This document shows, piece by piece, positions 1 to 64,000 of a DNA stretch of 64,000 nt. The position numbers and the translations under genes are program-made. Positions within the stretch are counted from its first letter, which is position 1. Every line of letters begins with the position of its first letter. This DNA is from Promethearchaeia archaeon (lineage in GTDB: Archaea > Asgardarchaeota > Lokiarchaeia > Sigyniarchaeales > SOKP01), in NCBI GenBank assembly GCA_029856155.1, contig JAHQWL010000023.1, positions 32,001-96,000 on the forward strand. Direction: 5' to 3'. Below the pieces are notes generated by a model that saw nothing but the letters and a program-made list of their open reading frames with translations, ran no database searches and was not told where the DNA came from.

Positions 1-539
1 AAGCGTAATTCCAATCCTTTTTTGGAAAATAATCTCAACCATTCCCATTATACTTATCTCTGAAATACAAAATCCCCGTAATTGGAAGATTGGGAAATTA
101 TACTCCATATTCTGCTGGTTTTCATTTAAAATAATCATTGCATTATATAGATTTATTTGTGCTAAATCTTGTTTTTGTGTTAATAAAATAATCATACTTA
201 AGATATTTAAATGTACTTTTTGATCAATAATAATATTTTTGACAACAAAAAATCTAAACTTGCTTTATTTAATTGTTTATATTAAATCGAGTGATGATTA
301 AATCTTCTTTTGAGGTTAAGATACTTTTTTCATTTCTTTTATGAAATTGGATGTTTAAAATATTATCTGAAAAAAATTCAGAACAGTATAGGATTTGCAA
401 TTATAAACATGATATAAAACAAATAAAAATAAAAAACAAAAAAAAACCAGGTTTACACGGGGGTCAAATTCTCATTAAGCCCGAAAGACAATAAAAGGGA
501 ATCCCTATTTAAAGTGAGATTTTTTTAAAAAATAAGGAA

Positions 540-672
540 CGGGCCTGGCAGGATTTGAACCTGCGATCTTGGGTTTAATGGATACTTCCATCAAAAATCC
601 CAGTCCGAAGCCGGGCACCCTATCCATTCTAGATTACGTCGAGATGGACGCAATTGACTAGATTACAGGCCC
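540..672 (-). tRNA. tRNA-Arg(UCG) with two non-canonical 29-nt introns (627-655 in the D-loop; 568-596 in the variable loop)
   Basis: Acceptor GGGCCTG/CAGGCCC, anticodon arm CCCGG-CTTCGGA-CTGGG, T-arm GCAGG-TTCAAAT-CCTGC. Both inserts form BHB motifs, and removing them gives a normal cloverleaf. Confidence 0.93.
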
Positions 673-801
673 TTAATCTAAGTACTAAAAATTATAGGGT
701 TAAATTACTTTCATTTATTATTTCTAAAAAATTTTATTGAATTAGAATAATGAATAATTCAGTAATTTCTCGAATCTTATATAGGAAAAGTAGAGTATTT
801 T

Positions 802-1239
802 TCAAATATCTTCCTTTTCAAAACCATTATTTAGATATTTTATGAATAATCGAAATAATTTTATAAATCTTAAACCTTGAGAAAGATCTCCATCAGCTTT
901 TATTATTCCTTTCATAAAAGCATCGGTTCCATACATCTCACGCTTCAAAATTTTAACTAAGATCTCTTTAGTGTATCTAATTCTAAAGGATGCATTTCTA
1001 TTAATACCATGTTTGTAGCTAAGTGAACCATTTGATACTTTTAACCAAAAATTAAAATTAATATCTGTAATGATAATTTGGTATATATCATCATCCTCTA
1101 TTATTTCTTCTCGTAGTTCTTCAGTAATTTTGAATTTGTTAACGGCAATCTTAATGATTTTATCTAAAACAGTGATAAATTCCCCATCATAATTTTTCAA
1201 ATAATGGATCACAGAGTTGTAACTCTTTGAATTGAGCAT
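802..1239 (-). CDS. SCP2 sterol/lipid-binding domain protein
   Basis: C-terminal 'DAFMKGIIKADGDL' SCP2 signature. Confidence 0.8.
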   Translation of the reverse strand: MLNSKSYNSVIHYLKNYDGEFITVLDKIIKIAVNKFKITEELREEIIEDDDIYQIIITDINFNFWLKVSNGSLSYKHGINRNASFRIRYTKEILVKILKREMYGTDAFMKGIIKADGDLSQGLRFIKLFRLFIKYLNNGFEKEDI

Positions 1240-1413
1240 ACTATCTAAACTTGATACTAATTCAAATATATTATATTATTATACCTATATATTCCTTATA
1301 TTCTACATCGTCTTTAAGGCATATAAATCTTTCTATTAGGTGTTTTAAATGCTAAACAGAATAAAATTTTTATATTCTCGTTTATTCCCTTAGTTACATA
1401 ACTATAATTTTTT

Positions 1414-1523
1414 GCGGCTATAGTGTAGCCCGGTCTTTAAGTATAACAAATCTGTCTACTTAACCGAAAGCATTCGGGACTGTCACTCCTGCGACGCGGG
1501 TTCAAATCCCGCTAGCCGCGCCA
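1414..1523 (+). tRNA. tRNA-Asp(GUC) with a 32-nt D-loop intron (1437-1468) and encoded CCA
   Basis: Acceptor GCGGCTA/TAGCCGC, anticodon arm CGGGA-CTGTCAC-TCCTG, GGTTCAAATCC. BHB: CGGT-CTT ... ACCG-AAA. Confidence 0.95.
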
Positions 1524-1682
1524 TATAATTTTTACTTAACTTTGAATTTATTATTGAAGCTAATTAATAATTATGAAAAACATAATTTCTCTGAAATAAT
1601 ACTATAAAATAAAAACTAAGATAATAAAAAAAAAGAAATGTATAAATGAAATATGCTGAATAGAGAGGTTAAATTAAGTAAT

Positions 1683-1778
1683 TTATAAATCTTCTACTAA
1701 ATCTTCATAAGCTTCTAATGCTAATTCAATGATCTCTTGGAAAGCCATAGCATCTTGAAGATTTCCCTCAACCGTTAT
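1683..1778 (-). pseudogene. 3' fragment of an SCP2 gene (inverted homolog of 2775-2870)
   Basis: Translates as ITVEGNLQDAMAFQEIIELALEAYEDLVEDL*, 29/31 aa identical to the C-terminus of ORF 2424-2870. No in-frame start codon before the upstream stop. Confidence 0.85.
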
Positions 1779-1942
1779 ACTTAAATTATGGTGGGCTAGA
1801 AATTTATTAAGATTTTATCTAAAAAGAGTTAAATAATGAAGAAGAAAGAATTTTATGAAGGAATTATAAACTATAATTAGTAAGAAGGAAAAAATAAGAA
1901 TTAGAGATTATTCATTGTGTACTATCCCTCTGATGATGTACT

Positions 1943-2230
1943 ATGACTGAATTTTCTGTATCATTCTATCGCCCTTGGTTAGGAGGGATGAGTAAAAGAA
2001 CCTCTCTTATTAGACAATTTACTGCCGAACTTGCTAGAAATAGAATTGATAAAATAGATTTTCGATCTGTCAATGAAGAAGATTTCCGCAAGAAAATTGC
2101 TTCCATCACTTTTTATATGGTAAAGTATATGTCTACTATTAACATTAAACAAGGTGCTTATAATTCTCCAACAAATGTTTTATATGCGAATCTTCCTTCG
2201 GGAGATTATAGTAATGAATTTATAATTTAA
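1943..2230 (+). CDS. hypothetical protein (possibly a fragment)
   Basis: 95-aa ORF, no recognisable motif. Confidence 0.35.
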   Translation: MTEFSVSFYRPWLGGMSKRTSLIRQFTAELARNRIDKIDFRSVNEEDFRKKIASITFYMVKYMSTINIKQGAYNSPTNVLYANLPSGDYSNEFII

Positions 2231-2423
2231 ATCATAAAAGTCTCCACACTTAATAACTTCTAAACTTCACATTTAGTAACTTTTAAATTTAGCGTATTTT
2301 ATCAGAATTACCAAATAATATAAATAAAACCTTTTTATATCATTATATCCTTTTAATATTGTTATTTATAGAATATTTTCTTAAATGATTTTCAAATAAA
2401 AAGAGGAAAATTATACAAAAAGG

Positions 2424-2870
2424 TTGAAAATTAAAATGGTTGACGAATCATTATTGAAAGATATTAAGGCCGCTCAAGATGCGGGCGCATCTAGTGCATC
2501 ACCAGAGGATATGATGAAGGTTTTTGAATTCATTAAACAAATCTCTACAGAGAATGAAGATCTTAAGGAAGAATTAGAGGACATGGATATAGCAATTCAA
2601 ATGATAATTACGGATGCAGATAGGAAGCATTGGCTTACAGTAAAAGAAGGAAATTTAGATTTTGGCGAAGGGGATGTTGATAATCCTTCATTCACAATGT
2701 CTTCAACTTTAGAAGTTGGTGCAGGTATATTAATGGGAGAAGTAGATGCTACTAGTGCATATATGGCGGGAGATATCACTGTTGAAGGAAATCTTCAAGA
2801 TGCTATGGCCTTCCAAGAAATTATAGAGCTTGCTTTGGAAGCTTACGAAGATTTAGCAGAAGACATGTAA
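2424..2870 (+). CDS. SCP2 sterol/lipid-binding domain protein, acidic (start probably ATG 2436)
   Basis: 'GEVDATSAYMAGDITVEGNL' SCP2 signature; T-rich tract downstream. Confidence 0.88.
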   Translation: MKIKMVDESLLKDIKAAQDAGASSASPEDMMKVFEFIKQISTENEDLKEELEDMDIAIQMIITDADRKHWLTVKEGNLDFGEGDVDNPSFTMSSTLEVGAGILMGEVDATSAYMAGDITVEGNLQDAMAFQEIIELALEAYEDLAEDM

Positions 2871-3161
2871 AAATAGAGGCAACCTACAAAACTTTCAAAG
2901 AATCTTTTCTTTTTTTTTATTAATTTTTTTATTTATAATTCAAATTTCTTTTTTTTTAAAAGTATTAGATAAAAACCACTTGAAAAGATAAGTTAACTGA
3001 AAATGAAACTAAGGAGTGTAATATACTCATAATATTTTCCCTTAAAACCACATTTTAAAAAATTTAATTAGCTAATTCAAAAAAATTAAATCATTGTATT
3101 TTTATTATTTGTTTGGAATAGATAGTCGACAAATTTTTTTATTAGGTGTAGTGCAATAAGA

Positions 3162-3779
3162 ATGGTTTTAGAACGCTTATACTCAGCAACGGATAATTTA
3201 ATTAATCAACAGTTCTATAAAGAGAAAAGTGACATAATTATTGGGAGAACCCCCGAAATTTCATTAAAGATTAGCAATTCAGGGCAAATAGTAAGGAAAT
3301 TTAAAGATCTATTTAATGAAAATCTACACTTATTCCTTGAGGGCAAATACTTAGAATTTCTTAAGCATTTTAAAAGAATAAAAGGGATGGATGAAAACTA
3401 TATTAGAGAAATTTATCAAGACCTTCAGCTTAAATTTGAAACATTAGAGGAAGCGGAAAATATTAATAGCGTTATTATATACTCGCTCGTTCTAAATTCT
3501 CTAATATCAAATATTAGAGATATTAATTTTGCAGAATCGATTAGAGAGGTAAAAAGACGAGTATTAAAAAAATTAAATATTCATGAAAACAAGATCCAAG
3601 AAGAGTTGGATAAGTTATTCATGAGAAATGATAACAACATTTCAATTTTATATAATATCTCTTATCTTGATACATTAGCAGAATCTTTCAATTATATGAA
3701 AGTTGCTCATATTTGTAAGATTCAAAAGAGTAAATTTATAAATCGAATTGTTAAGCTGATTATAACCTCAAATAAATAA
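3162..3779 (+). CDS. hypothetical helical protein
   Basis: 205-aa ORF with AGGTG ribosome-binding site. Confidence 0.6.
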   Translation: MVLERLYSATDNLINQQFYKEKSDIIIGRTPEISLKISNSGQIVRKFKDLFNENLHLFLEGKYLEFLKHFKRIKGMDENYIREIYQDLQLKFETLEEAENINSVIIYSLVLNSLISNIRDINFAESIREVKRRVLKKLNIHENKIQEELDKLFMRNDNNISILYNISYLDTLAESFNYMKVAHICKIQKSKFINRIVKLIITSNK

Positions 3780-3794
3780 GTTTGGCAAAGATCT

Positions 3795-4556
3795 TCAAAC
3801 ATTTTCAATGTTTTGATAAAAAATCTCAACAAGAGTAGTTAAAACAATTTCTCTTAAACTTATATCATATCTTCTTATCCTATCTGAGAATTCAAATTGA
3901 ATAGTTTTACTACTTGATGAATATTGGGATGCTCCATATTGTTTTGTTATATATCCTCCAGATAGTACGTATTCTCTTCTTCTAGGATGCCCTGGGGCAA
4001 TTGGTATTTCTAGCTCAAGAAATTTTTCTATGATTTTTCCACGTATGTTTTTATTCCAATCTCTTTTTGGAATTGATATAGAGAAAAGTGACTCCAAATT
4101 ATTAGTACCTAGGATTATTTCTACATCTCGAAATCCAGGTGGGCGATTATCTTTTTCAAATCCATGTATATCTAAAAGCAATGAACGTCCAAATTTACTT
4201 ATATTATAATTTACTAATTCTTGGATTTTTCTATGGTAAAACCTATAGATTTTTCTAGCAAGACTAGAATTTTGATTATAAGCCTCACTTTCATTACGAT
4301 TTAAATCAACTTTACTTCGCCGAACTTTTGAAATAATATAAGAGGGAATTTTTAATTCTGAAAATTCATTTTTAAATTTTAAGCTTATTAGTTCAATGAA
4401 TTCCTTAGAGAATTCTATAGTCCCTTTATCAATTCCAAAAACTCCTGTTGATCTTTGGGGAATATTCTCACATTCTAATATTCCACCGTGAGGCACAGAT
4501 ATAATTAATGGAATACTACCTTCTTCAAATTCTATATAATCTATTAGATCAGACAT
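3795..4556 (-). CDS. N-formylglutamate amidohydrolase family protein
   Basis: ISVPHGG, R..VDLNR, LLDIHG, GGYIT, IQFE motifs. Confidence 0.85.
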   Translation of the reverse strand: MSDLIDYIEFEEGSIPLIISVPHGGILECENIPQRSTGVFGIDKGTIEFSKEFIELISLKFKNEFSELKIPSYIISKVRRSKVDLNRNESEAYNQNSSLARKIYRFYHRKIQELVNYNISKFGRSLLLDIHGFEKDNRPPGFRDVEIILGTNNLESLFSISIPKRDWNKNIRGKIIEKFLELEIPIAPGHPRRREYVLSGGYITKQYGASQYSSSSKTIQFEFSDRIRRYDISLREIVLTTLVEIFYQNIENV

Positions 4557-4591
4557 TCTATAAAATATAAATTTTAAAAATAAAAAATAAG

Positions 4592-5056
4592 TTAGATAAT
4601 TGGAGAGTTATGTAGAGTTAAATATCGAAGTATTATAAATACACTGATCCAAACACCGAAACCAATTATGCCAAATGTATAATAAGCAAATGCACTTTTT
4701 TCTTTTTCGAATGTTAGATATGCAAATAACCATGTTCCAAGGCCACCAATTGCGACTAGTAAAACATCTGTCGTCATATTCTGCAAACTGTCAGCTCGGT
4801 TTTCAAATTTTAATCCTAAATTAAGAAGAACCGTGTGCTCAATGATTTCCCAAATTACTGCACATACAACCGTAAGAATAAAAACAAGCAACAGTGAAAA
4901 GATTGGAATTCTTCCTTTTTTTTTTGGAATTGTGTAAAACAATGAAAATAATAAAAAAACTCCAATCCCGAAACAAATATGTCCTATAGAATAAAAATCA
5001 AACCAAGAAATCCCAACCTCATCAACTGTAGTGGCAATAAATCCATTAAATAACAT
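4592..5056 (-). CDS. membrane protein, DUF2585-like
   Basis: FDFYSIGH, WEIIEH, DSLQN..TD motifs; several transmembrane helices. Confidence 0.55.
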   Translation of the reverse strand: MLFNGFIATTVDEVGISWFDFYSIGHICFGIGVFLLFSLFYTIPKKKGRIPIFSLLLVFILTVVCAVIWEIIEHTVLLNLGLKFENRADSLQNMTTDVLLVAIGGLGTWLFAYLTFEKEKSAFAYYTFGIIGFGVWISVFIILRYLTLHNSPII

Positions 5057-5338
5057 AAAAGACTCCTTTTTCTTGTGTTATTTTTTTTAGAGTTTTAAAA
5101 TAATAATAAAAAAATGATAATAAATATTCATGTGAATTTAGAATTCAAGATCAAAATAGATCATAAAGATTGATTTATTTCACTCTGCAATGTTGCCTAA
5201 AACCAGTTAAAAATCAATTTTTTTTCACAAATTTTTATTAATTAGCATAATACTTAACGAATTATAAATTCTATTTAAAAGATATTAAATTATATTATAT
5301 CTGATTATTGAAAGTATTTGAATATAGGTAATCTCTAA

Positions 5339-6625
5339 TTGAAAGAAATTGCTTACATTGTTTATTATCATAAACATAACTTTTATAGTTTAAATGCTAT
5401 AGTGGGAGCACTTGAAACAGATGAAGTATTTGAAAGTATCGATTTTTATTTTATTCCCACACAAGATAAACTTAAAGAATCCATAGAAGAAGTTACTAAA
5501 AAATATAACAAAATAATGGTAGGAATATCATTTTATACAACTCAACTTTTCGAAACCCAAGATCTCGTTCGAATAATAAAAAGGAGATATAAAGAAAAAG
5601 TGCTCATAGTCGCAGGAGGGCCTCATCCAACGGGGGATCCTTTTGGAACTCTTAAAATGGGTGTTGATATAGTTGTTGTCGGTGAAGGTGAGGAAATTAT
5701 AATAGAACTCATGCAAAGAATAGTAAATAATGAGAAAATTGATGATATAAAAGGAATTGCTTATATAAATGAAAATAATCGATATACCTATACTGGAAAA
5801 AGAAATCTAGTTAATTTAGACAAATATCCCCCCTTTCCAATAAAAAATACTCGATTTGGAGCAATTGAAATAACAAGAGGCTGTCCCTATGTGTGTTACT
5901 TTTGTCAAACACCCTATATTTTAGGTACGAAACCTAGACATAGAAGCATAGAAATAATTTGTAGATTTGTGCAAGAATTAAAAAATTTTTATGAAGATCT
6001 GACAGATATACGATTCATTACTCCAAATGCTTTTTCATATGGTTCACAAGATGGAAAGAATTTAAATTTAGAAAAACTTGAAGATCTCCTTTTTAATATT
6101 AGAAAAATTCTCGGTAGTAAAGGAAGGATATTTTTAGGGACATTTCCGTCTGAAGTTCGCCCTGAACATGTAATAGAAGAAACTCTAAATTTAATCTTAA
6201 AATATGCTAATAACGATAATATCACTATTGGAGCGCAATCAGGTAGTCAAAAGTTATTGGATTCATGTCATAGAGACCATACTATTCAAGATATTTATAA
6301 TGCTGTAGATTTGACATTGAAAAGCAATTTAAAAATTAATGTGGACTTCATTTTTGGATTACCTGAAGAAAATGAAGAGGATATTAAATTAACAATTCAA
6401 ATGATGAAAGATTTAGCGACTAAAGGAGCAAGAATACATGCTCATTCATTTATTCCTTTACCTCAGACTCCCTATGCAAATGCAACTGTAAAAAAAATAA
6501 GGGATCTCTACAAAAAAGAAATTAAATTATTAACCTCAAAAGGATTTGCTTTTGGAGATTGGCAGAAACAAGAAAGATTAGCTATGAAGATAGCTAATTA
6601 TATGAAGAAAATAAATATAAAATAA
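5339..6625 (+). CDS. B12-binding domain / radical SAM protein
   Basis: GGPHPT, VVGEGE, EITRGCPYVCYFC (CxxxCxxC). Confidence 0.9.
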   Translation: MKEIAYIVYYHKHNFYSLNAIVGALETDEVFESIDFYFIPTQDKLKESIEEVTKKYNKIMVGISFYTTQLFETQDLVRIIKRRYKEKVLIVAGGPHPTGDPFGTLKMGVDIVVVGEGEEIIIELMQRIVNNEKIDDIKGIAYINENNRYTYTGKRNLVNLDKYPPFPIKNTRFGAIEITRGCPYVCYFCQTPYILGTKPRHRSIEIICRFVQELKNFYEDLTDIRFITPNAFSYGSQDGKNLNLEKLEDLLFNIRKILGSKGRIFLGTFPSEVRPEHVIEETLNLILKYANNDNITIGAQSGSQKLLDSCHRDHTIQDIYNAVDLTLKSNLKINVDFIFGLPEENEEDIKLTIQMMKDLATKGARIHAHSFIPLPQTPYANATVKKIRDLYKKEIKLLTSKGFAFGDWQKQERLAMKIANYMKKINIK

Positions 6626-6630
6626 TGCTG

Positions 6631-7515
6631 TTATTTTACCAGTTTTACAATATCTTCCTTTATTTCAATGAAACCTTCTTTTTGTAATTGATTAAGTATC
6701 TTTTTTAATCTCTCAGAGTCATCAATTTTAATTTTTTTTTGGATTTCTTTAATTTTAATTGTTTTGTTATTAATTAACATTTTCAGAATCTTTCCTCTAA
6801 TTTGTCTTGATGATCCTTTAAATGGTGCTTGCTTTCGATAATGAGCACTTTTTTTATTCAATTCTGGGTGTGTTTTTTTAAGCATTACTCCATAATCCAT
6901 GAGAGCATAATACCATTTTCTAGGATTATTCTTATCAACAGTAAATCTTACAATTGGTAAAATTTCTTTATCATGAACATTAGTTTTTTTAGGAAAGAAA
7001 AAGTAAATATACACTCTTCTTACATTGGTCTCAATAAAGGCTGTAGGTTTATTGAAGGCAAATGTTATGATTGATGAAGCTGTATTATGACCTATTTGAG
7101 GAAAAGATTCCAATGTTTCTTTAGAGTTTGGAAGCTCTCCGTCATAATCTCTGACAACAATTTCTGCAATCTTTTTTAATGCTATAGCTCTTCTATTATA
7201 TCCTAAACCTTTCCATTCTCTAAGAATAACATCAAGTGGAGCTTGAGATAATGTTAAAAAGTCTGGAAATTTTTCTGTGAATTTCAAAAACTTTTCTGAT
7301 ACCCTCTCTGTTTGAGTTTGTTGAAGCATAATTTCTGAAACTAATACATTATAGGGAGTAGTATTTTCTCTGAAAGGAAATTTTCTCTTATGATTTATAA
7401 AGTATTCGTAAATATAGTTCTGAAATAAGTTAATGACTTCATATGTTAATCCTTTTTCTTTATATGATTTATAGAAGTCAGTAATGAATAAATTTTCATT
7501 AATTCTAGACATCAA
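6631..7515 (-). CDS. mutY: HhH-GPD A/G-specific adenine glycosylase (short MutY-like, no Fe-S cluster motif)
   Basis: PYNVLVSEIMLQQTQ, WKGLGYNRRA, HhH 'FPQIG', ALMDYG; the Cys cluster is absent. Confidence 0.82.
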   Translation of the reverse strand: MMSRINENLFITDFYKSYKEKGLTYEVINLFQNYIYEYFINHKRKFPFRENTTPYNVLVSEIMLQQTQTERVSEKFLKFTEKFPDFLTLSQAPLDVILREWKGLGYNRRAIALKKIAEIVVRDYDGELPNSKETLESFPQIGHNTASSIITFAFNKPTAFIETNVRRVYIYFFFPKKTNVHDKEILPIVRFTVDKNNPRKWYYALMDYGVMLKKTHPELNKKSAHYRKQAPFKGSSRQIRGKILKMLINNKTIKIKEIQKKIKIDDSERLKKILNQLQKEGFIEIKEDIVKLVK

Positions 7516-7606
7516 GAACCAACAAATGAATAGTAAGTTTGTTTAACTACTCATGGAAAAATAACTTATGGATTTTAAATTATAATTATTGCTAAACGTT
7601 TTATTT

Positions 7607-9511
7607 TTAATTAAGATCGAAAGCAAACACAGTAACTCCTCCCTCTATTCTTTTAAGGGTTAATGAATAACCCGAGCTATTAATAATATGAAGCATTGAT
7701 TTGTTTTCAAGCAAAATTGAACCAGAAAATGTTCTATAATTAAGCTCTTTTCCAATCTTTACCAAATAATTTAACAAAAATTTAGTTATTCCTAGATTTC
7801 TCCAATCTTTATCAACAACAAATGCTAATTCCGCAATAGAAGGCTGATACGCTTTGAAAAAAGCACCTAAAGCGATTATTTTATTCTCCCCATTCTCGCT
7901 AATCTCTGCTACCAAAATCATGTCAGTGGCGTAATCTATGTTCACCATTGGTTGCATTTTTCTATGCCTAAAATCTTTAATAGGGGTAAAAAATCTTAAA
8001 TATCTATCTCGCTCATCTAAGGAATAATGAAGTTCTTGAATCATCCTTTCATCCGTAGTTCTAACAGGACGAATTTTTATTGTTTTTCCATTTTTAAGCT
8101 TTAAAGAGGTTTCATACTTTTCAGGATAAATACTTATTCTTCCATCAATTGAAATGGGTAATTTCTGGTCTGAATACACGTACTTCCACTTTTTTGCATG
8201 TTCCAATAAACCTTCCCGAAAATCGGGATGAGCAATATTTATCATTTCGAGTACCCTTTCTCGAATACTTTTTCCATAAAGATATGCAATACCCCATTCA
8301 GTTACTATATAATGGATGTCTCCTCTTGTTATTACGACTCCAGATCCCGGTTGCAGGAAAGGAACTATTCTAGACACTAAAGTACCGTCCTTTAATTTCG
8401 CAGTAGAAGGTACAGTCATAATAGGTTTTCCATCTATAGCTCTTCCAGCACCTCTTACAAAGTCAACTTGTCCACCAATTCCGCTATAAAATCTGTGACC
8501 TAAGGAATCTGAATTTACTTGACCCGTCAAATCAACACTTAATGCGGCATTTATGGCTACTTGCTTTTTATTTTGACTTATTATATATGGATCATTTGTA
8601 TAATCACATGGATGAAACTCTACCATCGGATTATCATCAACAAAATTATACAATCTTTTTGAACCCATAACAAATGAACAAATAATCTTATCTTTATGCA
8701 AAGTCTTCTTCTTACAAGTTATTACACCATTTTCCACAAGATCCACAATCCCATCTGAAAAAACCTCGCTATGAACACCTAAGTCTCTCTTATCCAGTAA
8801 TTGTTTTGTGACTGCATTAGGAATCTCACCAATTCCCATTTGAATTGTTGATTCATCTTCAATTAAAGAGGCAACAAATTTAGCTATTCTATTGGAAATA
8901 TCGTCTAGCTCACCATAAGTAAATTCAATAATATCATGCTCACTTAACACAAAAGCATCAATATCATCCATATGAATAAATGAATCACCTAAAGTACGAG
9001 GCATTTTTGGATTTATCTCTGCTACAACTTTTTCAGCAGATTCAGCTATTGGTTTAACAATATCAACGTTAATTCCATAACTACAGAATCCATATCGGTC
9101 AGGCGGACTTACTTGGATTAGAGCTGTATCTACATGCATTTTTCCCGTGGTAAATAATTTTGGAATTTCAGAAAGAAGCATTGGAGTATAGTCTGCTTGT
9201 CCTATTTCCACATATTTGCGTAATGATTTTCCTATAAAAAAAGCGTTATGTCTAAATAAATCTTCTATACTACCAGCAGTTTCATAATAATCCAAATCAC
9301 TAAGGCTGAGGAAATGTAATATTTCTACATCCGGAAGTTTCAATCCAAGTTCAATTAATTTTTTAGTAAGATCAATAGGCTCAGCACATCCAGAATCGAT
9401 AAATATTCTATCTCCGGGGTTAATATAGTTTTTAATTGCATTATCAAATGAAACTTTTTTCTTACTATAATCTTCTAATGTGTCCGGGAGACTCTTGTTC
9501 GTATTTGACAA
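7607..9511 (-). CDS. acetyl-CoA hydrolase/4-hydroxybutyrate CoA-transferase fused to a C-terminal GNAT domain
   Basis: IQMGIGEIP, LGVHSE, SGIGGQVDF, VTEWG; then IRPV...YLRFF...AELAFVV..WRNLGI. Confidence 0.9.
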   Translation of the reverse strand: MSNTNKSLPDTLEDYSKKKVSFDNAIKNYINPGDRIFIDSGCAEPIDLTKKLIELGLKLPDVEILHFLSLSDLDYYETAGSIEDLFRHNAFFIGKSLRKYVEIGQADYTPMLLSEIPKLFTTGKMHVDTALIQVSPPDRYGFCSYGINVDIVKPIAESAEKVVAEINPKMPRTLGDSFIHMDDIDAFVLSEHDIIEFTYGELDDISNRIAKFVASLIEDESTIQMGIGEIPNAVTKQLLDKRDLGVHSEVFSDGIVDLVENGVITCKKKTLHKDKIICSFVMGSKRLYNFVDDNPMVEFHPCDYTNDPYIISQNKKQVAINAALSVDLTGQVNSDSLGHRFYSGIGGQVDFVRGAGRAIDGKPIMTVPSTAKLKDGTLVSRIVPFLQPGSGVVITRGDIHYIVTEWGIAYLYGKSIRERVLEMINIAHPDFREGLLEHAKKWKYVYSDQKLPISIDGRISIYPEKYETSLKLKNGKTIKIRPVRTTDERMIQELHYSLDERDRYLRFFTPIKDFRHRKMQPMVNIDYATDMILVAEISENGENKIIALGAFFKAYQPSIAELAFVVDKDWRNLGITKFLLNYLVKIGKELNYRTFSGSILLENKSMLHIINSSGYSLTLKRIEGGVTVFAFDLN

Positions 9512-9682
9512 AAAATCACCTTTATATCTAGTACATACATTTAAAATAGTTCTTTTTGGATTTTAAATATAATTATGTTTTATGAGCGTAAATATAATGT
9601 TAAAGATAAATAATCAATAATAAATATTTAATTTCTTTTTAGAACTTATATTTCTATATTAAATGATTTTCTAAGATTTTAA

Positions 9683-10021
9683 ATGGGAAAAGATAAGGTT
9701 GATATTGAAGATTTAGAAGCATTCATTAATGGATTGAAAGATTCATTTGATACTTTAGAGAACATTGATCCAACACAAGCCAAGGGTTTCCAAGCACAAA
9801 TGGCAAAAGCTATTTCAGATTTAAGGTCTAAAAGAGCTGCAAAAATTGAACCTCTTCCAAAACATATAGGCCACTTTACAAAAGAAGATCTTAAAAACTA
9901 CTTATTAAAGGAGCTAGAGTCTTTACAAGATCTTTTAGATTCTTCTGATTATAATAGGAGAATAAAATTTGAATTAGTAAAAAAAATTGCTCTAATACGG
10001 GAGCAAGTAAATAATATGTAG
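9683..10021 (+). CDS. hypothetical protein
   Basis: 112-aa ORF immediately upstream of tatD. Confidence 0.6.
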   Translation: MGKDKVDIEDLEAFINGLKDSFDTLENIDPTQAKGFQAQMAKAISDLRSKRAAKIEPLPKHIGHFTKEDLKNYLLKELESLQDLLDSSDYNRRIKFELVKKIALIREQVNNM

Positions 10022-10050
10022 ACTTTTTATTTTTTTAATATTAAGAGGTT

Positions 10051-10812
10051 TTGAAAATGCTGATAGATGTACATTGTCATGCTAATCTCTATTTAGTTCT
10101 TGAGGAAATCATTAAAGATGCAAAAAATGTAGGAGTACAAAAGATAATCTCTGTAGGAATGAGTTTTATTAGTTTAGAAAGGATCTTAGAAATTTCAAAC
10201 AATTTTGATACAATTTATCCTGCTTTAGGTATCCACCCAGAAGAAGTGACGATGAATAAAAATATTGAGAATCAAATAGATTTAGTTATTAATTTAATTA
10301 AACAGAATAAAGAAAATATATGTGCCATTGGAGAAATCGGTTTGGATCATCACTTTATTAAAGAAAAAGAGCTATACCCACTTCAAAAAAAAATTTTTAA
10401 AAATATGCTTTCACTGGCCCAAGAATTAGATTTACCTGTTAATTTACATACAAAGGGAGCAGAAAAAATAGTTTTTGACATGTTACCATCATATAAAATT
10501 CCAAATATAAATATTCATTGGTATTCTGGTCCTGAAGATCTTCTGAATATAGGAATTGATAGAGGTTATTACTTCTCAATTACTCCTGCAATTAAATACT
10601 CTCCAGCAGTCAAAAAGACAGTAGAAAAGGTTGACAAAGAATTACTTTTACTTGAGAGTGATGGCCCAGTTAAATATTCGGGAAAAATCGGTACACCTGC
10701 AATGATTAGAGAAGTGTTAAATACAATCTCTAATATTAAAAAAATTGATCCTAAAGATTTAGAATTGCAGATTGAAGAAAACACTAAGAAAATTTTTCCT
10801 AAAATCTTTTGA
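10051..10812 (+). CDS. tatD: TatD family deoxyribonuclease
   Basis: DVHCH, GIHP, AIGEIGLD, LESDGP. Confidence 0.92.
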   Translation: MKMLIDVHCHANLYLVLEEIIKDAKNVGVQKIISVGMSFISLERILEISNNFDTIYPALGIHPEEVTMNKNIENQIDLVINLIKQNKENICAIGEIGLDHHFIKEKELYPLQKKIFKNMLSLAQELDLPVNLHTKGAEKIVFDMLPSYKIPNINIHWYSGPEDLLNIGIDRGYYFSITPAIKYSPAVKKTVEKVDKELLLLESDGPVKYSGKIGTPAMIREVLNTISNIKKIDPKDLELQIEENTKKIFPKIF

Positions 10813-10819
10813 ATTTTCT

Positions 10820-11872
10820 TTAGTTACCTTTAAGAGTTTTTTCTATACCTTCCCAAAGACCGGATATATAAATTGAACCAAGAGCTCTATCATATAATCC
10901 ATATCCGGGACGTCCTTTTTCTCCCCAAATCATTCTCCCATGGTCAGGACGAATCGCACCTGTGAAACCTACTTCTATAAAAGCTTTAATTACTTCATAC
11001 ATATTAATATCGCCAAATTCAGTAGGGTGTTCAACTTCATGAAAACTATATTCACCCGTATGTTTGATATTACGGCAATGAGCAAATGGAATACGTTCCA
11101 TAGCACCAAACTTTCTTATACTTTTTATTAAATCTATTTTTGGATTTGCACCCAAAGAGCCTGTACAAAAAGTTATTCCATTTGAGGGGCTATCAATAAT
11201 CTTTACAAAATGTTCTAAAGCAGCCTCATCAGTAATTATACGAGGTAAATTAAATATAGGCCATGGGGGATCATCGGGATGAATACCCATTTTAACACCA
11301 GATTCTTCTGCAACGGGAATAACTTGCTTTAAGAAATATTCCAAATTTAACCATAGTTTCTTTTCATCAGTATCGGAATAAGCATCTAATAGGTCATCCA
11401 ATTCTTTTTTTTTATATTGAGTTGCCCAACCAGGCAGTTCTAATGAATCTTTCCTAAGATTGAAATTTTTTAATTTTTCATGATCATAACTTAGAACATT
11501 TGAGCCATCAGAGATTTCCAAATTAAGTTCAGTACGCGTCCAATCAAAAATCGGCATAAAGTTATAGCATAAAACTCTTATACCAAGAGAACCCATATTA
11601 CGAATACTTTGACAATAGTTCTCTATAAATTTGTCGCGAGTGGGAAGCCCAAGCTTGATATCTTCGTGAACAGGTATACTTTCGATTACTGAAAATTTTA
11701 AACCTACAGCTTCAATCTTTTTTTTAAGCAATCTTAATTTATCAATAGGCCATACTTCACCTACTGGCACATCATATAATGCTGATACAATTCCAGTTAC
11801 TCTCGGGATCTGTTTTATATACTTTAGAGGGATTAGATCGATATCACCATACCAGCGGAATGTCATTTCCAT
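10820..11872 (-). CDS. uxuA: mannonate dehydratase
   Basis: MTFRWYG, CYNFMPIFDWTRT, HPDDPPW, RPDHGRMIW, PGYGLYDRALG. Confidence 0.96.
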   Translation of the reverse strand: MEMTFRWYGDIDLIPLKYIKQIPRVTGIVSALYDVPVGEVWPIDKLRLLKKKIEAVGLKFSVIESIPVHEDIKLGLPTRDKFIENYCQSIRNMGSLGIRVLCYNFMPIFDWTRTELNLEISDGSNVLSYDHEKLKNFNLRKDSLELPGWATQYKKKELDDLLDAYSDTDEKKLWLNLEYFLKQVIPVAEESGVKMGIHPDDPPWPIFNLPRIITDEAALEHFVKIIDSPSNGITFCTGSLGANPKIDLIKSIRKFGAMERIPFAHCRNIKHTGEYSFHEVEHPTEFGDINMYEVIKAFIEVGFTGAIRPDHGRMIWGEKGRPGYGLYDRALGSIYISGLWEGIEKTLKGN

Positions 11873-11899
11873 TTTAATTCACCTTAAATAATTAAAATT

Positions 11900-12757
11900 T
11901 TACACACCCGCATATGCAGAAAACCCACCATCGACGGGGATTACAATTCCATTAACAAAACTAGAAGCTTTTTCATCAATTAACCATAGAAGAGTTCCAA
12001 TTAATTCTTCTGGTTCGCCAAAACGTCCCATTGGAGTGTTATTAAGAATTTTTTCTGCTCGAGTGTTAAATGAACCATCTTTATTAGTTAATAATATACG
12101 ATTTTGTTCTGTTAAAAAAAAGCCCGGTGCTATAGCATTAACGCGGATGTTTACTTTAGACATATGTACTGCCAACCACTGAGTAAAGTTACTTACTGCT
12201 GCTTTTGCGGCACTGTAGGCGGGGATTTTAGTTAAAGGACGAATGGCATTCATTGATGCTATATTAATAATTATAGCCTCTTTTTCAGTTATCATTTTTT
12301 TAGCAAACGCTTGAGTTGATAAAAACATTCCAATAAAATTCAAATTGAAGATAAATTCAATGCCTTCTTTTTCTAAATCAAAAAAAGTAATAATTTCTTT
12401 TTGTTTATTTGTTAAATCTTCCTTGGTTAGATATTCCTTTGATGTTGTAGCTTTTGGATGATTTCCTCCTGCTCCATTTATCAAGATACTCCAAGAGCCA
12501 AATTCTTTTGAAATAATTCTTTCAGCTTTCTGTAGACTTTCCATATCTAATACATTTGCCTTAACAGCGATTGCAACTCCTTGTTTTGCTGCAATTTTAT
12601 CCACTAGGTTCTCAGCCGCATCTTTATTAATGTCGATAATAGCAACTTTAACTCCACATGCTGCCAGAGCTTCTGAAAAACATCCACAGAGGACCCCAGC
12701 ACCACCCGTTATTATTGCAACTTTATCTTTTAAATTGCTCTTGAAAGGTAAATTCAT
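11900..12757 (-). CDS. D-mannonate oxidoreductase, SDR family (UxuB-like)
   Basis: TGGAGVL, NGAGGNHP, PLTKIPAYSAAK, DGGFSAYAGV; adjacent to uxuA. Confidence 0.85.
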   Translation of the reverse strand: MNLPFKSNLKDKVAIITGGAGVLCGCFSEALAACGVKVAIIDINKDAAENLVDKIAAKQGVAIAVKANVLDMESLQKAERIISKEFGSWSILINGAGGNHPKATTSKEYLTKEDLTNKQKEIITFFDLEKEGIEFIFNLNFIGMFLSTQAFAKKMITEKEAIIINIASMNAIRPLTKIPAYSAAKAAVSNFTQWLAVHMSKVNIRVNAIAPGFFLTEQNRILLTNKDGSFNTRAEKILNNTPMGRFGEPEELIGTLLWLIDEKASSFVNGIVIPVDGGFSAYAGV

Positions 12758-12841
12758 ATAAATCTCACGAATTTTTAATTGAATTTAAGTAATTTAAAGG
12801 AAAAAATAATAATTCCTAATATAATATTGCATACTATAGTA

Positions 12842-13846
12842 TTAGTCTTTTTCCATGAACTTAATAATTTCTTCTGGGAGTTCTCCTTTATTTTTCATAC
12901 GAAATAACATATCTTTTACTTCAGAGATTGTATTTCCATAAATGTGTAGAGAATTACTGAAATCTAAATAATGTCCAATATCAACTCCTAGTTGATCAGC
13001 AACATATTTTTGAATCCTTATCATCCCATTTACATTAGCTTCCCATGCTCTAAATAGATCTCTGCTTCTCCAAGTTGTTTGCATTATTAGTTTCCTATCT
13101 TTTATACGCATAAAGATACGTTGTAAACAAGGAGGATCTACATGATAAGGATCTACTAGCGGTCTCCATGTTATTGCTTGCGCTCGACGGCTATATGGTT
13201 TTTCTCTCAATTTCTGAATTATATATTCGATTTGATTAATTCTTGGAAAATTTAAAATCCCTATTGGTATTTTATCTATACCAATTTTATCTGAAATTTT
13301 TTTGTCTAATTCAAATTCTACACCATCTTTTAGCTTCCATATAACTGTATCTTCTGAAGTTTTTATCTTTTCTGCTTTAATTAACTTCTGATGGTTTTTT
13401 ATAAAATCATTATCCACAAATTCTAAATCATAATATTTATGAATTGTATCTTCAAGAGCAAATGGAGCATAATTGAAAATTCTATCATGGTATGAATATG
13501 GAAAACTCACTCCAGACTCATATAAAAAATGATCATTTACTCCTTCTAAAATCTCTTCAATATAACCGCTCTGTATAGATCCAACTAAATAGGTATCTGC
13601 CATACAGCCATAGATTTCATAAGAATTTCCATACTTTGATTTAATTTTCATAATTTTGTCCTTTCGCATAATAGGACTGTTAAATGGATTAATGATTTCT
13701 ATTAATACTGTAGCATCTTTAGATGGTGGATCTTCAGGTTTATCATATTCAGTTTTTATATCATCTCCATTGAATAATACTTGCCCCACAGCTGAAAGCC
13801 ACGAGTCTCGAACATTATCTTTTGAAATGAAAAAAACTTTTGCCAT
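12842..13846 (-). CDS. thyA: archaeal-type thymidylate synthase with an internal insertion
   Basis: YSYHDRI, SRRAQAITW, PPCL, RSRD, AN, SLHIY. Confidence 0.8.
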   Translation of the reverse strand: MAKVFFISKDNVRDSWLSAVGQVLFNGDDIKTEYDKPEDPPSKDATVLIEIINPFNSPIMRKDKIMKIKSKYGNSYEIYGCMADTYLVGSIQSGYIEEILEGVNDHFLYESGVSFPYSYHDRIFNYAPFALEDTIHKYYDLEFVDNDFIKNHQKLIKAEKIKTSEDTVIWKLKDGVEFELDKKISDKIGIDKIPIGILNFPRINQIEYIIQKLREKPYSRRAQAITWRPLVDPYHVDPPCLQRIFMRIKDRKLIMQTTWRSRDLFRAWEANVNGMIRIQKYVADQLGVDIGHYLDFSNSLHIYGNTISEVKDMLFRMKNKGELPEEIIKFMEKD

Positions 13847-14138
13847 TTTTGAGCATCTTGAAAAAAATATTTCAATATATATTGATATAGATATTTAATA
13901 TTTACAATATTAGAATGCAATTGTTAAAAATTTAATAAACTTCTATTGAGTATTATAAATTTTTAATTTTCATATATAAGTATATTTTTGTTTACGGTTA
14001 TTTGACAATTTCATAACATTTATAATGCCCAAATTTACATTATGTTAATATAAGAATATGCAAATATTTTATCAGAATTTATTTTAAAGAAATAAATATG
14101 AATAACAAAATAATAAACTAACAATTGGTTGAAGTATT

Positions 14139-14339
14139 ATGGGTGACGATAAGGAAAAAAAGAAAAAAAGTAAATTTGGAAAGAATTTAAAGAAAGGTTT
14201 TGCAAAGGGGTTAGGGAAAATAGTGGAAGGAGTTACTGGCTCAGAAGCAGCAGGTAAAGGTGTAAAAAAAACTGTTAAATCTGGAAGCGTGAAGAAAGGG
14301 ATTAAGAAGGGAGTTAAGGAAGCAAAAGAGGATGATTAA
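14139..14339 (+). CDS. small Lys/Gly-rich basic protein
   Basis: Isolated 66-aa ORF with purine-rich coding bias and a downstream T-tract. Confidence 0.6.
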   Translation: MGDDKEKKKKSKFGKNLKKGFAKGLGKIVEGVTGSEAAGKGVKKTVKSGSVKKGIKKGVKEAKEDD

Positions 14340-14459
14340 TTCTATTTAAGAAATTAAAATTTTTATCTTAACTTTTTATTTTTTATTATCATTAAATTTT
14401 TAATGACTAGACTTTATTAAATTTATAGAAATTATTAATAGAAGAGTTTATATCTAAAT

Positions 14460-14750
14460 ATGAAATTAAATCTCGAATTTTCTCCACCTTTTAACGAAGT
14501 AACTAAAAACCTGTTTGAAGTTCTCGAATTTGATAAAGAATTGACTTTGGATGAATTAATAGAATTTTTTGGGAAAAAGTATGGCAATGAGATTTTAGAC
14601 TTAATCTGGGAAAAAGGAGAGAAAGGAAAATTTCAAAAACTAATTTCAATTATTATTAATGGAAGGAGTTATCGTGATAATAAATTTTTAGAAACAAAGC
14701 TGAAAGATGGAGACCAGATTGTATTTATATATATCTATTTTGGAGGGTAA
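14460..14750 (+). CDS. MoaD/ThiS/SAMP ubiquitin-like protein
   Basis: IIING...TKLKDGD..C-terminal GG. Confidence 0.88.
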   Translation: MKLNLEFSPPFNEVTKNLFEVLEFDKELTLDELIEFFGKKYGNEILDLIWEKGEKGKFQKLISIIINGRSYRDNKFLETKLKDGDQIVFIYIYFGG

Positions 14751-14792
14751 TTTTCCTTAATTTTACATCATCATTTTTTACCTGACACTATT

Positions 14793-15824
14793 TTAAAGCA
14801 AATATATTATCCACATTCCAAATCCAGTTAATATCGGATTTAAAATATTGTCAGAAATATTCTTTGTAAAAGCATCTACTAATAAAAATAATATAGTAGC
14901 AATCAGACCCATAAGAATAATTTTTTCAATACTAACTGATAACCAAGGATTATAAAACACTGAAATTAAAAAAACTATTATAAAGGTCGCAAAACCACCA
15001 GCGATGAACCCTTCAATAGTTTTTTTATTATTTGTTTTAAGCCTATGTTTCCCATATTTTTTACCTATTAGACACGCTACCGCATCAGCTCCAGTAGCTA
15101 TTAAAGCGACTGATGCAAGAATTGGAAAAGGTGCGAATATAAAAGGAACAAAAGATAGAACTAAAGGTGTAGATGCTACGAATGTGTGTAATTCACTTTG
15201 TTTCATATCTTGATACCAACGTTTAGCCCAATTAGGAAGCATATAAAATCTATTTAATCGTGCCAAATCCGCAACTTGAAACATTATAACAAAACTAAAT
15301 CCTACAGTGATTATCAACCAGTATGAGAAACTATAATTATCTAATCCCCATTGAGTTAAAATGCCTAGATGATTAAGGATCGTTCCTAATGTCCAAAAGA
15401 AAAAAATTACAAAACAAGTAAACAGATGCAGAAATTTTCTCCCTAATTCACTTTTTAAATCATCTTTCCAATTTTTGTTAAATTCATCACAGAATTTACC
15501 ATAATCTCTTTCTGCCATAATTTTTGGATTTCTTTTTGAGATGATAGTATTATAGATTAATGTAAGAGCCCAAACTCCCATCTCAATCAAAAAAAAGAGG
15601 GATGTCGAGAGCCATAAATAATTCAATGAATTTTGACTCAAATTGGGTGAATGAAAACGATATATAAAAGGAAATAAAATTCCTGCTAATAAAAACAGTA
15701 ATGATAATAATAACTCATTGGCAAATAAATGATTTTCAACCTTAGTTTTTCTATTTTTTATAATATAAATTAATGTTAAAATAAAATATCCAATGAAGAT
15801 TAGGCTTGTAGGTAAAAAATTCAT
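14793..15824 (-). CDS. CTP-dependent isoprenoid-alcohol/diacylglycerol kinase family membrane protein
   Basis: RKFLH, ADAVACLIGKKYG, KKTIEG, SDN. Confidence 0.8.
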   Translation of the reverse strand: MNFLPTSLIFIGYFILTLIYIIKNRKTKVENHLFANELLLSLLFLLAGILFPFIYRFHSPNLSQNSLNYLWLSTSLFFLIEMGVWALTLIYNTIISKRNPKIMAERDYGKFCDEFNKNWKDDLKSELGRKFLHLFTCFVIFFFWTLGTILNHLGILTQWGLDNYSFSYWLIITVGFSFVIMFQVADLARLNRFYMLPNWAKRWYQDMKQSELHTFVASTPLVLSFVPFIFAPFPILASVALIATGADAVACLIGKKYGKHRLKTNNKKTIEGFIAGGFATFIIVFLISVFYNPWLSVSIEKIILMGLIATILFLLVDAFTKNISDNILNPILTGFGMWIIYLL

Positions 15825-15894
15825 ATTGTTAACCTTTAAAGGTGAATAGTTTAAAAATTTTTACAGCTTCAGACAAATTCAATTTCACTCCTAA

Positions 15895-17013
15895 TTAAAA
15901 CCACATTAAGATAAATGAATAATAATTAAAGTTAAGAAAGTATCTTAAGAGCACAAATATTAGACTACAACCAATTGGGATTAGGAGATTATCTGACAGT
16001 TTAATAGGTTTATTTGTGAAAATATCAAAAATTAAAAATGCTAAAGAAAAAATTACGCCCCAATAAATCCCGATAAAGAAAAAGCAAATAATAAAGGTTG
16101 TAAACATTCCTGCTAATGATCCTTCCCATGTCTTTTTTTTGTTCCACAGAATATTACTGGTTCCGAATCTTATACCAACTTGACTTGTAGCCAAATCACT
16201 AATAGAACTTATACCTAAAATAGTAAAAAAAACCATTGGAGGACAAATAAAAGCAGCAAACATTTGACCAATCGCAAAATAAAGATATGTACCAAAATTT
16301 TCTCTCTCCTCATCAGAAAGATATAGCTTTGGGAAAATAGTAAAAGGGAATGAAAAAAAGCGAGTTTTACGTGCAAACTCATTAGCAAGCATAAATAAAC
16401 TTAATATATAAAAAAAGAAAAACAGGAGATAATAAAACCACCCAAATGAAAACATAATATCCCTAATTGAATTTGGTTCATTTAGAATTCTAATATACAC
16501 TAATAACATATTATTTTCGGTAGGAATCATTCCAGTTGAGGACCCTGTAAAAAATACTACCAGATATAGTCCAATGTACCACACAACTAGAAGACCAATG
16601 AATATTAAAATATGATTTAGCTTTCGAAAGGTGTCTTTTTTAGCTTTGCTCCAGAGCTTACGTTTCTCTAACAATTTATTATTAAACTTTGAAAAATCTT
16701 TTCTTAGTTTTTTTTTATTTAGAGATACTACCCCCGTAGATATTATTATTAGTACCACTACAAAAGCCAATGGAATCCCTAAAGCAAAAAAAAACAAAGG
16801 AACTATAATTGGTGGTAGCAATATTTCCTGATTCATTAATATTAGAAATATAGCGATATGAATAAATACAAAAAATAGAGTGCCAAATCCAAATAAATTA
16901 TTTAAAATATCGGGTTTATATGAAAAATGGATATAATTAAAAAGAATAAGAAAATAAGAGAAAATAATTAAGGAGAACCAGATTAGAATGTATTCCATAA
17001 TTTTTATAACCAA
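15895..17013 (-). CDS. CTP-dependent isoprenoid-alcohol/diacylglycerol kinase family membrane protein (paralog)
   Basis: RKLNH, SDLATSQVGIRFG, KKTWEGS, SDNLLIP. Confidence 0.8.
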   Translation of the reverse strand: MVIKIMEYILIWFSLIIFSYFLILFNYIHFSYKPDILNNLFGFGTLFFVFIHIAIFLILMNQEILLPPIIVPLFFFALGIPLAFVVVLIIISTGVVSLNKKKLRKDFSKFNNKLLEKRKLWSKAKKDTFRKLNHILIFIGLLVVWYIGLYLVVFFTGSSTGMIPTENNMLLVYIRILNEPNSIRDIMFSFGWFYYLLFFFFYILSLFMLANEFARKTRFFSFPFTIFPKLYLSDEERENFGTYLYFAIGQMFAAFICPPMVFFTILGISSISDLATSQVGIRFGTSNILWNKKKTWEGSLAGMFTTFIICFFFIGIYWGVIFSLAFLIFDIFTNKPIKLSDNLLIPIGCSLIFVLLRYFLNFNYYSFILMWF

Positions 17014-17163
17014 ATTTATAATTATTATATATTTGGTAATTAAAATAAATTAAATATATGGATTACTTGTTCCACTGAAATTATTAATTTTTAATAAAAA
17101 CTGTATGAAAAAATTTACAAAAAAACTGATCTTATAATAAGTTAGTCTTTAAATTCCAAGAAT

Positions 17164-17775
17164 GTGAAAATAAGTTTGAAAAAAATCATCTTAGCTTCTA
17201 AATCAATTGATAGAAGTGAATTGTTTAAACGAGCAGGGATTTCATTTGAAATATTTGCTACTAACATTGATGAAGAAAAATACAAAAGGACTTTCCCAGA
17301 CGGGATTGAACTTGTAAAAGAACTTGCTAAAGCAAAAGTGGTATTTGCGAAAAACAAATTGATTAATAATAAAGAAAATGCTATAATTGTTGCAGCAGAT
17401 ACAATTGTAGAACTTGACGGAGAAATTATCGGGAAAGCTCACAGTGAAGAAGAAGCGTTTGAAATCCTTAAAAAAATGATGGGAAGAACACATAGACTTA
17501 TAACAGGAATTGCAGTTACTGAAATTAAAAATCCAAAAATAGTCTTGGATTCAGATACCACATTTGTTGAATTTCTTGAACTCACTGATGAAGAAATAAG
17601 AGAATATATTAAATCAAATGAATGGAAGGGACGTGCTGGAGCTTATTCAATAAGAGATAAGGCAAGCTTGTTTATAAAAAAAATAAATGGTTCGTCTTCC
17701 AATGTAATAGGCTTATCAATGCACAAATTATATCTAATATTAAGAAAAGAATTTCAGATAAATTTATTTTCCTGA
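17164..17775 (+). CDS. maf: Maf family nucleoside triphosphate pyrophosphatase
   Basis: ILASKS..R, AADTIV, IIGK, GRAGAY, NVIGL. Confidence 0.92.
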   Translation: MKISLKKIILASKSIDRSELFKRAGISFEIFATNIDEEKYKRTFPDGIELVKELAKAKVVFAKNKLINNKENAIIVAADTIVELDGEIIGKAHSEEEAFEILKKMMGRTHRLITGIAVTEIKNPKIVLDSDTTFVEFLELTDEEIREYIKSNEWKGRAGAYSIRDKASLFIKKINGSSSNVIGLSMHKLYLILRKEFQINLFS

Positions 17776-17951
17776 TAACTCCTTCCAAACTTTTAAATCT
17801 TCATAAAATTTTAACATCTTTTCAAATTTGGAAATTCTATTATCATAATAAGCATGATCAGCATACTTTCTTTTAGATAACTCTTTTGCAGCCAAAATTC
17901 CATTTTTATACCGAGTTATTTTTTCTTCAATCACATTTTTTTTTCATTCAT
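17764..17951 (-). CDS. small hypothetical protein (~62 aa), apparently frameshifted at an A9 run
   Basis: ATG at 17951; the frame VIEEKITRYKNG...WKELSGK* is reached only with one extra A (or from GTG). Confidence 0.4.
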
Positions 17952-18016
17952 ATTTTTATTTAAAACACAAAAATATCACGGTATTATCCTATCAAAAGAT
18001 ATAAGCATTGAATATA

Positions 18017-18961
18017 TTATTTTAATGATAAAATTTTCTTCAATTCTTCTTCTTTTACATTTAACAATTCTGAATGAGGAAGTCTTTCAGTAAGTAAGCG
18101 CCAATTGTTATCTTTTTTGAATATCCTTTTAAACAATATTAATGCTTGAACCATTTGATTTTGATTTGCTAAAGAAACTGCTGTCCAATATATCATTTCC
18201 AAATTGTCCGGGAACATTTTCTGTGCAATATCATATTCTTCAAGTGCTTTTCCCATATCTCCTTTCTCTATTGCGAGATCTCCATTATTCATATGTTCAT
18301 AAGCACGAAAAATCTTTAATAATCTGCTTAATTCTTTCAATGGCTCTTTATGATCCTCCACTCTAAGATCAATTAAAGGATCTTCCCATTTATTCTCTAT
18401 TGGTTCACTGGCAACTATTAATATCGCAGCAGATTGTTTACCTCTTATATCACCTCCAACTGATTCTGCAGCTTCTAGACTTTTAATTATTCGCTCGGGT
18501 AATGATAAATTATAACATTTTTCAAATGCATCAGCCATTGCTGGCCATACTTCATCAGAAAGCATCATATTTGCCTGAACAGAAAAATTATTACCAATTT
18601 TATGTCCAGCATTTTTTATACATTTTAACCCAGTGTGTGTGGCTACACGCCCTTGGGAATCTAAAATAGCTACTTGTCTAACATCTCTTCCATCATCATC
18701 TGAGATTAGGATATTAATTGCTTCTTGAGGAGATTTACCCTGTTTTAGAAGTTCAAGTCCTCGTAAACCGAAAGATTTATTGACAAGCGATTGCGTAGCA
18801 ACAACTCCAGCACCCGCTTCTCCCCATGAAACAACACTACCTACTGAAAACCAGTGGCTTTGCACTCCAACCCCCATTTCACCAGTTTTAGGATCTCTTG
18901 CAACAATAGAATATGTATGCGCTAAAATCTTACTATTTAATTGATTACTTATTTGAGTCAT
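18017..18961 (-). CDS. DUF1028 Ntn-hydrolase-like protein with C-terminal TPR
   Basis: HTYSIVARDP, VATQS, GGDIRGKQSAA, DLRVEDH; TPR-like tail. Confidence 0.88.
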   Translation of the reverse strand: MTQISNQLNSKILAHTYSIVARDPKTGEMGVGVQSHWFSVGSVVSWGEAGAGVVATQSLVNKSFGLRGLELLKQGKSPQEAINILISDDDGRDVRQVAILDSQGRVATHTGLKCIKNAGHKIGNNFSVQANMMLSDEVWPAMADAFEKCYNLSLPERIIKSLEAAESVGGDIRGKQSAAILIVASEPIENKWEDPLIDLRVEDHKEPLKELSRLLKIFRAYEHMNNGDLAIEKGDMGKALEEYDIAQKMFPDNLEMIYWTAVSLANQNQMVQALILFKRIFKKDNNWRLLTERLPHSELLNVKEEELKKILSLK

Positions 18962-19103
18962 ATTTATTAAATTATTTTAGCCATAAAATAAAGTTTTATT
19001 AGATACTTCTTATTATTAAAATATTTCAAAAATGAAAAAAATTAAAATCTTTAATAATTTGAAAACTTAATAAAAATAATTCTATCAATAGAGATGAATA
19101 AAT

Positions 19104-19439
19104 TTGACAAAACATTATAAAAATGAACAATTAATGAAATTTCTAGTTATCATCGGAGCTATTGTAGGTCTTCTCACCATAATTTTAAGACTTGCTCATT
19201 TGGAAAACTATGGCTATGTTGATGCTTTAGTAGCATTAGATGAGATAGTTATTTTCATCGTTGGGTTAGTTATAGTAATTCTAACATTTTTAGTTGCTTT
19301 AAAACCGAATAATCCAATTCCGTTCCATTGGCTTGTTTTAATTATATTTGCTATACTATTAGTGGTATTCGGTGCGGGAATTTGGGCATGTGTTTTAGTT
19401 CTAATAGCTGGATTGATTGGTCTTATTGAAGATTTATAA
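19104..19439 (+). CDS. small membrane protein
   Basis: 3-4 hydrophobic helices. Confidence 0.6.
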   Translation: MTKHYKNEQLMKFLVIIGAIVGLLTIILRLAHLENYGYVDALVALDEIVIFIVGLVIVILTFLVALKPNNPIPFHWLVLIIFAILLVVFGAGIWACVLVLIAGLIGLIEDL

Positions 19440-19494
19440 GACAATTGTTTTAAATTAAAACTTTTTTTAATTTTTTTTTATATTATAACCTTAA

Positions 19495-20367
19495 CTAAGA
19501 TTGAGTATTTTCAATAAAGTAATTAACAATTTCCTCTCCTAAATTAATATCTGAAACTTTCTGTATTGCGGTAAATCCTGGAATTGAATTGACTTCAAGT
19601 ACAGAAAATCCTTCTTCACTTTCTAATATATCAACCCCTGCAATTTCAGTTTTAGTTATTTTTGCGGCTTTAATTGCTAGTTTTTTTAGTTCATTAGTTA
19701 ATTCTATAGGTTCAGCTTTGGCACCAGCATAAATATTTGTTTTCCAACTATCACTAACTCTATACATACCTGCAATAGCTTTATTTCCTAATATCAGAAT
19801 TCTAATATCTCGGTTCTGATGATGAACAAATTCTTGTAAATAGAAAACTTGATTTAACTGTGCAAGCGAGTAGATTATATTTTCTGCAAATGATTTATCA
19901 TTCAATCTAGTTATCCCTATTCCCTTTGAACCATACAAGGGTTTTAAGACACAATCGCCTCCTAATTCATCAAAAGCATCTAGTGCTTTATGGGGATCTT
20001 CGCAAATTACTGTTTTTGGTGTAGCAATATCATGATTTTCCAAAAAAACCGATGTCAGAAATTTATCGCTTGCGATTTCTAATGATTCTCTTGAATTAAT
20101 TAATTTTATATCGTATTCTTCCAATGCTCTTAAAATATCAAGCCTAAAAAATATTCTTTGAGTAGCAGCGGCCCCAAACCCTCTGACAAGGGCGGCCTTA
20201 GGTTCAAGATGTTCAAATTGTTCGTAAAACTTACGCTGAAAACCAATCCCTACTTTTATAGTTGAGGGAATAAAGTATTGAACATCATAACCACGACTTT
20301 TCAATTCATTTGAGAGAATTTGAACTTCGGGATCTAAAGAATTCGGACTTATAATCATTGATTTCAT
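19495..20367 (-). CDS. RimK/MptN-family ATP-grasp alpha-L-glutamate ligase
   Basis: VLKPLYGSKG, YLQEFV, RDIR, WKTNI, AGVD, LEVNSIPGF. Confidence 0.88.
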   Translation of the reverse strand: MKSMIISPNSLDPEVQILSNELKSRGYDVQYFIPSTIKVGIGFQRKFYEQFEHLEPKAALVRGFGAAATQRIFFRLDILRALEEYDIKLINSRESLEIASDKFLTSVFLENHDIATPKTVICEDPHKALDAFDELGGDCVLKPLYGSKGIGITRLNDKSFAENIIYSLAQLNQVFYLQEFVHHQNRDIRILILGNKAIAGMYRVSDSWKTNIYAGAKAEPIELTNELKKLAIKAAKITKTEIAGVDILESEEGFSVLEVNSIPGFTAIQKVSDINLGEEIVNYFIENTQS

Positions 20368-20448
20368 TTTAATTTCACTTTAAAATAAATTACTTAATTA
20401 ATCTATAGCACTAATTTTTAAATAAATTTAAGTTCTTATAAATTATAT

Positions 20449-21075
20449 ATGAAATCAATGGATCTTAAAGACGATGAAAATGAAATTGAGAAACTGTCAC
20501 TCATGCTTAGTAAAATTCAGAATATCTACTATAAAAAAAAAGAGCACCTCGAAGAGTTACAGTCAGAGATTAATGAATTAAGAGAAGTATTAAATTTCTT
20601 AAATTCTCTCATATCGGGAAAATCATTTCATAGTGCAGACGAGATTTACTCAAAATCATTTATTCAAAAAGAGGATGGTTCAATTGACGAAAAATATTTC
20701 GTAGAAGATATCTCAAAAGAAAGAGTTGAAGGAACAAATATCAAAAGAAAGATTTTTTCTAAAAATAAGAATAATGATGAAGAATTATTATGTATCTTGA
20801 ACTTTTATGATTTGAATCGGGTTGAAATAAAAATTATTGAACCAGAAAGGCTGTCAATAAAAGAATCTTCTGAAGAATTTATCCGTATATTCATTAAAGG
20901 AGCACTTATAGAAATAATAGAAAATAATCCTAATATGAGCTTGAAATATGATTACTATAAGAGTTCGGATGTAATTAAGCATATTAATATTACTAAATTG
21001 AACTCAATAAAAGAATATGATATAATTACTTCAAAAATGAGAGAGCTTTTAAGCCAAATAGCTCGGAAAGGATAA
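20449..21075 (+). CDS. hypothetical protein with N-terminal coiled coil
   Basis: 208-aa ORF, heptad-like N-terminus. Confidence 0.6.
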   Translation: MKSMDLKDDENEIEKLSLMLSKIQNIYYKKKEHLEELQSEINELREVLNFLNSLISGKSFHSADEIYSKSFIQKEDGSIDEKYFVEDISKERVEGTNIKRKIFSKNKNNDEELLCILNFYDLNRVEIKIIEPERLSIKESSEEFIRIFIKGALIEIIENNPNMSLKYDYYKSSDVIKHINITKLNSIKEYDIITSKMRELLSQIARKG

Positions 21076-21254
21076 AAAAATATAATTTAGCTCTTTTACT
21101 TATCAAGTTATTAGGAAGAACTCGTTTAAAATGGTTGATTTTATATAGAAAATATTATATTGAGATAATATATTGTTTAATTAAAATAGGAAAAATTAAT
21201 TATGCAGCAATTCTTATTATTTTTATCGAAATTACCACATAGAGTGTAATAAAA

Positions 21255-22073
21255 ATGGCAAAGAAAAAATCTCGGTCGTGGTTAATCATGCCGGTTGTCC
21301 ATTCTAAGTTCCACGACGAGAAGCTAGAGAGTGTATTAATTGAAAAAGCTTTAGATTTTTTAACTGGTGAAAAAGGTGATGCTCCTTCTTTTTTATTCCT
21401 TTCAGGAGCTTTTTTTGATGTGAAATCATTCGCTTATTCCGGATTAAGAGCTTGGAAAGGTGCTGTAAAACCATCAGAAGATAATGGAGGCAGAAGACCT
21501 GTATTGGAAGCCACTTTTGCTTCTTTATCTGTATATTTAAGTTCCTTATTAGCGCTTCAAGCTGATTTTTATTTCGCGTATGATGAAATTAAGGATATCT
21601 TGTTGGAAAAGAAAAGAGAAGATCTCTGGACGATTGTTTCAGAAAAGTTGCCATTTGTCTCAATTCCTCCAAAAGAAATGTATGGGACCCAAATATCTCC
21701 TATCTCACCTTATTTTATAATTAAACAAGACGAAGAATTAACGTTAGGAGAAATATATCCCTCTGCGTATTTGTCTCAAATTATAAAGAATATTAAGACA
21801 AGATTTTTTGTCTTTTTCCAATACCAAGGATATTCAGCTTTTGGATTTTTTAATGCACTGCCTGAACTCTCAAAATTTGGGTTTGAAGAGCATGCGAATG
21901 ATTTTAATGGGGATCCAACTGCAGAAAATTTAATCAAATATTCAAAAAATGCAAAGAATGTTAAAGAAATATTAATTGCACTTATTCATGCCTATAATAA
22001 CGCTTTACTTGAACAATTTTTAATACCCGATTATGAACTATTATTAAATAAATTACTGGAGGGAGAAGCATAG
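21255..22073 (+). CDS. hypothetical protein, abutting the small GTPase gene
   Basis: 272-aa ORF whose stop is directly followed by the next TTG start. Confidence 0.65.
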   Translation: MAKKKSRSWLIMPVVHSKFHDEKLESVLIEKALDFLTGEKGDAPSFLFLSGAFFDVKSFAYSGLRAWKGAVKPSEDNGGRRPVLEATFASLSVYLSSLLALQADFYFAYDEIKDILLEKKREDLWTIVSEKLPFVSIPPKEMYGTQISPISPYFIIKQDEELTLGEIYPSAYLSQIIKNIKTRFFVFFQYQGYSAFGFFNALPELSKFGFEEHANDFNGDPTAENLIKYSKNAKNVKEILIALIHAYNNALLEQFLIPDYELLLNKLLEGEA

Positions 22074-22709
22074 TTGGTTAATATCGGTTTATTAGGAGAT
22101 GTGTCTGTTGGAAAAACGAGCATCCTTCGTTTATTTGTACGTTATTTAAAGAAAGGAGATATTGAGAAGGTAAAAGGGGGATTAAAATGTTCTGTGGTTA
22201 AAGCGGATTTTTCTGGAGAAGCCACAGTTCCAGGAGGAGAAAAAGAGGATGCTCTTAATGAAAAAGAAACAAAAACTATTCATCCTAACCGAATTGTGTT
22301 TCGGGAAGATACAACAAATAAAGCGCATACAATTTTCGCCCCTGGTGGCGATCGAGCCCGTGCTGTAGTCAAGATGGGCATTATAACAATTTCAAGAATT
22401 GCCACCCAGATAATAGCTGTTTTTTCTCTTGATAGAGATCTTGCACCTCAATTTGAATTTTTTAATGATGTTAGATTTTTTCCAGATAAAATATATGTTT
22501 GTATAAATAAAATTGACTTAGTTGAAGGAGATAAAGAGAAAAAACTTAATGAAGTAAAAACACAGATTCATGATTTTTTTAAGACTCGAAAAATAGCTAT
22601 CAATGACACATTTATAACCTGTGGTGAAACTATAGAAGGATTTGCAGATATTGAAACATATAATAACCAAGTTGCAGAAATGATTCTAGAAATTACTACT
22701 ACACATTAA
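22074..22709 (+). CDS. atypical Ras-superfamily-like small GTPase
   Basis: G1 GDVSVGKT, G4 NKID, G5-like TCG; the G3 position reads APGG. Confidence 0.75.
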   Translation: MVNIGLLGDVSVGKTSILRLFVRYLKKGDIEKVKGGLKCSVVKADFSGEATVPGGEKEDALNEKETKTIHPNRIVFREDTTNKAHTIFAPGGDRARAVVKMGIITISRIATQIIAVFSLDRDLAPQFEFFNDVRFFPDKIYVCINKIDLVEGDKEKKLNEVKTQIHDFFKTRKIAINDTFITCGETIEGFADIETYNNQVAEMILEITTTH

Positions 22710-22753
22710 ATTTTTTACAAGTTTGAAGTTTATAAATTTGGGTTGATCTTATT

Positions 22754-23269
22754 TTAATTTTTCAATTTTAACGCAATTTTCAAAAATAACTTCTCTAGAT
22801 CAAGCATATATCCAATTAAAGGAGTTAAACTGACCCTATTCAAATTTTTTTTAAAATCAACAAATCCTTTTTTTTCTAATTCTTTGATATCTTCTAAAAT
22901 ACCTTTCTTTTTCCTTATTTCTTTTATTTTTTGAATTGTAGTTTCCCCAGAACTACTAAAACAACATATCAAGGTACATAATAATGTAGCTGCTAATCTA
23001 GGGTTTCCCCCAAATGGATTTGCCGAAACAATTTCAGTTGTTTCTGGATCAAAAGAAATATACCAGTAGGAATTCAGAGGATTAAATCTTACTTGAAGCC
23101 CTAAAGGTTCAAGATAATTAGATACGTTATTAATTAAGTTCTGAAAATAAATCGATCTATTCTTATCGTTAACATTCAATGCATTAAGAATTTCTTTTTT
23201 TGTCGAGCCTATTTTTGTTATATCTTCCTTTTTACTTAATAAATGTATTATAACACTCAGTTCATTCAT
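22754..23269 (-). CDS. tandem winged-helix KITE-like protein (Nse1/Nse3/ScpB-like)
   Basis: 'FQNLINNVSNYLEPLGLQV...WYI' and 'ELEKKGFV...VSLTP'; last gene of the SMC operon. Confidence 0.6.
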   Translation of the reverse strand: MNELSVIIHLLSKKEDITKIGSTKKEILNALNVNDKNRSIYFQNLINNVSNYLEPLGLQVRFNPLNSYWYISFDPETTEIVSANPFGGNPRLAATLLCTLICCFSSSGETTIQKIKEIRKKKGILEDIKELEKKGFVDFKKNLNRVSLTPLIGYMLDLEKLFLKIALKLKN

Positions 23270-23285
23270 TTTTCATTCTTCTCTT

Positions 23286-23933
23286 CTATAAATATATAAA
23301 ATTCGTTTCTTTTTGATATTTTAATTTACCTATCTGGAGTAGGTGCAAGAGATATACAAAATATTCAAAAATTTTTATTTGATCGTCCACATCGTCGAAG
23401 ATCTCATCATAGGAACATGGCAGTTTGTTTTTAATAGAATCAAAAAATTCAATCATTTTCTCAGTAAATTTTTTATGAGGTATTTCTAATAAAAAACTTT
23501 CTTTTGAATCGATCTTCTCAATAGTTTCAATTGTAAAGGGTTCTCCTTTCTTAGCAACTAAACGATCTTTAGAATATTCAAGAAATTCTAAAGAAAGAGT
23601 ACTAATAACAAAAGGTTCTCTCCAACAATCCTCAAATAATTCAAATATTTCTGTATCTTTTGGATCTGTCTTTATGAAGTGTAAGAATTTATCTTTATTA
23701 TCTAAATAGTTTAGGAAAATTCTTAACTCTTCAAATTTTTGACGAAGTAATTGAAACGCACTCATATATGTGATTGAATATTCATTAATGTTATAGATAT
23801 TAAGGGAATCTTTCAAATCCTCAAAAATTGGTACTAATTCAATATCTAAAAGTGATATTTCTCCTGAAAGAATTCTTGTTTTAATATCTTCAATTTTTTT
23901 ATTTATTTCTTCAGAAAAATTTTGAGATTCCAT
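23286..23933 (-). CDS. kleisin-like protein (ScpA/Nse4-like)
   Basis: 'GEISLLDIEL' N-domain; C-terminal WH 'FVYLLHLLQIGKLKYQKE...IYL'; directly after SMC. Confidence 0.65.
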   Translation of the reverse strand: MESQNFSEEINKKIEDIKTRILSGEISLLDIELVPIFEDLKDSLNIYNINEYSITYMSAFQLLRQKFEELRIFLNYLDNKDKFLHFIKTDPKDTEIFELFEDCWREPFVISTLSLEFLEYSKDRLVAKKGEPFTIETIEKIDSKESFLLEIPHKKFTEKMIEFFDSIKNKLPCSYDEIFDDVDDQIKIFEYFVYLLHLLQIGKLKYQKETNFIYL

Positions 23934-23946
23934 TTCTAATCATAAT

Positions 23947-26900
23947 TTATTTTTTTTTGACGATTTTTGGTATAAATACAGAAGAAATTTCATTCTTTCC
24001 TACTCTGGCAATTCCAATTAATCTTTCAGCAAGTAAGAATAATGAATTTGACGATTTTGGTAGGAACATAAATAATTGTATTGGATTTTGTTCCAACGTT
24101 GCATTTATTAGTTGATATGCTACTTCAGAGTTTTTTTCATCTAAAAACATGCCAGGTTCATCAAGTAAACACAATGGAGAAGGTTTAATTTCTTGAAGGG
24201 ATAAAATTAAGCAAATCGATATTAAAGAAACTTGACCACCACTAAGAGCAGTAAATGATTTTAATTGTTCCTTTGAAGTAGCCGCTTTAATATTAACACC
24301 TAAATCTTCAAAATTTCCCGTCAACTCTAAAGAACAATAAGATTTTACCTGAGAATCTTGAAATTTTTGATTGACTCTCTTTTGTAAGTTTTCAAGTAAA
24401 CCACTGAATTTGTCATAATATGTTTTTTCCATCTTATTTTCTGTTTTAATCGCTGATTTAACGTCCTTTTCCAGGTCTTGTTGATTTTTCGAGATTTGCT
24501 TAAGAGATGCTAATATCTGATCTTTTTCAATTAGAATTGCATCATCAATATCTAAATAGTTGAGTAATTCTTTATCTATACCAGAGAGATCCCCTTTAAT
24601 ATCTTCTATGGGACGAATCTTGATTATTTCTTTTAAAATTAAGGGACTTATTTCAGAGTTAATTCTCTCTAAATCATTTTTTTTTGAATCTAGATCTTGA
24701 TTATTTGAATTTAATTTGATATTTTCTTGTTCAAAAGATAATGTTATTTGAATAGATTTCCTCTCTAATTCACCTTTTTTGTTTTGTATTAATAAAATTT
24801 CACTCTTTAAATCTGAAATCTTTTTTTCAGCTATCTCAAGTTCTTCTTCAACACTTTCTAATTGTCGATACGTGTTGAATGCAGTAGTGTCTGCTTTTTG
24901 AAAAACTTCTTTCTTTGTTTCATACTCTTTTTGAATTAAGTTCTTTTCATAAGTTTGCTTATTTAGATTATCTTTCACTTCTCTTAAGATGGCTGAATTC
25001 TCACTTAATTTCAAATCCCATTTTTTTTTATCTTCATTAAGTAAAGCTAATTCTTTAGGGATTTCTTTTATCCTGTCATTCCATTTAAAAAATTCTGGAT
25101 CAGTTTGAGATTTTAGATCTTTAATCTGCTGGTCAAATTTTATAATTTCATCCTTAAGAAATTGATTTGTTTTTTCCAATTCATGCATCTGATCGTATAA
25201 TTGGTTTTTTTTTGATGTAATTCTTTGTTTTTGGTTAAAATTATACAGAAGATCGTTGAATGATTCCTTCTTTTTAAATATTTCTTGTTGGATTGTATCT
25301 ATCTTAGCTTGATCAACTTTCAATTCTGAAATTTTGGTATTTAAAGATTTTATATCAAACTCTAGAACCTCAGATTGTTCTCTTTGTGTACCAGCACTTA
25401 ATAATCCTTTCAATCTCTTTAAATAAGGGGTTTCATAGACATATTTATAAGATATTATTTGTTCTCCTTTTAATGTAACACATTTTCCTTTAAAATTAAG
25501 AGAATTATAAATTTCTCTCCCAGAATGATAATCTTTTACAACTAAGCAATTTTTTACCTTTGAGTAAATAACTTTCTTAATATCAATATCATCGTCGATA
25601 ATTTTAATTAATTCTGCTAAATAACCTAGCACACCATTAGCCGATATTTTCATCATTGACCTAATATCTATATTTTTGGGTAGATAGATATTACAATATG
25701 CACTATATTTTTCTTTTAGCCTCTTTAACAAGTTTAAAGTGTCCCAGTCTTCAGCAATAAAACTATAGAGTAATTTTTCACCAAGAACAGATTCAATTGC
25801 ATAACTTAACTCATCTTCATATTTTAAATAATCAATTAAAGGACCCTTTACTTTTAATCCCCTTTTTTTTATCTCATCTTTAAGAATGGTTATGTTTGAT
25901 GGAAGAATTACTCTCCGTTCTCTAAGTGAAGCCTGCAAAATTTTTAGCTTTTTTAATTTTTTTGATTTCTCTATTGCTAACTGATTCATTTCAGAATCAA
26001 TTTCATATATTCTTAATGATGAACTTTTTAGTTCTTTATCAAGTTGAGTTAATAGATTTTTGGTTGGATTTTCTAAAAACCATTTATTTTTTTCTAGTTT
26101 ATGTTCAATATCTTTAAAACTTTGAAAAAGTTGATTAATTTCATTATTAGATGCTTGTATTGATTTTTCATTGTCTTGAATTCTTACTAATCTTTCTTTT
26201 TTTTCAAAATTTATTTGATTGTAATCATCCAAAAGGACTTTGTTCTGTGCTATTTTTTTTATTAACTGATTTTGTTCTGTTATTAATTTATCAATTTTTA
26301 TACCAGAATTTTTACTTTGTGTTCTTACTATTTTAATTTCGTTTTCTAAGCTTTCTAATTGTTTGTTAAAGTTATTGATAACCTTTTTAAGCTCGTTAAT
26401 TTTTCTCGATAACTCATCTAACTCTTGTTTTGCTAGAATTTTGTCTTTTTGCCAATTTTGGATTTTTGTAATTAATTCTTGCTTTTTATAATGTAATTCT
26501 CCAATTTTCTCAGATAGCTTATTTATGTTTTGTTCCTTTTTTGAAATTTTATTAGATAACAGTTCTATTTCTCTATCTGAAAGTTCTTTCTTTCTTCTAA
26601 TACCTTCTAAGACAGATATGACGTTTTTGATCGCCTCTTCAATATTGATAATTTCTTTTTCTAATTTATCTTTATTTGCCCATAAAAGTTCGTCATTGAA
26701 TTTATTTCTAATTTCTAATAATTCATTTTTTTGTTGTAAGCGTTCTAATTTGGGATTTAATAGCTCTAAGCTTATATTCAATGTGTTCTTTTTGCTTTTT
26801 AATGATTGGAGGTCTTTATTCAAATTTAAAACATTACTCTTCTGGTGTAATAATTCTTCTCTCAAATCTTTTAATCCAATTCCCTCCTCTAGAAATGAAC

Positions 26901-27414
26901 ATAATTCTGTGGGTTTCAAATTTTTAATTGCATCAATTTTTCCTTGACTTACAAAAGCAAATTGATTATCTGGATTAATTTTAAAATCAGAAATTAATTT
27001 TTGAATTTCTTGAACTGGCACTTTTTTAAATTCTTTATCATCTTTTCTCTGTATTTTAAAGAAAGGAGATTGTCCCCTAATTACATATCTTCTTATTTTG
27101 ATTATTTTTTCATCAATTTGGATATGAATTTCAACCATAGCGTGATTTTGTCCATTCCTAATAAAGTTTGACCATTTTTTATATCTTTCATCTCTTTCAT
27201 TGCTACCTAAAGCAAATTTAATTGCTTGAAATATTGAGGTTTTTCCACTCCAATTTGGCCCAACAATAATCACAAATTTAGATTTACCAAAATCAACTTC
27301 ATCTTTCTGGAAAGATAAAAAATTTTCTAAAATGACTTTTCTGATAAAAATTCTTGAATTCTGTATTAGAGATATTTCCTTTTTTTTCAAGTTGGAGTCC
27401 GAACGAGAAGCCAT
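23947..27414 (-). CDS. SMC protein, SMC5/6-like
   Basis: Walker A GPNWSGKT, Q-loop INPDNQFAFVSQ, long coiled coils with hinge, LSGGQ signature, SPLCLLDE..FLD. Confidence 0.88.
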   Translation of the reverse strand: MASRSDSNLKKKEISLIQNSRIFIRKVILENFLSFQKDEVDFGKSKFVIIVGPNWSGKTSIFQAIKFALGSNERDERYKKWSNFIRNGQNHAMVEIHIQIDEKIIKIRRYVIRGQSPFFKIQRKDDKEFKKVPVQEIQKLISDFKINPDNQFAFVSQGKIDAIKNLKPTELCSFLEEGIGLKDLREELLHQKSNVLNLNKDLQSLKSKKNTLNISLELLNPKLERLQQKNELLEIRNKFNDELLWANKDKLEKEIINIEEAIKNVISVLEGIRRKKELSDREIELLSNKISKKEQNINKLSEKIGELHYKKQELITKIQNWQKDKILAKQELDELSRKINELKKVINNFNKQLESLENEIKIVRTQSKNSGIKIDKLITEQNQLIKKIAQNKVLLDDYNQINFEKKERLVRIQDNEKSIQASNNEINQLFQSFKDIEHKLEKNKWFLENPTKNLLTQLDKELKSSSLRIYEIDSEMNQLAIEKSKKLKKLKILQASLRERRVILPSNITILKDEIKKRGLKVKGPLIDYLKYEDELSYAIESVLGEKLLYSFIAEDWDTLNLLKRLKEKYSAYCNIYLPKNIDIRSMMKISANGVLGYLAELIKIIDDDIDIKKVIYSKVKNCLVVKDYHSGREIYNSLNFKGKCVTLKGEQIISYKYVYETPYLKRLKGLLSAGTQREQSEVLEFDIKSLNTKISELKVDQAKIDTIQQEIFKKKESFNDLLYNFNQKQRITSKKNQLYDQMHELEKTNQFLKDEIIKFDQQIKDLKSQTDPEFFKWNDRIKEIPKELALLNEDKKKWDLKLSENSAILREVKDNLNKQTYEKNLIQKEYETKKEVFQKADTTAFNTYRQLESVEEELEIAEKKISDLKSEILLIQNKKGELERKSIQITLSFEQENIKLNSNNQDLDSKKNDLERINSEISPLILKEIIKIRPIEDIKGDLSGIDKELLNYLDIDDAILIEKDQILASLKQISKNQQDLEKDVKSAIKTENKMEKTYYDKFSGLLENLQKRVNQKFQDSQVKSYCSLELTGNFEDLGVNIKAATSKEQLKSFTALSGGQVSLISICLILSLQEIKPSPLCLLDEPGMFLDEKNSEVAYQLINATLEQNPIQLFMFLPKSSNSLFLLAERLIGIARVGKNEISSVFIPKIVKKK

Positions 27415-27435
27415 TTTTACCTCACTTATAATCTA

Positions 27436-28686
27436 TTATTTTCCAAATGCTTGCTTTATTAAATCGACTCGCTTCTTAGCCTTCTCTAGATTAATCTGAG
27501 CTCTATTCGGAGAATCATTTAAGATAAATGGATACTCTGCTAACAACTTCATGTCATTATCTCCCAATTCTTCCTTTTTACTTAATTTATCAATAATAAG
27601 TATAAGTTCAGTATAGTTCTTAGAAGCAGCATTTTCATAAAATTGATTTAACATAAATTCTGAAATACTAGACTCCCGAATTCCTTTAACAATATTACTA
27701 ATATCCTCTGAATCTTCAAATTTTGTAACTTTTTGGAATGATGATATATCTTTATCTTTATGGGAAATTGTCTTTATCTCTAAATTTGAATTATTTTCAG
27801 AGATACGGGGAATAGATTGAGCTATATATTCACCCGATTCAATTAAATCTATTAAAACATCTGTTATTTCATTACTCGTCTCATTTAATTCCGAATTTAA
27901 AAAATGTTTGAATATACCAACTTTCAATAATTGTTTAATGTCTTTTACTTCCCAATTTTCTGTATAATTTACAATATCATTTATATCAAAAACTATCTTA
28001 GGATTTATTTCTAAAAAGTCTTTTAAAACAGTTTCTCTCTCTATTTTATTTAGTAAAGGGACTTTTATAAAAAGATCAAATATATCATATAATTTGTTTG
28101 ATATTTTGTTAACTTCTTGAATATCATAATTTAACCATACTAGAATAATATTAGATTCAATAAAATTAAAATCAAATCCTTTACTTTGCCAGGCATTTAA
28201 AAAAACCTCTAATAAGTTATTATCATCAAATTTCTGTTTTAATATTGGATGTGGATTAATTAGTAATAATCTTTTTTCCTCAATTTTATCTGGATCTCTA
28301 TCATTTGCTCCAGTTTCACCTTCACTTTCAGAATTATTACTAAAAGCATTAAATATGGAAATAAAGCTTTTTAAAAATTTATTTGGAGCATTAATAATTT
28401 CGATATCATTAAATTCAATTAAATTTAAGTAATAATTTTTAGATATTAATTTGATATAATCTAAAATATCTGTACCGGGATTAACATTAATTAAAACAGC
28501 TCCTTTGGGTGTTAGATAACCATTTAAAAGATTATCATGATGATTAGTTAAAATTACTTTTAGATAATTGATAATATCATTATATTTATCCCGATAGAAA
28601 ATACCTTCTTTATTAATATTAATTTCTGAAGGTTTAATAATCTGAAAAAATCTAAAAAAATCAGGATTATCGTTTATATCTTTCAT
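27436..28686 (-). CDS. degenerate AAA+ ATPase-like protein
   Basis: 'PKGAVLINVNPGTD' (eroded Walker A); 'FDLFIKVPLLNKIERETVLK' and 'TENWEVKDIKQL' match the AAA lid. Confidence 0.6.
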   Translation of the reverse strand: MKDINDNPDFFRFFQIIKPSEININKEGIFYRDKYNDIINYLKVILTNHHDNLLNGYLTPKGAVLINVNPGTDILDYIKLISKNYYLNLIEFNDIEIINAPNKFLKSFISIFNAFSNNSESEGETGANDRDPDKIEEKRLLLINPHPILKQKFDDNNLLEVFLNAWQSKGFDFNFIESNIILVWLNYDIQEVNKISNKLYDIFDLFIKVPLLNKIERETVLKDFLEINPKIVFDINDIVNYTENWEVKDIKQLLKVGIFKHFLNSELNETSNEITDVLIDLIESGEYIAQSIPRISENNSNLEIKTISHKDKDISSFQKVTKFEDSEDISNIVKGIRESSISEFMLNQFYENAASKNYTELILIIDKLSKKEELGDNDMKLLAEYPFILNDSPNRAQINLEKAKKRVDLIKQAFGK

Positions 28687-28747
28687 TAAAAATTTTCCTT
28701 TATTTCTTTGGTAATTTTATGAACATTATTTACATGACATTTAACAC

Positions 28748-28780
28748 ATTTATATTTAGCGATACTCATAGTTAGCGATA
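28748..28780 (-). promoter_or_regulatory. putative promoter of the AAA-SMC operon with an upstream 9-bp direct repeat
   Basis: TTAGCGATA at 28756-28764 and 28772-28780, next to a TATA-like TATAAAT (minus strand, 28748-28754). Confidence 0.35.
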
Positions 28781-28955
28781 ACTAGATCCTCGACAAAAAT
28801 CGTAAAATTTATAAAATCGTTTTTTGGAAGAGGAAATTTAATAAAAAATTTGAGAACAATTTTTAAAACAGATATAGGGACTACAAAATAATAAATTAAA
28901 CTTATTAAGGATTCAAAAACCCTTCCATTTTATTTTAATGATTTATAAAAAAAGA

Positions 28956-29405
28956 TTAAATCCTACTTGAAATAAATCTTGGTAATTTGCCTTCATTTAC
29001 TAGAATTTTTATCAAATTAGGCATACTATTCCATTGTTGAATAGAAAGGTTGTACTCTTCTTCCGTAATATCTTTAAATTGGGCTACGCGATAAGTTAAC
29101 ATTACTAAAGGAGTTGTTATAAGATGCTTTACTTTATTACAAGGGAAATCCTCACATTGTGCACAACTTTCTAAACCTTTATCTTGTGCACAAGGTCGAG
29201 CTTTGCAATTCTTATCAGCAATTTTATCTCCTTTACTCTTACATCCCTCACAAGCAACATTTTCTGCAGTATAATTTTCATGACCTAAATACTTTCGCCA
29301 TGCATCAACCATTTTTTGTCGAATATAAACATCATCTGATCGAGCAGCACATAAATAACAATTATAACCACAATAACCAATCATATTATCCTCAGACTTT
29401 ATCAA
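28956..29405 (-). CDS. DUF3795-like Cys-rich metal-binding protein
   Basis: GYCGYNCYLC, CEGC, C..RPCA..KG...CAQC..FPC. Confidence 0.8.
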   Translation of the reverse strand: MIKSEDNMIGYCGYNCYLCAARSDDVYIRQKMVDAWRKYLGHENYTAENVACEGCKSKGDKIADKNCKARPCAQDKGLESCAQCEDFPCNKVKHLITTPLVMLTYRVAQFKDITEEEYNLSIQQWNSMPNLIKILVNEGKLPRFISSRI

Positions 29406-29642
29406 AACCTAACACCTGATATATATGAATTAATCCTCTTTTTTATATATACTATCCTTGAATTGGTAATGTGTCTATATTAAATCAAATCTTAATATCA
29501 TGGCAATTATCCTAAAAAACGCTTTTGAGAAAGGAGAAGGAACTTTAATTAAAATTTTTAAATAGATAACTCACCATGATTTTAATAGGTTTTATTATGA
29601 ATAGAAAAATATGAAAATTTAATTATTGAGGATATTGTAATA

Positions 29643-30038
29643 TTAGATAAACTCTTGGTGCAATATATTTAGGTATAATTCAAATTTCTCTCTAATAAGA
29701 TCATAATGAGTAAATTTCCCTTTTTTCCACCCCCTAATTAGTCCCGCATTTTCGAGGATTTTTAAATGATGGGAGATAGATGGTTGTGACTCATCTAATG
29801 TTGCTTCTAATTCACATACACATCTATCTTTTTCTTTTAGAATATTTAAAATGATTAAACGTTTCTTATTTGATAATGCATTCAAAAACTCAATCAGATT
29901 ATTAAATATAGACTCTTGAAGTAAATCATCTCCTATCTCTCTTAATTTCTTGAAATGCAGGTCTACATTATCTACATCTTCACACTTAATTAATTTATCT
30001 TTAATTTCTTTTTCATGTTCAATATCCATTTGGAACAC
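29643..30038 (-). CDS. arsR: ArsR/SmtB family transcriptional repressor
   Basis: ALSNKKRL, RCVCEL, SQPSISHHLKIL; divergent from acr3. Confidence 0.88.
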   Translation of the reverse strand: MFQMDIEHEKEIKDKLIKCEDVDNVDLHFKKLREIGDDLLQESIFNNLIEFLNALSNKKRLIILNILKEKDRCVCELEATLDESQPSISHHLKILENAGLIRGWKKGKFTHYDLIREKFELYLNILHQEFI

Positions 30039-30089
30039 TTTATTCTTGTATTATTCAATAATTATAAAAGAAAAACAAATTTATATTAA

Positions 30090-30123
30090 TTTATTCAAAT
30101 TAAAGAATTTTTATTTGAATAAA
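30090..30123. promoter_or_regulatory. inverted repeat, candidate ArsR operator
   Basis: TTTATTCAAAT-N12-ATTTGAATAAA between arsR and acr3. Confidence 0.55.
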
Positions 30124-30183
30124 AATTTTGTTATCTAAGACTATTATAAATTCTTTAAAAGTTTATTAAAAAGATGATATAAT

Positions 30184-31212
30184 ATGGATGAAGACGAAGG
30201 TAGGACAATCAGTTTTTTCGAGAAATTTCTTCCACTTTGGGTTGCATTATGCATATTTATTGGAATTCTTTTCTCAATATATATTCCTGGAATAAGTGAG
30301 GCCATCAATTCTTTTAGTTTAGGTCAGATTTCTATACCAATTGGTATTTGTTTATTCTTAATGATGTATCCGGCAATGTTGAATTTGCAGGTTTCAGAAT
30401 TAAAAAAGCTAGGGAAAAACCCTAAACCTATAATTTTAACACTAATATCTAATTGGTTAGTTGCACCTTTTGTAGGGTTACTTATGGCTCGTATATTTTT
30501 ACAAGGTTATGAACAATTAATAGTTGCTATTATTTTATTAAGTTCAAGTCCATGCACAGCAATGGTTTTAGTGTGGGGATGGATGGCAAAAGGTAATCAA
30601 GAGCAGAATGTAATAAATACAAGCCTAAATACGATAACTATAATATTTGGTTATGCTCCTATGGTGGCACTTTTAACAGGAATTCAAAATATTCATGTTA
30701 ATTGGGTGCTTTTATTGATCTCAACAATTATTTTTATTGGACTCCCCTTACTAATAGGAATAATTAGTAAAAGATTATTAATCTCTACTAAAGGTGAAGA
30801 TTGGTTTAATAATACATATCGGCCAATAGTTGGAAATATATCAATTGCTGCCCTACTAACAACCTTAGTGTTACTTTTCTCTATGAACGGAAATGTCTTG
30901 ATTAACAATCCTGGTTATTTACTATTGATTTCAATTCCTTTATTAATTGGGTTTGTTATTGTAGTTGGATACAACATAATCATAACAAAACTCTTCAAAT
31001 TAAAATATCGAGAGGCTATTATTACAGTAATTATTGGTTCTTCAAGTCATTTTGAAATTGCTATTGCGACTGCTATTGCTATGCCTGGTTATGGAATCGG
31101 TTCATTAGCAGCCTTAGGAACCACGATGGGACTATTTTGGGAAGTGCCAGTCATGCTATCGATAGTATATTTAGGTCGATTTTTAAAAAAAAGGGGTTTT
31201 TGGAAATCCTAA
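30184..31212 (+). CDS. acr3: Acr3 arsenite efflux transporter
   Basis: FEKFLPLWV, MMYP, PCTAMVLVW, SSHFEIAIA, EVPVML. Confidence 0.93.
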   Translation: MDEDEGRTISFFEKFLPLWVALCIFIGILFSIYIPGISEAINSFSLGQISIPIGICLFLMMYPAMLNLQVSELKKLGKNPKPIILTLISNWLVAPFVGLLMARIFLQGYEQLIVAIILLSSSPCTAMVLVWGWMAKGNQEQNVINTSLNTITIIFGYAPMVALLTGIQNIHVNWVLLLISTIIFIGLPLLIGIISKRLLISTKGEDWFNNTYRPIVGNISIAALLTTLVLLFSMNGNVLINNPGYLLLISIPLLIGFVIVVGYNIIITKLFKLKYREAIITVIIGSSSHFEIAIATAIAMPGYGIGSLAALGTTMGLFWEVPVMLSIVYLGRFLKKRGFWKS

Positions 31213-31232
31213 TATTTCAAAACGATTAAAAT

Positions 31233-31529
31233 TTGGATGTGATAAAGATTAGTGATGAACCAGAGTCAGAAAATTTAAAAGTAGATATTTATGTCCCCTT
31301 AGACGCGTGTGCGTGTGAATGGGATAAATTTATGAATCGAGTTTTTGTTGAACTAACACCTTATATAAAATATATTGATTATGATACTAAGAATCTTAAT
31401 TCAGATGAAGCTAGGCAACTCAATCTACATAATAATTGTGTCGTAATCGATGGAGAGACAAAATTTTCTTCGTCATTCATACTAAAGAAAGAATTACCGA
31501 AACTTCTTAAAACAAAAGGATTTATTTAG
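31233..31529 (+). CDS. small thioredoxin-fold-like protein with CxC motif
   Basis: VDIYVPLDACACEW, VVIDGE; in the ars operon. Confidence 0.55.
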   Translation: MDVIKISDEPESENLKVDIYVPLDACACEWDKFMNRVFVELTPYIKYIDYDTKNLNSDEARQLNLHNNCVVIDGETKFSSSFILKKELPKLLKTKGFI

Positions 31530-31562
31530 TATTTAGAAATTTGATTTGAAATTTTAACAGAG

Positions 31563-31931
31563 GTGATTATTAAAATTAAAAAAATTACTTTTAAAATTAG
31601 TATACCTTCGCTGGGTTTACAAAAAGGAAAAACATTTATTGTACAAGTAAAAGATGATGCTACTTTTGTTGAAGCTTTAGCAAAGGTAGATAAATATATT
31701 TTTGAGAATCCACATGAATCGATATTTCCAATATTTGAAGGTTATATTCATAATTATTTACAGTTGTTTTGGGACCCAGAACATAACAAAATCTATGAAG
31801 ATGTTGGGATAATGCCTTATGCTCCTGATGAAGATGGTAATTTGAGAAGATTCATGCCAATCAGAGATACACTTGATTTTAATTTATTTCCTGACAGTAT
31901 AATAGATTTACAACCAGATTCTGGATGTTGA
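31563..31931 (+). CDS. ubiquitin-like (beta-grasp) protein ending in SGC
   Basis: MoaD-like pattern (V.DDATFVEAL...NLFPDSIIDL) without the GG terminus. Confidence 0.5.
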   Translation: MIIKIKKITFKISIPSLGLQKGKTFIVQVKDDATFVEALAKVDKYIFENPHESIFPIFEGYIHNYLQLFWDPEHNKIYEDVGIMPYAPDEDGNLRRFMPIRDTLDFNLFPDSIIDLQPDSGC

Positions 31932-32195
31932 TGAGAAAAAGTGAGAAATCGTTTAGATATAGGCAATTTTAAAGCTATTTTAAGAGAAAAGTATGGAAAA
32001 TATAATAAAATTTTTGCTCATTATTTTAAATCCAAATAATATAGAATTGAATGAGATCTTTTAGAAAATAATAGTAAAAGATTGACAAAAGGAGTGCCTC
32101 CTAAATATTCTATAAAAAAAGTAATAGAAAATACAATAATTTTTTACCCTTTCATTCTAATTTTCTTCTATCATAATTTCTTTTAAAGCTTAAAG

Positions 32196-33605
32196 ATGGA
32201 AGATGTAAAATTTAAAGAAATAAGAAAATCACATAAAGGTATCACTAAGCTTTCTTATGAAGTTACTCAGATTTTAGGAAATGATCCGAATAGATCTCCT
32301 TTATACGCTTTATTATATGCGATAAAAAAGGAAGAAAATACTAAAGAAAAAATTTATGGCTATTTTAAATATTTCTATGTTAATGAATTTGCTAATATTA
32401 GATTAAAACAACCTGAATTAGATAATTTATTGTTAGAAGGAATCAATAAAACTTTAATTCAAAAAAAAAACAATACTTATTCTTTAACCGAAGAAGGAAA
32501 TGATGTTTTAACTAAATGTAAAAAAGTTAATTTAATCACAAATAAAGCGTTAAGCTTCTTTTTTAGTGAAAAAATTGTTTTAATTTTCTCTTTAGTTTGC
32601 TTAATTTTTATGAGTTCGTTTAAAATAATTGTTGGATTGAACGCAGGCAGTGATGCGTTATTTAACGAGGGTATTGAGAATTTTACAGATATAATAAAGA
32701 TATTTATAATTACTTTAAGTATTAAATTGGGGAAAGATAGGCTAGGGGCAATCGCAATCATTATTTTAATGTTGATAACAGGGATAAATTTGATAATATC
32801 TTCTGTTTTTTCATTTTTTCAAACTCATACTATAACACCATCCTATTTCTCGTTTATATTAATGTTTATCTCGATTTTACTAAACTTAATGCTGTTAGTT
32901 CTAAAAAATTTCGTTGGAAAATTACAGGCCAATTTTGCATTACTCTCTGATGCTAAGGATAATGTAAACAATATTAGATTATCATTAGGAGTCATAGTTG
33001 GATTAATTTTTGCATTATTTGGGATTTATTGGATAGATTCTATTTTCGGTATAGTAATTGCTAGTTTAATTATACTTGATGGCGTAGAGACTCTCTTGGC
33101 ATTAATCAGATCTGGTGATGATATTGATATTGACAGCTTTAAATTAAGTTTAGATAAAGCTTTTGAATTTAAAATAGCCCATTGGATATTAGTTGTTATT
33201 CAAGAAGAAAATCTGTCCGAACAACAACTAAATGAAAATTTTATGGAAGCTATCGAAAAAGGTTATGAAATTTTTGGCGTTTGGGCGATATTTGGACTTT
33301 CAAATATTGAAAAGTTTAATATTCATAAGATTTTAAGCCTCATGAAAAACAAAGGTTTGATAATTATACAAGATGATATTTGTTATCTCACAGATAAGGG
33401 TAAAAAACAATATTATAATGCTCTTTCCCAGGAAATAGATAGAGTCTCAAGAAATAAGAAAAAATTTAAGAATTGGAGACCTCCGAGTAGATTTTCCAAA
33501 GTAGTCTGGCTTTTATTTGGAATTTTTGTTCCTATTTTATTAACATTACTGATAATATATGTTGGACCAAATATTTACAATTTTATTATCAATTTAATAG
33601 AATAA
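32196..33605 (+). CDS. cation diffusion facilitator-like transporter flanked by winged-helix-like domains
   Basis: KIIVGLNAGSDAL, ALLSDA, WID; YSLTEEG and YLTDKG winged-helix wings. Confidence 0.7.
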   Translation: MEDVKFKEIRKSHKGITKLSYEVTQILGNDPNRSPLYALLYAIKKEENTKEKIYGYFKYFYVNEFANIRLKQPELDNLLLEGINKTLIQKKNNTYSLTEEGNDVLTKCKKVNLITNKALSFFFSEKIVLIFSLVCLIFMSSFKIIVGLNAGSDALFNEGIENFTDIIKIFIITLSIKLGKDRLGAIAIIILMLITGINLIISSVFSFFQTHTITPSYFSFILMFISILLNLMLLVLKNFVGKLQANFALLSDAKDNVNNIRLSLGVIVGLIFALFGIYWIDSIFGIVIASLIILDGVETLLALIRSGDDIDIDSFKLSLDKAFEFKIAHWILVVIQEENLSEQQLNENFMEAIEKGYEIFGVWAIFGLSNIEKFNIHKILSLMKNKGLIIIQDDICYLTDKGKKQYYNALSQEIDRVSRNKKKFKNWRPPSRFSKVVWLLFGIFVPILLTLLIIYVGPNIYNFIINLIE

Positions 33606-33621
33606 AAAAGAGTATCTTTTC

Positions 33622-34212
33622 ATGCTAAAAAATAAAGATGTTTCAAAAGTAAGGGAATTCGCTATTGATCATTCTGAAAAAGATGATATTCATGGTTTTT
33701 TACATGTTGGGCGCGTCCTAAATTTATGTCTGCAATTAGGTAAACAATTAAATGCTAATTTAATGATACTTGAAATTGCAGCATTACTGCATGATATTGG
33801 TAGAAAAATTAAACATAAAAAGACGTATAGTAAGAATCATGCTGAAGTATCAGCCGACATGGCTTTTGAATTCTTAGACTCTTGTGATTTTAAACTCTCT
33901 CAAGAAGACTTTGATAATATAATTCACTGTATTAGATCCCATTCATTCTCAAATAATACAAATCCTCAGACCATTGAAGCCAAAATATTATCTGACGCTG
34001 ATAAATTAGATGCTCTTGGTGCGATAGGATTATACAGGACTATAGGATTTACAGTCAAAAATAAGGGTAATATCGATGATATTATAAAACATTTGGAAGA
34101 AAAGATTATCAAATTAAAAGATAAGCTATTTCTCGATATTTCAAAAGAGATTGCTGAGAAACGGCAGAAAATAATATTAGATTTCTATAAAGAAATTAAA
34201 TTTGAAATATAA
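33622..34212 (+). CDS. HD-domain phosphohydrolase
   Basis: HGFLHVGRV, AALLHDIGR, SDADKLDALGAIG. Confidence 0.9.
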   Translation: MLKNKDVSKVREFAIDHSEKDDIHGFLHVGRVLNLCLQLGKQLNANLMILEIAALLHDIGRKIKHKKTYSKNHAEVSADMAFEFLDSCDFKLSQEDFDNIIHCIRSHSFSNNTNPQTIEAKILSDADKLDALGAIGLYRTIGFTVKNKGNIDDIIKHLEEKIIKLKDKLFLDISKEIAEKRQKIILDFYKEIKFEI

Positions 34213-34306
34213 GTTTTTAATCACAATTAATGATGGATTCTTTCAGCATTTAGAATATTATTGATAATTATGGAAATTCTCATACATTTCGAAAATCAAA
34301 TGGATT

Positions 34307-34933
34307 TTATTTCTTGTCAGAATCAGAAATTACCATATATTCAACGATAATATTTATTAGATTTTCAATGATCTCAGGAAATTTATCTCTACCAATATAT
34401 TCTATCGTCTCATCATCTAAACCAATTGTAAATATAGATTTCAATATACCTGCTAAAATTTCGGGATCTTTATTTATAATCAATCCTTCTTTTTGCCACA
34501 TTTTTATAAATTTCGGAATATATTCATAAGTTTGGAGCTTTTGTTCTAATTTAGGATTATTATGGAGTTTCCTAATAAGATATTCTCTTGTATTTTTATC
34601 GGCGATTTGTTGTATAATTGGATTTTCGTTGGGGGCTTGAATATGAAAGTATAAAAAATCTTTAAAGGTTCCCCTAGGATCTTTCTTCATTTTTTTTAAT
34701 AACTGACTTACCTTTTTTATCATCTTTTGTTCTGCTTGAGTGAGAACATCCAGAAATAATTCTTCTTTTGAATTATAGAAGGAATAAAAAGAACCTTTTG
34801 CAATACCTACAGCATTAGTTATGTCTTCAACATTTGTTTTCTTTAACCCATAAATTCCAAAAAAATCAGCACCCTTTTCAATTAGGTTATTTTTAATAAT
34901 CTTTTTTTCCTCAGTGGTAAAACCTTTAGGCAT
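34307..34933 (-). CDS. TetR/AcrR family regulator
   Basis: TNVEDITNAVGIAKGSFYSFYNSKEEL. Confidence 0.92.
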   Translation of the reverse strand: MPKGFTTEEKKIIKNNLIEKGADFFGIYGLKKTNVEDITNAVGIAKGSFYSFYNSKEELFLDVLTQAEQKMIKKVSQLLKKMKKDPRGTFKDFLYFHIQAPNENPIIQQIADKNTREYLIRKLHNNPKLEQKLQTYEYIPKFIKMWQKEGLIINKDPEILAGILKSIFTIGLDDETIEYIGRDKFPEIIENLINIIVEYMVISDSDKK

Positions 34934-34968
34934 TATAATAATAATAAGGACTTTTTAATTTAAAGATT

Positions 34969-35019
34969 TATGACTAAATGACCAAGTGACTTACTGACCC
35001 AAACGTTTATATAGTCATA
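34969..35019. promoter_or_regulatory. candidate TetR operator array / divergent promoter
   Basis: TGAC at 34971, 34979, 34987 and 34995 (8-bp period), TTTATATA at 35006-35013, then inverted GTCA. Confidence 0.5.
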
Positions 35020-35061
35020 TTAATTATAAAATCATAAACATAAAAAATTGGTGTTTATCAA

Positions 35062-36348
35062 ATGTTTATTGAAAAATTAGGTTTATCCAAAAATATACTT
35101 ATAAATAAAGTTGCGATCATTACTGGTGCAGGGAGAGGTATTGGTAAAGAACTCGCAAGAGCTCTAGCTTGGTTAGGAGCAAACGTTATCATTGCCGAAA
35201 TAAATGAATATGGAAAAGACGTAGAAAATTTAATTTGTTCTGAAGGAGGAACTGCTCTTTTCGTGAAAACAGATGTTTCTAAAGAAGAAGATATTAAAAA
35301 ATTAGAGAAAGCAGTTATTGGGAGATTTGGGAAAGTAGATATCTTAATTAATAATGCCTATAGAACATCAACAGGTACTATAGATGAAATATCGATAGAA
35401 GACTGGGATAAGATATATAATGTTAATATCCGTGGGGCTATTTGTGCCATTAAAACATTTTTACCTTATATGATTAAACAAAATGATGGTGTTATAAATA
35501 CTGTAACCTCTGCAGAAGGATGGCCATATATGGCACCCTATTTTGCAACTAAAACAGCATTGGCATCAATAGGAAAATCACTTGCAGCAGAATTAGATGA
35601 TACCAATATTTCAGTCTTCGTGTTTGGTCCTGGAATGATTGATACACCAGGATTACAAGAATATAGCCGTATTTTAGCACCAAAATATGGTATGACTGAG
35701 GAAGAATTCAAAAGTCAAGGAGTTAACCCTGGATATGATGGATTAATGCCAGCAGATCATTGTGCCGCAGGATGGGCATACAATATTGTCTATGCAAAGG
35801 AATATCACGGGCAAATAACTGAGCCATTTTCCCCTCTATTAAAACTAGGATTTATTTGCGCAAAAAAGACACAAAGCTTAGTTAAAGAGAAAAAAATACA
35901 AAGTGAAACTGAATTGAAAATCTTTATTTCAGAGATTAATGAAAATTCCCAAAATGTGCGTGCACTTATAGAAAAACTTTATCAAGAGACAAATGACTTG
36001 GGTTTATTAGCGAAAATGTGGATGAATCACACTTTTGCGAAAAGATGCGGAATGAAAATAGAAAAATGTGTTGAAACTATGACCGAACTTGATAATGAGA
36101 TTCAAAAAATACCTAATGATATATACATTCAAAAAGAACATAATTCCATTTCTATCATAAAGAAATTACCTTGGTTTATTCAAGTTTTGGAGAAGCTTGC
36201 GGATCACTTTCATAAATGTATAGATGATGCAAAAGGGTGGATTAAAGATCCTGATGAATTAGAAATTGCGCTTAAAACTTTAAATAATAGAGAAAAAAGT
36301 GTACTTAATTTAATTTCTAACCTTAATCAAGTAGAAACTTTAATATAA
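35062..36348 (+). CDS. SDR oxidoreductase with C-terminal helical extension
   Basis: TGAGRGIG, DILINNA, YFATK. Confidence 0.85.
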   Translation: MFIEKLGLSKNILINKVAIITGAGRGIGKELARALAWLGANVIIAEINEYGKDVENLICSEGGTALFVKTDVSKEEDIKKLEKAVIGRFGKVDILINNAYRTSTGTIDEISIEDWDKIYNVNIRGAICAIKTFLPYMIKQNDGVINTVTSAEGWPYMAPYFATKTALASIGKSLAAELDDTNISVFVFGPGMIDTPGLQEYSRILAPKYGMTEEEFKSQGVNPGYDGLMPADHCAAGWAYNIVYAKEYHGQITEPFSPLLKLGFICAKKTQSLVKEKKIQSETELKIFISEINENSQNVRALIEKLYQETNDLGLLAKMWMNHTFAKRCGMKIEKCVETMTELDNEIQKIPNDIYIQKEHNSISIIKKLPWFIQVLEKLADHFHKCIDDAKGWIKDPDELEIALKTLNNREKSVLNLISNLNQVETLI

Positions 36349-36387
36349 AAGACATTAATTTTTTTATTTTTTATTTAAATCTCAATT

Positions 36388-36569
36388 CTATAGGATTCAT
36401 AATAAAAAATAAAGGAAATCTTAATGATGTTGTCAAACGTTTAAGAGAAAAATTAATTAAATTGAAAGATATGTTATTGTTTGATATTTCAAGAAAGAAA
36501 GCTAGAAAGAGGCACAAAATTATACTATACTTTTATAAACAAATAAAACTTGAAGCAGATTTAGATTAA
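36388..36569 (+). pseudogene. 3' fragment of an HD-domain gene (direct homolog of 34040-34212)
   Basis: IGFIIKNKGNLNDVVKRL...KIILYFYKQIKLEADLD* matches the HD protein C-terminus (35/56 aa by hand count). Confidence 0.82.
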
Positions 36570-36701
36570 AAAAGGAATTAAAAATTAATCTTATTTTTTA
36601 AAAAAAATAATTTTTTTAATTATTAATTGCTATTTTTATCAAAGTATGAAAAAATTATAAAATAATATTAACATCGAATTGAAAGTTCAGTAAAAATAGA
36701 A

Positions 36702-38675
36702 ATGACTCATTTTAAAACTTATCCTTTTACTGCTATTGTAGGACAAGATCTTATGAAGCTTGCACTTATTCTAAACGCAATAAATCCAAAAATTGGTGGG
36801 CTCTTAATAAAAGGGACAAAAGGAACTGCAAAATCGACCACTGTAAGAGCTTTGGCAGATCTACTTCCTGAAATAAATATTATTAAAGATTGTCCATTTA
36901 ATTGTAACCCACACGATCTAAAAGAATCATGTCATGAATGTCAACATAAAATAATCGACAGAAAGTTGAAGAATAATGATATAGAATTTCGCAAAATGCG
37001 TGTTATTAATTTGCCTATAAATGCTACTGAGGATAGAGTAGTAGGGACGATTAACATTAAAAAGGCATTAGAACAGGGATTGAAAGCTTTAGAACCAGGG
37101 ATATTGGCAGAAGCAAATAGAAATATACTCTATATAGATGAAGTGAACCTACTTGCTGATAATGTAGCAGATGTATTATTGGATAGTGCAGCAATGGGAA
37201 TTAATATTATTGAACGAGAAGGTATTAGTATTCATCACCCTTCTAATTTTATCTTGGTGGGAACGATGAATCCTGAGGAAGGAAATTTGAGACCTCAGCT
37301 TTTGGATCGATTTGGATTAAGTGTAGAGGCAAAACCTATTTTAGATATCAATGAACGAGTTAAAATTATAAAATACGTTGAAGATTATCATATTGATCCT
37401 CATAAATTTCACGATAAGTTTGAAACTGAACAAAAATTATTAAGAGAGAAGATTGTTAAGGCTCGTGAAATTCTTAATAAAGTTAAAATTTCAGATGAAC
37501 AACTAGAAAACATTGCAAAATTATCTATTAAACTGGAAATTGATAGTCACCGCGCAGATATTGCTATAAATATAACAGCAAAAACTATTGCTGCTTTTCA
37601 TGGAAGAACAAACGTTTTAGATGAAGATATAAAAATAGCAGCAAGATTGGCATTAGCACATCGTTTAAGAAAACTTCCATTTGAAGAACAAAAAATAGAT
37701 GAAGATGATATCGAAAAGATGTTTGAAGAACAAGATAAGGAAGAAGCACAGAAACTGAATATAAATAATTCAGAACATCGAAATAATAAAGAAATTATAA
37801 ATCTAAAAGAGGAAATTTTCGGCATAGATACTAAGATATCTACAGATGGAATATTAGAAAAAAAAAGAATTGTAAAAGATATGAACACTTCTGGTCAAAG
37901 AATACTACACCCTACTCGTGATAAGAAGGGGAAATATATTGGTGGTCAAAAACCCAAAGATTTTAATTTTAGATCATCTTCGGATATTGCTGTTCTTGAA
38001 ACTATTAACAACGCCGCTTTAGAACCTGAAAATAGAAATGCTTTTAAAAATGGAGCAAAATTAGAGATTAAAAATGAACATATTCATATTAAGAAAAGAA
38101 TTGGAAAATCAAGCCATCTATTTGTTTTCTGTGTTGACACTTCGGGATCGATGGGAGCAAATGACAGAATGATAGCCGTTAAAGGAGTAATATTTTCTAT
38201 CCTTCAATCTAATTATGTATATCGCGATAAAGTCTCATTAGTTGTTTTTCGTGGAGAAGATGCAGAAGTTATTTTACCTCCCACTCGAAGTATTGATTTA
38301 GCATATAAATTGTTAAAGGAAATACCTACAGGAGGTACAACACCACTAATTAAAGGTTTAGTAAAAGCATTAGATATTGCTCTTGAAGAGAAAAGAAAGA
38401 AAACAGGATATATACCCTTGATCATTCTCATTTCTGATGCTAGAGGAAATGTATTTTATAAGGATGCTATAGACGATTTATTAAAAACTGGTAAAGAAAT
38501 TTCTAAAAATCTGATTGATATGATTATTATTGATACAGAAGGCTCGGATGTCAAATTAGAAATCAATAAAAAATTATCTGAATCAACAAATGCGAAATAT
38601 TATCATATTGATACCATGAATAAAGAAAAGGTGAATAAAATTCTGGGAATGGAAGGATTATTTGAAAATATCTAA
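36702..38675 (+). CDS. chelatase AAA+ subunit with vWA domain (ChlI/ChlD-type)
   Basis: [49 protein letters not shown]. Confidence 0.92.
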
Positions 38676-38684
38676 TAGTGAATA

Positions 38685-41600
38685 TTGACTATGAATCAAA
38701 ATATAGATTACACGAGAGATACACCTAAAATAACATTAATTACAGCTTCTGTTTTTTTGAAATGGTTAACTGAAGGGATTCAAGAGATCTATAATCAATT
38801 TGGAAAGGTATTCGATTTTAAAATCTATTTTCTTAATGATTTGGACTCAGGAAAAATATCAAAAGAGGAAGTTAAAGAAGCTATTTATCAATCTAAAGTT
38901 ATGCTAATTGATATCCGAGGAAATTCTCCAACAGTTGAACTTTTGGTAAAATCTTATGAAGAAATGGAAAAAAATCAACCAGAATTATTTGATACCAAAG
39001 AAATAATCGCATTAGTAGGAGGAAATAGCGAAATAAGAGGTTTAACAAAAATGGGGGCCTTTCAAGCCCGAAAGATACCTTCTCCTCAAAATAGAGAGTA
39101 TAGTATCGATGAAATACCAGATTTAACGAAAGCAGTAAGATTTGGACAAAGAATGACTGAGTTTTTGAAATTTTTAGGAAAAGTGTTCCCTTTTAAATTA
39201 CTCAGACATGCGCGCTATTGGGTCATAATGATGGATTACTGGGTACATGGATTAGGAGGAATCGCTGAGAATCATAAAAACATGCTCCTGTTTCTTTTAA
39301 AGCACTATTTAGGATATAAGAATTTTAAGGTTCCCAAACCAAAAAAGATTCCCTCTTTTGGTATTTATGATCCTCAATTGAATGAATATTTTAATAATAC
39401 TGAAGATTATTTTAGAAAAAAGCCAATAGACCATAATAAACAAACTATAGGAATATTTTTTTATGGAGGATTATACTTTGAACAATCTTTACCTATAGTA
39501 AAATAATTTATGAAAAATTTCTCAGAATTTAATATTCTTCCTGTTTTTTCTGATGTTTTAACAAATGTAGAAGCTTATCAAAAATTATTTTTTAAAGGTG
39601 GAGTAAAATTAATAAGCGCTGTTATTAATCTTCAATATTTTCAGTTAAATGGGGGTCCTTTTGGTGGAGATACCTATATAACAAGGGATTTATTTAAAAA
39701 ATTAGATATCCCACAATTTAATCCAATTATACAATATGATATGCCTTTTGAGGAATATACTAAATCAAATGAAGGAATTAACCCCATTAACCAAGTGATT
39801 GCAATTGTAATGCCCGAATTAGATGGAAGAATAGAAATGATTACTGTTGGCAGTCTTAAAAATTTAGGATATTCTGATGATTTAAAATCCAATATTTTAG
39901 AAGTACAACCAATAATTGAAAATGTTAAATTCTATGCTCAAAGGGTTAAAAAATGGTTATATTTGAGAATAAAAGAAAATTCCGAGAAAAAACTAGCAAT
40001 TATTATTTACAACTATCCTCCTGGAGAAGATAAAATAGGTAATGCTGCATATTTAGATGTGTCTGAGTCAATCAAGAATTTAATAGAAAAATTGATTAAA
40101 GAAGGATACAATACAGAAAAAATTCCTGAAAACAAGAATTTAATGGATTTGTTTATTGATTTTGGTGCTGTAAATACACCAAAATATATGAATATCCAAA
40201 AATATAAAGGACATAAAGTCTCTGTACAAACCTATATTAAATTTTTTAAAAATCTTCCTTCACATCTCCAAGATGAAATTATTGAATATTGGGGACCTCC
40301 ACCAGGTAAGATTATGGTAGACAATTCACATCTCAAATTACCCATTATTCAATTTGGTAATATATATATTTGTCTACAACCCTCCAGAAGTAAAGTATCT
40401 GGAGATCCTAATGAATATCATAATAAGAATTTACCCCCTCATCATCAATATTTCGCTTTTTATCGTTATTTAGAAAATATTTTAAATATAGATGCCATAA
40501 TTCATTTTGGAACTCATGGGACTGCAGAATTTCTTCCAGGCAAGGAATGTGCTGGTTGGATTTATGATTTTAATTTAAACTTAATTAGTAGTATACCAAA
40601 TATTTACTATTATCATATTACAAATACTAGTGAATCAGCTATCGCTAAAAGAAGAAGTAATGCGATTATTATTAATCATGCTGGACCTTCATTCAAAAAC
40701 GCGGGATTGTATCAAGAATTTGCTCAGTTAGAGTTATTAATATCTGAATATCAAAATACAAACCTTTCTTTTAGCCTTAAAAACCAAAAGAACAATAGAA
40801 TCGATGATCTCGAAAAAGAAATTAAATATTTAGCAAAAAATATGAATATTGATTACGAACATATAGCAGAATTGGAAGATAAATTATATAGATATAAAGC
40901 TTCTGTAATTCCCATGGGGCTTCATACATTAGGAAAATCTTATTCTTCTCAACAAAAATTTGATCTAATTCGAATGATTTTATTACACTCAACTGAAAAA
41001 CCGGATTATGTCGAAGAATTTCTTTCTTATTTTAAGAACAAAGAAAAAATTGATGTAAAAAAGGTTAAAAAATACTTAAACACTTTTTTTGAGAGTAATG
41101 CAAATCAATTGTCTTTTGAAGATATAAATCAAAGGTTAGTATCTGAATATAGTATAAGTGAAGAAATAAATCAATTAACAATAAAATGGATATTGTCTTT
41201 AAAAAACAGAATTGAAAATTCTCTTGAATTAGACAATATCATCCATGCTCTGGAAGGAGGATATATTGAGCCAGGATTAGGAGGGGATCCAATCCGTTCT
41301 CCTCATATTTATCCAACTGGAAAAAATTCATATGGTTTTGATCCACGACTAATACCTAATTCTACTGCAATAAAACGAGGAAATGAAATAGCAGAAAAAT
41401 TAATTCAAAATTACAAAACTAATAATAATGAGTGGCCCGAAACTGTTAGTGTAGTACTTTGGGCTTTTGAAACTATGAAAACTGGGGGAGAAACTATTGG
41501 GCAAATTTTTAACTATTTAGGAGTTAAATCCATTAAAAATAAATCCATTTGGACCACTGAATTAGAAATCATACCTTTAGAAGAAATGAATCATCCGAGA

Positions 41601-42488
41601 ATCAATGTGATTATTACAATTTGTGGTATCTTTCGAGATACATTTCCTTATCATCTAGAATTAATTAATAAAGCAATTGAATTAGTAGCAGAGCTAAATG
41701 AAGATGTTGAAAATAATTATGTGAAAAAATCGATGTTTACATTGAAACAGAAAGGAGTAGAGAATGTCGAAGCACGTGTATTTGGTCCACCTCCAGGAAA
41801 ATATAATACAAATTTAACAGAGATAATAGCAGCTGGAAAGTGGGATGATGAGACAGAATTGGCAGAAGATTACCTTAAAAATATGAGTTTTGCATATATG
41901 AAGAACCAAAAAGTAAGACAATTAGAAAAGAATTTTAGATTAAATATTAATGAAATTAAATTAATGAGTCAAATAAGAGATTCGAGTGAATATCAAATAA
42001 CAGACTTAGATCACTACTATGAGTTTACTGGAGGATTAGCTCGTACATACAAACAAATTAATGGAAAATACGCAAATGTTTATATAGCAGATTCTTCTAG
42101 TAAAGAAATTAAAATAAATACTTTAAGGGAAAGCATTAAAGAAGGCGCAATAACGCGTTCTTTGAATCCTAAATGGATTAATGGTTTATTAAAGCATAAG
42201 TATCATGGCGGTCAAAAAATAGCTGAAAGAGTAGAAAACTTTCTTGGCTTATCTGCTACAACTCATGAAGTAGATAACTGGATTTGGGATAAAGCATATA
42301 ATCAATATATAGAAAACGAAGAATTGAGAGAAGGTTTAAAGGATAATAACAGGTTTGCAATGATGGACATAATAAAAAATATGCTTCAAGCTAATAACAG
42401 AGGTTATTGGAGTGCTAATGAGGAACAAATAAATAATTTGAAAAAAATTTATCTTGAAATAGAAAATTGGGTTGAATTAAAGTACTAA
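38685..42488 (+). pseudogene. CobN/ChlH-family chelatase large subunit interrupted by a single in-frame TAA (39504-39506)
   Basis: ORFs 38685-39506 and 39510-42488 share a frame (AAA TAA TTT ATG). Motifs: PELDG, NYPPG, PPHHQY, HFGTHGT.EFLPGK, AKRRS, DLDHYYE, NPKWI. Confidence 0.8.
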
Positions 42489-42507
42489 TTTATCTAAATT
42501 ATTGATA

Positions 42508-43419
42508 TTATACTAAATGATGAAATTCTTCAGCATTAATAATGACTTCTTTTAAAATTTGAAAGTTTTTATCCTCTCCATGAATTAAAAATATCTTATT
42601 TTTGATTGGAATTGCTGCTTCTTTTCCGATTAAAACCCATTCTTCTTTAGTTAAATTTCTAACTATTGAACCTTCTTTAAATTTAATATAAACTAATGCT
42701 CCTAAAAAACCATTAAATTTAGTTTCTTCAAGTTTCACATCTTCAAAGTCGGGAATTTCATTATTTTTACCTTCATTTTTAATCTCATATTCAGTCTTAC
42801 TCAATAGCAAGTTCAAATTAGCTTGAATTAAATTATTATCATTCTCTATATTTCTTTTATGATTATACTCGAAAATGATGAGACCACATTCCTGTGTAAA
42901 TGTTCCTTTATGACCTATCAGTTCATAATCATATACTATTCGACCTAAAGATTCTGAATGTTCGATAACTTCTGATTTAACTTTCCACCTCTTTGAAATA
43001 AGAGGTTCTATGTATTTTTGAGAACCAGGATGAATAGTATCAATCGTTAACTCTTTTTTTTCTTGATATAGTTTATCTAGAGTATCGCCAATATACAACC
43101 TCTTTTGTTTTAGTTTCTCAATCTTTACTTCCAAATTATCTACTATTTCATTAAAAATTTCCAATGGGGGTTTAGCTATAAATTTCATCCTTCGAGGTTG
43201 TTTCCTTATTTCTAAAATCTCAATCCAACCTTTATCACTTAGTTTTTCTAATATTCCATATAATGTTGTACGTGCAATTTGAAGATTATATTTTAATCTT
43301 CCTACCATATCACCATTATGCCCTCTTTCAACTAGTGCTAAATAGACTGTAGCTTCGTCAGCAGTTAAACCAAAATCTTGTAAATCTTGAATATATATTT
43401 CTTTTTCCTTATCTTTCAT
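42508..43419 (-). CDS. TrmB-family HTH regulator with an uncharacterised C-terminal domain
   Basis: LQDFGLTADEATVYLAL, IARTTLYGILEKLSDKGWI, AKPP. Confidence 0.85.
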   Translation of the reverse strand: MKDKEKEIYIQDLQDFGLTADEATVYLALVERGHNGDMVGRLKYNLQIARTTLYGILEKLSDKGWIEILEIRKQPRRMKFIAKPPLEIFNEIVDNLEVKIEKLKQKRLYIGDTLDKLYQEKKELTIDTIHPGSQKYIEPLISKRWKVKSEVIEHSESLGRIVYDYELIGHKGTFTQECGLIIFEYNHKRNIENDNNLIQANLNLLLSKTEYEIKNEGKNNEIPDFEDVKLEETKFNGFLGALVYIKFKEGSIVRNLTKEEWVLIGKEAAIPIKNKIFLIHGEDKNFQILKEVIINAEEFHHLV

Positions 43420-43461
43420 ACTTTTTCATAAATTATATAATAATTAATTAACCTTTTTTAT

Positions 43462-43493
43462 TATATAAATATGTTGTCGAGATAGGACGACAA
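43462..43493 (-). promoter_or_regulatory. TATA box plus palindromic operator TTGTC-N10-GACAA
   Basis: Plus strand: TATATAAA 43462-43469, TTGTCG-AGATAGGA-CGACAA 43474-43493. Confidence 0.6.
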
Positions 43494-43557
43494 TAAGAAT
43501 TTATTTAAATAGAATTCTTATTTTTGTTTATTTAGATAATTTAAAAATTGAAATGAG

Positions 43558-44259
43558 ATGATAATTGTGAGTAAAAGTAAAAAAATATGTGAAAGAATCC
43601 CTGAAGGTGAAGCAATATTAGATCAGATTGACTTCACAACAGAAGAATATAGTGAAGCATGCAGAAAAATGGAAGGAGAATATCGGCGTTTGATAAATTT
43701 TATATTTAAAAAACTTGATATTAAAGAAAATTCAAAAATTTTAGAGATCGGGCCAGGACCAGGATGGATTGGAATTATGATGGCAAAACAAGATCCTTCA
43801 CTGACAATAATTGGAATTGAACTTTCTAAAGATATGATGCGTGTAGCTAATAAAAACATAAGAAAGGAAGGTATTGATGATCGAATTTCTTATATTCACG
43901 GAAATGCTGAAAATATGTATCAATTTTTAGATAACACATTCGATGTTGTTTTTGGAAATGGTACCCTTCATCATTGGGAAAATCCAGTGAAAATTATTAA
44001 CGAAATTTTTAGAGTTCTTAAACCAAATGGAATTTTTTGTATTTCTGATGGTCGTCGAGACATAAGATTAGGAGCAAAAGTAATTTTTCATACAATGAAA
44101 TGGTTTATCCCTAAATTTATGAGAATTGGTTGGAAAACTTCGATAAATGCGGGATACACACCTGAAGAATTAACAGAAATATTAGATCAATCAGATCTAA
44201 AAGGAAAATATGAGTTAAAAACTGATCTTTTTGATCTATTAGTTTATAATAAAACTTAA
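43558..44259 (+). CDS. class I SAM-dependent methyltransferase
   Basis: ILEIGPGPG, FDVV...TLHHW, RVLKPNG. Confidence 0.9.
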   Translation: MIIVSKSKKICERIPEGEAILDQIDFTTEEYSEACRKMEGEYRRLINFIFKKLDIKENSKILEIGPGPGWIGIMMAKQDPSLTIIGIELSKDMMRVANKNIRKEGIDDRISYIHGNAENMYQFLDNTFDVVFGNGTLHHWENPVKIINEIFRVLKPNGIFCISDGRRDIRLGAKVIFHTMKWFIPKFMRIGWKTSINAGYTPEELTEILDQSDLKGKYELKTDLFDLLVYNKT

Positions 44260-44279
44260 TTTAAAAAAGGGCAGAACAA

Positions 44280-44747
44280 ATGCCGCAAATTGTAAAGGGA
44301 GGTAAGCACTTATTTGGATGGTCAAGAGTAGGAAATCAAGGTAAAATTAACATTCCTCCCGAAGCTTTTAATGAGTATAATTTAAAACTGGAGAAATACG
44401 CAATCTTATTTTCAGGTAGTAAAACTTCAGGTGGATTTGGATTAAGTTCTGTGAGGATTTTAGAAAATTCTATCATGAAAGAACTAATAGATAAAAACTC
44501 TTCACTAGCTAATTATAGGATACCTGAGGGAGAGTTTATTGAATTTAAAAATAAAAAGTACTGTTGGGTAGCAATCCAAAAAGATAGTAGTATAAATCTA
44601 CCAGAAAAAACTTTACACGCTTTTGGAATTAATAAAAATGATGATTTGCTTTCTGGAAGGGGTAGCCATTTAGCTATCGGATTTATCGCAAAAGGACCAA
44701 TCTTTAAAGAAGCAAAAAAACATCCTGAAATAAAGGTCTTTGAATAA
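44280..44747 (+). CDS. tandem AbrB-like domain protein
   Basis: GWSRVGNQGKINIPPEA and a second copy, IQKDSSINLP...FGI. Confidence 0.6.
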   Translation: MPQIVKGGKHLFGWSRVGNQGKINIPPEAFNEYNLKLEKYAILFSGSKTSGGFGLSSVRILENSIMKELIDKNSSLANYRIPEGEFIEFKNKKYCWVAIQKDSSINLPEKTLHAFGINKNDDLLSGRGSHLAIGFIAKGPIFKEAKKHPEIKVFE

Positions 44748-44821
44748 TAGTTGAAAAATTATCATTTAATTAAAAATTTCATCATTTAAAAATAAAAAAA
44801 ACTTAAGTTTTGATTTTTAGT

Positions 44822-45646
44822 CTATCCCCGAAATCTTTTTTGCAGAGTCTTTCCATGTAGAAAGAATGACAGGAATAAAAAAATAAATCCAAACAGCAAT
44901 AAAATTGTAAAATCGAATAATAATCCACAAGTACCAAATGAACTATTTCCTCCTAATCCTGTATTAATTATATCAATAAAATAAGTTAATGGAGATATAA
45001 CAGCTAGTGGAGTCGAACTTATTGGCATAAAAAGAGGACTGATAAATATTAATGGAAATTTAATTAGAAATGTTAAAATCATTGTATTTGCTGGTATATC
45101 GGTTGGAGGTACTGATAATATCAAACTAAAACTCGAAAAAGAAAAAGCTGCTACAATTATACCGATAATGACAATTAATAAATCTATGGAAACTTGGATG
45201 GATAAGAAGATTATCCCTAATACAAGAGGAACCAAAGAAAATAATACTCCAAAAATCGAAGAACCCCAAACACTGCCTAATAAGACAGTTTTGATTGAGA
45301 TGGGACATGTTATTAATCTTTCAAGAGTTTGTTGTCTCGTTTCCCATGGAAATACAACAGGTCCGATGGATGTAGATGTTAAAAATAAAACCATGGCCAT
45401 TAATCCAGAAATCATATAAATTGGCTCAATATTTCGCCCAATTGTAAAAGCAAAAAAAAGGATGACTGGAAATAATATTCCTTGAATTACGACTGGACCT
45501 TTATTATAATAAATTCTGAAATCTTTCTTCGCAATAGCAAAAGATCTTCTTATTTGAGTAATTATTTTTTTAATTTTAGATTGTTCTAATATAAAAGCTT
45601 TTTCGTTAATCTTATCCACCTCCCTCAATAATTTTGAGAAAAGCAT
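44822..45646 (-). CDS. ABC-2 type transporter permease
   Basis: TLERLITCPIS, SPLTY; six transmembrane helices. Confidence 0.88.
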   Translation of the reverse strand: MLFSKLLREVDKINEKAFILEQSKIKKIITQIRRSFAIAKKDFRIYYNKGPVVIQGILFPVILFFAFTIGRNIEPIYMISGLMAMVLFLTSTSIGPVVFPWETRQQTLERLITCPISIKTVLLGSVWGSSIFGVLFSLVPLVLGIIFLSIQVSIDLLIVIIGIIVAAFSFSSFSLILSVPPTDIPANTMILTFLIKFPLIFISPLFMPISSTPLAVISPLTYFIDIINTGLGGNSSFGTCGLLFDFTILLLFGFIFLFLSFFLHGKTLQKRFRG

Positions 45647-46604
45647 CTTCTAAAGTTGGCTGGTGAGTATTTAATTGAGTTATTTTTAGGTTATTCAATT
45701 TAGCATGGTTAACTATTTCATGTAATGCATCGTTCACATCTTCCACAATAATATGATAACCATCTTTTATTTCTTGCACTTCTTTAACGGTCATTAGATT
45801 TTTAATCCCTTTTATTTGTTGTGCATTCTCGTAATAACAATCAATTGCGAGATAGTCTTGAGTTAATTTTTTTAAATTATCGGGGGTATCCAACCTAATA
45901 ATGTGTCCATTATTAATTATGGCTATTCTATCACAGAGCTCATTAGCAACACCCATATCATGTGTCGTTAAAAATATAGTCATTCCTCTTTTGTTATAAT
46001 CTTTGATTAATTGTTTGATTACACGAGCAGATTGAATATCTAATCCACTTACAGGCTCATCTAGAAATAATAATTTTGGTTTATTCATTAACGCCATACA
46101 TAATAATAATCTTTGTTTCATTCCTTTGGAATACTTTTTTGCTTTGAAATGACGCTTTTCAAACAGTTCAAACTTCTTAAGTAAAATTTCGGCACGATTT
46201 AGATTTTCCTTTTTATGAATTCCATATAACTCTCCAATGAATGTTAAATTTTGAAGGGCAGTGAGATCCATATATACATTTGCCATCTCGGGAACATTAC
46301 CGATTATTTGTTTTATTGGTATTGGATGGTTCCATATATCTTCTCCAAATATCTTAATTCTTCCTTTAGTAGGTTTTAATACGCCTGTTAACGATCTAAT
46401 AGTAGTGGTTTTCCCTGCCCCATTTGGCCCTAAAAAACCAAAAATTTCTCTTTCTTTTACTACAAAACTAATATTGTCTATAGCCTGAACAGTTTTATCT
46501 TTACTCTTTTGAATTTCCTTACTCTTTCTACTTTTTTTTCCTTGTTTAGCTATTTTAAAATATTTTGATAAGTTATTTACTGTTATTGCATTCATAATTA
46601 TCAC
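45612..46604 (-). CDS. ABC transporter ATP-binding protein
   Basis: GPNGAGKTT, YSKGMKQR, LFLDEP, TLEDAF. Confidence 0.93.
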   Translation of the reverse strand: MIIMNAITVNNLSKYFKIAKQGKKSRKSKEIQKSKDKTVQAIDNISFVVKEREIFGFLGPNGAGKTTTIRSLTGVLKPTKGRIKIFGEDIWNHPIPIKQIIGNVPEMANVYMDLTALQNLTFIGELYGIHKKENLNRAEILLKKFELFEKRHFKAKKYSKGMKQRLLLCMALMNKPKLLFLDEPVSGLDIQSARVIKQLIKDYNKRGMTIFLTTHDMGVANELCDRIAIINNGHIIRLDTPDNLKKLTQDYLAIDCYYENAQQIKGIKNLMTVKEVQEIKDGYHIIVEDVNDALHEIVNHAKLNNLKITQLNTHQPTLEDAFLKIIEGGG

Positions 46605-46646
46605 CTTTAGAAATAAAATGAAAAATAATTAAGAGATTAATTAGAG

Positions 46647-46802
46647 CTACTCATCCTTATCTAAAAGCTCTATATGTTTGAACAACTCTGAAAGTGATTG
46701 ATCACCATGATACTTAATAACCTGATTTATAGAACAACCGTTTGGATGATTCTTCTTAATTTCTGGATGTGAACAATCACACTCTTGTTCTTTTATTTTC
46801 AC
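46647..46802 (-). CDS. unannotated 51-aa Cys/His-containing small protein
   Basis: GTG start after GGTGA; MKIKEQECDCSHPEIKKNHPNGCSINQVIKYHGDQ...DE*. Confidence 0.6.
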   Translation of the reverse strand: MKIKEQECDCSHPEIKKNHPNGCSINQVIKYHGDQSLSELFKHIELLDKDE

Positions 46803-46950
46803 TTTTCACCATTTATTGCTTTATTATACTAGGTTTAATAATTCAATTTAAAATTTATTTAGTTAAATATTGAATTTAACCAATCAAAATTTTTATTTAA
46901 ATATTTCTTATTTTATATTATAGTCATAAAGATTAGAAAATTAAGATGTT

Positions 46951-47301
46951 ATGAAAGAAATTGAACTCTCTGAAATAGAAGATTACGTACGTCCATTACA
47001 CTGTGGAATTCGATGGAAAATAATTGAATATTTAAGAGATGATCCAAAATCTTCTGATGAGATCTTTAATCATTTAAATGAGTTAAGAGAAAAAGTAGCA
47101 GAGGAAATGAAGTATTGTAAAGGAGAATGCAATCATGTTATAAAAAAAAAGTTGAAAAAACCTACATTATATTATCATTTGAGAGAATTAGAATCAGTTG
47201 GAATCATTTTAATGGAAGAATACAAACCTAGCGAACAAAAAAGAGCTCCAGAAAAAGTTTGGAACTTGATTATGGAGAAATTAATCATAAATTTAAAATA
47301 A
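46951..47301 (+). CDS. ArsR-like winged-helix regulator with a Cys/His insertion
   Basis: IRWKIIEYL, CKGECNH insert, PTLYYHLRELESVGII. Confidence 0.75.
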   Translation: MKEIELSEIEDYVRPLHCGIRWKIIEYLRDDPKSSDEIFNHLNELREKVAEEMKYCKGECNHVIKKKLKKPTLYYHLRELESVGIILMEEYKPSEQKRAPEKVWNLIMEKLIINLK

Positions 47302-47434
47302 ATGTCTGCTTTTTCATCAATTCTGAAGAATACTAACCGCAATAGAATCATTCTTTAATCTATTTTGTAGTATATTCGATAATTATATACTAATAGAATT
47401 CAAAATTATGATTTATTTTCTTTTCATCAATACA

Positions 47435-47500
47435 TTTAAATAGTATGATTCGTATGATCATATTAATATGATCATACTTATATGATCATATCAATATGAA
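47435..47500 (+). promoter_or_regulatory. TATA box followed by a tandem palindromic operator array
   Basis: TTTAAATA 47435-47442; TATGATCATA at 47453, 47467 and 47481 (14-bp period); partial copies at 47444 and 47495. Confidence 0.7.
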
Positions 47501-47509
47501 TCTTAAAAG

Positions 47510-47968
47510 GTGATTAAAATAACTGAATTTCCTGATAAAAAAGGCAAATATTTTTTTGGCTCAGTAAAGGTTGGGGAACGCGGTCAAATTGTTATTCCTC
47601 TTAAAGCTAGAGAAGTTTTTGGAATTGAAGCTAAAGATAATGTATATATTTTTGGTGAATTAAATAAGGGTTTAGGTTTAACTAAAAATGTGGAAATTGT
47701 TAGTAAAGAGTTAAAAAAACACGAATACTATTTTGGTGCTGCTAAAGTTGGTGAAAGGGGTCAGATTGTTATTCCCCAGGAAGCTCGAGAGATCTTTAAA
47801 ATAAACTCTGGAGATCTTATTCTTGTATTTGGAGATATTAAAAAAGGGCTTGGCTTTACTAAAGCAACTAAATTAAAAAATTTTGCTATCAAGCTGTTTC
47901 AAGCATTTGGAGATGGTTTTGAGGATATTCAGGATAATAATAAAGGTGATTTAAATGAAGAAGAATAA
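47510..47968 (+). CDS. tandem AbrB/MazE/SpoVT-domain regulator
   Basis: Two copies of KVGERGQIVIP..ARE.F.I. Confidence 0.9.
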   Translation: MIKITEFPDKKGKYFFGSVKVGERGQIVIPLKAREVFGIEAKDNVYIFGELNKGLGLTKNVEIVSKELKKHEYYFGAAKVGERGQIVIPQEAREIFKINSGDLILVFGDIKKGLGFTKATKLKNFAIKLFQAFGDGFEDIQDNNKGDLNEEE

Positions 47969-48488
47969 AAAACAATCAAATATAGATTTTAGGTTTATGT
48001 CATTTTTCTTTAAAATTCGTGATAGATTTCACCCGCCTATAGCAAAAATTATAAAGGCTAATATTAAGCAAGGAGAAATTGTTTTAGATTATGGGTGCGG
48101 TTCAGGAAGTTATACAATAGCTGCTGTTGAGATAGTAGAACCAAATGGGAAGATTATTGCTGCAGATATTCATCCATTAGCATTGGAAAAAGTTAGAAAA
48201 AAAGCTGAAAAAAAAGGTTGTACTAATATTGAAACCATTCAAACAGATTGCGCTACTGGATTAGATAATGAATATATTGATAAAGTAATTTGTTTTGATG
48301 TATTTCATGACATCCCTCATAAAAATGATATATTAAAAGAATTTCATCGAGTTTTAAAATCAAAATCAATACTTTCTTTTGATGATCATCATATGAATGA
48401 AGATGAGATAATAGATTCCATCACTTCCAAAGGGCTCTTTAAATTGGCTGAAAAGAAGGATCAACAATATAACTTTATTAAAATCTAG
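47955..48488 (+). CDS. class I SAM-dependent methyltransferase
   Basis: VLDYGCGSG, HRVLK. Confidence 0.88.
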   Translation: MKKNKKQSNIDFRFMSFFFKIRDRFHPPIAKIIKANIKQGEIVLDYGCGSGSYTIAAVEIVEPNGKIIAADIHPLALEKVRKKAEKKGCTNIETIQTDCATGLDNEYIDKVICFDVFHDIPHKNDILKEFHRVLKSKSILSFDDHHMNEDEIIDSITSKGLFKLAEKKDQQYNFIKI

Positions 48489-49271
48489 GTGGAAACAAGG
48501 ATGGAAGATAAACCTAAATATGGATGGTATGTGAAGGATCTAATTATTGGATTCACTATCATAGGATTAATAGGATTATCTGCTTTTATTTACGGATTTT
48601 TAATAGACGGTATAGCGCAAATAATTCTAATAATTTCAGGAGTAGCTGTTGTTTTGGTATTTTTATGGCCAGGTATCGGAATGATAGTATTGAATCTATT
48701 TTTATTGCGAAAAATACCAAAAATAGATTTAATTGCTAGAATGAAAGCATTAGATAAAATAAGTAATCCACAGATTTTAGATGTTGGATGTGGAACTGGA
48801 AGAACAGCAATTAAGATTGCTAAGGCATTAAAAAATGGAGGACATTTATTTGGAATTGATATTTATTCGAAAATGGCAATTTCAGGAAATAGTTTAGATA
48901 CCGTACAAAATAATGCTATAGTTGAAAAAGTAGAAGAAAGAACTACGTTTAAAAATGGTTCTGCTATAGACATCCCTTTTGAAAACAATAGTTTCGATAT
49001 CGTTATTGTTTCTTCAGTACTCCATGAAGTACATGATCAAAACGGTCAAGATAAAGCAATGAAAGAGCTTTATCGAGTTTTAAAACCGGGTGGATATCTT
49101 TACTTGAGTGAATGGAACCGAACATCATGGCAATTAATAGCATTTAGTGGCTTGTGTTGCTTTGTTTTTAAGCATAAAGATTACTGGGAGAAATTACTCA
49201 AAGAAAATAAATTTAAGAATATAATATATGAGAACATCACAGGCTTTGGAATTTTTACCGCAAGAAAATAA
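48489..49271 (+). CDS. membrane-anchored class I SAM-dependent methyltransferase
   Basis: Two N-terminal transmembrane helices; ILDVGCGTG, PFENNSFD, RVLKPGG. Confidence 0.88.
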   Translation: METRMEDKPKYGWYVKDLIIGFTIIGLIGLSAFIYGFLIDGIAQIILIISGVAVVLVFLWPGIGMIVLNLFLLRKIPKIDLIARMKALDKISNPQILDVGCGTGRTAIKIAKALKNGGHLFGIDIYSKMAISGNSLDTVQNNAIVEKVEERTTFKNGSAIDIPFENNSFDIVIVSSVLHEVHDQNGQDKAMKELYRVLKPGGYLYLSEWNRTSWQLIAFSGLCCFVFKHKDYWEKLLKENKFKNIIYENITGFGIFTARK

Positions 49272-49279
49272 ATTTTTTT

Positions 49280-49822
49280 TTATTCTATTTTTTTATATTT
49301 AAAAATAATACCTTCTTCAATCCAACTCCAATGTAACATTGGTCGTCTAAATTCTCCTTCAAATTCAAAACTAGATTTTTTTATCTGTTCTTGGACTTTA
49401 TTTAATTCAATTCCATAAGAACCTATATGAGTAGCATGATAAGATAAAAATCCGGATTTATCTTTTAAAACTCGATGTATTTCATTTAATAATTTGATTC
49501 TATCGTCTTTATCGAGTAAATGATACACATCATACATTAACACAACGTCTATAAAATTGTTCTTCAATGGAATCGATATTTTTTTCGAAGTCTTTATGAT
49601 TTCGATATTCTTAATATTTTGAGACTTAATTTCAATAGATAATTCCTCTAAATGATCTTCATCGTAATCAAGAGCATAAATTTTACCAGTATTTCCTATA
49701 ATTCGCGAAGCAATTATTGAATATACTCCTGTTCCACATCCAAAATCTAAGATTTTTTGTCCACTTTTAATTCCAAATTCTCTAAGTATACTTTCTCCCT
49801 TTGAATTTAACCATTCTTCCAT
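49280..49822 (-). CDS. class I SAM-dependent methyltransferase
   Basis: ILDFGCGTG, HRVLK. Confidence 0.88.
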   Translation of the reverse strand: MEEWLNSKGESILREFGIKSGQKILDFGCGTGVYSIIASRIIGNTGKIYALDYDEDHLEELSIEIKSQNIKNIEIIKTSKKISIPLKNNFIDVVLMYDVYHLLDKDDRIKLLNEIHRVLKDKSGFLSYHATHIGSYGIELNKVQEQIKKSSFEFEGEFRRPMLHWSWIEEGIIFKYKKIE

Positions 49823-49912
49823 GTTTATTTCTAATCTTTATTATTTATTAAAATAAAGGATATGAAAAATTTCTATAAAAAGAAAGAATTGTGAAAAATA
49901 TAAAAATAACCT

Positions 49913-51163
49913 TTAAAGTTTTAAGATAATACTCAATAATATTGGAAATTGTTCTTCAGAACCCCAAACGACATAGATTTTATTTTGAATAGGAACAGCT
50001 ACATGCCTAGCCGCCACAATCCAATCCAACCCAACATTATTTCCAGTCTCGGTTTCTTCTTTAAATTTAAAATACATTGTCATTCCTAAATAATCTTGAA
50101 TTTTTGTATCCTCAATTTTAATATCTTCTAGATCTGGAATCGTAAATTCTTTAATATCAAGATCAGGTTGTATCGGTTCTCTCATTTTTTCTGAAGAAAG
50201 CTGTAATGCTGCTCTGATGATAACTTCTTCCTTTATTTTTTTATTATATTCAAAAATAATGAGACCACAATCCTTTTCTTTTCCTACTATTCCAAGGGAG
50301 TTAAAGTCAAATGATTTTTCGCTATATAATTGAAAATCTTTCTTTATTTCTGAGATATCTATCCATCCATTCTCAAGAGTTTCACCCATTATATATCGAA
50401 AACTCTTTAAAATCTTTAATTCCTCTTCTTTTTGTTGAATTCTTTCATCAAATATGCTTGTTAAGGGTCTTGCTACAAAATATTGTGCACTTTTTGGCAA
50501 TAATGGCAATTTAATTATCCATTCTTTACTAATTAAGCGATCAATAATACGATATATAGTTGTTCTTTTAATAGATAAATCTTCATCTAACTCACCTACT
50601 TTTGCCCCTTCATTCCCCTTTCTTAGCAATGTTAAATATACTTTTGCTTCTTCAATACTCAATCCAAATTTAAGTAATCCAAGTTCTTGCAAATTATTAG
50701 TATCATCAAGAAGTATTCTTGGAGTAGCCCATTTTAATTCTTCTACTTTTCCTAATTGGGTATCTAAATCCATATATGGCTTTTTTGTACTTAATTCACT
50801 TAAAGTTCGAGATGCTTCCATCATTCCAAGTCGCATCAATCCATCAGGAGCAATCTTACAAATAATTTTCCTCTCATCGTCTTTAAACCCTAAAATTCCT
50901 CCTTTTTTAATAGGATCTATCCCTACCAATCTTTCAGGAGTACACTGAATTATTAAATATTTTATATCTGAAATTGTAAGAGAAGTATGTTTCATTGATT
51001 TCCAAACTGAATTAATTTCATTAATATCACCACTAATATTCCAATTCTTTGTTGAATATTCTATTTCGTTTTCTCCTTTAATTATTGCTGCTGATATTGT
51101 TTTCGATTCAGACTTTATTAAATTCTTTAGAGCATGCTTTACTTTTTCCATATGTAGAATCAT
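49913..51163 (-). CDS. profilin-domain / TrmB-HTH fusion protein
   Basis: aa ~5-125 resemble Asgard profilin (AAII..YSTKNWNIS..I...KY.IIQCTPERLV...KGGILG). aa ~160-240 are a TrmB HTH (FGLSIEEAKVYLTLL, IKRTTIYRIIDRLISKEWI). The C-domain is paralogous to ORF 42508-43419. Confidence 0.8.
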   Translation of the reverse strand: MILHMEKVKHALKNLIKSESKTISAAIIKGENEIEYSTKNWNISGDINEINSVWKSMKHTSLTISDIKYLIIQCTPERLVGIDPIKKGGILGFKDDERKIICKIAPDGLMRLGMMEASRTLSELSTKKPYMDLDTQLGKVEELKWATPRILLDDTNNLQELGLLKFGLSIEEAKVYLTLLRKGNEGAKVGELDEDLSIKRTTIYRIIDRLISKEWIIKLPLLPKSAQYFVARPLTSIFDERIQQKEEELKILKSFRYIMGETLENGWIDISEIKKDFQLYSEKSFDFNSLGIVGKEKDCGLIIFEYNKKIKEEVIIRAALQLSSEKMREPIQPDLDIKEFTIPDLEDIKIEDTKIQDYLGMTMYFKFKEETETGNNVGLDWIVAARHVAVPIQNKIYVVWGSEEQFPILLSIILKL

Positions 51164-51199
51164 TATCTCTTTTTATGTATATTAAAAAAAAAATAAAAA

Positions 51200-51403
51200 T
51201 TATTTTTCTCCAAATTTCTTTTTTATTTCATCTAATACTTTATCATAATAGCTTTTTTCTTTAGATTCTTGAATTTTTGTGAAATATTCCGGCATGATTA
51301 GTCTCTTAGATTCATTTTTTATCTCCTCATCTGTCCAAATTATCCCATCATCCAATATGATACAAGGTATACCATCCAAAAGTTTTATTCGTATCATTTT
51401 CAT
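51200..51403 (-). CDS. small hypothetical protein (~67 aa) between actin and the profilin-TrmB gene
   Basis: Start reassigned to ATG 51403 to avoid overlap with actin; MKMIRIKLLDGIPCIILDDG... Confidence 0.5.
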   Translation of the reverse strand: MKMIRIKLLDGIPCIILDDGIIWTDEEIKNESKRLIMPEYFTKIQESKEKSYYDKVLDEIKKKFGEK

Positions 51404-51432
51404 CACTTTTAAATATTTTTTGTTGAAACTGT

Positions 51433-52578
51433 TTAAAAGCATCGATGGATAACTTGGGGTCCCATCTCCTTGTATTCTCTTCGAGTAATCCACATTCTAT
51501 GAAATGTTTTTAAGGAACTTAAGATAGATCCTCCTATCCACACAGAATACATTCTTTCTGGAGGAGCGATTATCTTTACATCTATAGATTCAGCAACCTG
51601 TTCTTTTATTTCTCGAGTTAAACGCTCTTTAATTCCGGGAAACATTGTAGAACCGCCTGAAAGGACAATATTACTATAAAGATCTCTGCGTAAATCTACA
51701 TCACATTCAGATATTGCTCCTACCACTTCATCATCTAGAGGAGCTAATTCTTTACCAATCACAGAAGGATTAAATAAGCATTCTGGAGCCAAGAATCTTT
51801 CAATCCCTATTGTGATAGTTTCACCATCAGGAAGCATGAAATTCTTTGCCATACCAGCTACCTTATTTGAAAGTAAAATCTCTTTTTCAGGATCAATAGC
51901 AACATAGCAAAGCTTTTCTTTTATTTCTCTTACAATCTCTTTCTCAGCTGATGTATAAAAGGAATATCCATTTTGACGTAACAATCTCTGTAAATATGTT
52001 GTAACATCCCTTCCAGCAAGATCAATTCTCTGGATTGCATGACTTAAAGCAAATCCTTCAAATATTGGTACTATATGAGCTACTCCATCACCAATATCGA
52101 TTACACATCCTGTTGTTCGACCAGAAGCGTAAAGTGATAATACTGCTTGAGTTGCTATATAAAGCGCCGGAACATTAAATGTTTCGAACATTATTTCTGC
52201 TAGTTTTTCTCGATTTGATCGAGGATTCAATGGAGCTTCAGTTAATAATATTGGGTACTCAGATGGATCAATTCTTAAATCAGTATAAAATGTATAATGC
52301 CAAATTCTTTCCATTGCTGGCCAATCTTCCACAACTCCATGCTCAATAGGAAATTGTAAATTCATTATTCCTTTTAATTCCATCGCTTCTTCACCAATAT
52401 ACCATTCTCGACTATAATCCTTTACATCGGGCATTATGTTTCCATATTTTGGTTTACCAATCACAGTAGGAAACACTGAACGTGGCTGATCTTCTCCTCC
52501 AAATCCATTTTTTGATATTCCGGTCCCATTATCTATAACAATAGCTCTATTATTTCTAAAATCCCCGTTGACTGAAAT
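51433..52578 (-). CDS. actin (Lokiactin-type); N-terminus extended to a probable ATT start
   Basis: The frame upstream of the called GTG encodes AIVIDNGTGISKNGFGGEDQPRSVFP. Also LLTEAPLNP, DIGDGV, IVLSGGSTMFPG, YSVWIGGSIL, HRCF. Confidence 0.95.
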   Translation of the reverse strand: MSVNGDFRNNRAIVIDNGTGISKNGFGGEDQPRSVFPTVIGKPKYGNIMPDVKDYSREWYIGEEAMELKGIMNLQFPIEHGVVEDWPAMERIWHYTFYTDLRIDPSEYPILLTEAPLNPRSNREKLAEIMFETFNVPALYIATQAVLSLYASGRTTGCVIDIGDGVAHIVPIFEGFALSHAIQRIDLAGRDVTTYLQRLLRQNGYSFYTSAEKEIVREIKEKLCYVAIDPEKEILLSNKVAGMAKNFMLPDGETITIGIERFLAPECLFNPSVIGKELAPLDDEVVGAISECDVDLRRDLYSNIVLSGGSTMFPGIKERLTREIKEQVAESIDVKIIAPPERMYSVWIGGSILSSLKTFHRMWITRREYKEMGPQVIHRCF

Positions 52579-52767
52579 TTTAAAACCACCTCTTTTTTTG
52601 ATTATAAGAACTGAATTTTATTAAAGGAATCAATAATTAAATAGATAGTAGACTATTTTTCTTGGAAGATATTCCCAGAAATGATCTAATGTTGATTATC
52701 CATAGAATTCATATTTGATTCCTAAATTTAATAAAACTTTTTCTTGTTGTAATGATATTTTAACTAG

Positions 52768-52801
52768 TATATAAACTTTGTCACATCATCGTGACAAAGT
52801 T
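52768..52801 (-). promoter_or_regulatory. TATA box plus perfect 11-bp inverted repeat upstream of actin
   Basis: Plus strand: TATATAAA 52768-52775; AACTTTGTCAC-ATCATC-GTGACAAAGTT 52774-52801. Confidence 0.7.
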
Positions 52802-52912
52802 GTGCCATTAATATAACAATTTAAAAAAAAATATTTGAAAATTAGTATTATTTGAATTGACGGCTCTATATACCTTATAATGTTTATAGGAATAATTAAA
52901 TTTAAATAAAAA

Positions 52913-53977
52913 CTATTTTTTTAGCAGATTTATCAACTTTTTTACTATTAGGTCCCCCATTTCTCTTGTTGTTAGTGTCTTAAAAGTTTTATTCTCAATA
53001 TCTATGGTTCTTCCTTCGTTAAGAGCCTCTTCCACAGATTTTTCAATTAAATTTCCAATTTCTGGAGAATTAAATGATTCCTGCATCATTAATTTTACAC
53101 TTAAAATAGTACCTATTGGATTTGCAATATTTTTACCAGCAATATCAGGAGCCGAACCATGTATAGGTTCATACATAGACACATTTCCTGGATTTATATT
53201 TCCACTAGCGGCCATTCCTAAACTACCAATAAGAAAGGCGCCTTCATCACTAGTAATATCACCGAACATATTGCCTGTAACTACAGTTTCGTAAGAATAG
53301 GGAGCACGAATTAGCCATTGACAAAAAGCATCGATATAGACATCCTCTTTCTCGATATCAGGATAATCATTTCCAATTCTATGAAAGATCGAGCGCCAAA
53401 ATTGACTTGCTTTTATAACATTTGCTTTATCTACAGATGTTATTTTCTTATGGCCATTTTTCTTCGCAAATTCATAAGCATATCGTATAATTCGTTCACA
53501 CCCCTTTTTAGTATAACGCATTACACTTTCTGCAATATCTTCTGATATTTCTCCTATTCCTTTATATATTCCTTCTGTATTTTCTCTAATAATGGTGAAA
53601 TCAATACCTTTTCCTATAAATTCTTCTTTAAGTGGGCATCTATCACGTATATGATCATATAACTTAATTGGTCTTATATTTACATATAGATCTAAATCCT
53701 GTCTTATCTTTAAGATTGCAGATTCAACAACTCCGGGGGGTAAATCAGGAAGTCCAATAGCACCAAATAATAGAGAATCAGAATTTTTAATAATCTCAAA
53801 TGTCTTCTTAGGAAGACTTTCACCACATTTTTTCCATACATTCCCTCCCGCGGGGGCATTTTTAAATTCAAAATCAAAATCAGTATACTCAGAAATTGTC
53901 TTTAGAATCTTTATCCCTTCTTCTACTACTTCTAATCCACATCCATCACCATGAGTGATGGCTATTTTTTTTACCAT
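52913..53977 (-). CDS. leuB: 3-isopropylmalate dehydrogenase
   Basis: GDGCGLEV, IRENTEG, VDKANV, NMFGDITSD, YEPIHGSAPDIAGK. Confidence 0.9.
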   Translation of the reverse strand: MVKKIAITHGDGCGLEVVEEGIKILKTISEYTDFDFEFKNAPAGGNVWKKCGESLPKKTFEIIKNSDSLLFGAIGLPDLPPGVVESAILKIRQDLDLYVNIRPIKLYDHIRDRCPLKEEFIGKGIDFTIIRENTEGIYKGIGEISEDIAESVMRYTKKGCERIIRYAYEFAKKNGHKKITSVDKANVIKASQFWRSIFHRIGNDYPDIEKEDVYIDAFCQWLIRAPYSYETVVTGNMFGDITSDEGAFLIGSLGMAASGNINPGNVSMYEPIHGSAPDIAGKNIANPIGTILSVKLMMQESFNSPEIGNLIEKSVEEALNEGRTIDIENKTFKTLTTREMGDLIVKKLINLLKK

Positions 53978-54495
53978 TATGATTCCTCTTCTGAATTAGC
54001 AATTTGTTCTTTGGCAAAATTTACGAGCCCTTGAAGTTTAATTATTTTCTGTAAAAAGGCTGGAAACTCACTAAAAGAATAAGATTGGTTAGAAGTTATA
54101 TTTCTTATTGATCCTTTTCCAAAATCAATATCTAACAGATCTCCACTATTAAAAGCATTAGTATCAGGAAACTGAAGAATTGGAAGTCCGATATTAATTG
54201 CATTTCTGAAAAATATTCGTGCAAAACTGGGAGCTATAATTAATTCTATTCCCGAAGCTTTTAATGCGATTGGAGCTTGTTCTCGGCTAGATCCACAACC
54301 GAAATTTGAACCTGAGACGAGAATCGTTGCTTGAAGATCATTTTTATTCTGATGAAACTCAGGATCTAAATCTTCCATACAATGTTTTGCTAAAAATTGA
54401 GGATCTGTATCTACTAAGTATCGAGCAGGAATTATAAAATCGGTATTAATATTTTCTTGAGGATATTTAATTACTTTTCCTTTTATTTTTTTCAC
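53977..54495 (-). CDS. leuD: 3-isopropylmalate dehydratase small subunit
   Basis: [40 protein letters not shown]. Confidence 0.92.
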
Positions 54496-54512
54496 CTTTT
54501 AAATTGAATTTT

Positions 54513-55787
54513 TTATATACTTTCTGGAGATGTAATAAAACCTTTTAAAGCAGAAGATGCAGCAATTACAGGGTTTGATAAATAAACTTCACTTTCCTTA
54601 TGCCCCATCCTTCCCATAAAATTTCTATTTGTCGTTGATATCGCTCTTTCACCAGGAGCAAGGATTCCCATATGTCCTCCTAAACATGGACCACAAGTGG
54701 GTGGAGATACAATCGCTCCCGCTTTAAGAAAAATTTCGATTAATCCTTCTTTAAGAGCATGAAATTGAATATTAGGAGTGCCTGGAATGATAATACATCT
54801 CACACTAGGGTGGATCTTGTTATTTTTCATTATTTTTGCCGCTATCCGTAAATCCTCCAATCGTCCGTTAGTGCAAGAACCAATTACAGCTTGATCAATT
54901 TCAAGATGTAAATTATGTACTTCAGATATAGGTTTTGTATTGCTTGGTGAGTGCGGAAGAGCTATTTGAGGTTCAATTTTAGAACAATCGATCTCAATGC
55001 TGTTATGATAATTCGCATTATGATCATTTTCATAAGTTTTATATTTCGAAATTCCTACATTTTTAAGATATTGTTTTGTAATTTTATCTGGAAAAATGAA
55101 CCCTGTTTTTGCCCCTGCTTCGATAGCCATATTACACATAGTAAAACGGTTTGCCATAGATAAGTTATCAATAATTTCTCCTGTAAACTCCATAACTTTA
55201 TACGTTGCCCCATCAACACCAATTTGACCAATTGTATATAAAATTAAATCTTTTCCTGAAACCCATTTATTCAACTGACCTGAATATATGAATCTTGTGG
55301 TTTTAGGTACTTGAAGCCAACATTTTCCGAGAACCATAGTCACACCTAAATCAGTTGAGCCAACACCAGTAGAGAACGCTCCTAATGCACCATATGTACA
55401 AGTATGAGAATCAGCACCAATAATTAATTCACTCGGAGATACTAGACCTTGTTCAGGAATAAGACAATGTTCAATTCCTACTTTTCCTACCTCAAAATAG
55501 TGTTGAATATGATACTTATTTGCAAAATCTCTCAAAATTTTACACTGTATTGCCGAAGCAATATCTTTATTTGGTGTAAAATGATCTGGTGTCAATATTA
55601 TCTTACTCGGATCAAAAACACTTCTTTCAGTTCCTTCAATAATTTTTTCGAAAACTTCTATAGCTTTTGGTGCAGTTATATCATTACCCAAACATTTATC
55701 AATATTTACTAAAACAAAATCTCCAGCAGAAAGATCCTTTTGATCGCAATGATCTCTTAAGATTTTTTCACTAATTGTTAAAACCAT
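54513..55787 (-). CDS. leuC: 3-isopropylmalate dehydratase large subunit
   Basis: GADSHTCTYGA, IGSCTNGR, CGPCLG, TNRNF.GRMG. Confidence 0.92.
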   Translation of the reverse strand: MVLTISEKILRDHCDQKDLSAGDFVLVNIDKCLGNDITAPKAIEVFEKIIEGTERSVFDPSKIILTPDHFTPNKDIASAIQCKILRDFANKYHIQHYFEVGKVGIEHCLIPEQGLVSPSELIIGADSHTCTYGALGAFSTGVGSTDLGVTMVLGKCWLQVPKTTRFIYSGQLNKWVSGKDLILYTIGQIGVDGATYKVMEFTGEIIDNLSMANRFTMCNMAIEAGAKTGFIFPDKITKQYLKNVGISKYKTYENDHNANYHNSIEIDCSKIEPQIALPHSPSNTKPISEVHNLHLEIDQAVIGSCTNGRLEDLRIAAKIMKNNKIHPSVRCIIIPGTPNIQFHALKEGLIEIFLKAGAIVSPPTCGPCLGGHMGILAPGERAISTTNRNFMGRMGHKESEVYLSNPVIAASSALKGFITSPESI

Positions 55788-55821
55788 AATTCTTAAAATC
55801 TCTATTTTTTATTGAAATTAA

Positions 55822-57444
55822 TTATTTTAATGATAGGCTTTTTTTCTTAACAATTAGATTTAGTCCTTTTATCAGAGATAAAACAGAACACAGAACAATA
55901 TCTTCATGAATCGCACTAGCTTTAACTACCATATTACTTTCAACATCCATGATTTCAATGGTAACATGCCCTAATGCTTCAGTTCCACCAGTAATAGCAT
56001 CAATTTGAAAATTTAAAAGTACAATCTTACTCATCGGTTTAAAGCATTTAACAATTGCTTTACAAGAAGCATCTACAGGACCTACTCCCGTTGCAGATGC
56101 TACTTTTTTTATTATATCTCCATTATTTTTGATATTTAATCGAACTGTTGATGTAGGTGTAACAGATCCAGTTAAAACAGTTAACTCCTCAAGCGTAACA
56201 TATTGTTCTTCTTTTGGTATTTCACCCAAAACATCTTTTACAATGGCTAAAAAATCCTCTTCAGAAACTTCATGCCCTTTATCACCAAGACTCTTTACAT
56301 GTTCCATTATTTTCGTAAATTGTTCTTCATTAGGTTTAATTCCTAAGTCATTAATTTTAGCCCTAAGAGCATGACCACCTGTATGTTTTCCAAGTTTTAT
56401 TGATTGCTTGATAATTGCTTCCACATTGTCAGTACGGTGAATTCCTATTAATTCTGGTGTAATGGGTTCATAAGTTCGTGCATGTTGAATCATCGCATGA
56501 GCATGAATACCTGCTTCATGAGCAAATGCATTCTGACCTATAAGGGGTTGTAATCGTCCAATTCTAACTTTTCCACCACAATAACTTTCTACTAATTTAG
56601 CTGTAGGAAATATTTTTGATGTTATAATATTCATAGGTATTTGGTATAAAGCATAAAGAGACATACATGTTTCTTCAAAAGATGCATTTCCTGCTCGTTC
56701 ACCCAAGCCCAAAATTGTTGTTTGAGCTTCAGAAGCACCATTTTCGAACCCAGCAATAGTATTTGCAACAGCAAGACCAAAATCATTATGACAATGGACT
56801 GCAATACGAATATTATTAGGTAAAGTTTCATAATTCTTCCGTATAATATATCCAAAAGCTACTGGAGAGATAGTACCTACTGTGTCAGGTATATTAATTC
56901 GTGTGGCTCCACTTTCAACGGCAGTTAGGTTAGCTTTAATTAAAAAGTCTAGATCTGATCTAGTTGCATCCTCAGCTGAAAATAATACTGTAGAATAATG
57001 CTCTTTAGCATAAGAGACGGTTTCTCTTATTCTTTCTATGACTTCATCTTTAGTTAATTGAAGTTTTTCTCTCATATGCAGTTCTGAAGTGGCACAAAAT
57101 AGATGTATACTATCCATATCTGCCTCTATAACTCTATCTATATCAGGTTTCGCTGTTCTAGCTAAACCCATCACTTCAGAATCTAAACCCATTTTTGCAA
57201 TATCTCTACAAGCTTCAAAATCACCCTGAGATGTTATAGGAAAACCCGCTTCTATAATATCGATTCCCAACTCATTAAGAGCTTGAGCAATAGATAGCTT
57301 TTCTTTATGAGTAAAACTTATACCTGGAGTTTGTTCCCCATCACGGAGCGTTGTATCAAAAAAATATGCTCTATCAGGGAGGATAAGTGCTCCTCTAATT
57401 TTTTCCATCATTTCGGAAACAGCAATATCGTTTTTACTTACCAT
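55822..57444 (-). CDS. leuA: 2-isopropylmalate synthase
   Basis: DTTLRDGEQ, HCHNDFGLAVAN, GERAGNA, AFAHEAGIH, regulatory domain G.GPVDA. Confidence 0.88.
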   Translation of the reverse strand: MVSKNDIAVSEMMEKIRGALILPDRAYFFDTTLRDGEQTPGISFTHKEKLSIAQALNELGIDIIEAGFPITSQGDFEACRDIAKMGLDSEVMGLARTAKPDIDRVIEADMDSIHLFCATSELHMREKLQLTKDEVIERIRETVSYAKEHYSTVLFSAEDATRSDLDFLIKANLTAVESGATRINIPDTVGTISPVAFGYIIRKNYETLPNNIRIAVHCHNDFGLAVANTIAGFENGASEAQTTILGLGERAGNASFEETCMSLYALYQIPMNIITSKIFPTAKLVESYCGGKVRIGRLQPLIGQNAFAHEAGIHAHAMIQHARTYEPITPELIGIHRTDNVEAIIKQSIKLGKHTGGHALRAKINDLGIKPNEEQFTKIMEHVKSLGDKGHEVSEEDFLAIVKDVLGEIPKEEQYVTLEELTVLTGSVTPTSTVRLNIKNNGDIIKKVASATGVGPVDASCKAIVKCFKPMSKIVLLNFQIDAITGGTEALGHVTIEIMDVESNMVVKASAIHEDIVLCSVLSLIKGLNLIVKKKSLSLK

Positions 57445-57494
57445 GTTTTTAACCTTTTATAATTTTATTTAAAATATATAGCCCTTATACTTCC

Positions 57495-57530
57495 AAGAAG
57501 AAAAATACGCTCTAGAAAGGAATAGGGCGC
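57495..57530 (-). terminator. hairpin plus U-rich tract in the leu leader (candidate attenuator)
   Basis: GCGCCCTA-TTCCTTTC-TAGAGCGT followed by ATTTTTCTTCTT, starting 1 nt after the leader stop. Confidence 0.55.
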
Positions 57531-57531
57531 T

Positions 57532-57633
57532 CTATAATAATAAGAGTAATAACAAACTCATTAATTCTAAAGGAAATAAAATCCTCAAACTTATTTTATA
57601 ATTAGAAATAAGCAGACTCTGAGTAAATTTCAT
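57532..57633 (-). CDS. leucine-rich leader peptide of the leu operon
   Basis: MKFTQSLLISNYKISLRILFPLELMSLLLLLLL* (13/33 Leu; last seven codons TTG TTA TTA CTC TTA TTA TTA); alternative start ATG 57561. Confidence 0.75.
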   Translation of the reverse strand: MKFTQSLLISNYKISLRILFPLELMSLLLLLLL

Positions 57634-57909
57634 TTTTTCTAATCCTATTAGAATTTATGATTATAAAAATTAATTGATTATAACCTTATAAATTTTTTTC
57701 TTACTCCGTTTACAGTCTTTGTAGAAGAAGTTTGAAATTCTTTTGAAAAAATTCTTACTATTAGAGAATTGCCAAAAATCCAAGTTTAGATCCAGAGATT
57801 GATGTTGAAATTCAAAAATTATTAAATGAATTTTCAAATAAAGACTCAAATCAAATAAATGAAAAGAATAAGGAATGATAAAAAATAGAGAGAACGTTTT
57901 TAAATCAAT

Positions 57910-58323
57910 TTATAATGAAATTAACGATGAGATTTGTTTGTACTGATCTTCTGAGACTTTATCTTTTACTACTTCAAAAAGTTCTAGAAGCACATTGTCA
58001 GGAGCTCCTGCCATCACATACCTTAATGGACCGAAACTTTTTATTTCTTTTCTAAATTGAAAGCCCTTTTTTTTCATGTGTGCTACAAGTGCTTCCAAAT
58101 TGTCAGTTTCAATCCCTAAATGATGAATCGCTCCACGCTCTTGGTCCTTAGGTGGTTGATCATAAAAATTAATTTTTGAGGTTCCAATTGTTATCATTAC
58201 ATTTCTAGCTCCTGCCATTTTTAAATCAAATAAAACTTTTGCATCAAACATATCTTTATAAAATTTAATGCTTTCATCAAGATTCGAAGCAAAGAGATGG
58301 GCATGATGGAGGGAAGTTTTCAT
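57910..58323 (-). CDS. VOC/glyoxalase family protein
   Basis: LHHAHL...SIKFY, IHHLGIETDNL, APDNVLLELFE. Confidence 0.88.
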   Translation of the reverse strand: MKTSLHHAHLFASNLDESIKFYKDMFDAKVLFDLKMAGARNVMITIGTSKINFYDQPPKDQERGAIHHLGIETDNLEALVAHMKKKGFQFRKEIKSFGPLRYVMAGAPDNVLLELFEVVKDKVSEDQYKQISSLISL

Positions 58324-58378
58324 AATTTCACCTTTTCAAAATATATTGTATGAATATGTGAAATATTTATAGATCTTT

Positions 58379-59413
58379 TTAGAATCTTTTCATTTTCTTT
58401 GGATAAGATTGAAAAGGAGTACGCGGCTCTTCTGAAATCCATTCCACGTTTTTGTTTATATAGGTAAGTGATCTTAATAAGTCAAATGTTAACCAACGTG
58501 TAGCTTGTGGATGTGCTATATAATCCCATAATCCAAATTCTCCCTGCTCCGATTTTACAAATTCGATAAATTCAAAAACTCTATCATCATCTTGAGTCGC
58601 ACCTATTCTCCAACAAAGATTTAAGATATGAGCTATATCAAATTTAGCCATAAAGGTTATTTGTCCAATAGATTTTTCCAATCCAAGAAGACGTGCTATC
58701 GTGAAACCAAGATTACTTCTTAATTTAAGATTAGTTCCAAGAATTAGATCCAGAGCTCGTTTAGCTTCATTACTACTTTTTCGTTTAGGGTGATAAGCAA
58801 GGCAGCTAAGAACTGCTGTTGTATTAGATCGACAACCCCACCTAGAATGAGCAAGACGGCGATATCCAGCAATCCCTCCATAATTGCCTGCAGATAAACC
58901 AACAGGCCACGTACCATCCTCCAAACGCTGATCCATTAACCAATCAAATCCTCCCTCCGCCCTTTCATCAGTTGAATACCCACACATCACCAATCCTAAA
59001 AGCGGAATAGCAGTTTGAATGGGCATCATCTGATACCCAATCTCTTCATCAGTAAGCTGTTTCTTACCCGGCATTGGCCAAGACCCATCTTTCTGTTGTT
59101 TTGAAAAAATATAATTTGCAGCTTTTTGAACAACACCATGAGAAGAATTAAATCCGAAATAACCCAGTCTCTGCAATGCCATTGATGTTAATTGAATATT
59201 ATCATAAGATGTTAAACGGTTTATACCAAAAGAATCCCATGATCCATTAAATTTTTGGAGCGTGAATAATTCTCTAGCAAACAGATCTGATTCTCTCATT
59301 TGAGATAATTCTTTTACTTCATCTTCATCCTCAGGCAAATTTAACAATTCGGTTAAAACTAAATAGCGTAAACAGGGTGATGGATCAGTTAATAAAAGTG
59401 GAATCCAAGTCAT
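58379..59413 (-). CDS. prenyltransferase/squalene-cyclase-like (QW-repeat) alpha-barrel protein
   Basis: QKFNGSW, QQKDGSW, QRLEDGTW, QGEFGLW repeats. Confidence 0.7.
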   Translation of the reverse strand: MTWIPLLLTDPSPCLRYLVLTELLNLPEDEDEVKELSQMRESDLFARELFTLQKFNGSWDSFGINRLTSYDNIQLTSMALQRLGYFGFNSSHGVVQKAANYIFSKQQKDGSWPMPGKKQLTDEEIGYQMMPIQTAIPLLGLVMCGYSTDERAEGGFDWLMDQRLEDGTWPVGLSAGNYGGIAGYRRLAHSRWGCRSNTTAVLSCLAYHPKRKSSNEAKRALDLILGTNLKLRSNLGFTIARLLGLEKSIGQITFMAKFDIAHILNLCWRIGATQDDDRVFEFIEFVKSEQGEFGLWDYIAHPQATRWLTFDLLRSLTYINKNVEWISEEPRTPFQSYPKKMKRF

Positions 59414-59414
59414 C

Positions 59415-62400
59415 TCATAATCCTCCTTCTAACACATTTTTTATATATGGAGCAGTGGGGGTGTTCATTTTTGCTAATTCTTCCGGAGGACCTTTAGCAA
59501 TGATACGCCCTCCTTCTGGTCCTGCTCCTGGTCCTAATTCTATAAGCCAATCACAGGAAGCTAATACGTGTGGATGGTGCTCAATAACAATTACAGTATT
59601 ACCATTATCAACTAATAAATGTAATGTATCAATTAAATTAGACACATCTTCTAAATGCTGTCCAATAGTAGGTTCATCCAAAATATAAAGTGTTTTTCTA
59701 TTTGTTTTTTTGGATAGTTCCTTTACGATTTTAAGTCTTTGAGCTTCCCCTCCAGAAAGGGTGCGAGCAGGTTGGTTCAATTGTAAATATCCTAATCCTA
59801 CTTTTTTAGCATAAAGTAGTTTTAAAGCAATAGTTTCATATTCTTTAAATATTTCATGTGCTTCCTCAATTGTTAAATTTTTCACATCAGGCAAGGAAAC
59901 TCCACTGAAATGTACTTGCCAAGCTTCAGCTTGATAACCCGATCCTTTACAAGTTTCGCAAGTTTCAATGATGTCAGGGAGAAATTTCATATCTAATTTG
60001 ATATAACCTCGTCCCTTACAGACGGAACATCTTTTTTTTAATTTTTTTTCATCTAATCCTAAAATTCTTGCATCTTCACTCTCAGCAAATAGTTTAATTA
60101 TTGAAGGTTCTAATCCTAGAAATTTAAGAGGACTTCCAATTTTAGCCTTAGTTTGATCTATTAAAACCGTTTGAGATAATGTACCTTCAATCTTTTTATA
60201 TTTCCCTGGATCAATAGGTTCTCGAGATACTGAAGTTGTATGCTTTATAGGTACTAAGGCTCTTCCCAATGTATCAATTAATAAAGTACTTTTTCCTGAA
60301 CCTGAAACCCCACATAATCCTATTAATAAATTATGAGGAATCTCTACTAATTCACCTTTTAGATTATTTTCCTCTGCTCCAAAAATCTTTAGCCATTTCT
60401 TTGGTATTCGAGAATTTCTTGATAATTTAAATTTCTTTTTTCCACATAACCAGTCTCCTGTAATAGTATTAGATTTAATTATTTCTTCTAAAGTTCCTTT
60501 AGCTACGATCTCACCACCATTGACTCCTGCTCCTGGCCCCATATCAATAATATAATTGGCGAATTCCATAAATAGAGGATCATGTTCTATTGTTATAATT
60601 GTATTGCCTTTATCACGTAATTCCATTAGAACTTTTAATAATGCCATCAGTTCTGAAGGATGTAAACCCCTTGAGGGTTCATCAAGTAGAACAGTTAAGG
60701 ATGTTAAATCACTCCCTAATAATCCAGCTAATCGTACTCTCTGAGCTTCTCCAGCAGAAAGGCTCTCAGCAACACGATTTAAATTAATGTATCCTAGTCC
60801 CGTTTTGATTAGAAATTCTAAACGAGTTAAAATGATCTTAAAACTATTTTTCACAAATTCTGGTATATTATCTTCACCATTTCCATTTTTAAGAATTTCA
60901 AAGAGTTCCTTCAACGATATCTCGCACATCTGAGGAATATTATATCCATAAAGTGAGATAGCTAAATATTGAGGGCGTAATTTCATTCCATGACATTCAT
61001 CACATATCTCCTTATCTGTATATGTGCCTCCTACATCCCAATCTCTTAACCAGTGCTCATAAAAGCCTTGGAATTTATCTAATCTACTATATACATGTCC
61101 TTTTTTGTTTTCATATTCTATATCTAAAGGTTCTTTATCTCCAAATAGAAAAGCATTTTTTGCTACTTCTGACATATCATTCCAAGTTGTTGAGAAGGGA
61201 TCAAAACCATAACGAGTTGCGAGAGCTTGAACTATATAATAACCGTGATTATACGGCTTACACAAATATCCTTTTGGAAAAAATCCTGGAGAATACATTG
61301 CGCCATTACATAATGGTTTTTCAGGATGAATTATTAACTTATTTGGATTAGGAACTTGTGATGATCCTACTCCGTGGCACTTAAGACATGCTGCAGAGTA
61401 ATTTGTTGATATAAAATGCCTTGGATTAGCGAAAGGAATCGAAATATTGCACTCCATACAATACCATTTTTCCTCTCTTTCCATCCATTGATTACATTTA
61501 GGGCAACGAATTTTCCCCATATATGAAAAAATATTCGCTAAATGAAGTAAAATATCAGTAACTCTTCCTATAGTATTTCGAAGATTAAAATACCAGCCTT
61601 GTATTATTTTTTCTGGAATTATTAATGCCGTAATGCCTAAACCTCTAATATTTTCTACTAAAGCTTCAGTACTTTCTTTTGTGCTTTGTCTTTCATACAT
61701 TGACAAGGTTTCTAAATATCTTCGTCTTGCTTCTGTCTCAAGCGTATCCATAATCAGACTGGATTTACCTGATCCAGAAACTCCCGTAATTACAGTTAAT
61801 TTCTTTTTTGGTATCTCAACATTTACATTCTTTAAATTATGAATATGAGCGTTGTGAATGACAATTTTTTCTGAAATTTCGCTTTTCTGTTTTTCCTTTT
61901 CAATTAAAGGGTTAATATTTTCTTCTATTTTCAAAGCTTGAGCTGTAAGAGATTCCTCTACGTCTATAAACTCACTTAAAGGCCCTTGATAAATTATTTC
62001 TCCCCCTTTCGGCCCTGAACCTTGACCGAGGTCTATAATCCAATCAGCAGCTCTAATTATATCAATATTGTGTTCCACAATTACAATAGTGGCTCCAGAA
62101 TGAATTAATCTCTCTAAAATAGTTAATAAACCTGTTAAATCTTGAGAGTGTAACCCTGTTGAAGGCTCATCAAGAATAATCAATTGATCTTTTAAAGTTT
62201 TCCTTCCAAGGTATTTTGATAACTTAATTCGTTGAGCCTCACCCCCAGATAATGTTGGAGATGGTTGACCTAAAGAAAGATATCCCAAACCGATATCATT
62301 AAGAGCTTTTAACATTTGCTTTGCAGAATTAGTATCTGCAACAGACATTCTCTTTTCTTTATCAAAAATCTTTACAACATCTGAAATTGGTATATCATAT

Positions 62401-64000
62401 AATTCTGCAATAGAATATTCATTATCTTCAAATTTTACTTTTTCAGCTAGAATCTCTTCTGAAAATCTCTGACCATTACAGTCTGGACAGGTGATCCAAT
62501 TAGAGGGTAAATACTTCATCTTAATTTCAAGAGCACCCATCCCGTTACATGTTGGACATTGACCTTCTGGAGTATTGAATGAAAAATATGTAGCTTTAAA
62601 TTTAGTAGCTTTGGCATAGAGTTTTCTAATAACATCGGCAATATTGGTATAAGTAGCTGGATTTGATCTAGGATTTTTCCCAATAGGTCCTTGATCTACC
62701 ATTATGGGGTTCACTTTTAGACCATTAATTCTATTACAACCGATAGGTTCTTTTTGTTTTAATGAAGCAAACAAAACATCTTCTACTAATGTACTTTTTC
62801 CAGAGCCAGACACACCCGTGATAACTGTTAGACGGTTTAGGGGAATTTTAACATCAATATTTTTCAAATTATGTTTGTACGCTTTCTCTATTGTTAAAAA
62901 CAATTGAGGTTTAACTCTATGTTTGGGAATTTTTACCCGTTCTCTCAAGCTAAAAAACTTACCCGTGGGCGTTTCTGATTTCCATAACTCTGCAGGAGTA
63001 CCGGTAAATATTACCTCACCTCCTTCTCTTCCAGCACCCGGACCAATATCAATAACATTATCTGCATACATAGCAGCTTGCCGATCATGCTCAATATATA
63101 TTATTGGACCAGCAAGGTTCTGAAATAAGGGCAATAATCGTGCAACGTCAGCTGGATGCTGTCCAATTGTCGGTTCATCAAGGATATGAGTAATATCTTC
63201 TAATTCACTTAACAATGCAATGGCTAGTCGAACTCTTTGAGATTCTCCTCTAGATAATGTTGGTGAAACTCGATCTAATTCTAAATATTCTAACCCTACA
63301 GAATTTAATGCTATTAAACGTCTCTTAATTTCTTGTAATAGTCTAATTGTAATCGAAAATTCTTCTTTAGAGAAATAAGTGACTAGTTCCCCCACTGATT
63401 TTGTTAATATCTCGGGAAATAACATCCCCTCCCACGTAACATTAGATGCGAGTGGGTGATATCCAGTTTCATTACATTGTATACACCCTCTTCCCTTACA
63501 ATGGGGACAATTTTTCTTAAAATGTGTTGGTTCAAGCTCTCCAAACCAAGTGCCACATTCAACACATGCAGGAACTCGAGAAATAAGAGAATTCACTGAC
63601 TTTCCTTTAATTATTAACGAATTTGCCCCTAATGAAGAGATAGTTTTAACTATATCTCGGATCTCATTAATATTGGTGCTTGTGGTCACCTGACCTATTT
63701 GAATTTGAATATCATGAGGTTTTCTGGGATTTAAATTTGAAATTACGGGTTTTCCGTCCACCAAAATTGCTTCAAGGCTGAATTTCTTTTTTAAAAGCCC
63801 AATTAAGGTTTGATGACTCCCTTTTAATTTTCTTACTAAAAGAGCCGAAATTTTTATTGTCTCAATATTTCTTAATCCATCAATTTTTGCGATTATCTCA
63901 TCTTCTCTTAAAACAGACAATTTAGAACGGCATACAGAACATGTTCTATCGCCAAATCTAGCGTATAGTATTTTTAATAGAGGAATGAGACCTATTGCAG
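59415..64000 (-). CDS. tandem-duplicated UvrA-like ABC ATPase (5' end outside the window)
   Basis: Three GVSGSGKS Walker A motifs and four LSxGExQR signatures plus Zn fingers; the frame stays open to the window edge (...LYARFGDRTCSVC...). Confidence 0.88.
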   Translation of the reverse strand, partial: AIGLIPLLKILYARFGDRTCSVCRSKLSVLREDEIIAKIDGLRNIETIKISALLVRKLKGSHQTLIGLLKKKFSLEAILVDGKPVISNLNPRKPHDIQIQIGQVTTSTNINEIRDIVKTISSLGANSLIIKGKSVNSLISRVPACVECGTWFGELEPTHFKKNCPHCKGRGCIQCNETGYHPLASNVTWEGMLFPEILTKSVGELVTYFSKEEFSITIRLLQEIKRRLIALNSVGLEYLELDRVSPTLSRGESQRVRLAIALLSELEDITHILDEPTIGQHPADVARLLPLFQNLAGPIIYIEHDRQAAMYADNVIDIGPGAGREGGEVIFTGTPAELWKSETPTGKFFSLRERVKIPKHRVKPQLFLTIEKAYKHNLKNIDVKIPLNRLTVITGVSGSGKSTLVEDVLFASLKQKEPIGCNRINGLKVNPIMVDQGPIGKNPRSNPATYTNIADVIRKLYAKATKFKATYFSFNTPEGQCPTCNGMGALEIKMKYLPSNWITCPDCNGQRFSEEILAEKVKFEDNEYSIAELYDIPISDVVKIFDKEKRMSVADTNSAKQMLKALNDIGLGYLSLGQPSPTLSGGEAQRIKLSKYLGRKTLKDQLIILDEPSTGLHSQDLTGLLTILERLIHSGATIVIVEHNIDIIRAADWIIDLGQGSGPKGGEIIYQGPLSEFIDVEESLTAQALKIEENINPLIEKEKQKSEISEKIVIHNAHIHNLKNVNVEIPKKKLTVITGVSGSGKSSLIMDTLETEARRRYLETLSMYERQSTKESTEALVENIRGLGITALIIPEKIIQGWYFNLRNTIGRVTDILLHLANIFSYMGKIRCPKCNQWMEREEKWYCMECNISIPFANPRHFISTNYSAACLKCHGVGSSQVPNPNKLIIHPEKPLCNGAMYSPGFFPKGYLCKPYNHGYYIVQALATRYGFDPFSTTWNDMSEVAKNAFLFGDKEPLDIEYENKKGHVYSRLDKFQGFYEHWLRDWDVGGTYTDKEICDECHGMKLRPQYLAISLYGYNIPQMCEISLKELFEILKNGNGEDNIPEFVKNSFKIILTRLEFLIKTGLGYINLNRVAESLSAGEAQRVRLAGLLGSDLTSLTVLLDEPSRGLHPSELMALLKVLMELRDKGNTIITIEHDPLFMEFANYIIDMGPGAGVNGGEIVAKGTLEEIIKSNTITGDWLCGKKKFKLSRNSRIPKKWLKIFGAEENNLKGELVEIPHNLLIGLCGVSGSGKSTLLIDTLGRALVPIKHTTSVSREPIDPGKYKKIEGTLSQTVLIDQTKAKIGSPLKFLGLEPSIIKLFAESEDARILGLDEKKLKKRCSVCKGRGYIKLDMKFLPDIIETCETCKGSGYQAEAWQVHFSGVSLPDVKNLTIEEAHEIFKEYETIALKLLYAKKVGLGYLQLNQPARTLSGGEAQRLKIVKELSKKTNRKTLYILDEPTIGQHLEDVSNLIDTLHLLVDNGNTVIVIEHHPHVLASCDWLIELGPGAGPEGGRIIAKGPPEELAKMNTPTAPYIKNVLEGGL

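Follow-up and report, generated by a model that had tools for sequence, protein, structure and literature searches.

Palindromes beside an accessory-actin operon and a paralogous regulator gene in an Asgard archaeon: probable operators of two TrmB-type regulators, one carrying a profilin domain

Regulators of the TrmB family recognise palindromic sites in the BRE/TATA region of promoters, and autoregulation has been reported or proposed for several members (PMC4158304). The TGM operator, used by TrmBL1 in Pyrococcus furiosus and by Tgr in Thermococcus kodakarensis, reads TATCAC-N5-GTGATA, and autoregulation has been proposed for Tgr (PMC4158304).

Here we describe two palindromes in a window of 64,000 nt (the whole stretch of DNA analysed) from a Promethearchaeia archaeon. 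One lies at the promoter of an accessory actin operon that also encodes a profilin-TrmB fusion protein; the other lies at the promoter of TrmB1, a profilin-less paralogue of the fusion. To our knowledge, almost nothing is known about the regulation of eukaryote-like cytoskeleton genes in Asgard archaea. Neither a profilin-HTH fusion nor this operator is described in the collection of papers searched, and public records name the fusion protein only ‘helix-turn-helix domain-containing’ or ‘hypothetical’. Our reading is that the palindromes are probably promoter-proximal operators of the two paralogous TrmB-type regulators, each serving mainly its own transcription unit. The features are as follows.

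42508..43419, minus strand: TrmB1, profilin-less paralogue, 303 aa; PF01978 at 42.6 bits against a cutoff of 25.6
43462..43469, minus strand: TrmB1 TATA box, reading TTTATATA on this strand
43474..43493, no strand: putative operator B, TTGTCG-N8-CGACAA
43504..43511, plus strand: TATA box of the divergent methyltransferase operon, TTTAAATA
43558..44747, plus strand: divergent unit, with a SAM-dependent methyltransferase (43558-44259, from Pfam) and a 155-aa ORF (44280-44747)
49913..51163, minus strand: profilin-TrmB fusion, candidate regulator, 416 aa; profilin fold at about residues 1-125, TrmB winged helix-turn-helix at 163-219
51200..51493, minus strand: small ORF of 67-97 aa, placed between the genes for actin-2 and the fusion; most operons have it, not all
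51433..52578, minus strand: accessory actin (actin-2), 381 aa; Pfam Actin, E 2e-130
52590..52765, minus strand: long leader from the operator/TATA box to the actin ribosome-binding site, including a stretch of ~135 nt
52768..52775, minus strand: actin-2 operon TATA box, reading TTTATATA on this strand and, in most relatives, TTTAAATA
52778..52797, no strand: putative operator A (O1), TTGTCAC-N6-GTGACAA; core TGTCAC-N6-GTGACA at 52779-52796
52801..52818, minus strand: degenerate dyad O2, a candidate second site from offset scoring; reads TGTTAT-N6-GGCACA on this strand

Site A reads TTGTCACATCATCGTGACAA, preceded by CT and, before that, by TATATAAA (52768-52775); site B reads TTGTCGAGATAGGACGACAA, preceded by TATG and, before that, by TATATAAA (43462-43469). 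An earlier note had pointed out that both contain TTGTC-N10-GACAA, and a sequence check found the two strings in place, with identical half-sites and spacing, and the actin-side copy inside a perfect 11-bp inverted repeat (52774-52784 / 52791-52801). Each copy adjoins a minus-strand TTTATATA box ahead of one gene of a TrmB subfamily that has only these two members in the genome. The same note took both palindromes to abut TATA boxes leading into the paralogue units; the adjacency stands, but the actin-side box is not just before its gene, lying ~190 nt upstream of the actin ribosome-binding site.

TTGTC-N10-GACAA has exactly two copies in the 4.1-Mb genome (43474-43493 and 52778-52797). Shuffles of the window give an expectation of 0.05 matches, with at least two matches in 0/100 shuffles; TTGTC and GACAA at other spacings (N0-N20) occur in 0-5 copies genome-wide. 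A genome-wide scan, suggested in the earlier note as a test for enrichment, showed none: a count of two is background, and what is special is the location of the two copies, both beside TATA boxes of TrmB paralogue units. Since the count is at chance level, the case rests on position and conservation, and the palindrome is to be read as the mark of single-operator local regulators rather than as a regulon motif. The shorter TGTC-N10-GACA has seven genome copies, also background, none in promoter context except the two sites, and a search of this genome at up to two mismatches yielded no convincing further target. In a look-elsewhere control, 26% of random pairs of this genome's intergenic regions, matched in size, shared some 5+5 palindrome with the same spacer; when each arm had to hold at least two G/C, only ~1 in 10,000 pairs did (p about 1e-4).

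Across the genus, the looser TTGTCR-N8-YGACAA matches at 27 sites and its reversed control at 22. Nine of the 27 lie away from both promoter types (seven coding, two intergenic), with no TrmB gene nearby. The motif is essentially confined to the two promoter types across 54 genomes.

The core of site A, TGTCAC-N6-GTGACA, is found in 17/54 genomes of the genus, one site in each, while the reversed pattern is found nowhere. Sixteen of the 17 matches sit at the promoter of a second, accessory actin gene, behind which there is always a gene for a profilin-TrmB fusion; the 17th (G033:C428:856), between two secreted-protein genes, is probably a chance match, ~3-4 of which are expected in 200 Mb. The fusion proteins of these 16 genomes are 92-49% identical, and the half-sites TGTCAC and GTGACA are invariant (100%) in 16/16 promoters; the spacer and flanks are merely 41-45% identical, with 15 distinct spacers among the 16. 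The other conserved part of the footprint is the TATA box (88% pairwise identity), and the gap between palindrome and box is fixed at 3 nt across genomes (6 nt in one). In the window, site A lies 2-3 nt upstream of the box on the minus strand, with the proximal half-site over the BRE (about -39 to -34); part of the conservation of the right half-site (ACAA) could reflect the BRE itself. None of the 16 housekeeping (core) actin promoters has even TGTC-N10-GACA. Two more distant metagenome relatives also carry the site A motif, in a variant layout.

The candidate dyad O2 is centred 22 bp upstream of the O1 centre. An offset of -22 (or -21) was the sole non-trivial one to score above background: at least 7/12 positions match at -22 in 11/16 promoters, and the remaining five match at -21.

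The inverted repeats could be taken for nucleic-acid hairpins, for example a leuB terminator or a structural DNA element, rather than protein-binding sites, since site A in this window has 11-bp arms and stands ~115 nt downstream of the leuB stop codon on the same strand. This is highly improbable. The long arms are not conserved beyond 6-7 bp; the arms are invariant in the 16 genomes rather than co-varying, with no compensatory change; and the gene upstream of site A differs among genomes (a co-directional leuB, a divergent small gene, or others) while the distance to the TATA box stays fixed. A T-run directly follows the leuB stop, and at site B, flanked by promoters that point away from each other, no transcript would be expected to terminate.

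Site B is kept as TGTC-N10-GACA in 12/12 orthologues of TrmB1 (97-48% identity), although four of the 12 promoters hardly differ over their whole length and so are not independent evidence. It always lies between the TrmB1 TATA box and that of the divergent methyltransferase unit (12/12). In the window the distances are 4 nt to the former and 10 nt to the latter; in the 12 orthologues a TATA-like box stands 1-4 nt from the site on TrmB1's own side, and in the orthologue loci examined a TATTTAAA box is fixed 10-11 nt away on the methyltransferase side. The divergent pairing itself holds in 11/12 orthologue loci and on one further contig; no methyltransferase was called beside the L114 orthologue. 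The divergent methyltransferase unit is a probable second target of operator B.

The palindromes thus have the features that mark archaeal promoter-proximal operators: they are dyads, they keep a set distance to the BRE/TATA region, and they are better conserved than the neutral background. With site A conserved in 16/16 accessory-actin operons and site B upstream of 12/12 TrmB1 orthologues, the phylogenetic footprint bears out the operator reading of the earlier note, and every objection to it that could be put to a computational test failed; from the sequences we infer that the adjacent TrmB paralogues bind these sites. Winged-helix proteins are numerous in archaeal genomes, and the genus also has paralogues that are more distant (~30% identity), so the sites might be true operators of some other transcription factor encoded elsewhere. 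We regard this as unlikely: site A occurs with the fusion gene in the same operon in 16/16 cases and is absent from the other 37 genomes and from the core-actin promoter, site B travels with TrmB1 in 12/12, and an unlinked single-target factor always gained and lost with a different regulator gene would be unparsimonious.

Which paralogue acts at which site can be approached through their separate occurrence. Eleven operon-bearing genomes without a close TrmB1 still keep site A, and one genome without the operon (G005, where nothing but a C-terminal remnant is left of the fusion) retains both TrmB1 and site B. Since either site is found in genomes without the other paralogue, the regulator encoded next to a site is probably the one that uses it as its operator. 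The same facts, a perfect site A in those 11 genomes and a site B kept beside a mere fusion remnant, make it quite improbable that one paralogue is master of both sites, with TrmB1 controlling the actin operon or the fusion controlling TrmB1 and the methyltransferase. Some cross-binding is nevertheless plausible, because the two sites agree in their outer five bases and in their spacing, and the recognition helices share the core RTT[IL]Y; but positions 6-7 are fixed differently, as AC in 16/16 at site A and as G/A in 12/12 at site B.

Apart from each other, the fusion and TrmB1 have no close paralogue in the genome, and they share a C-terminal domain; the fusion matches PF01978 at 41.6 bits (Pfam gathering score 25.6). 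Across 13 orthologues its recognition helix, IKRTTIYRI, hardly changes: K199, R200, T201, I203, Y204, R205 and I206 do not vary, and at position 202 eleven have T and two have H. All family members have the RTT[IL]Y helix core and the TGTC operator core in common. The residues flanking the helix core differ by clade (K..R, A..G, G..A), as do operator positions 6-7 (AC, GT/GA, AA), a correlation drawn from three clades only. The more distant paralogues (L081-L083) have other repeat layouts around their TATA boxes, not reducible to the motif. A structure model of TrmB1 (pLDDT 88) contains, besides the winged helix, a helix of 36 residues and an alpha/beta domain; over its full length it comes closest to TrmBL2 (5box) and TrmB (3qph), at TM-scores of just 0.26-0.40. 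A search by sequence for solved relatives of TrmB1 gave merely MarR matches (E about 0.1), and the C-terminal halves of TrmB1 and the fusion match no Pfam family at all at E up to 1, the sugar-binding effector domain of TrmB/TrmBL1 included.

Under operator A would stand an optional operon of accessory actin, small ORF and profilin-TrmB fusion. Actin-2 is 85% identical to the core actin (G000:C4:51355-52482). It appears to start with ATT (52576-52578), which stands 6 nt after GAGGTGGT; there is no ATG, GTG or TTG upstream of the phosphate-1 loop, the context of the ATT is conserved in relatives, and L110 has TTG at the same codon. The small ORF belongs to no Pfam family. Gaps between the operon genes are 36-49 nt, or the genes overlap; this is compatible with co-transcription, and the fusion gene would be read together with actin.

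The leader in front of actin-2 is long in this genome and in four others of the genus, with the TATA box ~190 nt from the ribosome-binding site; in 11/16 related genomes the end of the palindrome lies at the usual 50-56 nt from that site, and the stretch of ~135 nt is missing. The stretch was considered as a MITE and rejected, there being no other copy in the genome. Leader and promoter matched no Rfam family (only a sub-threshold match to FinP, E 0.88), and an alignment fold of the five long leaders gave a weak consensus only (-7 kcal/mol). Because of the ~190-nt distance, and because TATA-like strings lie nearer to the actin-2 gene than the operator/TATA pair, a second, operator-free promoter may exist in the long-leader genomes.

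Foldseek with the N-terminal domain of the fusion returned profilins as all of its top 25 matches, led by the Loki and Odin profilins (E 3e-8; TM-score normalised by matched-chain length 0.75-0.81; domain pLDDT 70-86), while Pfam PF00235 scored 15.4 bits (E 0.02), under its gathering cutoff of 25. A model of the profilin domain in complex with actin-2 scored 0.76 against 0.02 for the best control, on a scale whose mark was reached by 58/80 solved complexes and 2/110 mismatched pairs; the model runs agreed in at least 87% of contacts, with partner pLDDT of at least 84, and the modelled interface is the actin barbed end. As similar Loki profilin-actin complexes have been solved, passing the mark establishes likeness, not proof that this copy binds, and the score may reflect memory of those complexes.

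In the mechanism we propose, operator A, (T)TGTCAC-N6-GTGACA(A), would be bound by a fusion dimer, or by two cooperating dimers on O1 and the weaker dyad two helical turns further upstream, giving the fusion control of its own operon and of the spare actin; operator B, TTGTC(G/A)-N8-(C/T)GACAA, would be bound by TrmB1. As the proximal half-site covers the BRE, we lean towards repression of the regulator's own promoter, which seems somewhat more probable than activation. Actin monomers on the profilin head would modulate DNA binding by the fusion. We advance only tentatively the idea of a closed actin-sensing loop, in which the profilin head would report the free actin-monomer pool, occupancy of operator A would follow, and output of spare actin and regulator would be set; the profilin-less sister, whose operator is nearly the same, would be the ancestral module that received the actin sensor, and the whole a convergent archaeal counterpart of G-actin/MRTF-SRF. 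An Asgard archaeon may, then, tune an actin gene by sensing actin. Two operators and two candidate regulators are defined to the base, and each paralogue offers a ready specificity control for the other, since their sites agree in the outer TTGTC/GACAA and differ at inner positions 6-7; control of an actin gene by actin through a profilin-headed transcription factor thereby becomes a simple bench experiment.

There is nothing unusual about the cis-element as such, a palindrome of TrmB type at the promoter of its own regulator, and the interest lies in the target and the sensor domain. The Thermococcales motif was correctly given in the earlier note (PMC4158304), and like it site A is a palindromic dyad at the BRE/TATA region with 6-bp half-sites one base off (TGTCAC), the regulators in both cases being PF01978 winged-helix proteins, candidates here. 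It is a resemblance only: half-site position 2 is G not A, the spacer is N6 not N5, and neither TGTCAC-N6-GTGACA nor TTGTCG-N8-CGACAA is the TGM sequence. Site A occurs once per genome and its target is an actin gene; TGM serves a regulon of more than 30 genes in sugar metabolism. With TrmB at the trehalose/maltose promoter, Lrs14 and LrpA (PMC4158304), the sites share an operator that overlaps or abuts the BRE/TATA of the regulator's own operon and so could block TBP/TFB loading. The TrmB trehalose/maltose system differs in its motif (TACT-N3-AGTA), its sugar effectors and its phylum; by the TrmB family's own rule, the upstream operator position here would also fit activation.

The stand-alone Asgard profilins (Loki profilin-1/-2 and Odin profilin; PDB 5yed/5yee, 5zzb, 5zza) have the fold of the first 125 residues of the fusion, at 25-28% identity, and use the same actin barbed-end face as is modelled for it. 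Unlike them, the domain of the fusion is covalently joined to a DNA-binding regulator, and its gene stands in an operon with an actin gene bearing that regulator's probable operator. In eukaryotes, MRTF-SRF places actin genes under the control of the G-actin pool. The likeness to that system is one of logic only, a regulator with an actin-monomer-binding module acting on an actin gene: there is no homology between RPEL motifs with a MADS box and profilin with a winged helix, and the actin input here is a model prediction.

The palindrome TTGTC-N10-GACAA occurs twice in the whole 4.1-Mb host genome (28% G+C): once at the promoter of the accessory actin, actin-2 (site A), and once between the TATA boxes of TrmB1 and of a divergent methyltransferase gene (site B). 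In that genome the window occupies G000:C26:32001-96000. Re-reading the sequence confirmed both strings as first described, TATATAAA-TATG-TTGTCGAGATAGGACGACAA at 43462-43493 and TATATAAA-CT-TTGTCACATCATCGTGACAA at 52768-52797, TATATAAA being the minus-strand TATA box, and also the perfect 11-bp inverted repeat that encloses the site A palindrome. The features concerned are:

42508-43419, minus strand: TrmB1, 303 aa, TrmB family (PF01978, 42.6 bits), the profilin-less paralogue
43474-43493: site B
43558-44259: SAM-dependent methyltransferase, divergent from TrmB1
alongside the methyltransferase: 155-aa ORF, also divergent from TrmB1
49913-52578, minus strand: actin-2, a small ORF and the profilin-TrmB fusion, a 416-aa protein whose TrmB winged helix spans residues 163-219
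52590-52765: stretch with ~135 extra nt ahead of actin-2, a possible long leader, also at loci L052, L053, L054, L095 and L111
52778-52797: site A, core TGTCAC-N6-GTGACA
52801-52818, minus strand: O2, a degenerate dyad, TGTTAT-N6-GGCACA, 22 bp further upstream than the perfect operator

Shuffles of the window gave an expectation of 0.05 matches to TTGTC-N10-GACAA, and TTGTC and GACAA at other spacings have 0-5 copies each in the whole genome. The earlier note had suggested scanning the genome for the motif and for its enrichment near TATA boxes or TrmB paralogues; the scan showed sites A and B to be the sole copies and gave no genome-wide enrichment, so it is the placement of the two copies that needs explaining. 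Chance sharing was evaluated with random pairs drawn from the host genome's own intergenic regions. Some 5+5 palindrome with equal spacing is common to 26% of such pairs, because of arms made only of A and T; one with at least two G/C per arm is shared by about 1 pair in 10,000. Allowing up to two mismatches, no convincing further operator copy was found in the host genome, and TrmB1 and the fusion would thus be local, single-operator regulators.

The genus has two actins: a near-invariant core actin (G000:C4:51355-52482 in the host), present in almost every genome, and the accessory actin of the window, 85% identical to it and found in 16 of the 54 genomes searched, followed in all 16 by the fusion gene. 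Every one of these 16 promoters carries TGTCAC-N6-GTGACA, with a gap from palindrome end to TTTAAATA or TTTATATA of 3 nt in 15 and 6 nt in one. When the promoters were aligned with the palindrome as anchor, pairwise identity was 100% in the two half-sites, 88% in the TATA box, 45% in the 6-nt spacer (15 different spacers among 16 promoters) and 41% in the upstream flank. A scan of the 54 genomes with the same pattern hit 17 of them, once apiece; 16 of these sites are the accessory-actin promoters, and the reversed control pattern had no match in this set. The seventeenth site (L094:856-873, contig G033:C428) is flanked by two tandem genes that encode large secreted proteins, and probably arose by chance. 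Even the shorter TGTC-N10-GACA is absent from all of 16 core-actin promoters. Since the gene upstream of site A varies by genome while the distance from palindrome to TATA box is constant, and core-actin promoters are free of the palindrome, the element belongs to the accessory-actin operon promoter. Two distant metagenome fusions, whose proteins are 49-53% identical, show a variant operator layout (L110:2160-2210, L111:1876-1916), in which a dyad is followed after a 3-nt gap by a third TGTCAC half-site directly next to the TATA box.

An equivalent of O2 (TGTTWW-N6-ATAACA) is found in 16/16 promoters, 21-22 bp upstream of site A, centre to centre. This offset is two helical turns and suggests that O2 and site A may be bound cooperatively.

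TrmB1 orthologues are rarer than accessory-actin operons. Those of four genus genomes (G000, the host, with G064, G027 and G005) are near-identical, that of G008 is 81% identical and those of G062 and G070 51%; five more (79-48%) come from metagenome and MAG contigs. TGTC-N10-GACA is present in the intergenic region of all 12, in nine as exact TTGTC-N10-GACAA, which makes the five-base core with N10 spacing a family-level motif. The inner bases vary (TTGTCG/TTGTCA, CGACAA/TGACAA). Conservation upstream of orthologues, on which the first reading depended, therefore holds for both elements (16/16 promoters for site A, 12/12 orthologues for the site B core). Towards the methyltransferase, site B is separated by 10-11 nt from a TATTTAAA box; towards TrmB1, the gap to a TATA-like box is 1-4 nt. 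Eleven of the 12 loci retain the divergent methyltransferase, as does one further contig; at the remaining locus, L114, none was called beside TrmB1. The methyltransferase TATA box is also the centre of a separate palindrome with 9-bp arms (ATAAGAATT / AATTCTTAT, 43493-43521), which G008 does not conserve.

Within the genome, TrmB1 has the 416-aa protein as its only close paralogue, and vice versa (E 1e-38). AlphaFold modelled the 416-aa protein with confidence in parts only (mean pLDDT 56.8). For the N-terminal domain (pLDDT 70-86) the best fold matches are Loki profilin-2, Loki profilin-1 and Odin profilin, at TM-scores of 0.75-0.81 (normalised by matched-chain length) and 25-28% identity; the Pfam profilin model scored below threshold against the fusion, and the name profilin-TrmB fusion is justified by the fold. 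The TrmB1 model (pLDDT 88) comprises a winged helix, a long helix and an alpha/beta domain; its best full-length structural matches are TrmBL2 and TrmB, with low TM-scores. A Pfam search detected no sugar-binding domain in either protein. The fusion family numbers at least 149 sequence clusters; where a source is named, it is an Asgard-archaeon MAG or a marine-sediment metagenome, in most cases under the label Promethearchaeota. Public annotation calls the members only HTH or hypothetical proteins.

A SAM-dependent methyltransferase is a conserved neighbour of both TrmB paralogues, divergent from TrmB1 (43558-44259) and directly downstream of the fusion gene (49280-49822). Elsewhere in the genome, a 437-aa protein (G000:C2:4540-5853, locus L096) carries a leucine carboxyl methyltransferase domain (PF04072, E 2e-31) fused behind an N-terminus that is profilin-like, and other profilin-like proteins (G000:C34:33477-34112, C28:4391-4801, C21:21136-21831) occur in 136-, 211- and 231-aa forms.

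Which protein would bind which site can be argued from gene presence. Sites A and B are found only where a member of the TrmB1/fusion family is encoded alongside. Eleven genomes have the actin-2 operon and a perfect site A without a close TrmB1; G005 keeps TrmB1 and site B, with a C-terminal remnant of the fusion and neither actin-2 nor site A. Therefore neither paralogue is needed for retention of the other's site. The G005 remnant (locus L042, G005:C4:86022-86372), the last ~117 fusion codons at 81% identity with one TAG, looks like the result of a deletion of the actin cassette. The recognition helix reads I-x-RTT[IL]Y-x-I throughout the family; among 13 fusion orthologues K199, R200, T201, I203, Y204, R205 and I206 are invariant, with T (11 orthologues) or H (two) at position 202. 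The x positions of the helix are clade-specific (K/R, A/G, G/A), as are operator positions 6-7 (AC, GT or GA, AA). In the TrmB family, palindromes at the BRE/TATA region are typical, and autoregulation has been reported or proposed for several members (PMC4158304). The restriction of the sites to adjoining genes, the genome distribution, the covariation of helix and site and this family habit together lead us to infer that each site is the operator of its own adjacent TrmB-family regulator.

Actin may be an input as well. When the profilin domain was modelled together with actin-2, the complex scored 0.76 (best control 0.02); 58 of 80 solved complexes attain this mark, as do 2 of 110 mismatched pairs. 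The runs share at least 87% of their contacts, with partner pLDDT of at least 84. The modelled contacts, actin residues 170-177, 289-293 and 355-378, form the barbed-end face. Since Loki profilin-actin complexes have already been solved, the model shows a profilin-actin interface retained in likeness, not binding.

The listed actin-2 ORF lacks its N-terminus. The open frame continues upstream of it, and ATG, GTG and TTG are all absent ahead of the phosphate-1 loop. The apparent start is ATT (52576-52578, minus strand), 6 nt past the GAGGTGGT ribosome-binding site, in a context conserved among genus relatives; a distant relative has TTG there (L110:2306), and the core actin starts with ATG. The host and four other genus genomes (5/16) have ~135 extra nt between the operator/TATA pair and this ribosome-binding site, which lies 172-189 nt from the palindrome end versus 50-56 nt in the other 11; one distant relative also has the long form. 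The insert is single-copy in the genome, matched no Rfam family and contains a possible, weakly supported long-range pairing (AGGAATCA/TGATTCCT). The long gap could be either a long mRNA leader, perhaps a regulatory one, or room for a second promoter.

Full-text searching of the literature turned up no publication that describes a profilin-HTH fusion or this operator. The present analysis contributes the second operator, at the profilin-less paralogue, and the family-level motif common to both sites; the O2 dyad; the divergent methyltransferase as a probable second target of site B; and an assignment of sites to neighbours argued from gene presence and absence across genomes.

For the direction of regulation, we placed the TATA 8-mer at -30 to -23. 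On this assumption site A has its proximal half-site at about -39 to -34, the BRE position; the two BRE adenines lie at -34/-33 (PMC4158304). At the TrmB1 promoter, site B overlaps the BRE, and it stops ~3 nt short of that of the methyltransferase promoter. By the TrmB-family rule, a site upstream of BRE/TATA gives activation and one downstream gives repression (PMC4158304), so the upstream position would favour activation; competition with TFB is favoured by the overlap with the BRE. We lean slightly towards autorepression.

Follow-up and report, generated by a model that had tools for sequence, protein, structure and literature searches.

The window, i.e., the whole stretch of 64,000 nucleotides of Lokiarchaeial DNA that was analysed, carries on its minus strand three co-oriented genes separated by short gaps, much as the initial annotation had described: genes for an accessory lokiactin paralogue, a small protein of 67 aa and a 416-aa protein in which a profilin domain precedes a TrmB-type regulator (Table 1). 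The gaps amount to 29 nt between the actin gene and the small ORF (51404-51432) and 36 nt between the small ORF and the fusion gene (51164-51199). The order of elements is a candidate palindromic operator at a TATA box, the accessory lokiactin, the optional 67-aa protein, an oligo-T tract and the predicted profilin::TrmB regulator. Together they make up a self-contained chromosomal cassette that is present in a subset of one Lokiarchaeial family. The cassette is found on long chromosomal contigs of up to 1.28 Mb, and a UvrA-like gene is located near it in 18 loci; a mobile-element origin is unsupported, since the neighbouring genes, the UvrA-like gene among them, are partly syntenic. A permissive Rfam scan of positions 49800-52950 returned zero matches, and a bacterial-type promoter and terminator scan, which is not applicable to archaeal promoters, gave counts at the level of shuffled sequence.

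Table 1. Features of the actin-profilin::TrmB cassette and of the related TrmB gene (positions within the window).
Feature	Position	Strand	Basis or remark
Fusion ORF (416 aa)	49913-51163	minus	ORF list
Profilin domain (aa 1-128)	50780..51163	minus	phmmer, AF2, Foldseek, VIA
Linker (aa 129-153)	50705..50779	minus	PYM..LGK..LKWATPRILL, highly conserved, predicted disordered
TrmB-type wHTH and long dimerisation helix (aa 154-259)	50387..50704	minus	PF01978, TrmBL2 5bqt
C-terminal alpha/beta domain (aa 260-416 and stop)	49913..50386	minus	TrmBL2-like; common to paralogue
Oligo-T tract (T5-A-T10)	51184..51199	minus	between small ORF and fusion gene
Small ORF, 67-aa form	51200..51403	minus	start at 51403
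Accessory lokiactin paralogue (381 aa)	51433..52578	minus	Pfam Actin, 395.9 bits
Accessory actin frame	51433..52476 from GTG, open to 52617	minus	ORF list
TATA box TTTATATA	52768..52775	minus	directly after palindrome
Perfect palindrome ACTTTGTCAC-N6-GTGACAAAGT	52775..52800	.	candidate operator of cassette promoter
TrmB paralogue without profilin domain (303 aa)	42508..43419	minus	aligned to fusion
Palindrome TTGTC-N10-GACAA of paralogue promoter	43474..43493	.	followed by TATA box, 43461-43469

The N-terminal domain had been assigned to the Asgard profilins on the basis of three motifs, and all of them, NWNIS (aa 40-44), KYLIIQCTPERLV (aa 68-80) and KGGILG (aa 87-92), are found in the translation. 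In phmmer searches of the PDB, residues 1-131 matched Loki profilin-2 (5zzb, E 1.5e-8), Loki profilin-1 (5yed/5yee, E 2.6e-8), Odin profilin (5zza, E 4.3e-7) and Thor profilin (7pbh, E 4e-5). The AF2 model of the domain consists of a helix at residues 5-17, seven strands and a second helix at residues 110-123, which is the profilin topology, with block pLDDT values of 71-88. A Foldseek comparison with solved structures, which had been suggested as a check, returned only profilins among the top 27 matches (E 3e-8, TM 0.69-0.78), and the VIA comparison with Asgard profilins gave a Z score of 16.1 with an rmsd of 2.8 over 124 residues (15.4-16.1 for the Loki and Odin structures), and yeast profilin gave 15.8. 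Asgard Roadblock2 (9jq8) aligned with a Z score of 12.4 over 104 residues, below every Asgard and fungal profilin; profilins lead by roughly 3.5 Z units and some 20 aligned residues, and the sole Roadblock-type sequence match in the phmmer search was SLM4 with an E-value of 0.05. The score of the Pfam Profilin model PF00235, 15.7 bits, is under the cut-off of 25, but this model is weak for Asgard sequences, since a canonical Loki-type profilin of the same genome scores barely at 25.0. Both the sequence (E of about 1e-8) and the predicted fold (Z of 16) identify the N-terminal domain as a genuine profilin homologue, and we infer that the predicted domain may bind actin.

The domain has peculiarities of its own. 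Its most conserved motif, GF[KR]D..R (aa 92-98), departs from canonical Loki and Odin profilins, and it is the fastest-evolving part of the fusion, with a mean distance of 1.06 compared to 0.65 for the rest of the protein and 0.20 for the linked actin. The distances between linked actins follow those of the N-terminal domain more closely than those of the C-terminal part (partial r 0.46 vs. 0.22), a weakly supportive trend, as kinship inflates such figures. Members of the same profilin-domain subfamily are also found joined to Ras-like GTPases, LRR proteins, coiled coils and an LCM methyltransferase, being C-terminal to Ras-family GTPases in the proteins P0149, P0162, P0202 and P0206, and they occur in other wHTH proteins with several such domains that do not adjoin actin genes. 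The profilin fold is a modular domain in archaeal signalling proteins and could serve there as a general interaction or sensor module. Because of these other fusions, actin appears from the sequence comparisons to be a likely, rather than the sole possible, ligand of the profilin domain.

The linker contains a series of invariant or near-invariant columns, which begin at the end of the profilin domain (K127, P129, Y130, L137, G138, K139, K144, W145, T147, P148 and L151), while pLDDT is below 50 across residues 135-153 in the AF2 model. Downstream of it, the TrmB winged HTH and C-terminal domain recognised earlier were recovered: Pfam TrmB (PF01978) matched residues 163-219 with 41.6 bits against a cut-off of 25.6 (E 1.1e-10), and residues 155-259 superimposed on TrmBL2 (5bqt) with a Z score of 12.1 and an rmsd of 2.8. 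The recognition helix, KRTTIYRI, is unchanged throughout the fusion family. The whole body of the protein also resembles TrmBL2 (Foldseek against 5bpd, E 3e-4 over about 305 columns; VIA of residues 154-404, Z 12.6), but the rmsd of 12.4 over 165 residues indicates that its domain arrangement differs from that of TrmBL2; residues 251-296 of the model are of low confidence. The sugar-binding C-domain family was not among the Pfam matches of the fusion.

A second TrmB-type protein encoded in the window shares 34% identity with residues 163-414 of the fusion (E 2e-40) and has the same HTH and C-domain motifs without the N-terminal domain, as the initial annotation had noted; its existence suggests that the profilin domain is a modular addition. 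The recognition helices of the two proteins have RTTIY in common and differ at two flanking positions, which are K and R in the fusion and G and A in the paralogue. No member of this TrmB subfamily other than the fusion was found in the genomes G216, G222, G210 and G257.

The fusion is not an isolated case: more than 149 full-length homologues were detected, so that the profilin::TrmB architecture proposed for this locus is real and conserved. They constitute a conserved family within one Lokiarchaeial family. Among 48 related loci, with fusion identities down to 37%, an actin gene lies directly upstream of the fusion gene on the same strand in 43, the other five being cut by contig ends or represented by partial matches. 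The actin-fusion arrangement is far beyond chance, and the linkage, for which a synteny check in other genomes had been advised, is near-universal for the family. An insertion variant of the fusion (P0161) has the same actin-adjoining arrangement. In the parts of the Asgard literature available to us, no description of a profilin-TrmB fusion or of the genes beside actin was found, and the sections seen of a 2021 survey of 256 Asgard profilins treat N-terminal extensions only (PMC8410842).

The neighbouring actin gene is not that of the main actin of the cell, as the designation of the region as "the actin locus" had implied. It encodes an accessory paralogue, 85% identical to the cytoskeletal lokiactin, while the core lokiactin of this genome is located elsewhere (C4:51355-52482), with neither the operator nor the regulator beside it. 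The accessory actin frame contains no ATG, GTG or TTG ahead of the DNGTG phosphate loop, and the probable start is an ATT codon (52578-52576), which a GAGGTG Shine-Dalgarno sequence precedes by 8 nt; the position of the start, be it ATT, TTG or ATG, is orthologous between the loci. The phylogenetic tree groups the linked actins in a single clade, distinct from that of the core lokiactins (SH-aLRT 99); neither the tree nor the alignments include the L049 actin, which gave no clean translation from its tblastn coordinates. The core lokiactin is near-invariant and the accessory paralogue evolves faster, with the main differences between them falling in the D-loop and subdomain 2, a region of filament contact. 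Only roughly one in three genomes of this Lokiarchaeial family has an accessory actin gene. Most genomes that carry the fusion have two lokiactins, and most of those lacking it have one. Many Lokiarchaeia carry two distinct lokiactins.

The 67-aa protein is an optional third component of the cassette, and about 20 loci have a homologue at this place. Its predicted structure has a beta hairpin with the motif RIK.IDGIPCI.L and ends in a long helix (AF2 pLDDT 75). Neither Pfam nor NCBIfam families matched it, and structure searches yielded no match in the Foldseek PDB set at E <=0.001 and no usable Atlas match. In 38 of the 43 loci, a T-run separates the fusion gene from the actin gene or small ORF before it, mostly 30-60 nt ahead of the fusion start, against a background of 0.33 runs of T8 or longer per kb. 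Oligo-T tracts are an archaeal terminator-type signal. The conservation of such a tract before the fusion gene makes simple co-transcription of actin and fusion, for which the initial annotation had proposed an RT-PCR check, doubtful.

The region ahead of the actin gene that had been singled out for a gel-shift experiment (52760-52810) contains a perfect 10-6-10 palindrome abutting the TATA box and conserved between genomes. Its core, TTGTCAC-N6-GTGACAA (52778-52797), ends two bases ahead of the TATA box, and the promoter-proximal half-site overlies the BRE position. The strict motif is present in a single copy in the 4.1-Mb genome under study, and each of four related genomes likewise has it once. 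With up to two mismatches allowed, 35 of 45 related loci have it ahead of the linked actin gene, and a degenerate form with a GTGACA half-site beside the TATA box occurs in five further loci; across 433 kb of loci, matches of this quality were confined to the actin promoters and two promoters of the paralogue. Of 36 sites, 22 have a spacing of 2 nt between palindrome and TATA-like box, and nine others have an extra GTGACAA half-site at the spacer position. The resulting consensus is tTGTCaC-N6-GTGACAA-NN-TATA. The loose form, TTGTC-N10-GACAA, was rejected as a genome-wide regulon marker, being found at about chance frequency (1-5 copies per genome vs. 0-4 for the reversed control); hence only the strict 7+7 form and the promoter context are informative. 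Judged by the uniqueness of the strict motif, the apparent regulon is a single promoter, that of an actin gene.

Elsewhere in this genome, the loose motif occurs only at the promoter of the TrmB paralogue. For all 22 orthologues of the paralogue (identity of 44% or more), TTGTC-N10-GACAA stands at the gene's own promoter, at positions -70 to -81 relative to the start, and it is lacking from the more distant TrmB genes examined, which ties the motif to this TrmB subfamily. Moreover, the two differing positions that flank RTTIY in the recognition helices run in step with the inner bases of the operator. These comparisons suggest that the fusion would bind the palindrome, and they lend good support to the prediction that it autoregulates the cassette. 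Where present, the paralogue could itself be the occupant of the actin operator, a point against the fusion in this role.

Taking together the profilin homology and the linkage to actin, one could hypothesise that actin feeds back on an actin gene in a prokaryote. The regulator would dimerise via the TrmB helix and bind TTGTCAC-N6-GTGACAA over the BRE position, so that occupancy of the operator would control transcription of the accessory actin; its own level might be set as well, by read-through of the oligo-T tract or by a weak promoter of its own. The profilin domain would capture monomeric actin, core or accessory, and the free actin pool would thereby set the activity of the regulator, a one-component feedback functionally like G-actin/MRTF-SRF control. 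We infer that actin binding and operator binding may be coupled, and the sequence is compatible with repression as well as activation. The overall scheme, with the fusion as an actin-pool-responsive regulator of the accessory-actin cassette, is adopted as a tentative reading whose probability falls somewhat short of even. A further version, in which G-actin itself is the ligand of a prokaryotic one-component transcription factor and switches the TrmB body at the single operator of an actin isoform with a variant D-loop, is rather unlikely.

It is also quite possible, albeit on balance doubtful, that the fusion regulates the accessory-actin cassette while its profilin-like domain reads another partner, such as a small GTPase in the manner of Roadblock/LC7, a GTPase-regulatory module, or the 67-aa protein or a lipid, or simply serves oligomerisation; the link to actin would then exist only at the target gene. 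The occurrence of the domain subfamily in Ras-family GTPases, LRR proteins and multi-wHTH proteins away from actin is consistent with this explanation, as are the alignment with Asgard Roadblock2, the rapid evolution of the N-terminal domain and its non-canonical GF[KR]D..R motif. However, significant sequence matches are solely to profilins that have been crystallised on actin, the Roadblock-type alternatives lag behind in both sequence and structure comparisons, and the N-terminal profilin::TrmB architecture was never found away from an actin gene in the 43 loci.

The palindrome might instead be bound by the paralogue or an unrelated protein. The fusion would then act at other places, perhaps as a TrmBL2-like nucleoid protein, and its adjacency to actin would reflect only co-expression or shared history. 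The genome under study does encode both the paralogue and the fusion, with similar recognition helices, and the oligo-T tract suggests separate transcription. This explanation is nevertheless improbable, given the four genomes in which the fusion alone matches the paralogue, the strict operator that is unique in each genome with no other candidate targets visible, and the co-variation by subfamily of an invariant recognition helix with an invariant operator.

Finally, a ParMRC-type or tethering role, in which the fusion would couple a parC-like DNA site to actin monomers or barbed ends to move or anchor DNA, with autoregulation as a side effect, is suggested by the order of cis site, actin-family ATPase and DNA-binding protein, by the barbed-end groove bound by profilin, which is the one that ParR peptides use on ParM, by the resemblance of the fusion body to the chromatin protein TrmBL2 and by the divergence of the accessory actin in the D-loop and subdomain 2, but it is highly improbable, since the cassette has one palindrome, with no more than three half-sites even in the nine loci that carry an extra one, instead of an iteron array, and this site overlaps the BRE/TATA region like a classical operator, the cassette is chromosomal with a UvrA-like neighbour in 18 loci, and the profilin-less paralogue has the same site at its own promoter, as is typical of autoregulated transcription factors.

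The tentatively preferred reading, an actin-pool-responsive regulator of the accessory-actin cassette, can be set against several known systems. Stand-alone Asgard profilins from Loki (profilin-1 and -2), Odin, Thor and Heimdall (5yed/5yee, 5zzb, 5zza, 7pbh, 6yrr) have the same topology of a helix, a seven-strand sheet and a helix, and share the NW and KY..ER motifs with the fusion; the genome under study also encodes two canonical profilins, L005 (136 aa) and L006 (126 aa). In contrast to these proteins, the profilin of the fusion constitutes the first 128 residues of a 416-aa predicted DNA-binding protein and has its own conserved GF[KR]D..R hairpin and PYM..LGK tail, and it lacks the "Loki loop", as does Odin profilin. 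If G-actin does turn out to be the ligand that switches the regulator, the profilin-like modules of GTPases, LRR proteins and the methyltransferase would belong to an actin-targeted signalling toolkit.

With TrmB, TrmBL1 and TrmBL2 of Thermococcales, the fusion has in common the wHTH (PF01978) and apparently also the long dimerisation helix and the C-terminal alpha/beta domain. The TGM motif of TrmBL1 is a palindromic site next to the BRE/TATA region, and the palindrome of the cassette adjoins this region in the same way. The fusion differs from these regulators in its additional N-terminal profilin and in its apparent target, which is the promoter of an actin gene and not sugar metabolism.

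Type II partition loci have the order parC-parM-parR, which is also that of the cassette, and ParR likewise autoregulates. However, the cassette has a single palindrome instead of iterons, is chromosomal, and contains an actin closely related to the cytoskeletal lokiactin; the DNA-binding protein of ParMRC is of the ribbon-helix-helix type, while that of the cassette has a TrmB wHTH.

To our knowledge, nothing is known about the regulation of Asgard actin genes. With the cassette, a candidate regulator can be named, and both a 26-bp DNA site and a target gene are defined; the question of whether cytoskeleton and gene expression were coupled before eukaryotes has thus become testable. Should G-actin, as ligand of the regulator, feed back on the actin gene, these archaeal relatives of eukaryotes would have an isoform switch under the control of the actin pool, one that predates the MRTF-SRF logic and runs parallel to it. 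The same feedback of the monomer pool on an actin gene exists in animals, but the likeness would be a functional analogy only: MRTF has RPEL motifs, shuttles to and from the nucleus and acts via SRF, the RPEL family is absent from the Pfam matches of the window proteins examined, and there is no homology between MRTF and the profilin::TrmB fusion, in which the predicted actin-binding and DNA-binding parts are united in one protein.

The fusion represents a conserved family of proteins, with more than 149 full-length homologues of 400–474 aa in Asgard MAGs and identity down to 47%. A scan of species-representative genomes yielded 48 fusion loci; a same-strand gene of the lokiactin type immediately precedes the fusion in 43 of these, while the other five are interrupted by contig ends or represented by partial matches. 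An insertion variant of the fusion (protein P0161, 517 aa) has the same arrangement with an upstream actin. The linkage to actin proposed in the initial annotation therefore holds in other genomes, and in the window the actin, small and fusion ORFs are indeed co-oriented at short spacing, with gaps of 29 and 36 nt. The best-supported reading, based on sequence comparison, is that the cassette would act as a dedicated autoregulatory unit for an accessory actin.

The actin next to the fusion is an accessory lokiactin paralogue. A single lokiactin, with about 85% identity to the window actin, is present even in fusion-free genomes that are complete or near-complete, and most fusion-bearing genomes have two, a near-invariant core copy and the copy adjoining the fusion. 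In a quick maximum-likelihood tree, one branch (SH-aLRT 99) parted 41 linked from 17 core actins; the core sequences were almost identical and the linked actins faster-evolving. The earlier description of an "actin locus" was thus right as to a lokiactin-type gene, but this gene is the accessory rather than the core copy. The clade-defining differences are concentrated in residues 46–87 of the window actin, assigned to the D-loop and subdomain 2 from the offset of the DNGTG loop, which hints at altered filament contacts of the accessory form. The C-terminal barbed-end region is conserved. One genome (G240) has a fusion gene next to each of two actins and, counting the core copy, three lokiactins in all. 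The most divergent linked actin (locus L049, 61% identity) has stops in its translation from tblastn coordinates and may contain indels or frameshifts.

In the window actin, no ATG, GTG or TTG occurs from the upstream stop to the DNGTG loop. A canonical start before this phosphate-binding loop is absent from the window actin and from about 19 related loci, in which ATT occupies the position of TTG or ATG elsewhere ('[I/L/M]SVNGDF'). The accessory actin thus appears to start at ATT, and such a weak start codon may limit its translation. The small protein, with a predicted beta-hairpin and long helix, is kept in about 20 cassettes, distant ones included, and is missing where the intergenic gap is only 40–90 nt. 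An oligo-T tract, mostly of 8–14 T, precedes the fusion start in 38 of 43 loci, usually at a distance of 30–60 nt and usually followed by a Shine-Dalgarno-like sequence; production of the fusion is thus probably lower, through read-through or its own weak promoter.

Features of the cassette, its genome and related loci. Positions without prefix refer to the window; G, genome; C, contig; L, locus; P, protein.
Feature	Position	Strand	Remarks
Actin ORF	51433..52476 from GTG	minus	ORF listing; frame open up to 52617
Small ORF, conserved 67-aa form	start 51403	minus	ORF listing
Fusion ORF, 416 aa	49913..51163	minus	ORF listing
Probable ATT start of accessory actin	52576-52578	minus	Preceded by GAGGTG at 52592-52587
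Leader	52579-52767		Long class
Perfect 10-6-10 palindrome, candidate operator	52775-52800		Upstream of linked actin; last base overlaps TTTATATA box
Accessory vs core actin differences	nt about 52318-52443		E46G, T50P, E53K, T56S, Q67E, L72M, V78I, I83V, T87P (window actin numbering)
leuB, leuD, leuC and 540-aa ORF	52913-57444		Between cassette and UvrA-like gene
Profilin-less paralogue	42508..43419
Core lokiactin, own genome	C4:51355-52482		Starts with ATG
Profilin-like N-domain + LCM methyltransferase, 437 aa	L002:1447-2760 (own genome C2)		LCM PF04072, E 2e-31
Extended profilins, about 205-230 aa	L003:1480-2115 (own genome C34); L004:1150-1845 (own genome C21)		Low-complexity linker + conserved C-terminal helical extension
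Fusion-type domain C-terminal to Ras-family GTPases	P0149, P0162, P0202, P0206
Fusion-type domain in LRR proteins	P0252, P0254, P0257, P0211
Fusion-type domain at C-terminus of multi-wHTH proteins	P0225, P0247, P0261
Fusion-type domain in long coiled-coil protein	P0249
Fusion C-terminus remnants	G224:C4:86022-86372; G199:C1:80511-80819; G248:C132:20995-21321		In-frame stops in G224 and G199
Two fusion genes of one genome	G240:C47:14263-15498; G240:C16:242-1525
Most divergent linked actin	L049:1673-2719

Among 400 genomes of the phylum, full-length fusion matches were confined to the GTDB family of the window, where about 45 of 134 genomes have them; two single-contig genomes of a sister family (4.4 and 6.0 Mb) gave no fusion match. 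The cassette is chromosomal, with a UvrA-like gene among the neighbours in 18 loci. The 540-aa ORF of the leu cluster in the window is probably leuA; most other loci lack leu genes here and have UvrA nearer to the cassette. Short remnants of the fusion C-terminus in three genomes lacking the full gene (G224, G199 and G248) suggest decay of the cassette. The profilin-less paralogue survives near the remnant in G224 and G248.

The N-terminal domain of the fusion is a profilin homologue, as initially annotated, and the motifs quoted for this ORF are present in its translation. By sequence alone, aa 1–131 match solved actin-bound Asgard profilins (5zzb, E 1.5e-8; 5yed/5yee, 2.6e-8; 5zza, 4.3e-7; 7pbh, 4e-5). 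The Pfam Profilin model gives 15.7 bits, below its cut-off of 25, but with just 25.0 bits for the canonical Loki-type profilin encoded in this genome, the model is weak for Asgard sequences. An AlphaFold2 prediction from 60 homologues (mean pLDDT 71.6; N-domain block means 71–88) has profilin topology over aa 5–123. Its top Foldseek matches are Loki and Odin profilins (E 3e-8 to 8e-8, TM 0.69–0.78), followed by eukaryotic profilins; a second structure aligner (VIA) gave Z 16.1 over 124 residues with Loki profilin-2 and Z 15.8 with yeast profilin, against 12.4 over 104 residues with Roadblock2, a structural relative from an Asgard archaeon. The remainder is TrmB-like, again as annotated: PF01978 matches with 41.6 bits, and the wHTH leads into a long helix, with an alpha/beta domain at the C-terminus like that of TrmBL2 (Foldseek E 3e-4; VIA Z 12.6 over aa 154–404). 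The 25-residue linker between the two parts (aa 129–153) is predicted to be disordered, yet few stretches of the family are better conserved. The paralogue is 34% identical to aa 163–414 of the fusion (E 2e-40) and has nothing corresponding to the first about 160 residues of the fusion.

Six profilin-domain proteins are encoded in the genome: two canonical, two extended at the C-terminus (about 210–230 aa), one LCM-methyltransferase fusion and the profilin::TrmB fusion. The N-domain of the methyltransferase protein is 45% identical to that of the fusion and is likewise followed by a PYL..LGK tail. Extended profilins of the same type, present in almost every genome of the family, have Odin profilin (E 4e-12) as a closer relative than Loki profilin-1 or -2. 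Searching 1.84 billion representatives with a profile of the fusion-type domain retrieved only 175 proteins, in many architectures, and two multi-wHTH proteins checked had no actin neighbour; the module could be either a general actin-targeting device or a general interaction module. In the cassette, the input from the profilin head would depend on actin, and this full actin-sensing mechanism is proposed tentatively. A mirror-tree comparison leans in the direction expected of an actin-reading N-domain, with a partial r of 0.46 between actin and N-domain given the C-part versus 0.22 for the converse, both figures being inflated by kinship. The same regulator with a profilin head reading a non-actin ligand is a serious, if rather doubtful, alternative to actin sensing.

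The stretch 52760–52810, earlier singled out as a candidate regulator site, contains the conserved palindrome. Its strict core, TTGTCAC-N6-GTGACAA, has a single occurrence in the 4.1-Mb genome, where allowing two mismatches adds only two unrelated intragenic sites, and is likewise found once in each of four related whole genomes, at the cassette; the region upstream of the core lokiactin of the window's own genome lacks the palindrome. Across related loci totalling 433 kb, sites with up to two mismatches precede actin in 35 loci; otherwise they occur only at two paralogue promoters. The sites share the consensus tTGTCaC-N6-GTGACAA-NN-TTTAAATA; an extra GTGACAA half-site adjoins the TATA box in nine loci, and most loci below the match threshold retain a GTGACA half-site beside it. 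The distance from the putative operator to the actin start is about 85 nt in some loci and about 220 nt in others (loci L007–L051), implying short and long leaders; in the extra about 135 nt of the long leader nothing was recognised, and an Rfam scan gave no match.

The looser motif TTGTC-N10-GACAA, which taken alone occurs genome-wide only at chance frequency, is found with at most one mismatch 70–81 nt before the start of the paralogue gene in all 22 orthologues (identity of at least 44%), usually beside a TATA-like box; it was not found at promoters of seven more distant TrmB relatives. In their recognition helices, the fusion and paralogue subfamilies have RTTIY.I..RL in common, while K and R at two flanking positions of the fusion correspond to G/A in the paralogue, which parallels the shared TTGTC/GACAA core and the subfamily-specific inner operator bases. 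These comparisons support binding of the fusion to the cassette operator, and the fusion is probably the specific regulator of this promoter. Occupation of the operator by a different protein is unlikely, and no subfamily member besides the fusion was found in four genomes (G216, G222, G210 and G257). The fusion could also be seen as a ParR-like adaptor between DNA and actin, which we consider highly improbable.

No description of the fusion or of the lokiactin gene neighbourhood was found in the searched literature, and database names of the homologues are generic (e.g., 'helix-turn-helix domain-containing protein'). With the fusion as regulator of the cassette, the location of the putative operator over the BRE position would fit repression; members of the TrmB family can, from positions upstream of the TATA box, also act as activators.

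Follow-up and report, generated by a model that had tools for sequence, protein, structure and literature searches.

The locus described here raises the question of whether an archaeon can sense leucine through the ribosome that translates a leader peptide. Leader-peptide attenuation is a textbook form of gene control that relies on coupled transcription and translation, and Archaea couple the two processes. To our knowledge, this control is known only from Bacteria, and a full-text search of the literature turned up no publication on leader peptides that sense amino acids in Archaea. The window, that is the whole stretch of 64,000 nucleotides (nts) of lokiarchaeial DNA that was analysed, contains a leucine biosynthesis operon preceded by a small upstream ORF (uORF) that ends in leucine codons. 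We analyzed this uORF, the RNA around it and its counterparts in related genomes.

A poly-Leu leader ORF precedes leuACDB

The leader ORF (MKFTQSLLISNYKISLRILFPLELMSLLLLLLL*) occupies positions 57633-57532 of the minus strand, consists of 33 codons followed by a TAG stop (57534-57532), and is absent from the annotation. Its last seven codons (57555-57535; TTG TTA TTA CTC TTA TTA TTA) all encode Leu and form the proposed sensor, and a spacer of 87 nts separates the stop from the ATG of leuA at 57444. The first-pass annotation had described the 33-codon ORF, the seven terminal Leu codons and the 87 nts to leuA, and all of these coordinates were correct when re-read from the sequence. Its identification of the downstream operon was borne out by NCBIfam matches for all four genes, leuA (57444-55822), leuC (55787-54513), leuD (54495-53977) and leuB (53977-52913), which together span 52913-57444 on the minus strand and are the genes proposed to be regulated. 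The Shine-Dalgarno (SD) sequence of leuA, AGGT at 57452-57455, is located 8 nts before the ATG and is nearly invariant in the leader alignment. The uORF carries an SD-like AGGA at 57646-57643, within the 5′ arm of the helix described below as P0.

Boxes of the TTTATAA type had been placed near 57661 and 57686, and both were located, at 57669-57660 and 57692-57686. The box at 57686-57692 (TTTATAA), about 59 nts 5′ of the uORF ATG, is the probable promoter of the leader-leuACDB transcript, and transcription in the window would start near it. The second TATA-like element (TTTTTATAAT; 57660-57669), 27-36 nts 5′ of the ATG and kept in close relatives, may belong to the 5′ UTR or serve as an alternative promoter.

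As for the neighbouring genes, directly 3′ of leuB and on the same strand is an actin-family gene (51433-52476, minus strand) with weak NCBIfam matches to syringactin, crenactin, BeeR and MamK. Its presence, the 30% GC content and the relatives that were recovered are all in keeping with an Asgard archaeon of the Lokiarchaeia type. A VOC-family gene precedes the leader, and further upstream are ORFs of 344 and 1501 amino acids, both on the minus strand; the 344-amino-acid protein (58379-59413) has squalene/oxidosqualene-cyclase-like repeats and its gene adjoins the 1501-amino-acid ORF (59415-63920).

The Leu run is rare in the genome

Six-frame translation of the whole 4.1-Mb, 30% GC genome gave eight Leu runs of at least seven residues in total, and only the one in the leuA uORF both belongs to an ORF with an ATG start and is followed at once by the stop. 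The poly-Leu uORF is real and far from chance. For a screen without prior bias, 4707 small ORFs located 5′ of 3292 long ORFs were scored by the enrichment of any single amino acid across their last ten codons, and the leuA uORF ranked sixth. Besides leuA, the only top-ranking small ORFs before amino-acid biosynthesis genes were a Trp-rich one before a trpB2-type gene and a His-rich one before hisIE, both cognate, and the matches rich in Pro, Tyr, Phe, Thr, Val, Arg or Met had unrelated genes downstream.

Several other candidates were rejected as leaders. The top Trp5 match of the screen (C82:87036-87902, locus L075) arises from reading a Gly/Cys-rich ORF off-frame, and an Ile-rich uORF before ileS/valS lies off-frame within a zinc-ribbon gene. 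An Ile/Leu-rich uORF before a TPP enzyme gene, which served as a negative control, was conserved in none of 37 homologous loci. We note in passing that the product of the small ORF at locus L075 is hydrophobic in its N-terminal part and has a tail rich in Gly and Cys (..GGGGGGCDCSGCDCGDCDCS), and that several relatives in the family carry three to five tandem paralogous genes for TPP-dependent, acetolactate-synthase-like enzymes (for example G002:C9:65153-70534 and G082:C447).

Conservation of the Leu uORF among relatives

LeuA was found in 75 of the 154 genomes of the window's order and in only 19 of the 53 genomes of its own genus, and this distribution is patchy even though many genomes of the order are more than 90% complete, which suggests frequent loss of leucine prototrophy. 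In a search with this LeuA as query, the protein was not found in the majority of the other Asgard families sampled. The upstream DNA of the LeuA loci of the order was surveyed for the leader, with about 70 loci evaluable. Poly-Leu uORFs before leuA in relatives, which the first-pass annotation had named as a check, were found at 63 of these loci (60 distinct sequences) with both the Leu run and the frame conserved, a count that overstates independent support because the surveyed relatives are kin. These comprise every one of the 59 loci that could be evaluated in the window's family and four of six in a second family, which includes a closed 6.03-Mb genome, and the uORF is kept down to 63% LeuA identity. 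It is missing at four leuA loci of two further families in the order, and a sample of 20 leuA loci across other Asgard orders and classes gave no conserved Leu uORF.

The 63 uORFs are ATG-started, with a median length of 36 codons, and the distance from their stop to leuA is 82-101 nts nearly everywhere and 115-132 nts at a few loci. Family-wide, codons −1 to −4 encode Leu in 89-97% of cases, compared with a genome average of 9.9%, and the share is 79% at −5, 71% at −6 and about 50-66% at −7 to −13. Within the last 12 positions, 506 of 708 codons encode Leu (TTA 362, TTG 54, CTT 48, CTC 21, CTA 16 and CTG 5). This usage is the same as that of the genome, indicating no preference for rare codons. 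The Leu run survives synonymous swaps between TTR and CTN codons among relatives, and the first two thirds of the peptide vary freely. Taken together, these two observations suggest that selection acts on the Leu frame and not on a U/A-rich sequence.

Transcription of the leader

A TATA-like box is located 35-80 nts 5′ of the uORF ATG in 52 of the 63 leaders, and an SD-like motif 4-16 nts before the ATG in 49 of them. RNA data were available, as contigs only, from four metatranscriptome runs of one study covering a relative with a closed genome (G042). In three of the runs its RNA contigs start 28-35 nts 5′ of the uORF ATG, about 25 nts past a TATA-like box, although contigs cannot prove a transcription start site, and in two of these three runs the contig spans the uORF, the hairpin and leuA. 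The upstream gene lies on a separate contig and the promoter region is uncovered. In this relative the uORF is thus carried on the leuA mRNA. The first-pass annotation had stated that a transcription start downstream of the uORF would speak against its proposal, and the relative's RNA contigs begin upstream of the uORF. The contigs, among them one of 280 nts in run X3, and the uncovered stretches carry no information on premature termination.

A covarying hairpin follows the stop codon

In the window, the post-stop hairpin (57528-57481, minus strand) starts 4 nts after the uORF stop. Its base, P1, pairs GCCCU with AGGGC (57528-57524 with 57485-57481) in the minimum-free-energy fold, a pairing that is found family-wide, and in the inner stems 57519-57510 pairs with 57499-57490. 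The pairing of GCCCU with AGGGC had been put forward as an alternative to a local hairpin; it does exist, but as the base of the conserved minimum-free-energy hairpin and not as an alternative. The local hairpin itself (GCGCCCU..AGAGCGU, 57530-57507), proposed together with a U-rich tract, is present but confined to the closest relatives and is not the conserved structure; the U-rich tract is a run of five T in the loop of the conserved hairpin (57505-57501) that is likewise kept in the closest relatives only.

A hairpin of about 55 nts that starts 1-7 nts past the stop was found in all 63 leaders, with a mean ΔG of −19.6 kcal/mol and a mean z of −3.5 against dinucleotide shuffles. The window's own hairpin is among the weakest, with a z of −0.74 that is not significant alone, and the argument for it comes from comparison within the family. 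The arms are pyrimidine-rich on the 5′ side and purine-rich on the 3′ side, and their sequences vary by lineage: GCCCU/AGGGC in the window, and ACCUUCUU/AAGAAGGU, GCCUCUUAGA/UCUAAGAGGC and CCCCUC/GGGGGG in others. RNAalifold gave no structure on a MAFFT alignment of 60 leaders because the arms differ too much to be aligned by sequence, and a covariance model built from subclade R1 was dropped since it was too sequence-specific, giving weak and antisense matches in other clades. It was replaced by per-sequence folds and by pairing tests in which each leader's own arms were compared with arms of other species. The own arms paired better than the cross-species arms by 6.5 kcal/mol, and did so in 58 of 61 leaders. 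In a sequence-only MAFFT alignment of 15 leaders, 84% of the cells of the hairpin structure were paired, compared with 52-65% when the partners were slid, and none of 500 shuffles matched its covariation score.

A conserved oligo-U tract after this hairpin was not found in the 63 leaders, whose tails are mixed or A-rich; T runs of at least five anywhere in the spacer occur in only 19 of the 63, mostly inside the hairpin. An intrinsic terminator before leuA, in the sense of a GC-rich hairpin and an immediate U-tract, is therefore not a conserved feature of these 63 leaders.

Helix P0 encloses the start of the uORF

A second helix, P0, pairs the 5′ UTR, SD and AUG region of the uORF with codons inside it. 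In the window its 5′ arm (57636-57656, minus strand) includes the SD-like AGGA, and its 3′ arm (57562-57582) comprises the anti-SD UCCU and UUAGAAUU within the codons for FPLEL. The pairing explains the FPLEL/SLGLC motif that is conserved in the peptide. The window's duplex (57656-57636 with 57582-57562) has a predicted energy of −12.3 kcal/mol, the mean across leaders is −12.8 kcal/mol, and own arms again exceeded cross-species arms in 58 of 61 leaders. The 3′ arm ends about 27-29 nts before the uORF stop, and the gap between P0 and the post-stop hairpin is about 33 nts. As the two helices flank the Leu run, the run would lie in a single-stranded gap of about one ribosome footprint. The uORF, its Leu codons, both helices and the spacing are conserved, and P0, like the post-stop hairpin, covaries among the leaders.

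The alternative folds that the first-pass annotation had suggested fared less well: segments that would form mutually exclusive structures can pair but gain no support from covariation. An alternative fold of the 1:2 + 3:4 type had 81% of its cells paired, but 461 of 500 shuffles scored as high, and it showed no covariation. An ‘antiterminator’ A:C pairing between the 5′ UTR/SD segment and the pyrimidine arm after the stop, formed while a ribosome occupies the usual partner of that segment, was rejected for having no species-specific complementarity, and none was found among the leaders for the B:D pairing either.

Sequestering of the leuA ribosome-binding site gained no support either. The leuA SD (AGGT) lies 20-25 nts 3′ of the hairpin and outside it, and masking the 5′ arm of the hairpin left the accessibility unchanged: the predicted unpaired probability from the SD to the AUG of leuA was 0.68 when a ribosome was placed early in the Leu run and 0.65 when it was placed at the stop. 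Accordingly, no structure sequestering the leuA SD or start codon, as in attenuation by unmasking of the ribosome-binding site (the ermC or poly-Cys type), was found. A cmscan search of 57300-57900 with E up to 10 gave five unrelated sub-threshold matches and no match to the Rfam family Leu_leader (RF00512).

Trp and His uORFs precede their cognate genes

His- and Trp-rich uORFs before cognate genes, the presence of which had been proposed as a further check, were found at hisIE and trpB2. A Trp uORF of the form MATV..WQWPW.WQ* precedes trpB2 in 28 of 30 loci of the relatives. In the window's own genome, outside the window (C82:106679-108492, locus L079), it reads MATVRNFGWQWPWRWQ*, has 16 codons of which four encode Trp, and lies about 135-147 nts before a trpB2-type PALP gene. 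The last Trp codon of this leader is inside the 5′ arm of a covarying hairpin and the stop codon is in the hairpin loop, and a conserved U6 tract follows 30-40 nts later.

A His uORF ending in ..HHWLHH(K/E) or ..HLHHHQHHK precedes hisIE in 14 of 28 loci, at a distance of 75-87 nts from stop to gene (81-87 nts in 13 of the 14), a spacing of about 86 nts like that of the Leu leader. The copy in the window's own genome, again outside the window (C66:22307-23882, locus L083), ends in ..EDNHIMHHFPTHK*, 86 nts before hisIE. A strong hairpin begins at the stop codon of the His leaders, and the hisIE leader has a second short hairpin and a U3-4 just 5′ of a GGGG SD. That three cognate pairs, Leu with leuA, Trp with trpB2 and His with hisIE, share one architecture makes a sensory role much likelier than a function of the peptides.

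Apart from these, a Leu-rich uORF (MNSNKTALKMNLKEKISLVYLLAVLLLS*) ends 158 nts before a leuS-like ORF of 964 amino acids in the same genome (C102, locus L148), and a pyrimidine-rich tract lies 3′ of this uORF.

Proposed mechanism of leucine sensing

Judged from the comparison of related loci, the element is likely to be a leader of the leuACDB mRNA that acts in cis and senses leucine by ribosome stalling. Of the Leu-tRNA-sensing attenuation that was originally suggested, the sensing leader peptide is supported by the conservation and by the cognate Trp and His leaders; the classical terminator/antiterminator type gains no such support. Translation of the uORF, stalling of the ribosome and the output, in both its direction and its level, are what we infer from the arrangement, as follows.

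Transcription would start about 30 nts 5′ of the 33-codon uORF, which has its own SD, and a ribosome would load on the nascent RNA; later, P0 would close the SD and AUG against uORF codons about −22 to −10. The ribosome would then enter the last 13 codons, of which 50-97% are Leu depending on the position, in the gap between P0 and the hairpin. When charged tRNA-Leu is scarce it would be parked in this gap, and when charged tRNA-Leu is plentiful it would reach the stop, where its footprint would open the base of the hairpin, and then be released. Expression of leuACDB would thereby depend on where the ribosome stands with respect to the hairpin. By the geometry of the footprint, a ribosome at Leu codons at least three positions from the stop should leave the hairpin free to fold. 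For the regulatory sign to be correct, prompt folding of the hairpin must favour read-through. We suppose that the hairpin folding promptly behind RNA polymerase would favour read-through, while a ribosome at the stop would delay folding and favour archaeal termination, either hairpin-independent or of the FttA type. The self-closing ribosome-binding site of the uORF would admit one pioneer ribosome per transcript, which suits a co-transcriptional decision, and, given that the element is a sensor, we tentatively prefer a co-transcriptional output.

The same Leu-sensing uORF might instead act after transcription, with the ribosome melting the base of the hairpin when stalled at the final one or two Leu codons, or blocking 5′-to-3′ decay, and so raising the translation of leuA or the stability of its mRNA. 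Leu is kept most strictly at the last four codons (89-97%), which adjoin the hairpin, the last Trp codon of the Trp leader is in the 5′ arm of its hairpin, and the His hairpin starts at the stop; as the last cognate codons adjoin or enter the hairpin, a ribosome stalled there would open the helix, and ermC and the mycobacterial poly-Cys sORFs are bacterial parallels. However, the SD and AUG of leuA are outside the hairpin and their predicted accessibility is unaffected by masking of its 5′ arm, Leu codons −13 to −5, short of the hairpin, should be the first to halt a starved ribosome, and P0 closes the uORF SD on the finished mRNA and would starve a steady-state sensor of ribosomes. We therefore regard a post-transcriptional output as unlikely.

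That the uORF is a conserved element of the 5′ UTR with a general, constitutive role in translation or structure, or encodes a small hydrophobic functional peptide, with a Leu run that does not report leucine, is very improbable: the peptide is hydrophobic and could lie in a membrane, TTA is the commonest Leu codon of a 30% GC genome whose usage the run matches, and P0 partly accounts for the FPLEL/SLGLC conservation, but synonymous changes leave the Leu run intact where the N-terminal two thirds diverge, pathway and enriched amino acid agree in three independent cases (Leu-leuA, Trp-trpB2 and His-hisIE), the non-cognate matches of the screen precede unrelated genes, and the chance uORF that was tested is unconserved.

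Comparison with known leader peptides

The enterobacterial leader-peptide attenuators comprise leuL, trpL, hisL, pheL, thrL and ilvL, with Leu_leader (RF00512) as the Rfam family of the first, and hisL has seven cognate codons in a row. The leuA leader described here resembles them in having a short uORF on the same transcript, with codons for the end product clustered near its 3′ end, and a conserved RNA structure directly 3′ of it, ahead of the first biosynthetic gene; in addition, pairing closes its own ribosome-binding site, as is reported for the trp leader. It differs from them in its archaeal host, in having no Rfam match and no terminator made of a hairpin and a U-tract, and in that terminator and antiterminator alternatives gain no support from covariation. 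Another difference is that both the Leu run and the hairpin abut the stop.

In Archaea, transcription ends at oligo-U or by way of the CPSF73-like FttA, and RNA polymerase needs no hairpin for this. The output step must therefore differ from that of the enterobacterial attenuators, and this different mode of termination opens the question of whether, and how, Archaea read the position of a ribosome as a metabolic signal. A conserved set of leaders for three amino acids in the archaeal group closest to eukaryotes offers natural cis-elements with which the coupling of ribosome and polymerase in Archaea can be probed, and it flags functional small ORFs that gene callers miss. As at least one cultured relative has existing RNA-seq data, the question is directly testable.

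The nearest likeness beyond the enterobacteria is found in mycobacteria, where leaderless polycysteine sORFs are Cys-responsive attenuators that form the ‘ribulon’ (Canestrari et al., bioRxiv 10.1101/834739). In both cases runs of a single cognate codon stand in a short ORF before the matching metabolic genes, several loci follow one design (here Leu, Trp and His), and the proposal is that stalling of a ribosome changes an RNA duplex close by. Unlike the mycobacterial sORFs, which are leaderless, the archaeal uORF has a 5′ UTR of about 30 nts and a sequestered SD, and the SD of leuA is outside the hairpin. With chances that we put at a little below even, the order would run a ‘ribulon’ of leader-peptide sensors of its own, covering Leu/leuACDB, Trp/trpB2, His/hisIE and perhaps Leu/leuS, in which the position of a single pioneer ribosome is coupled to archaeal, hairpin-independent termination. 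Its design, of a kind that is not known from bacteria, would combine cognate codons at the end of the uORF, a self-closing ribosome-binding site and a covarying hairpin at the stop. If true, this ‘ribulon’ would give Archaea their first case of ribosome-mediated transcription attenuation.
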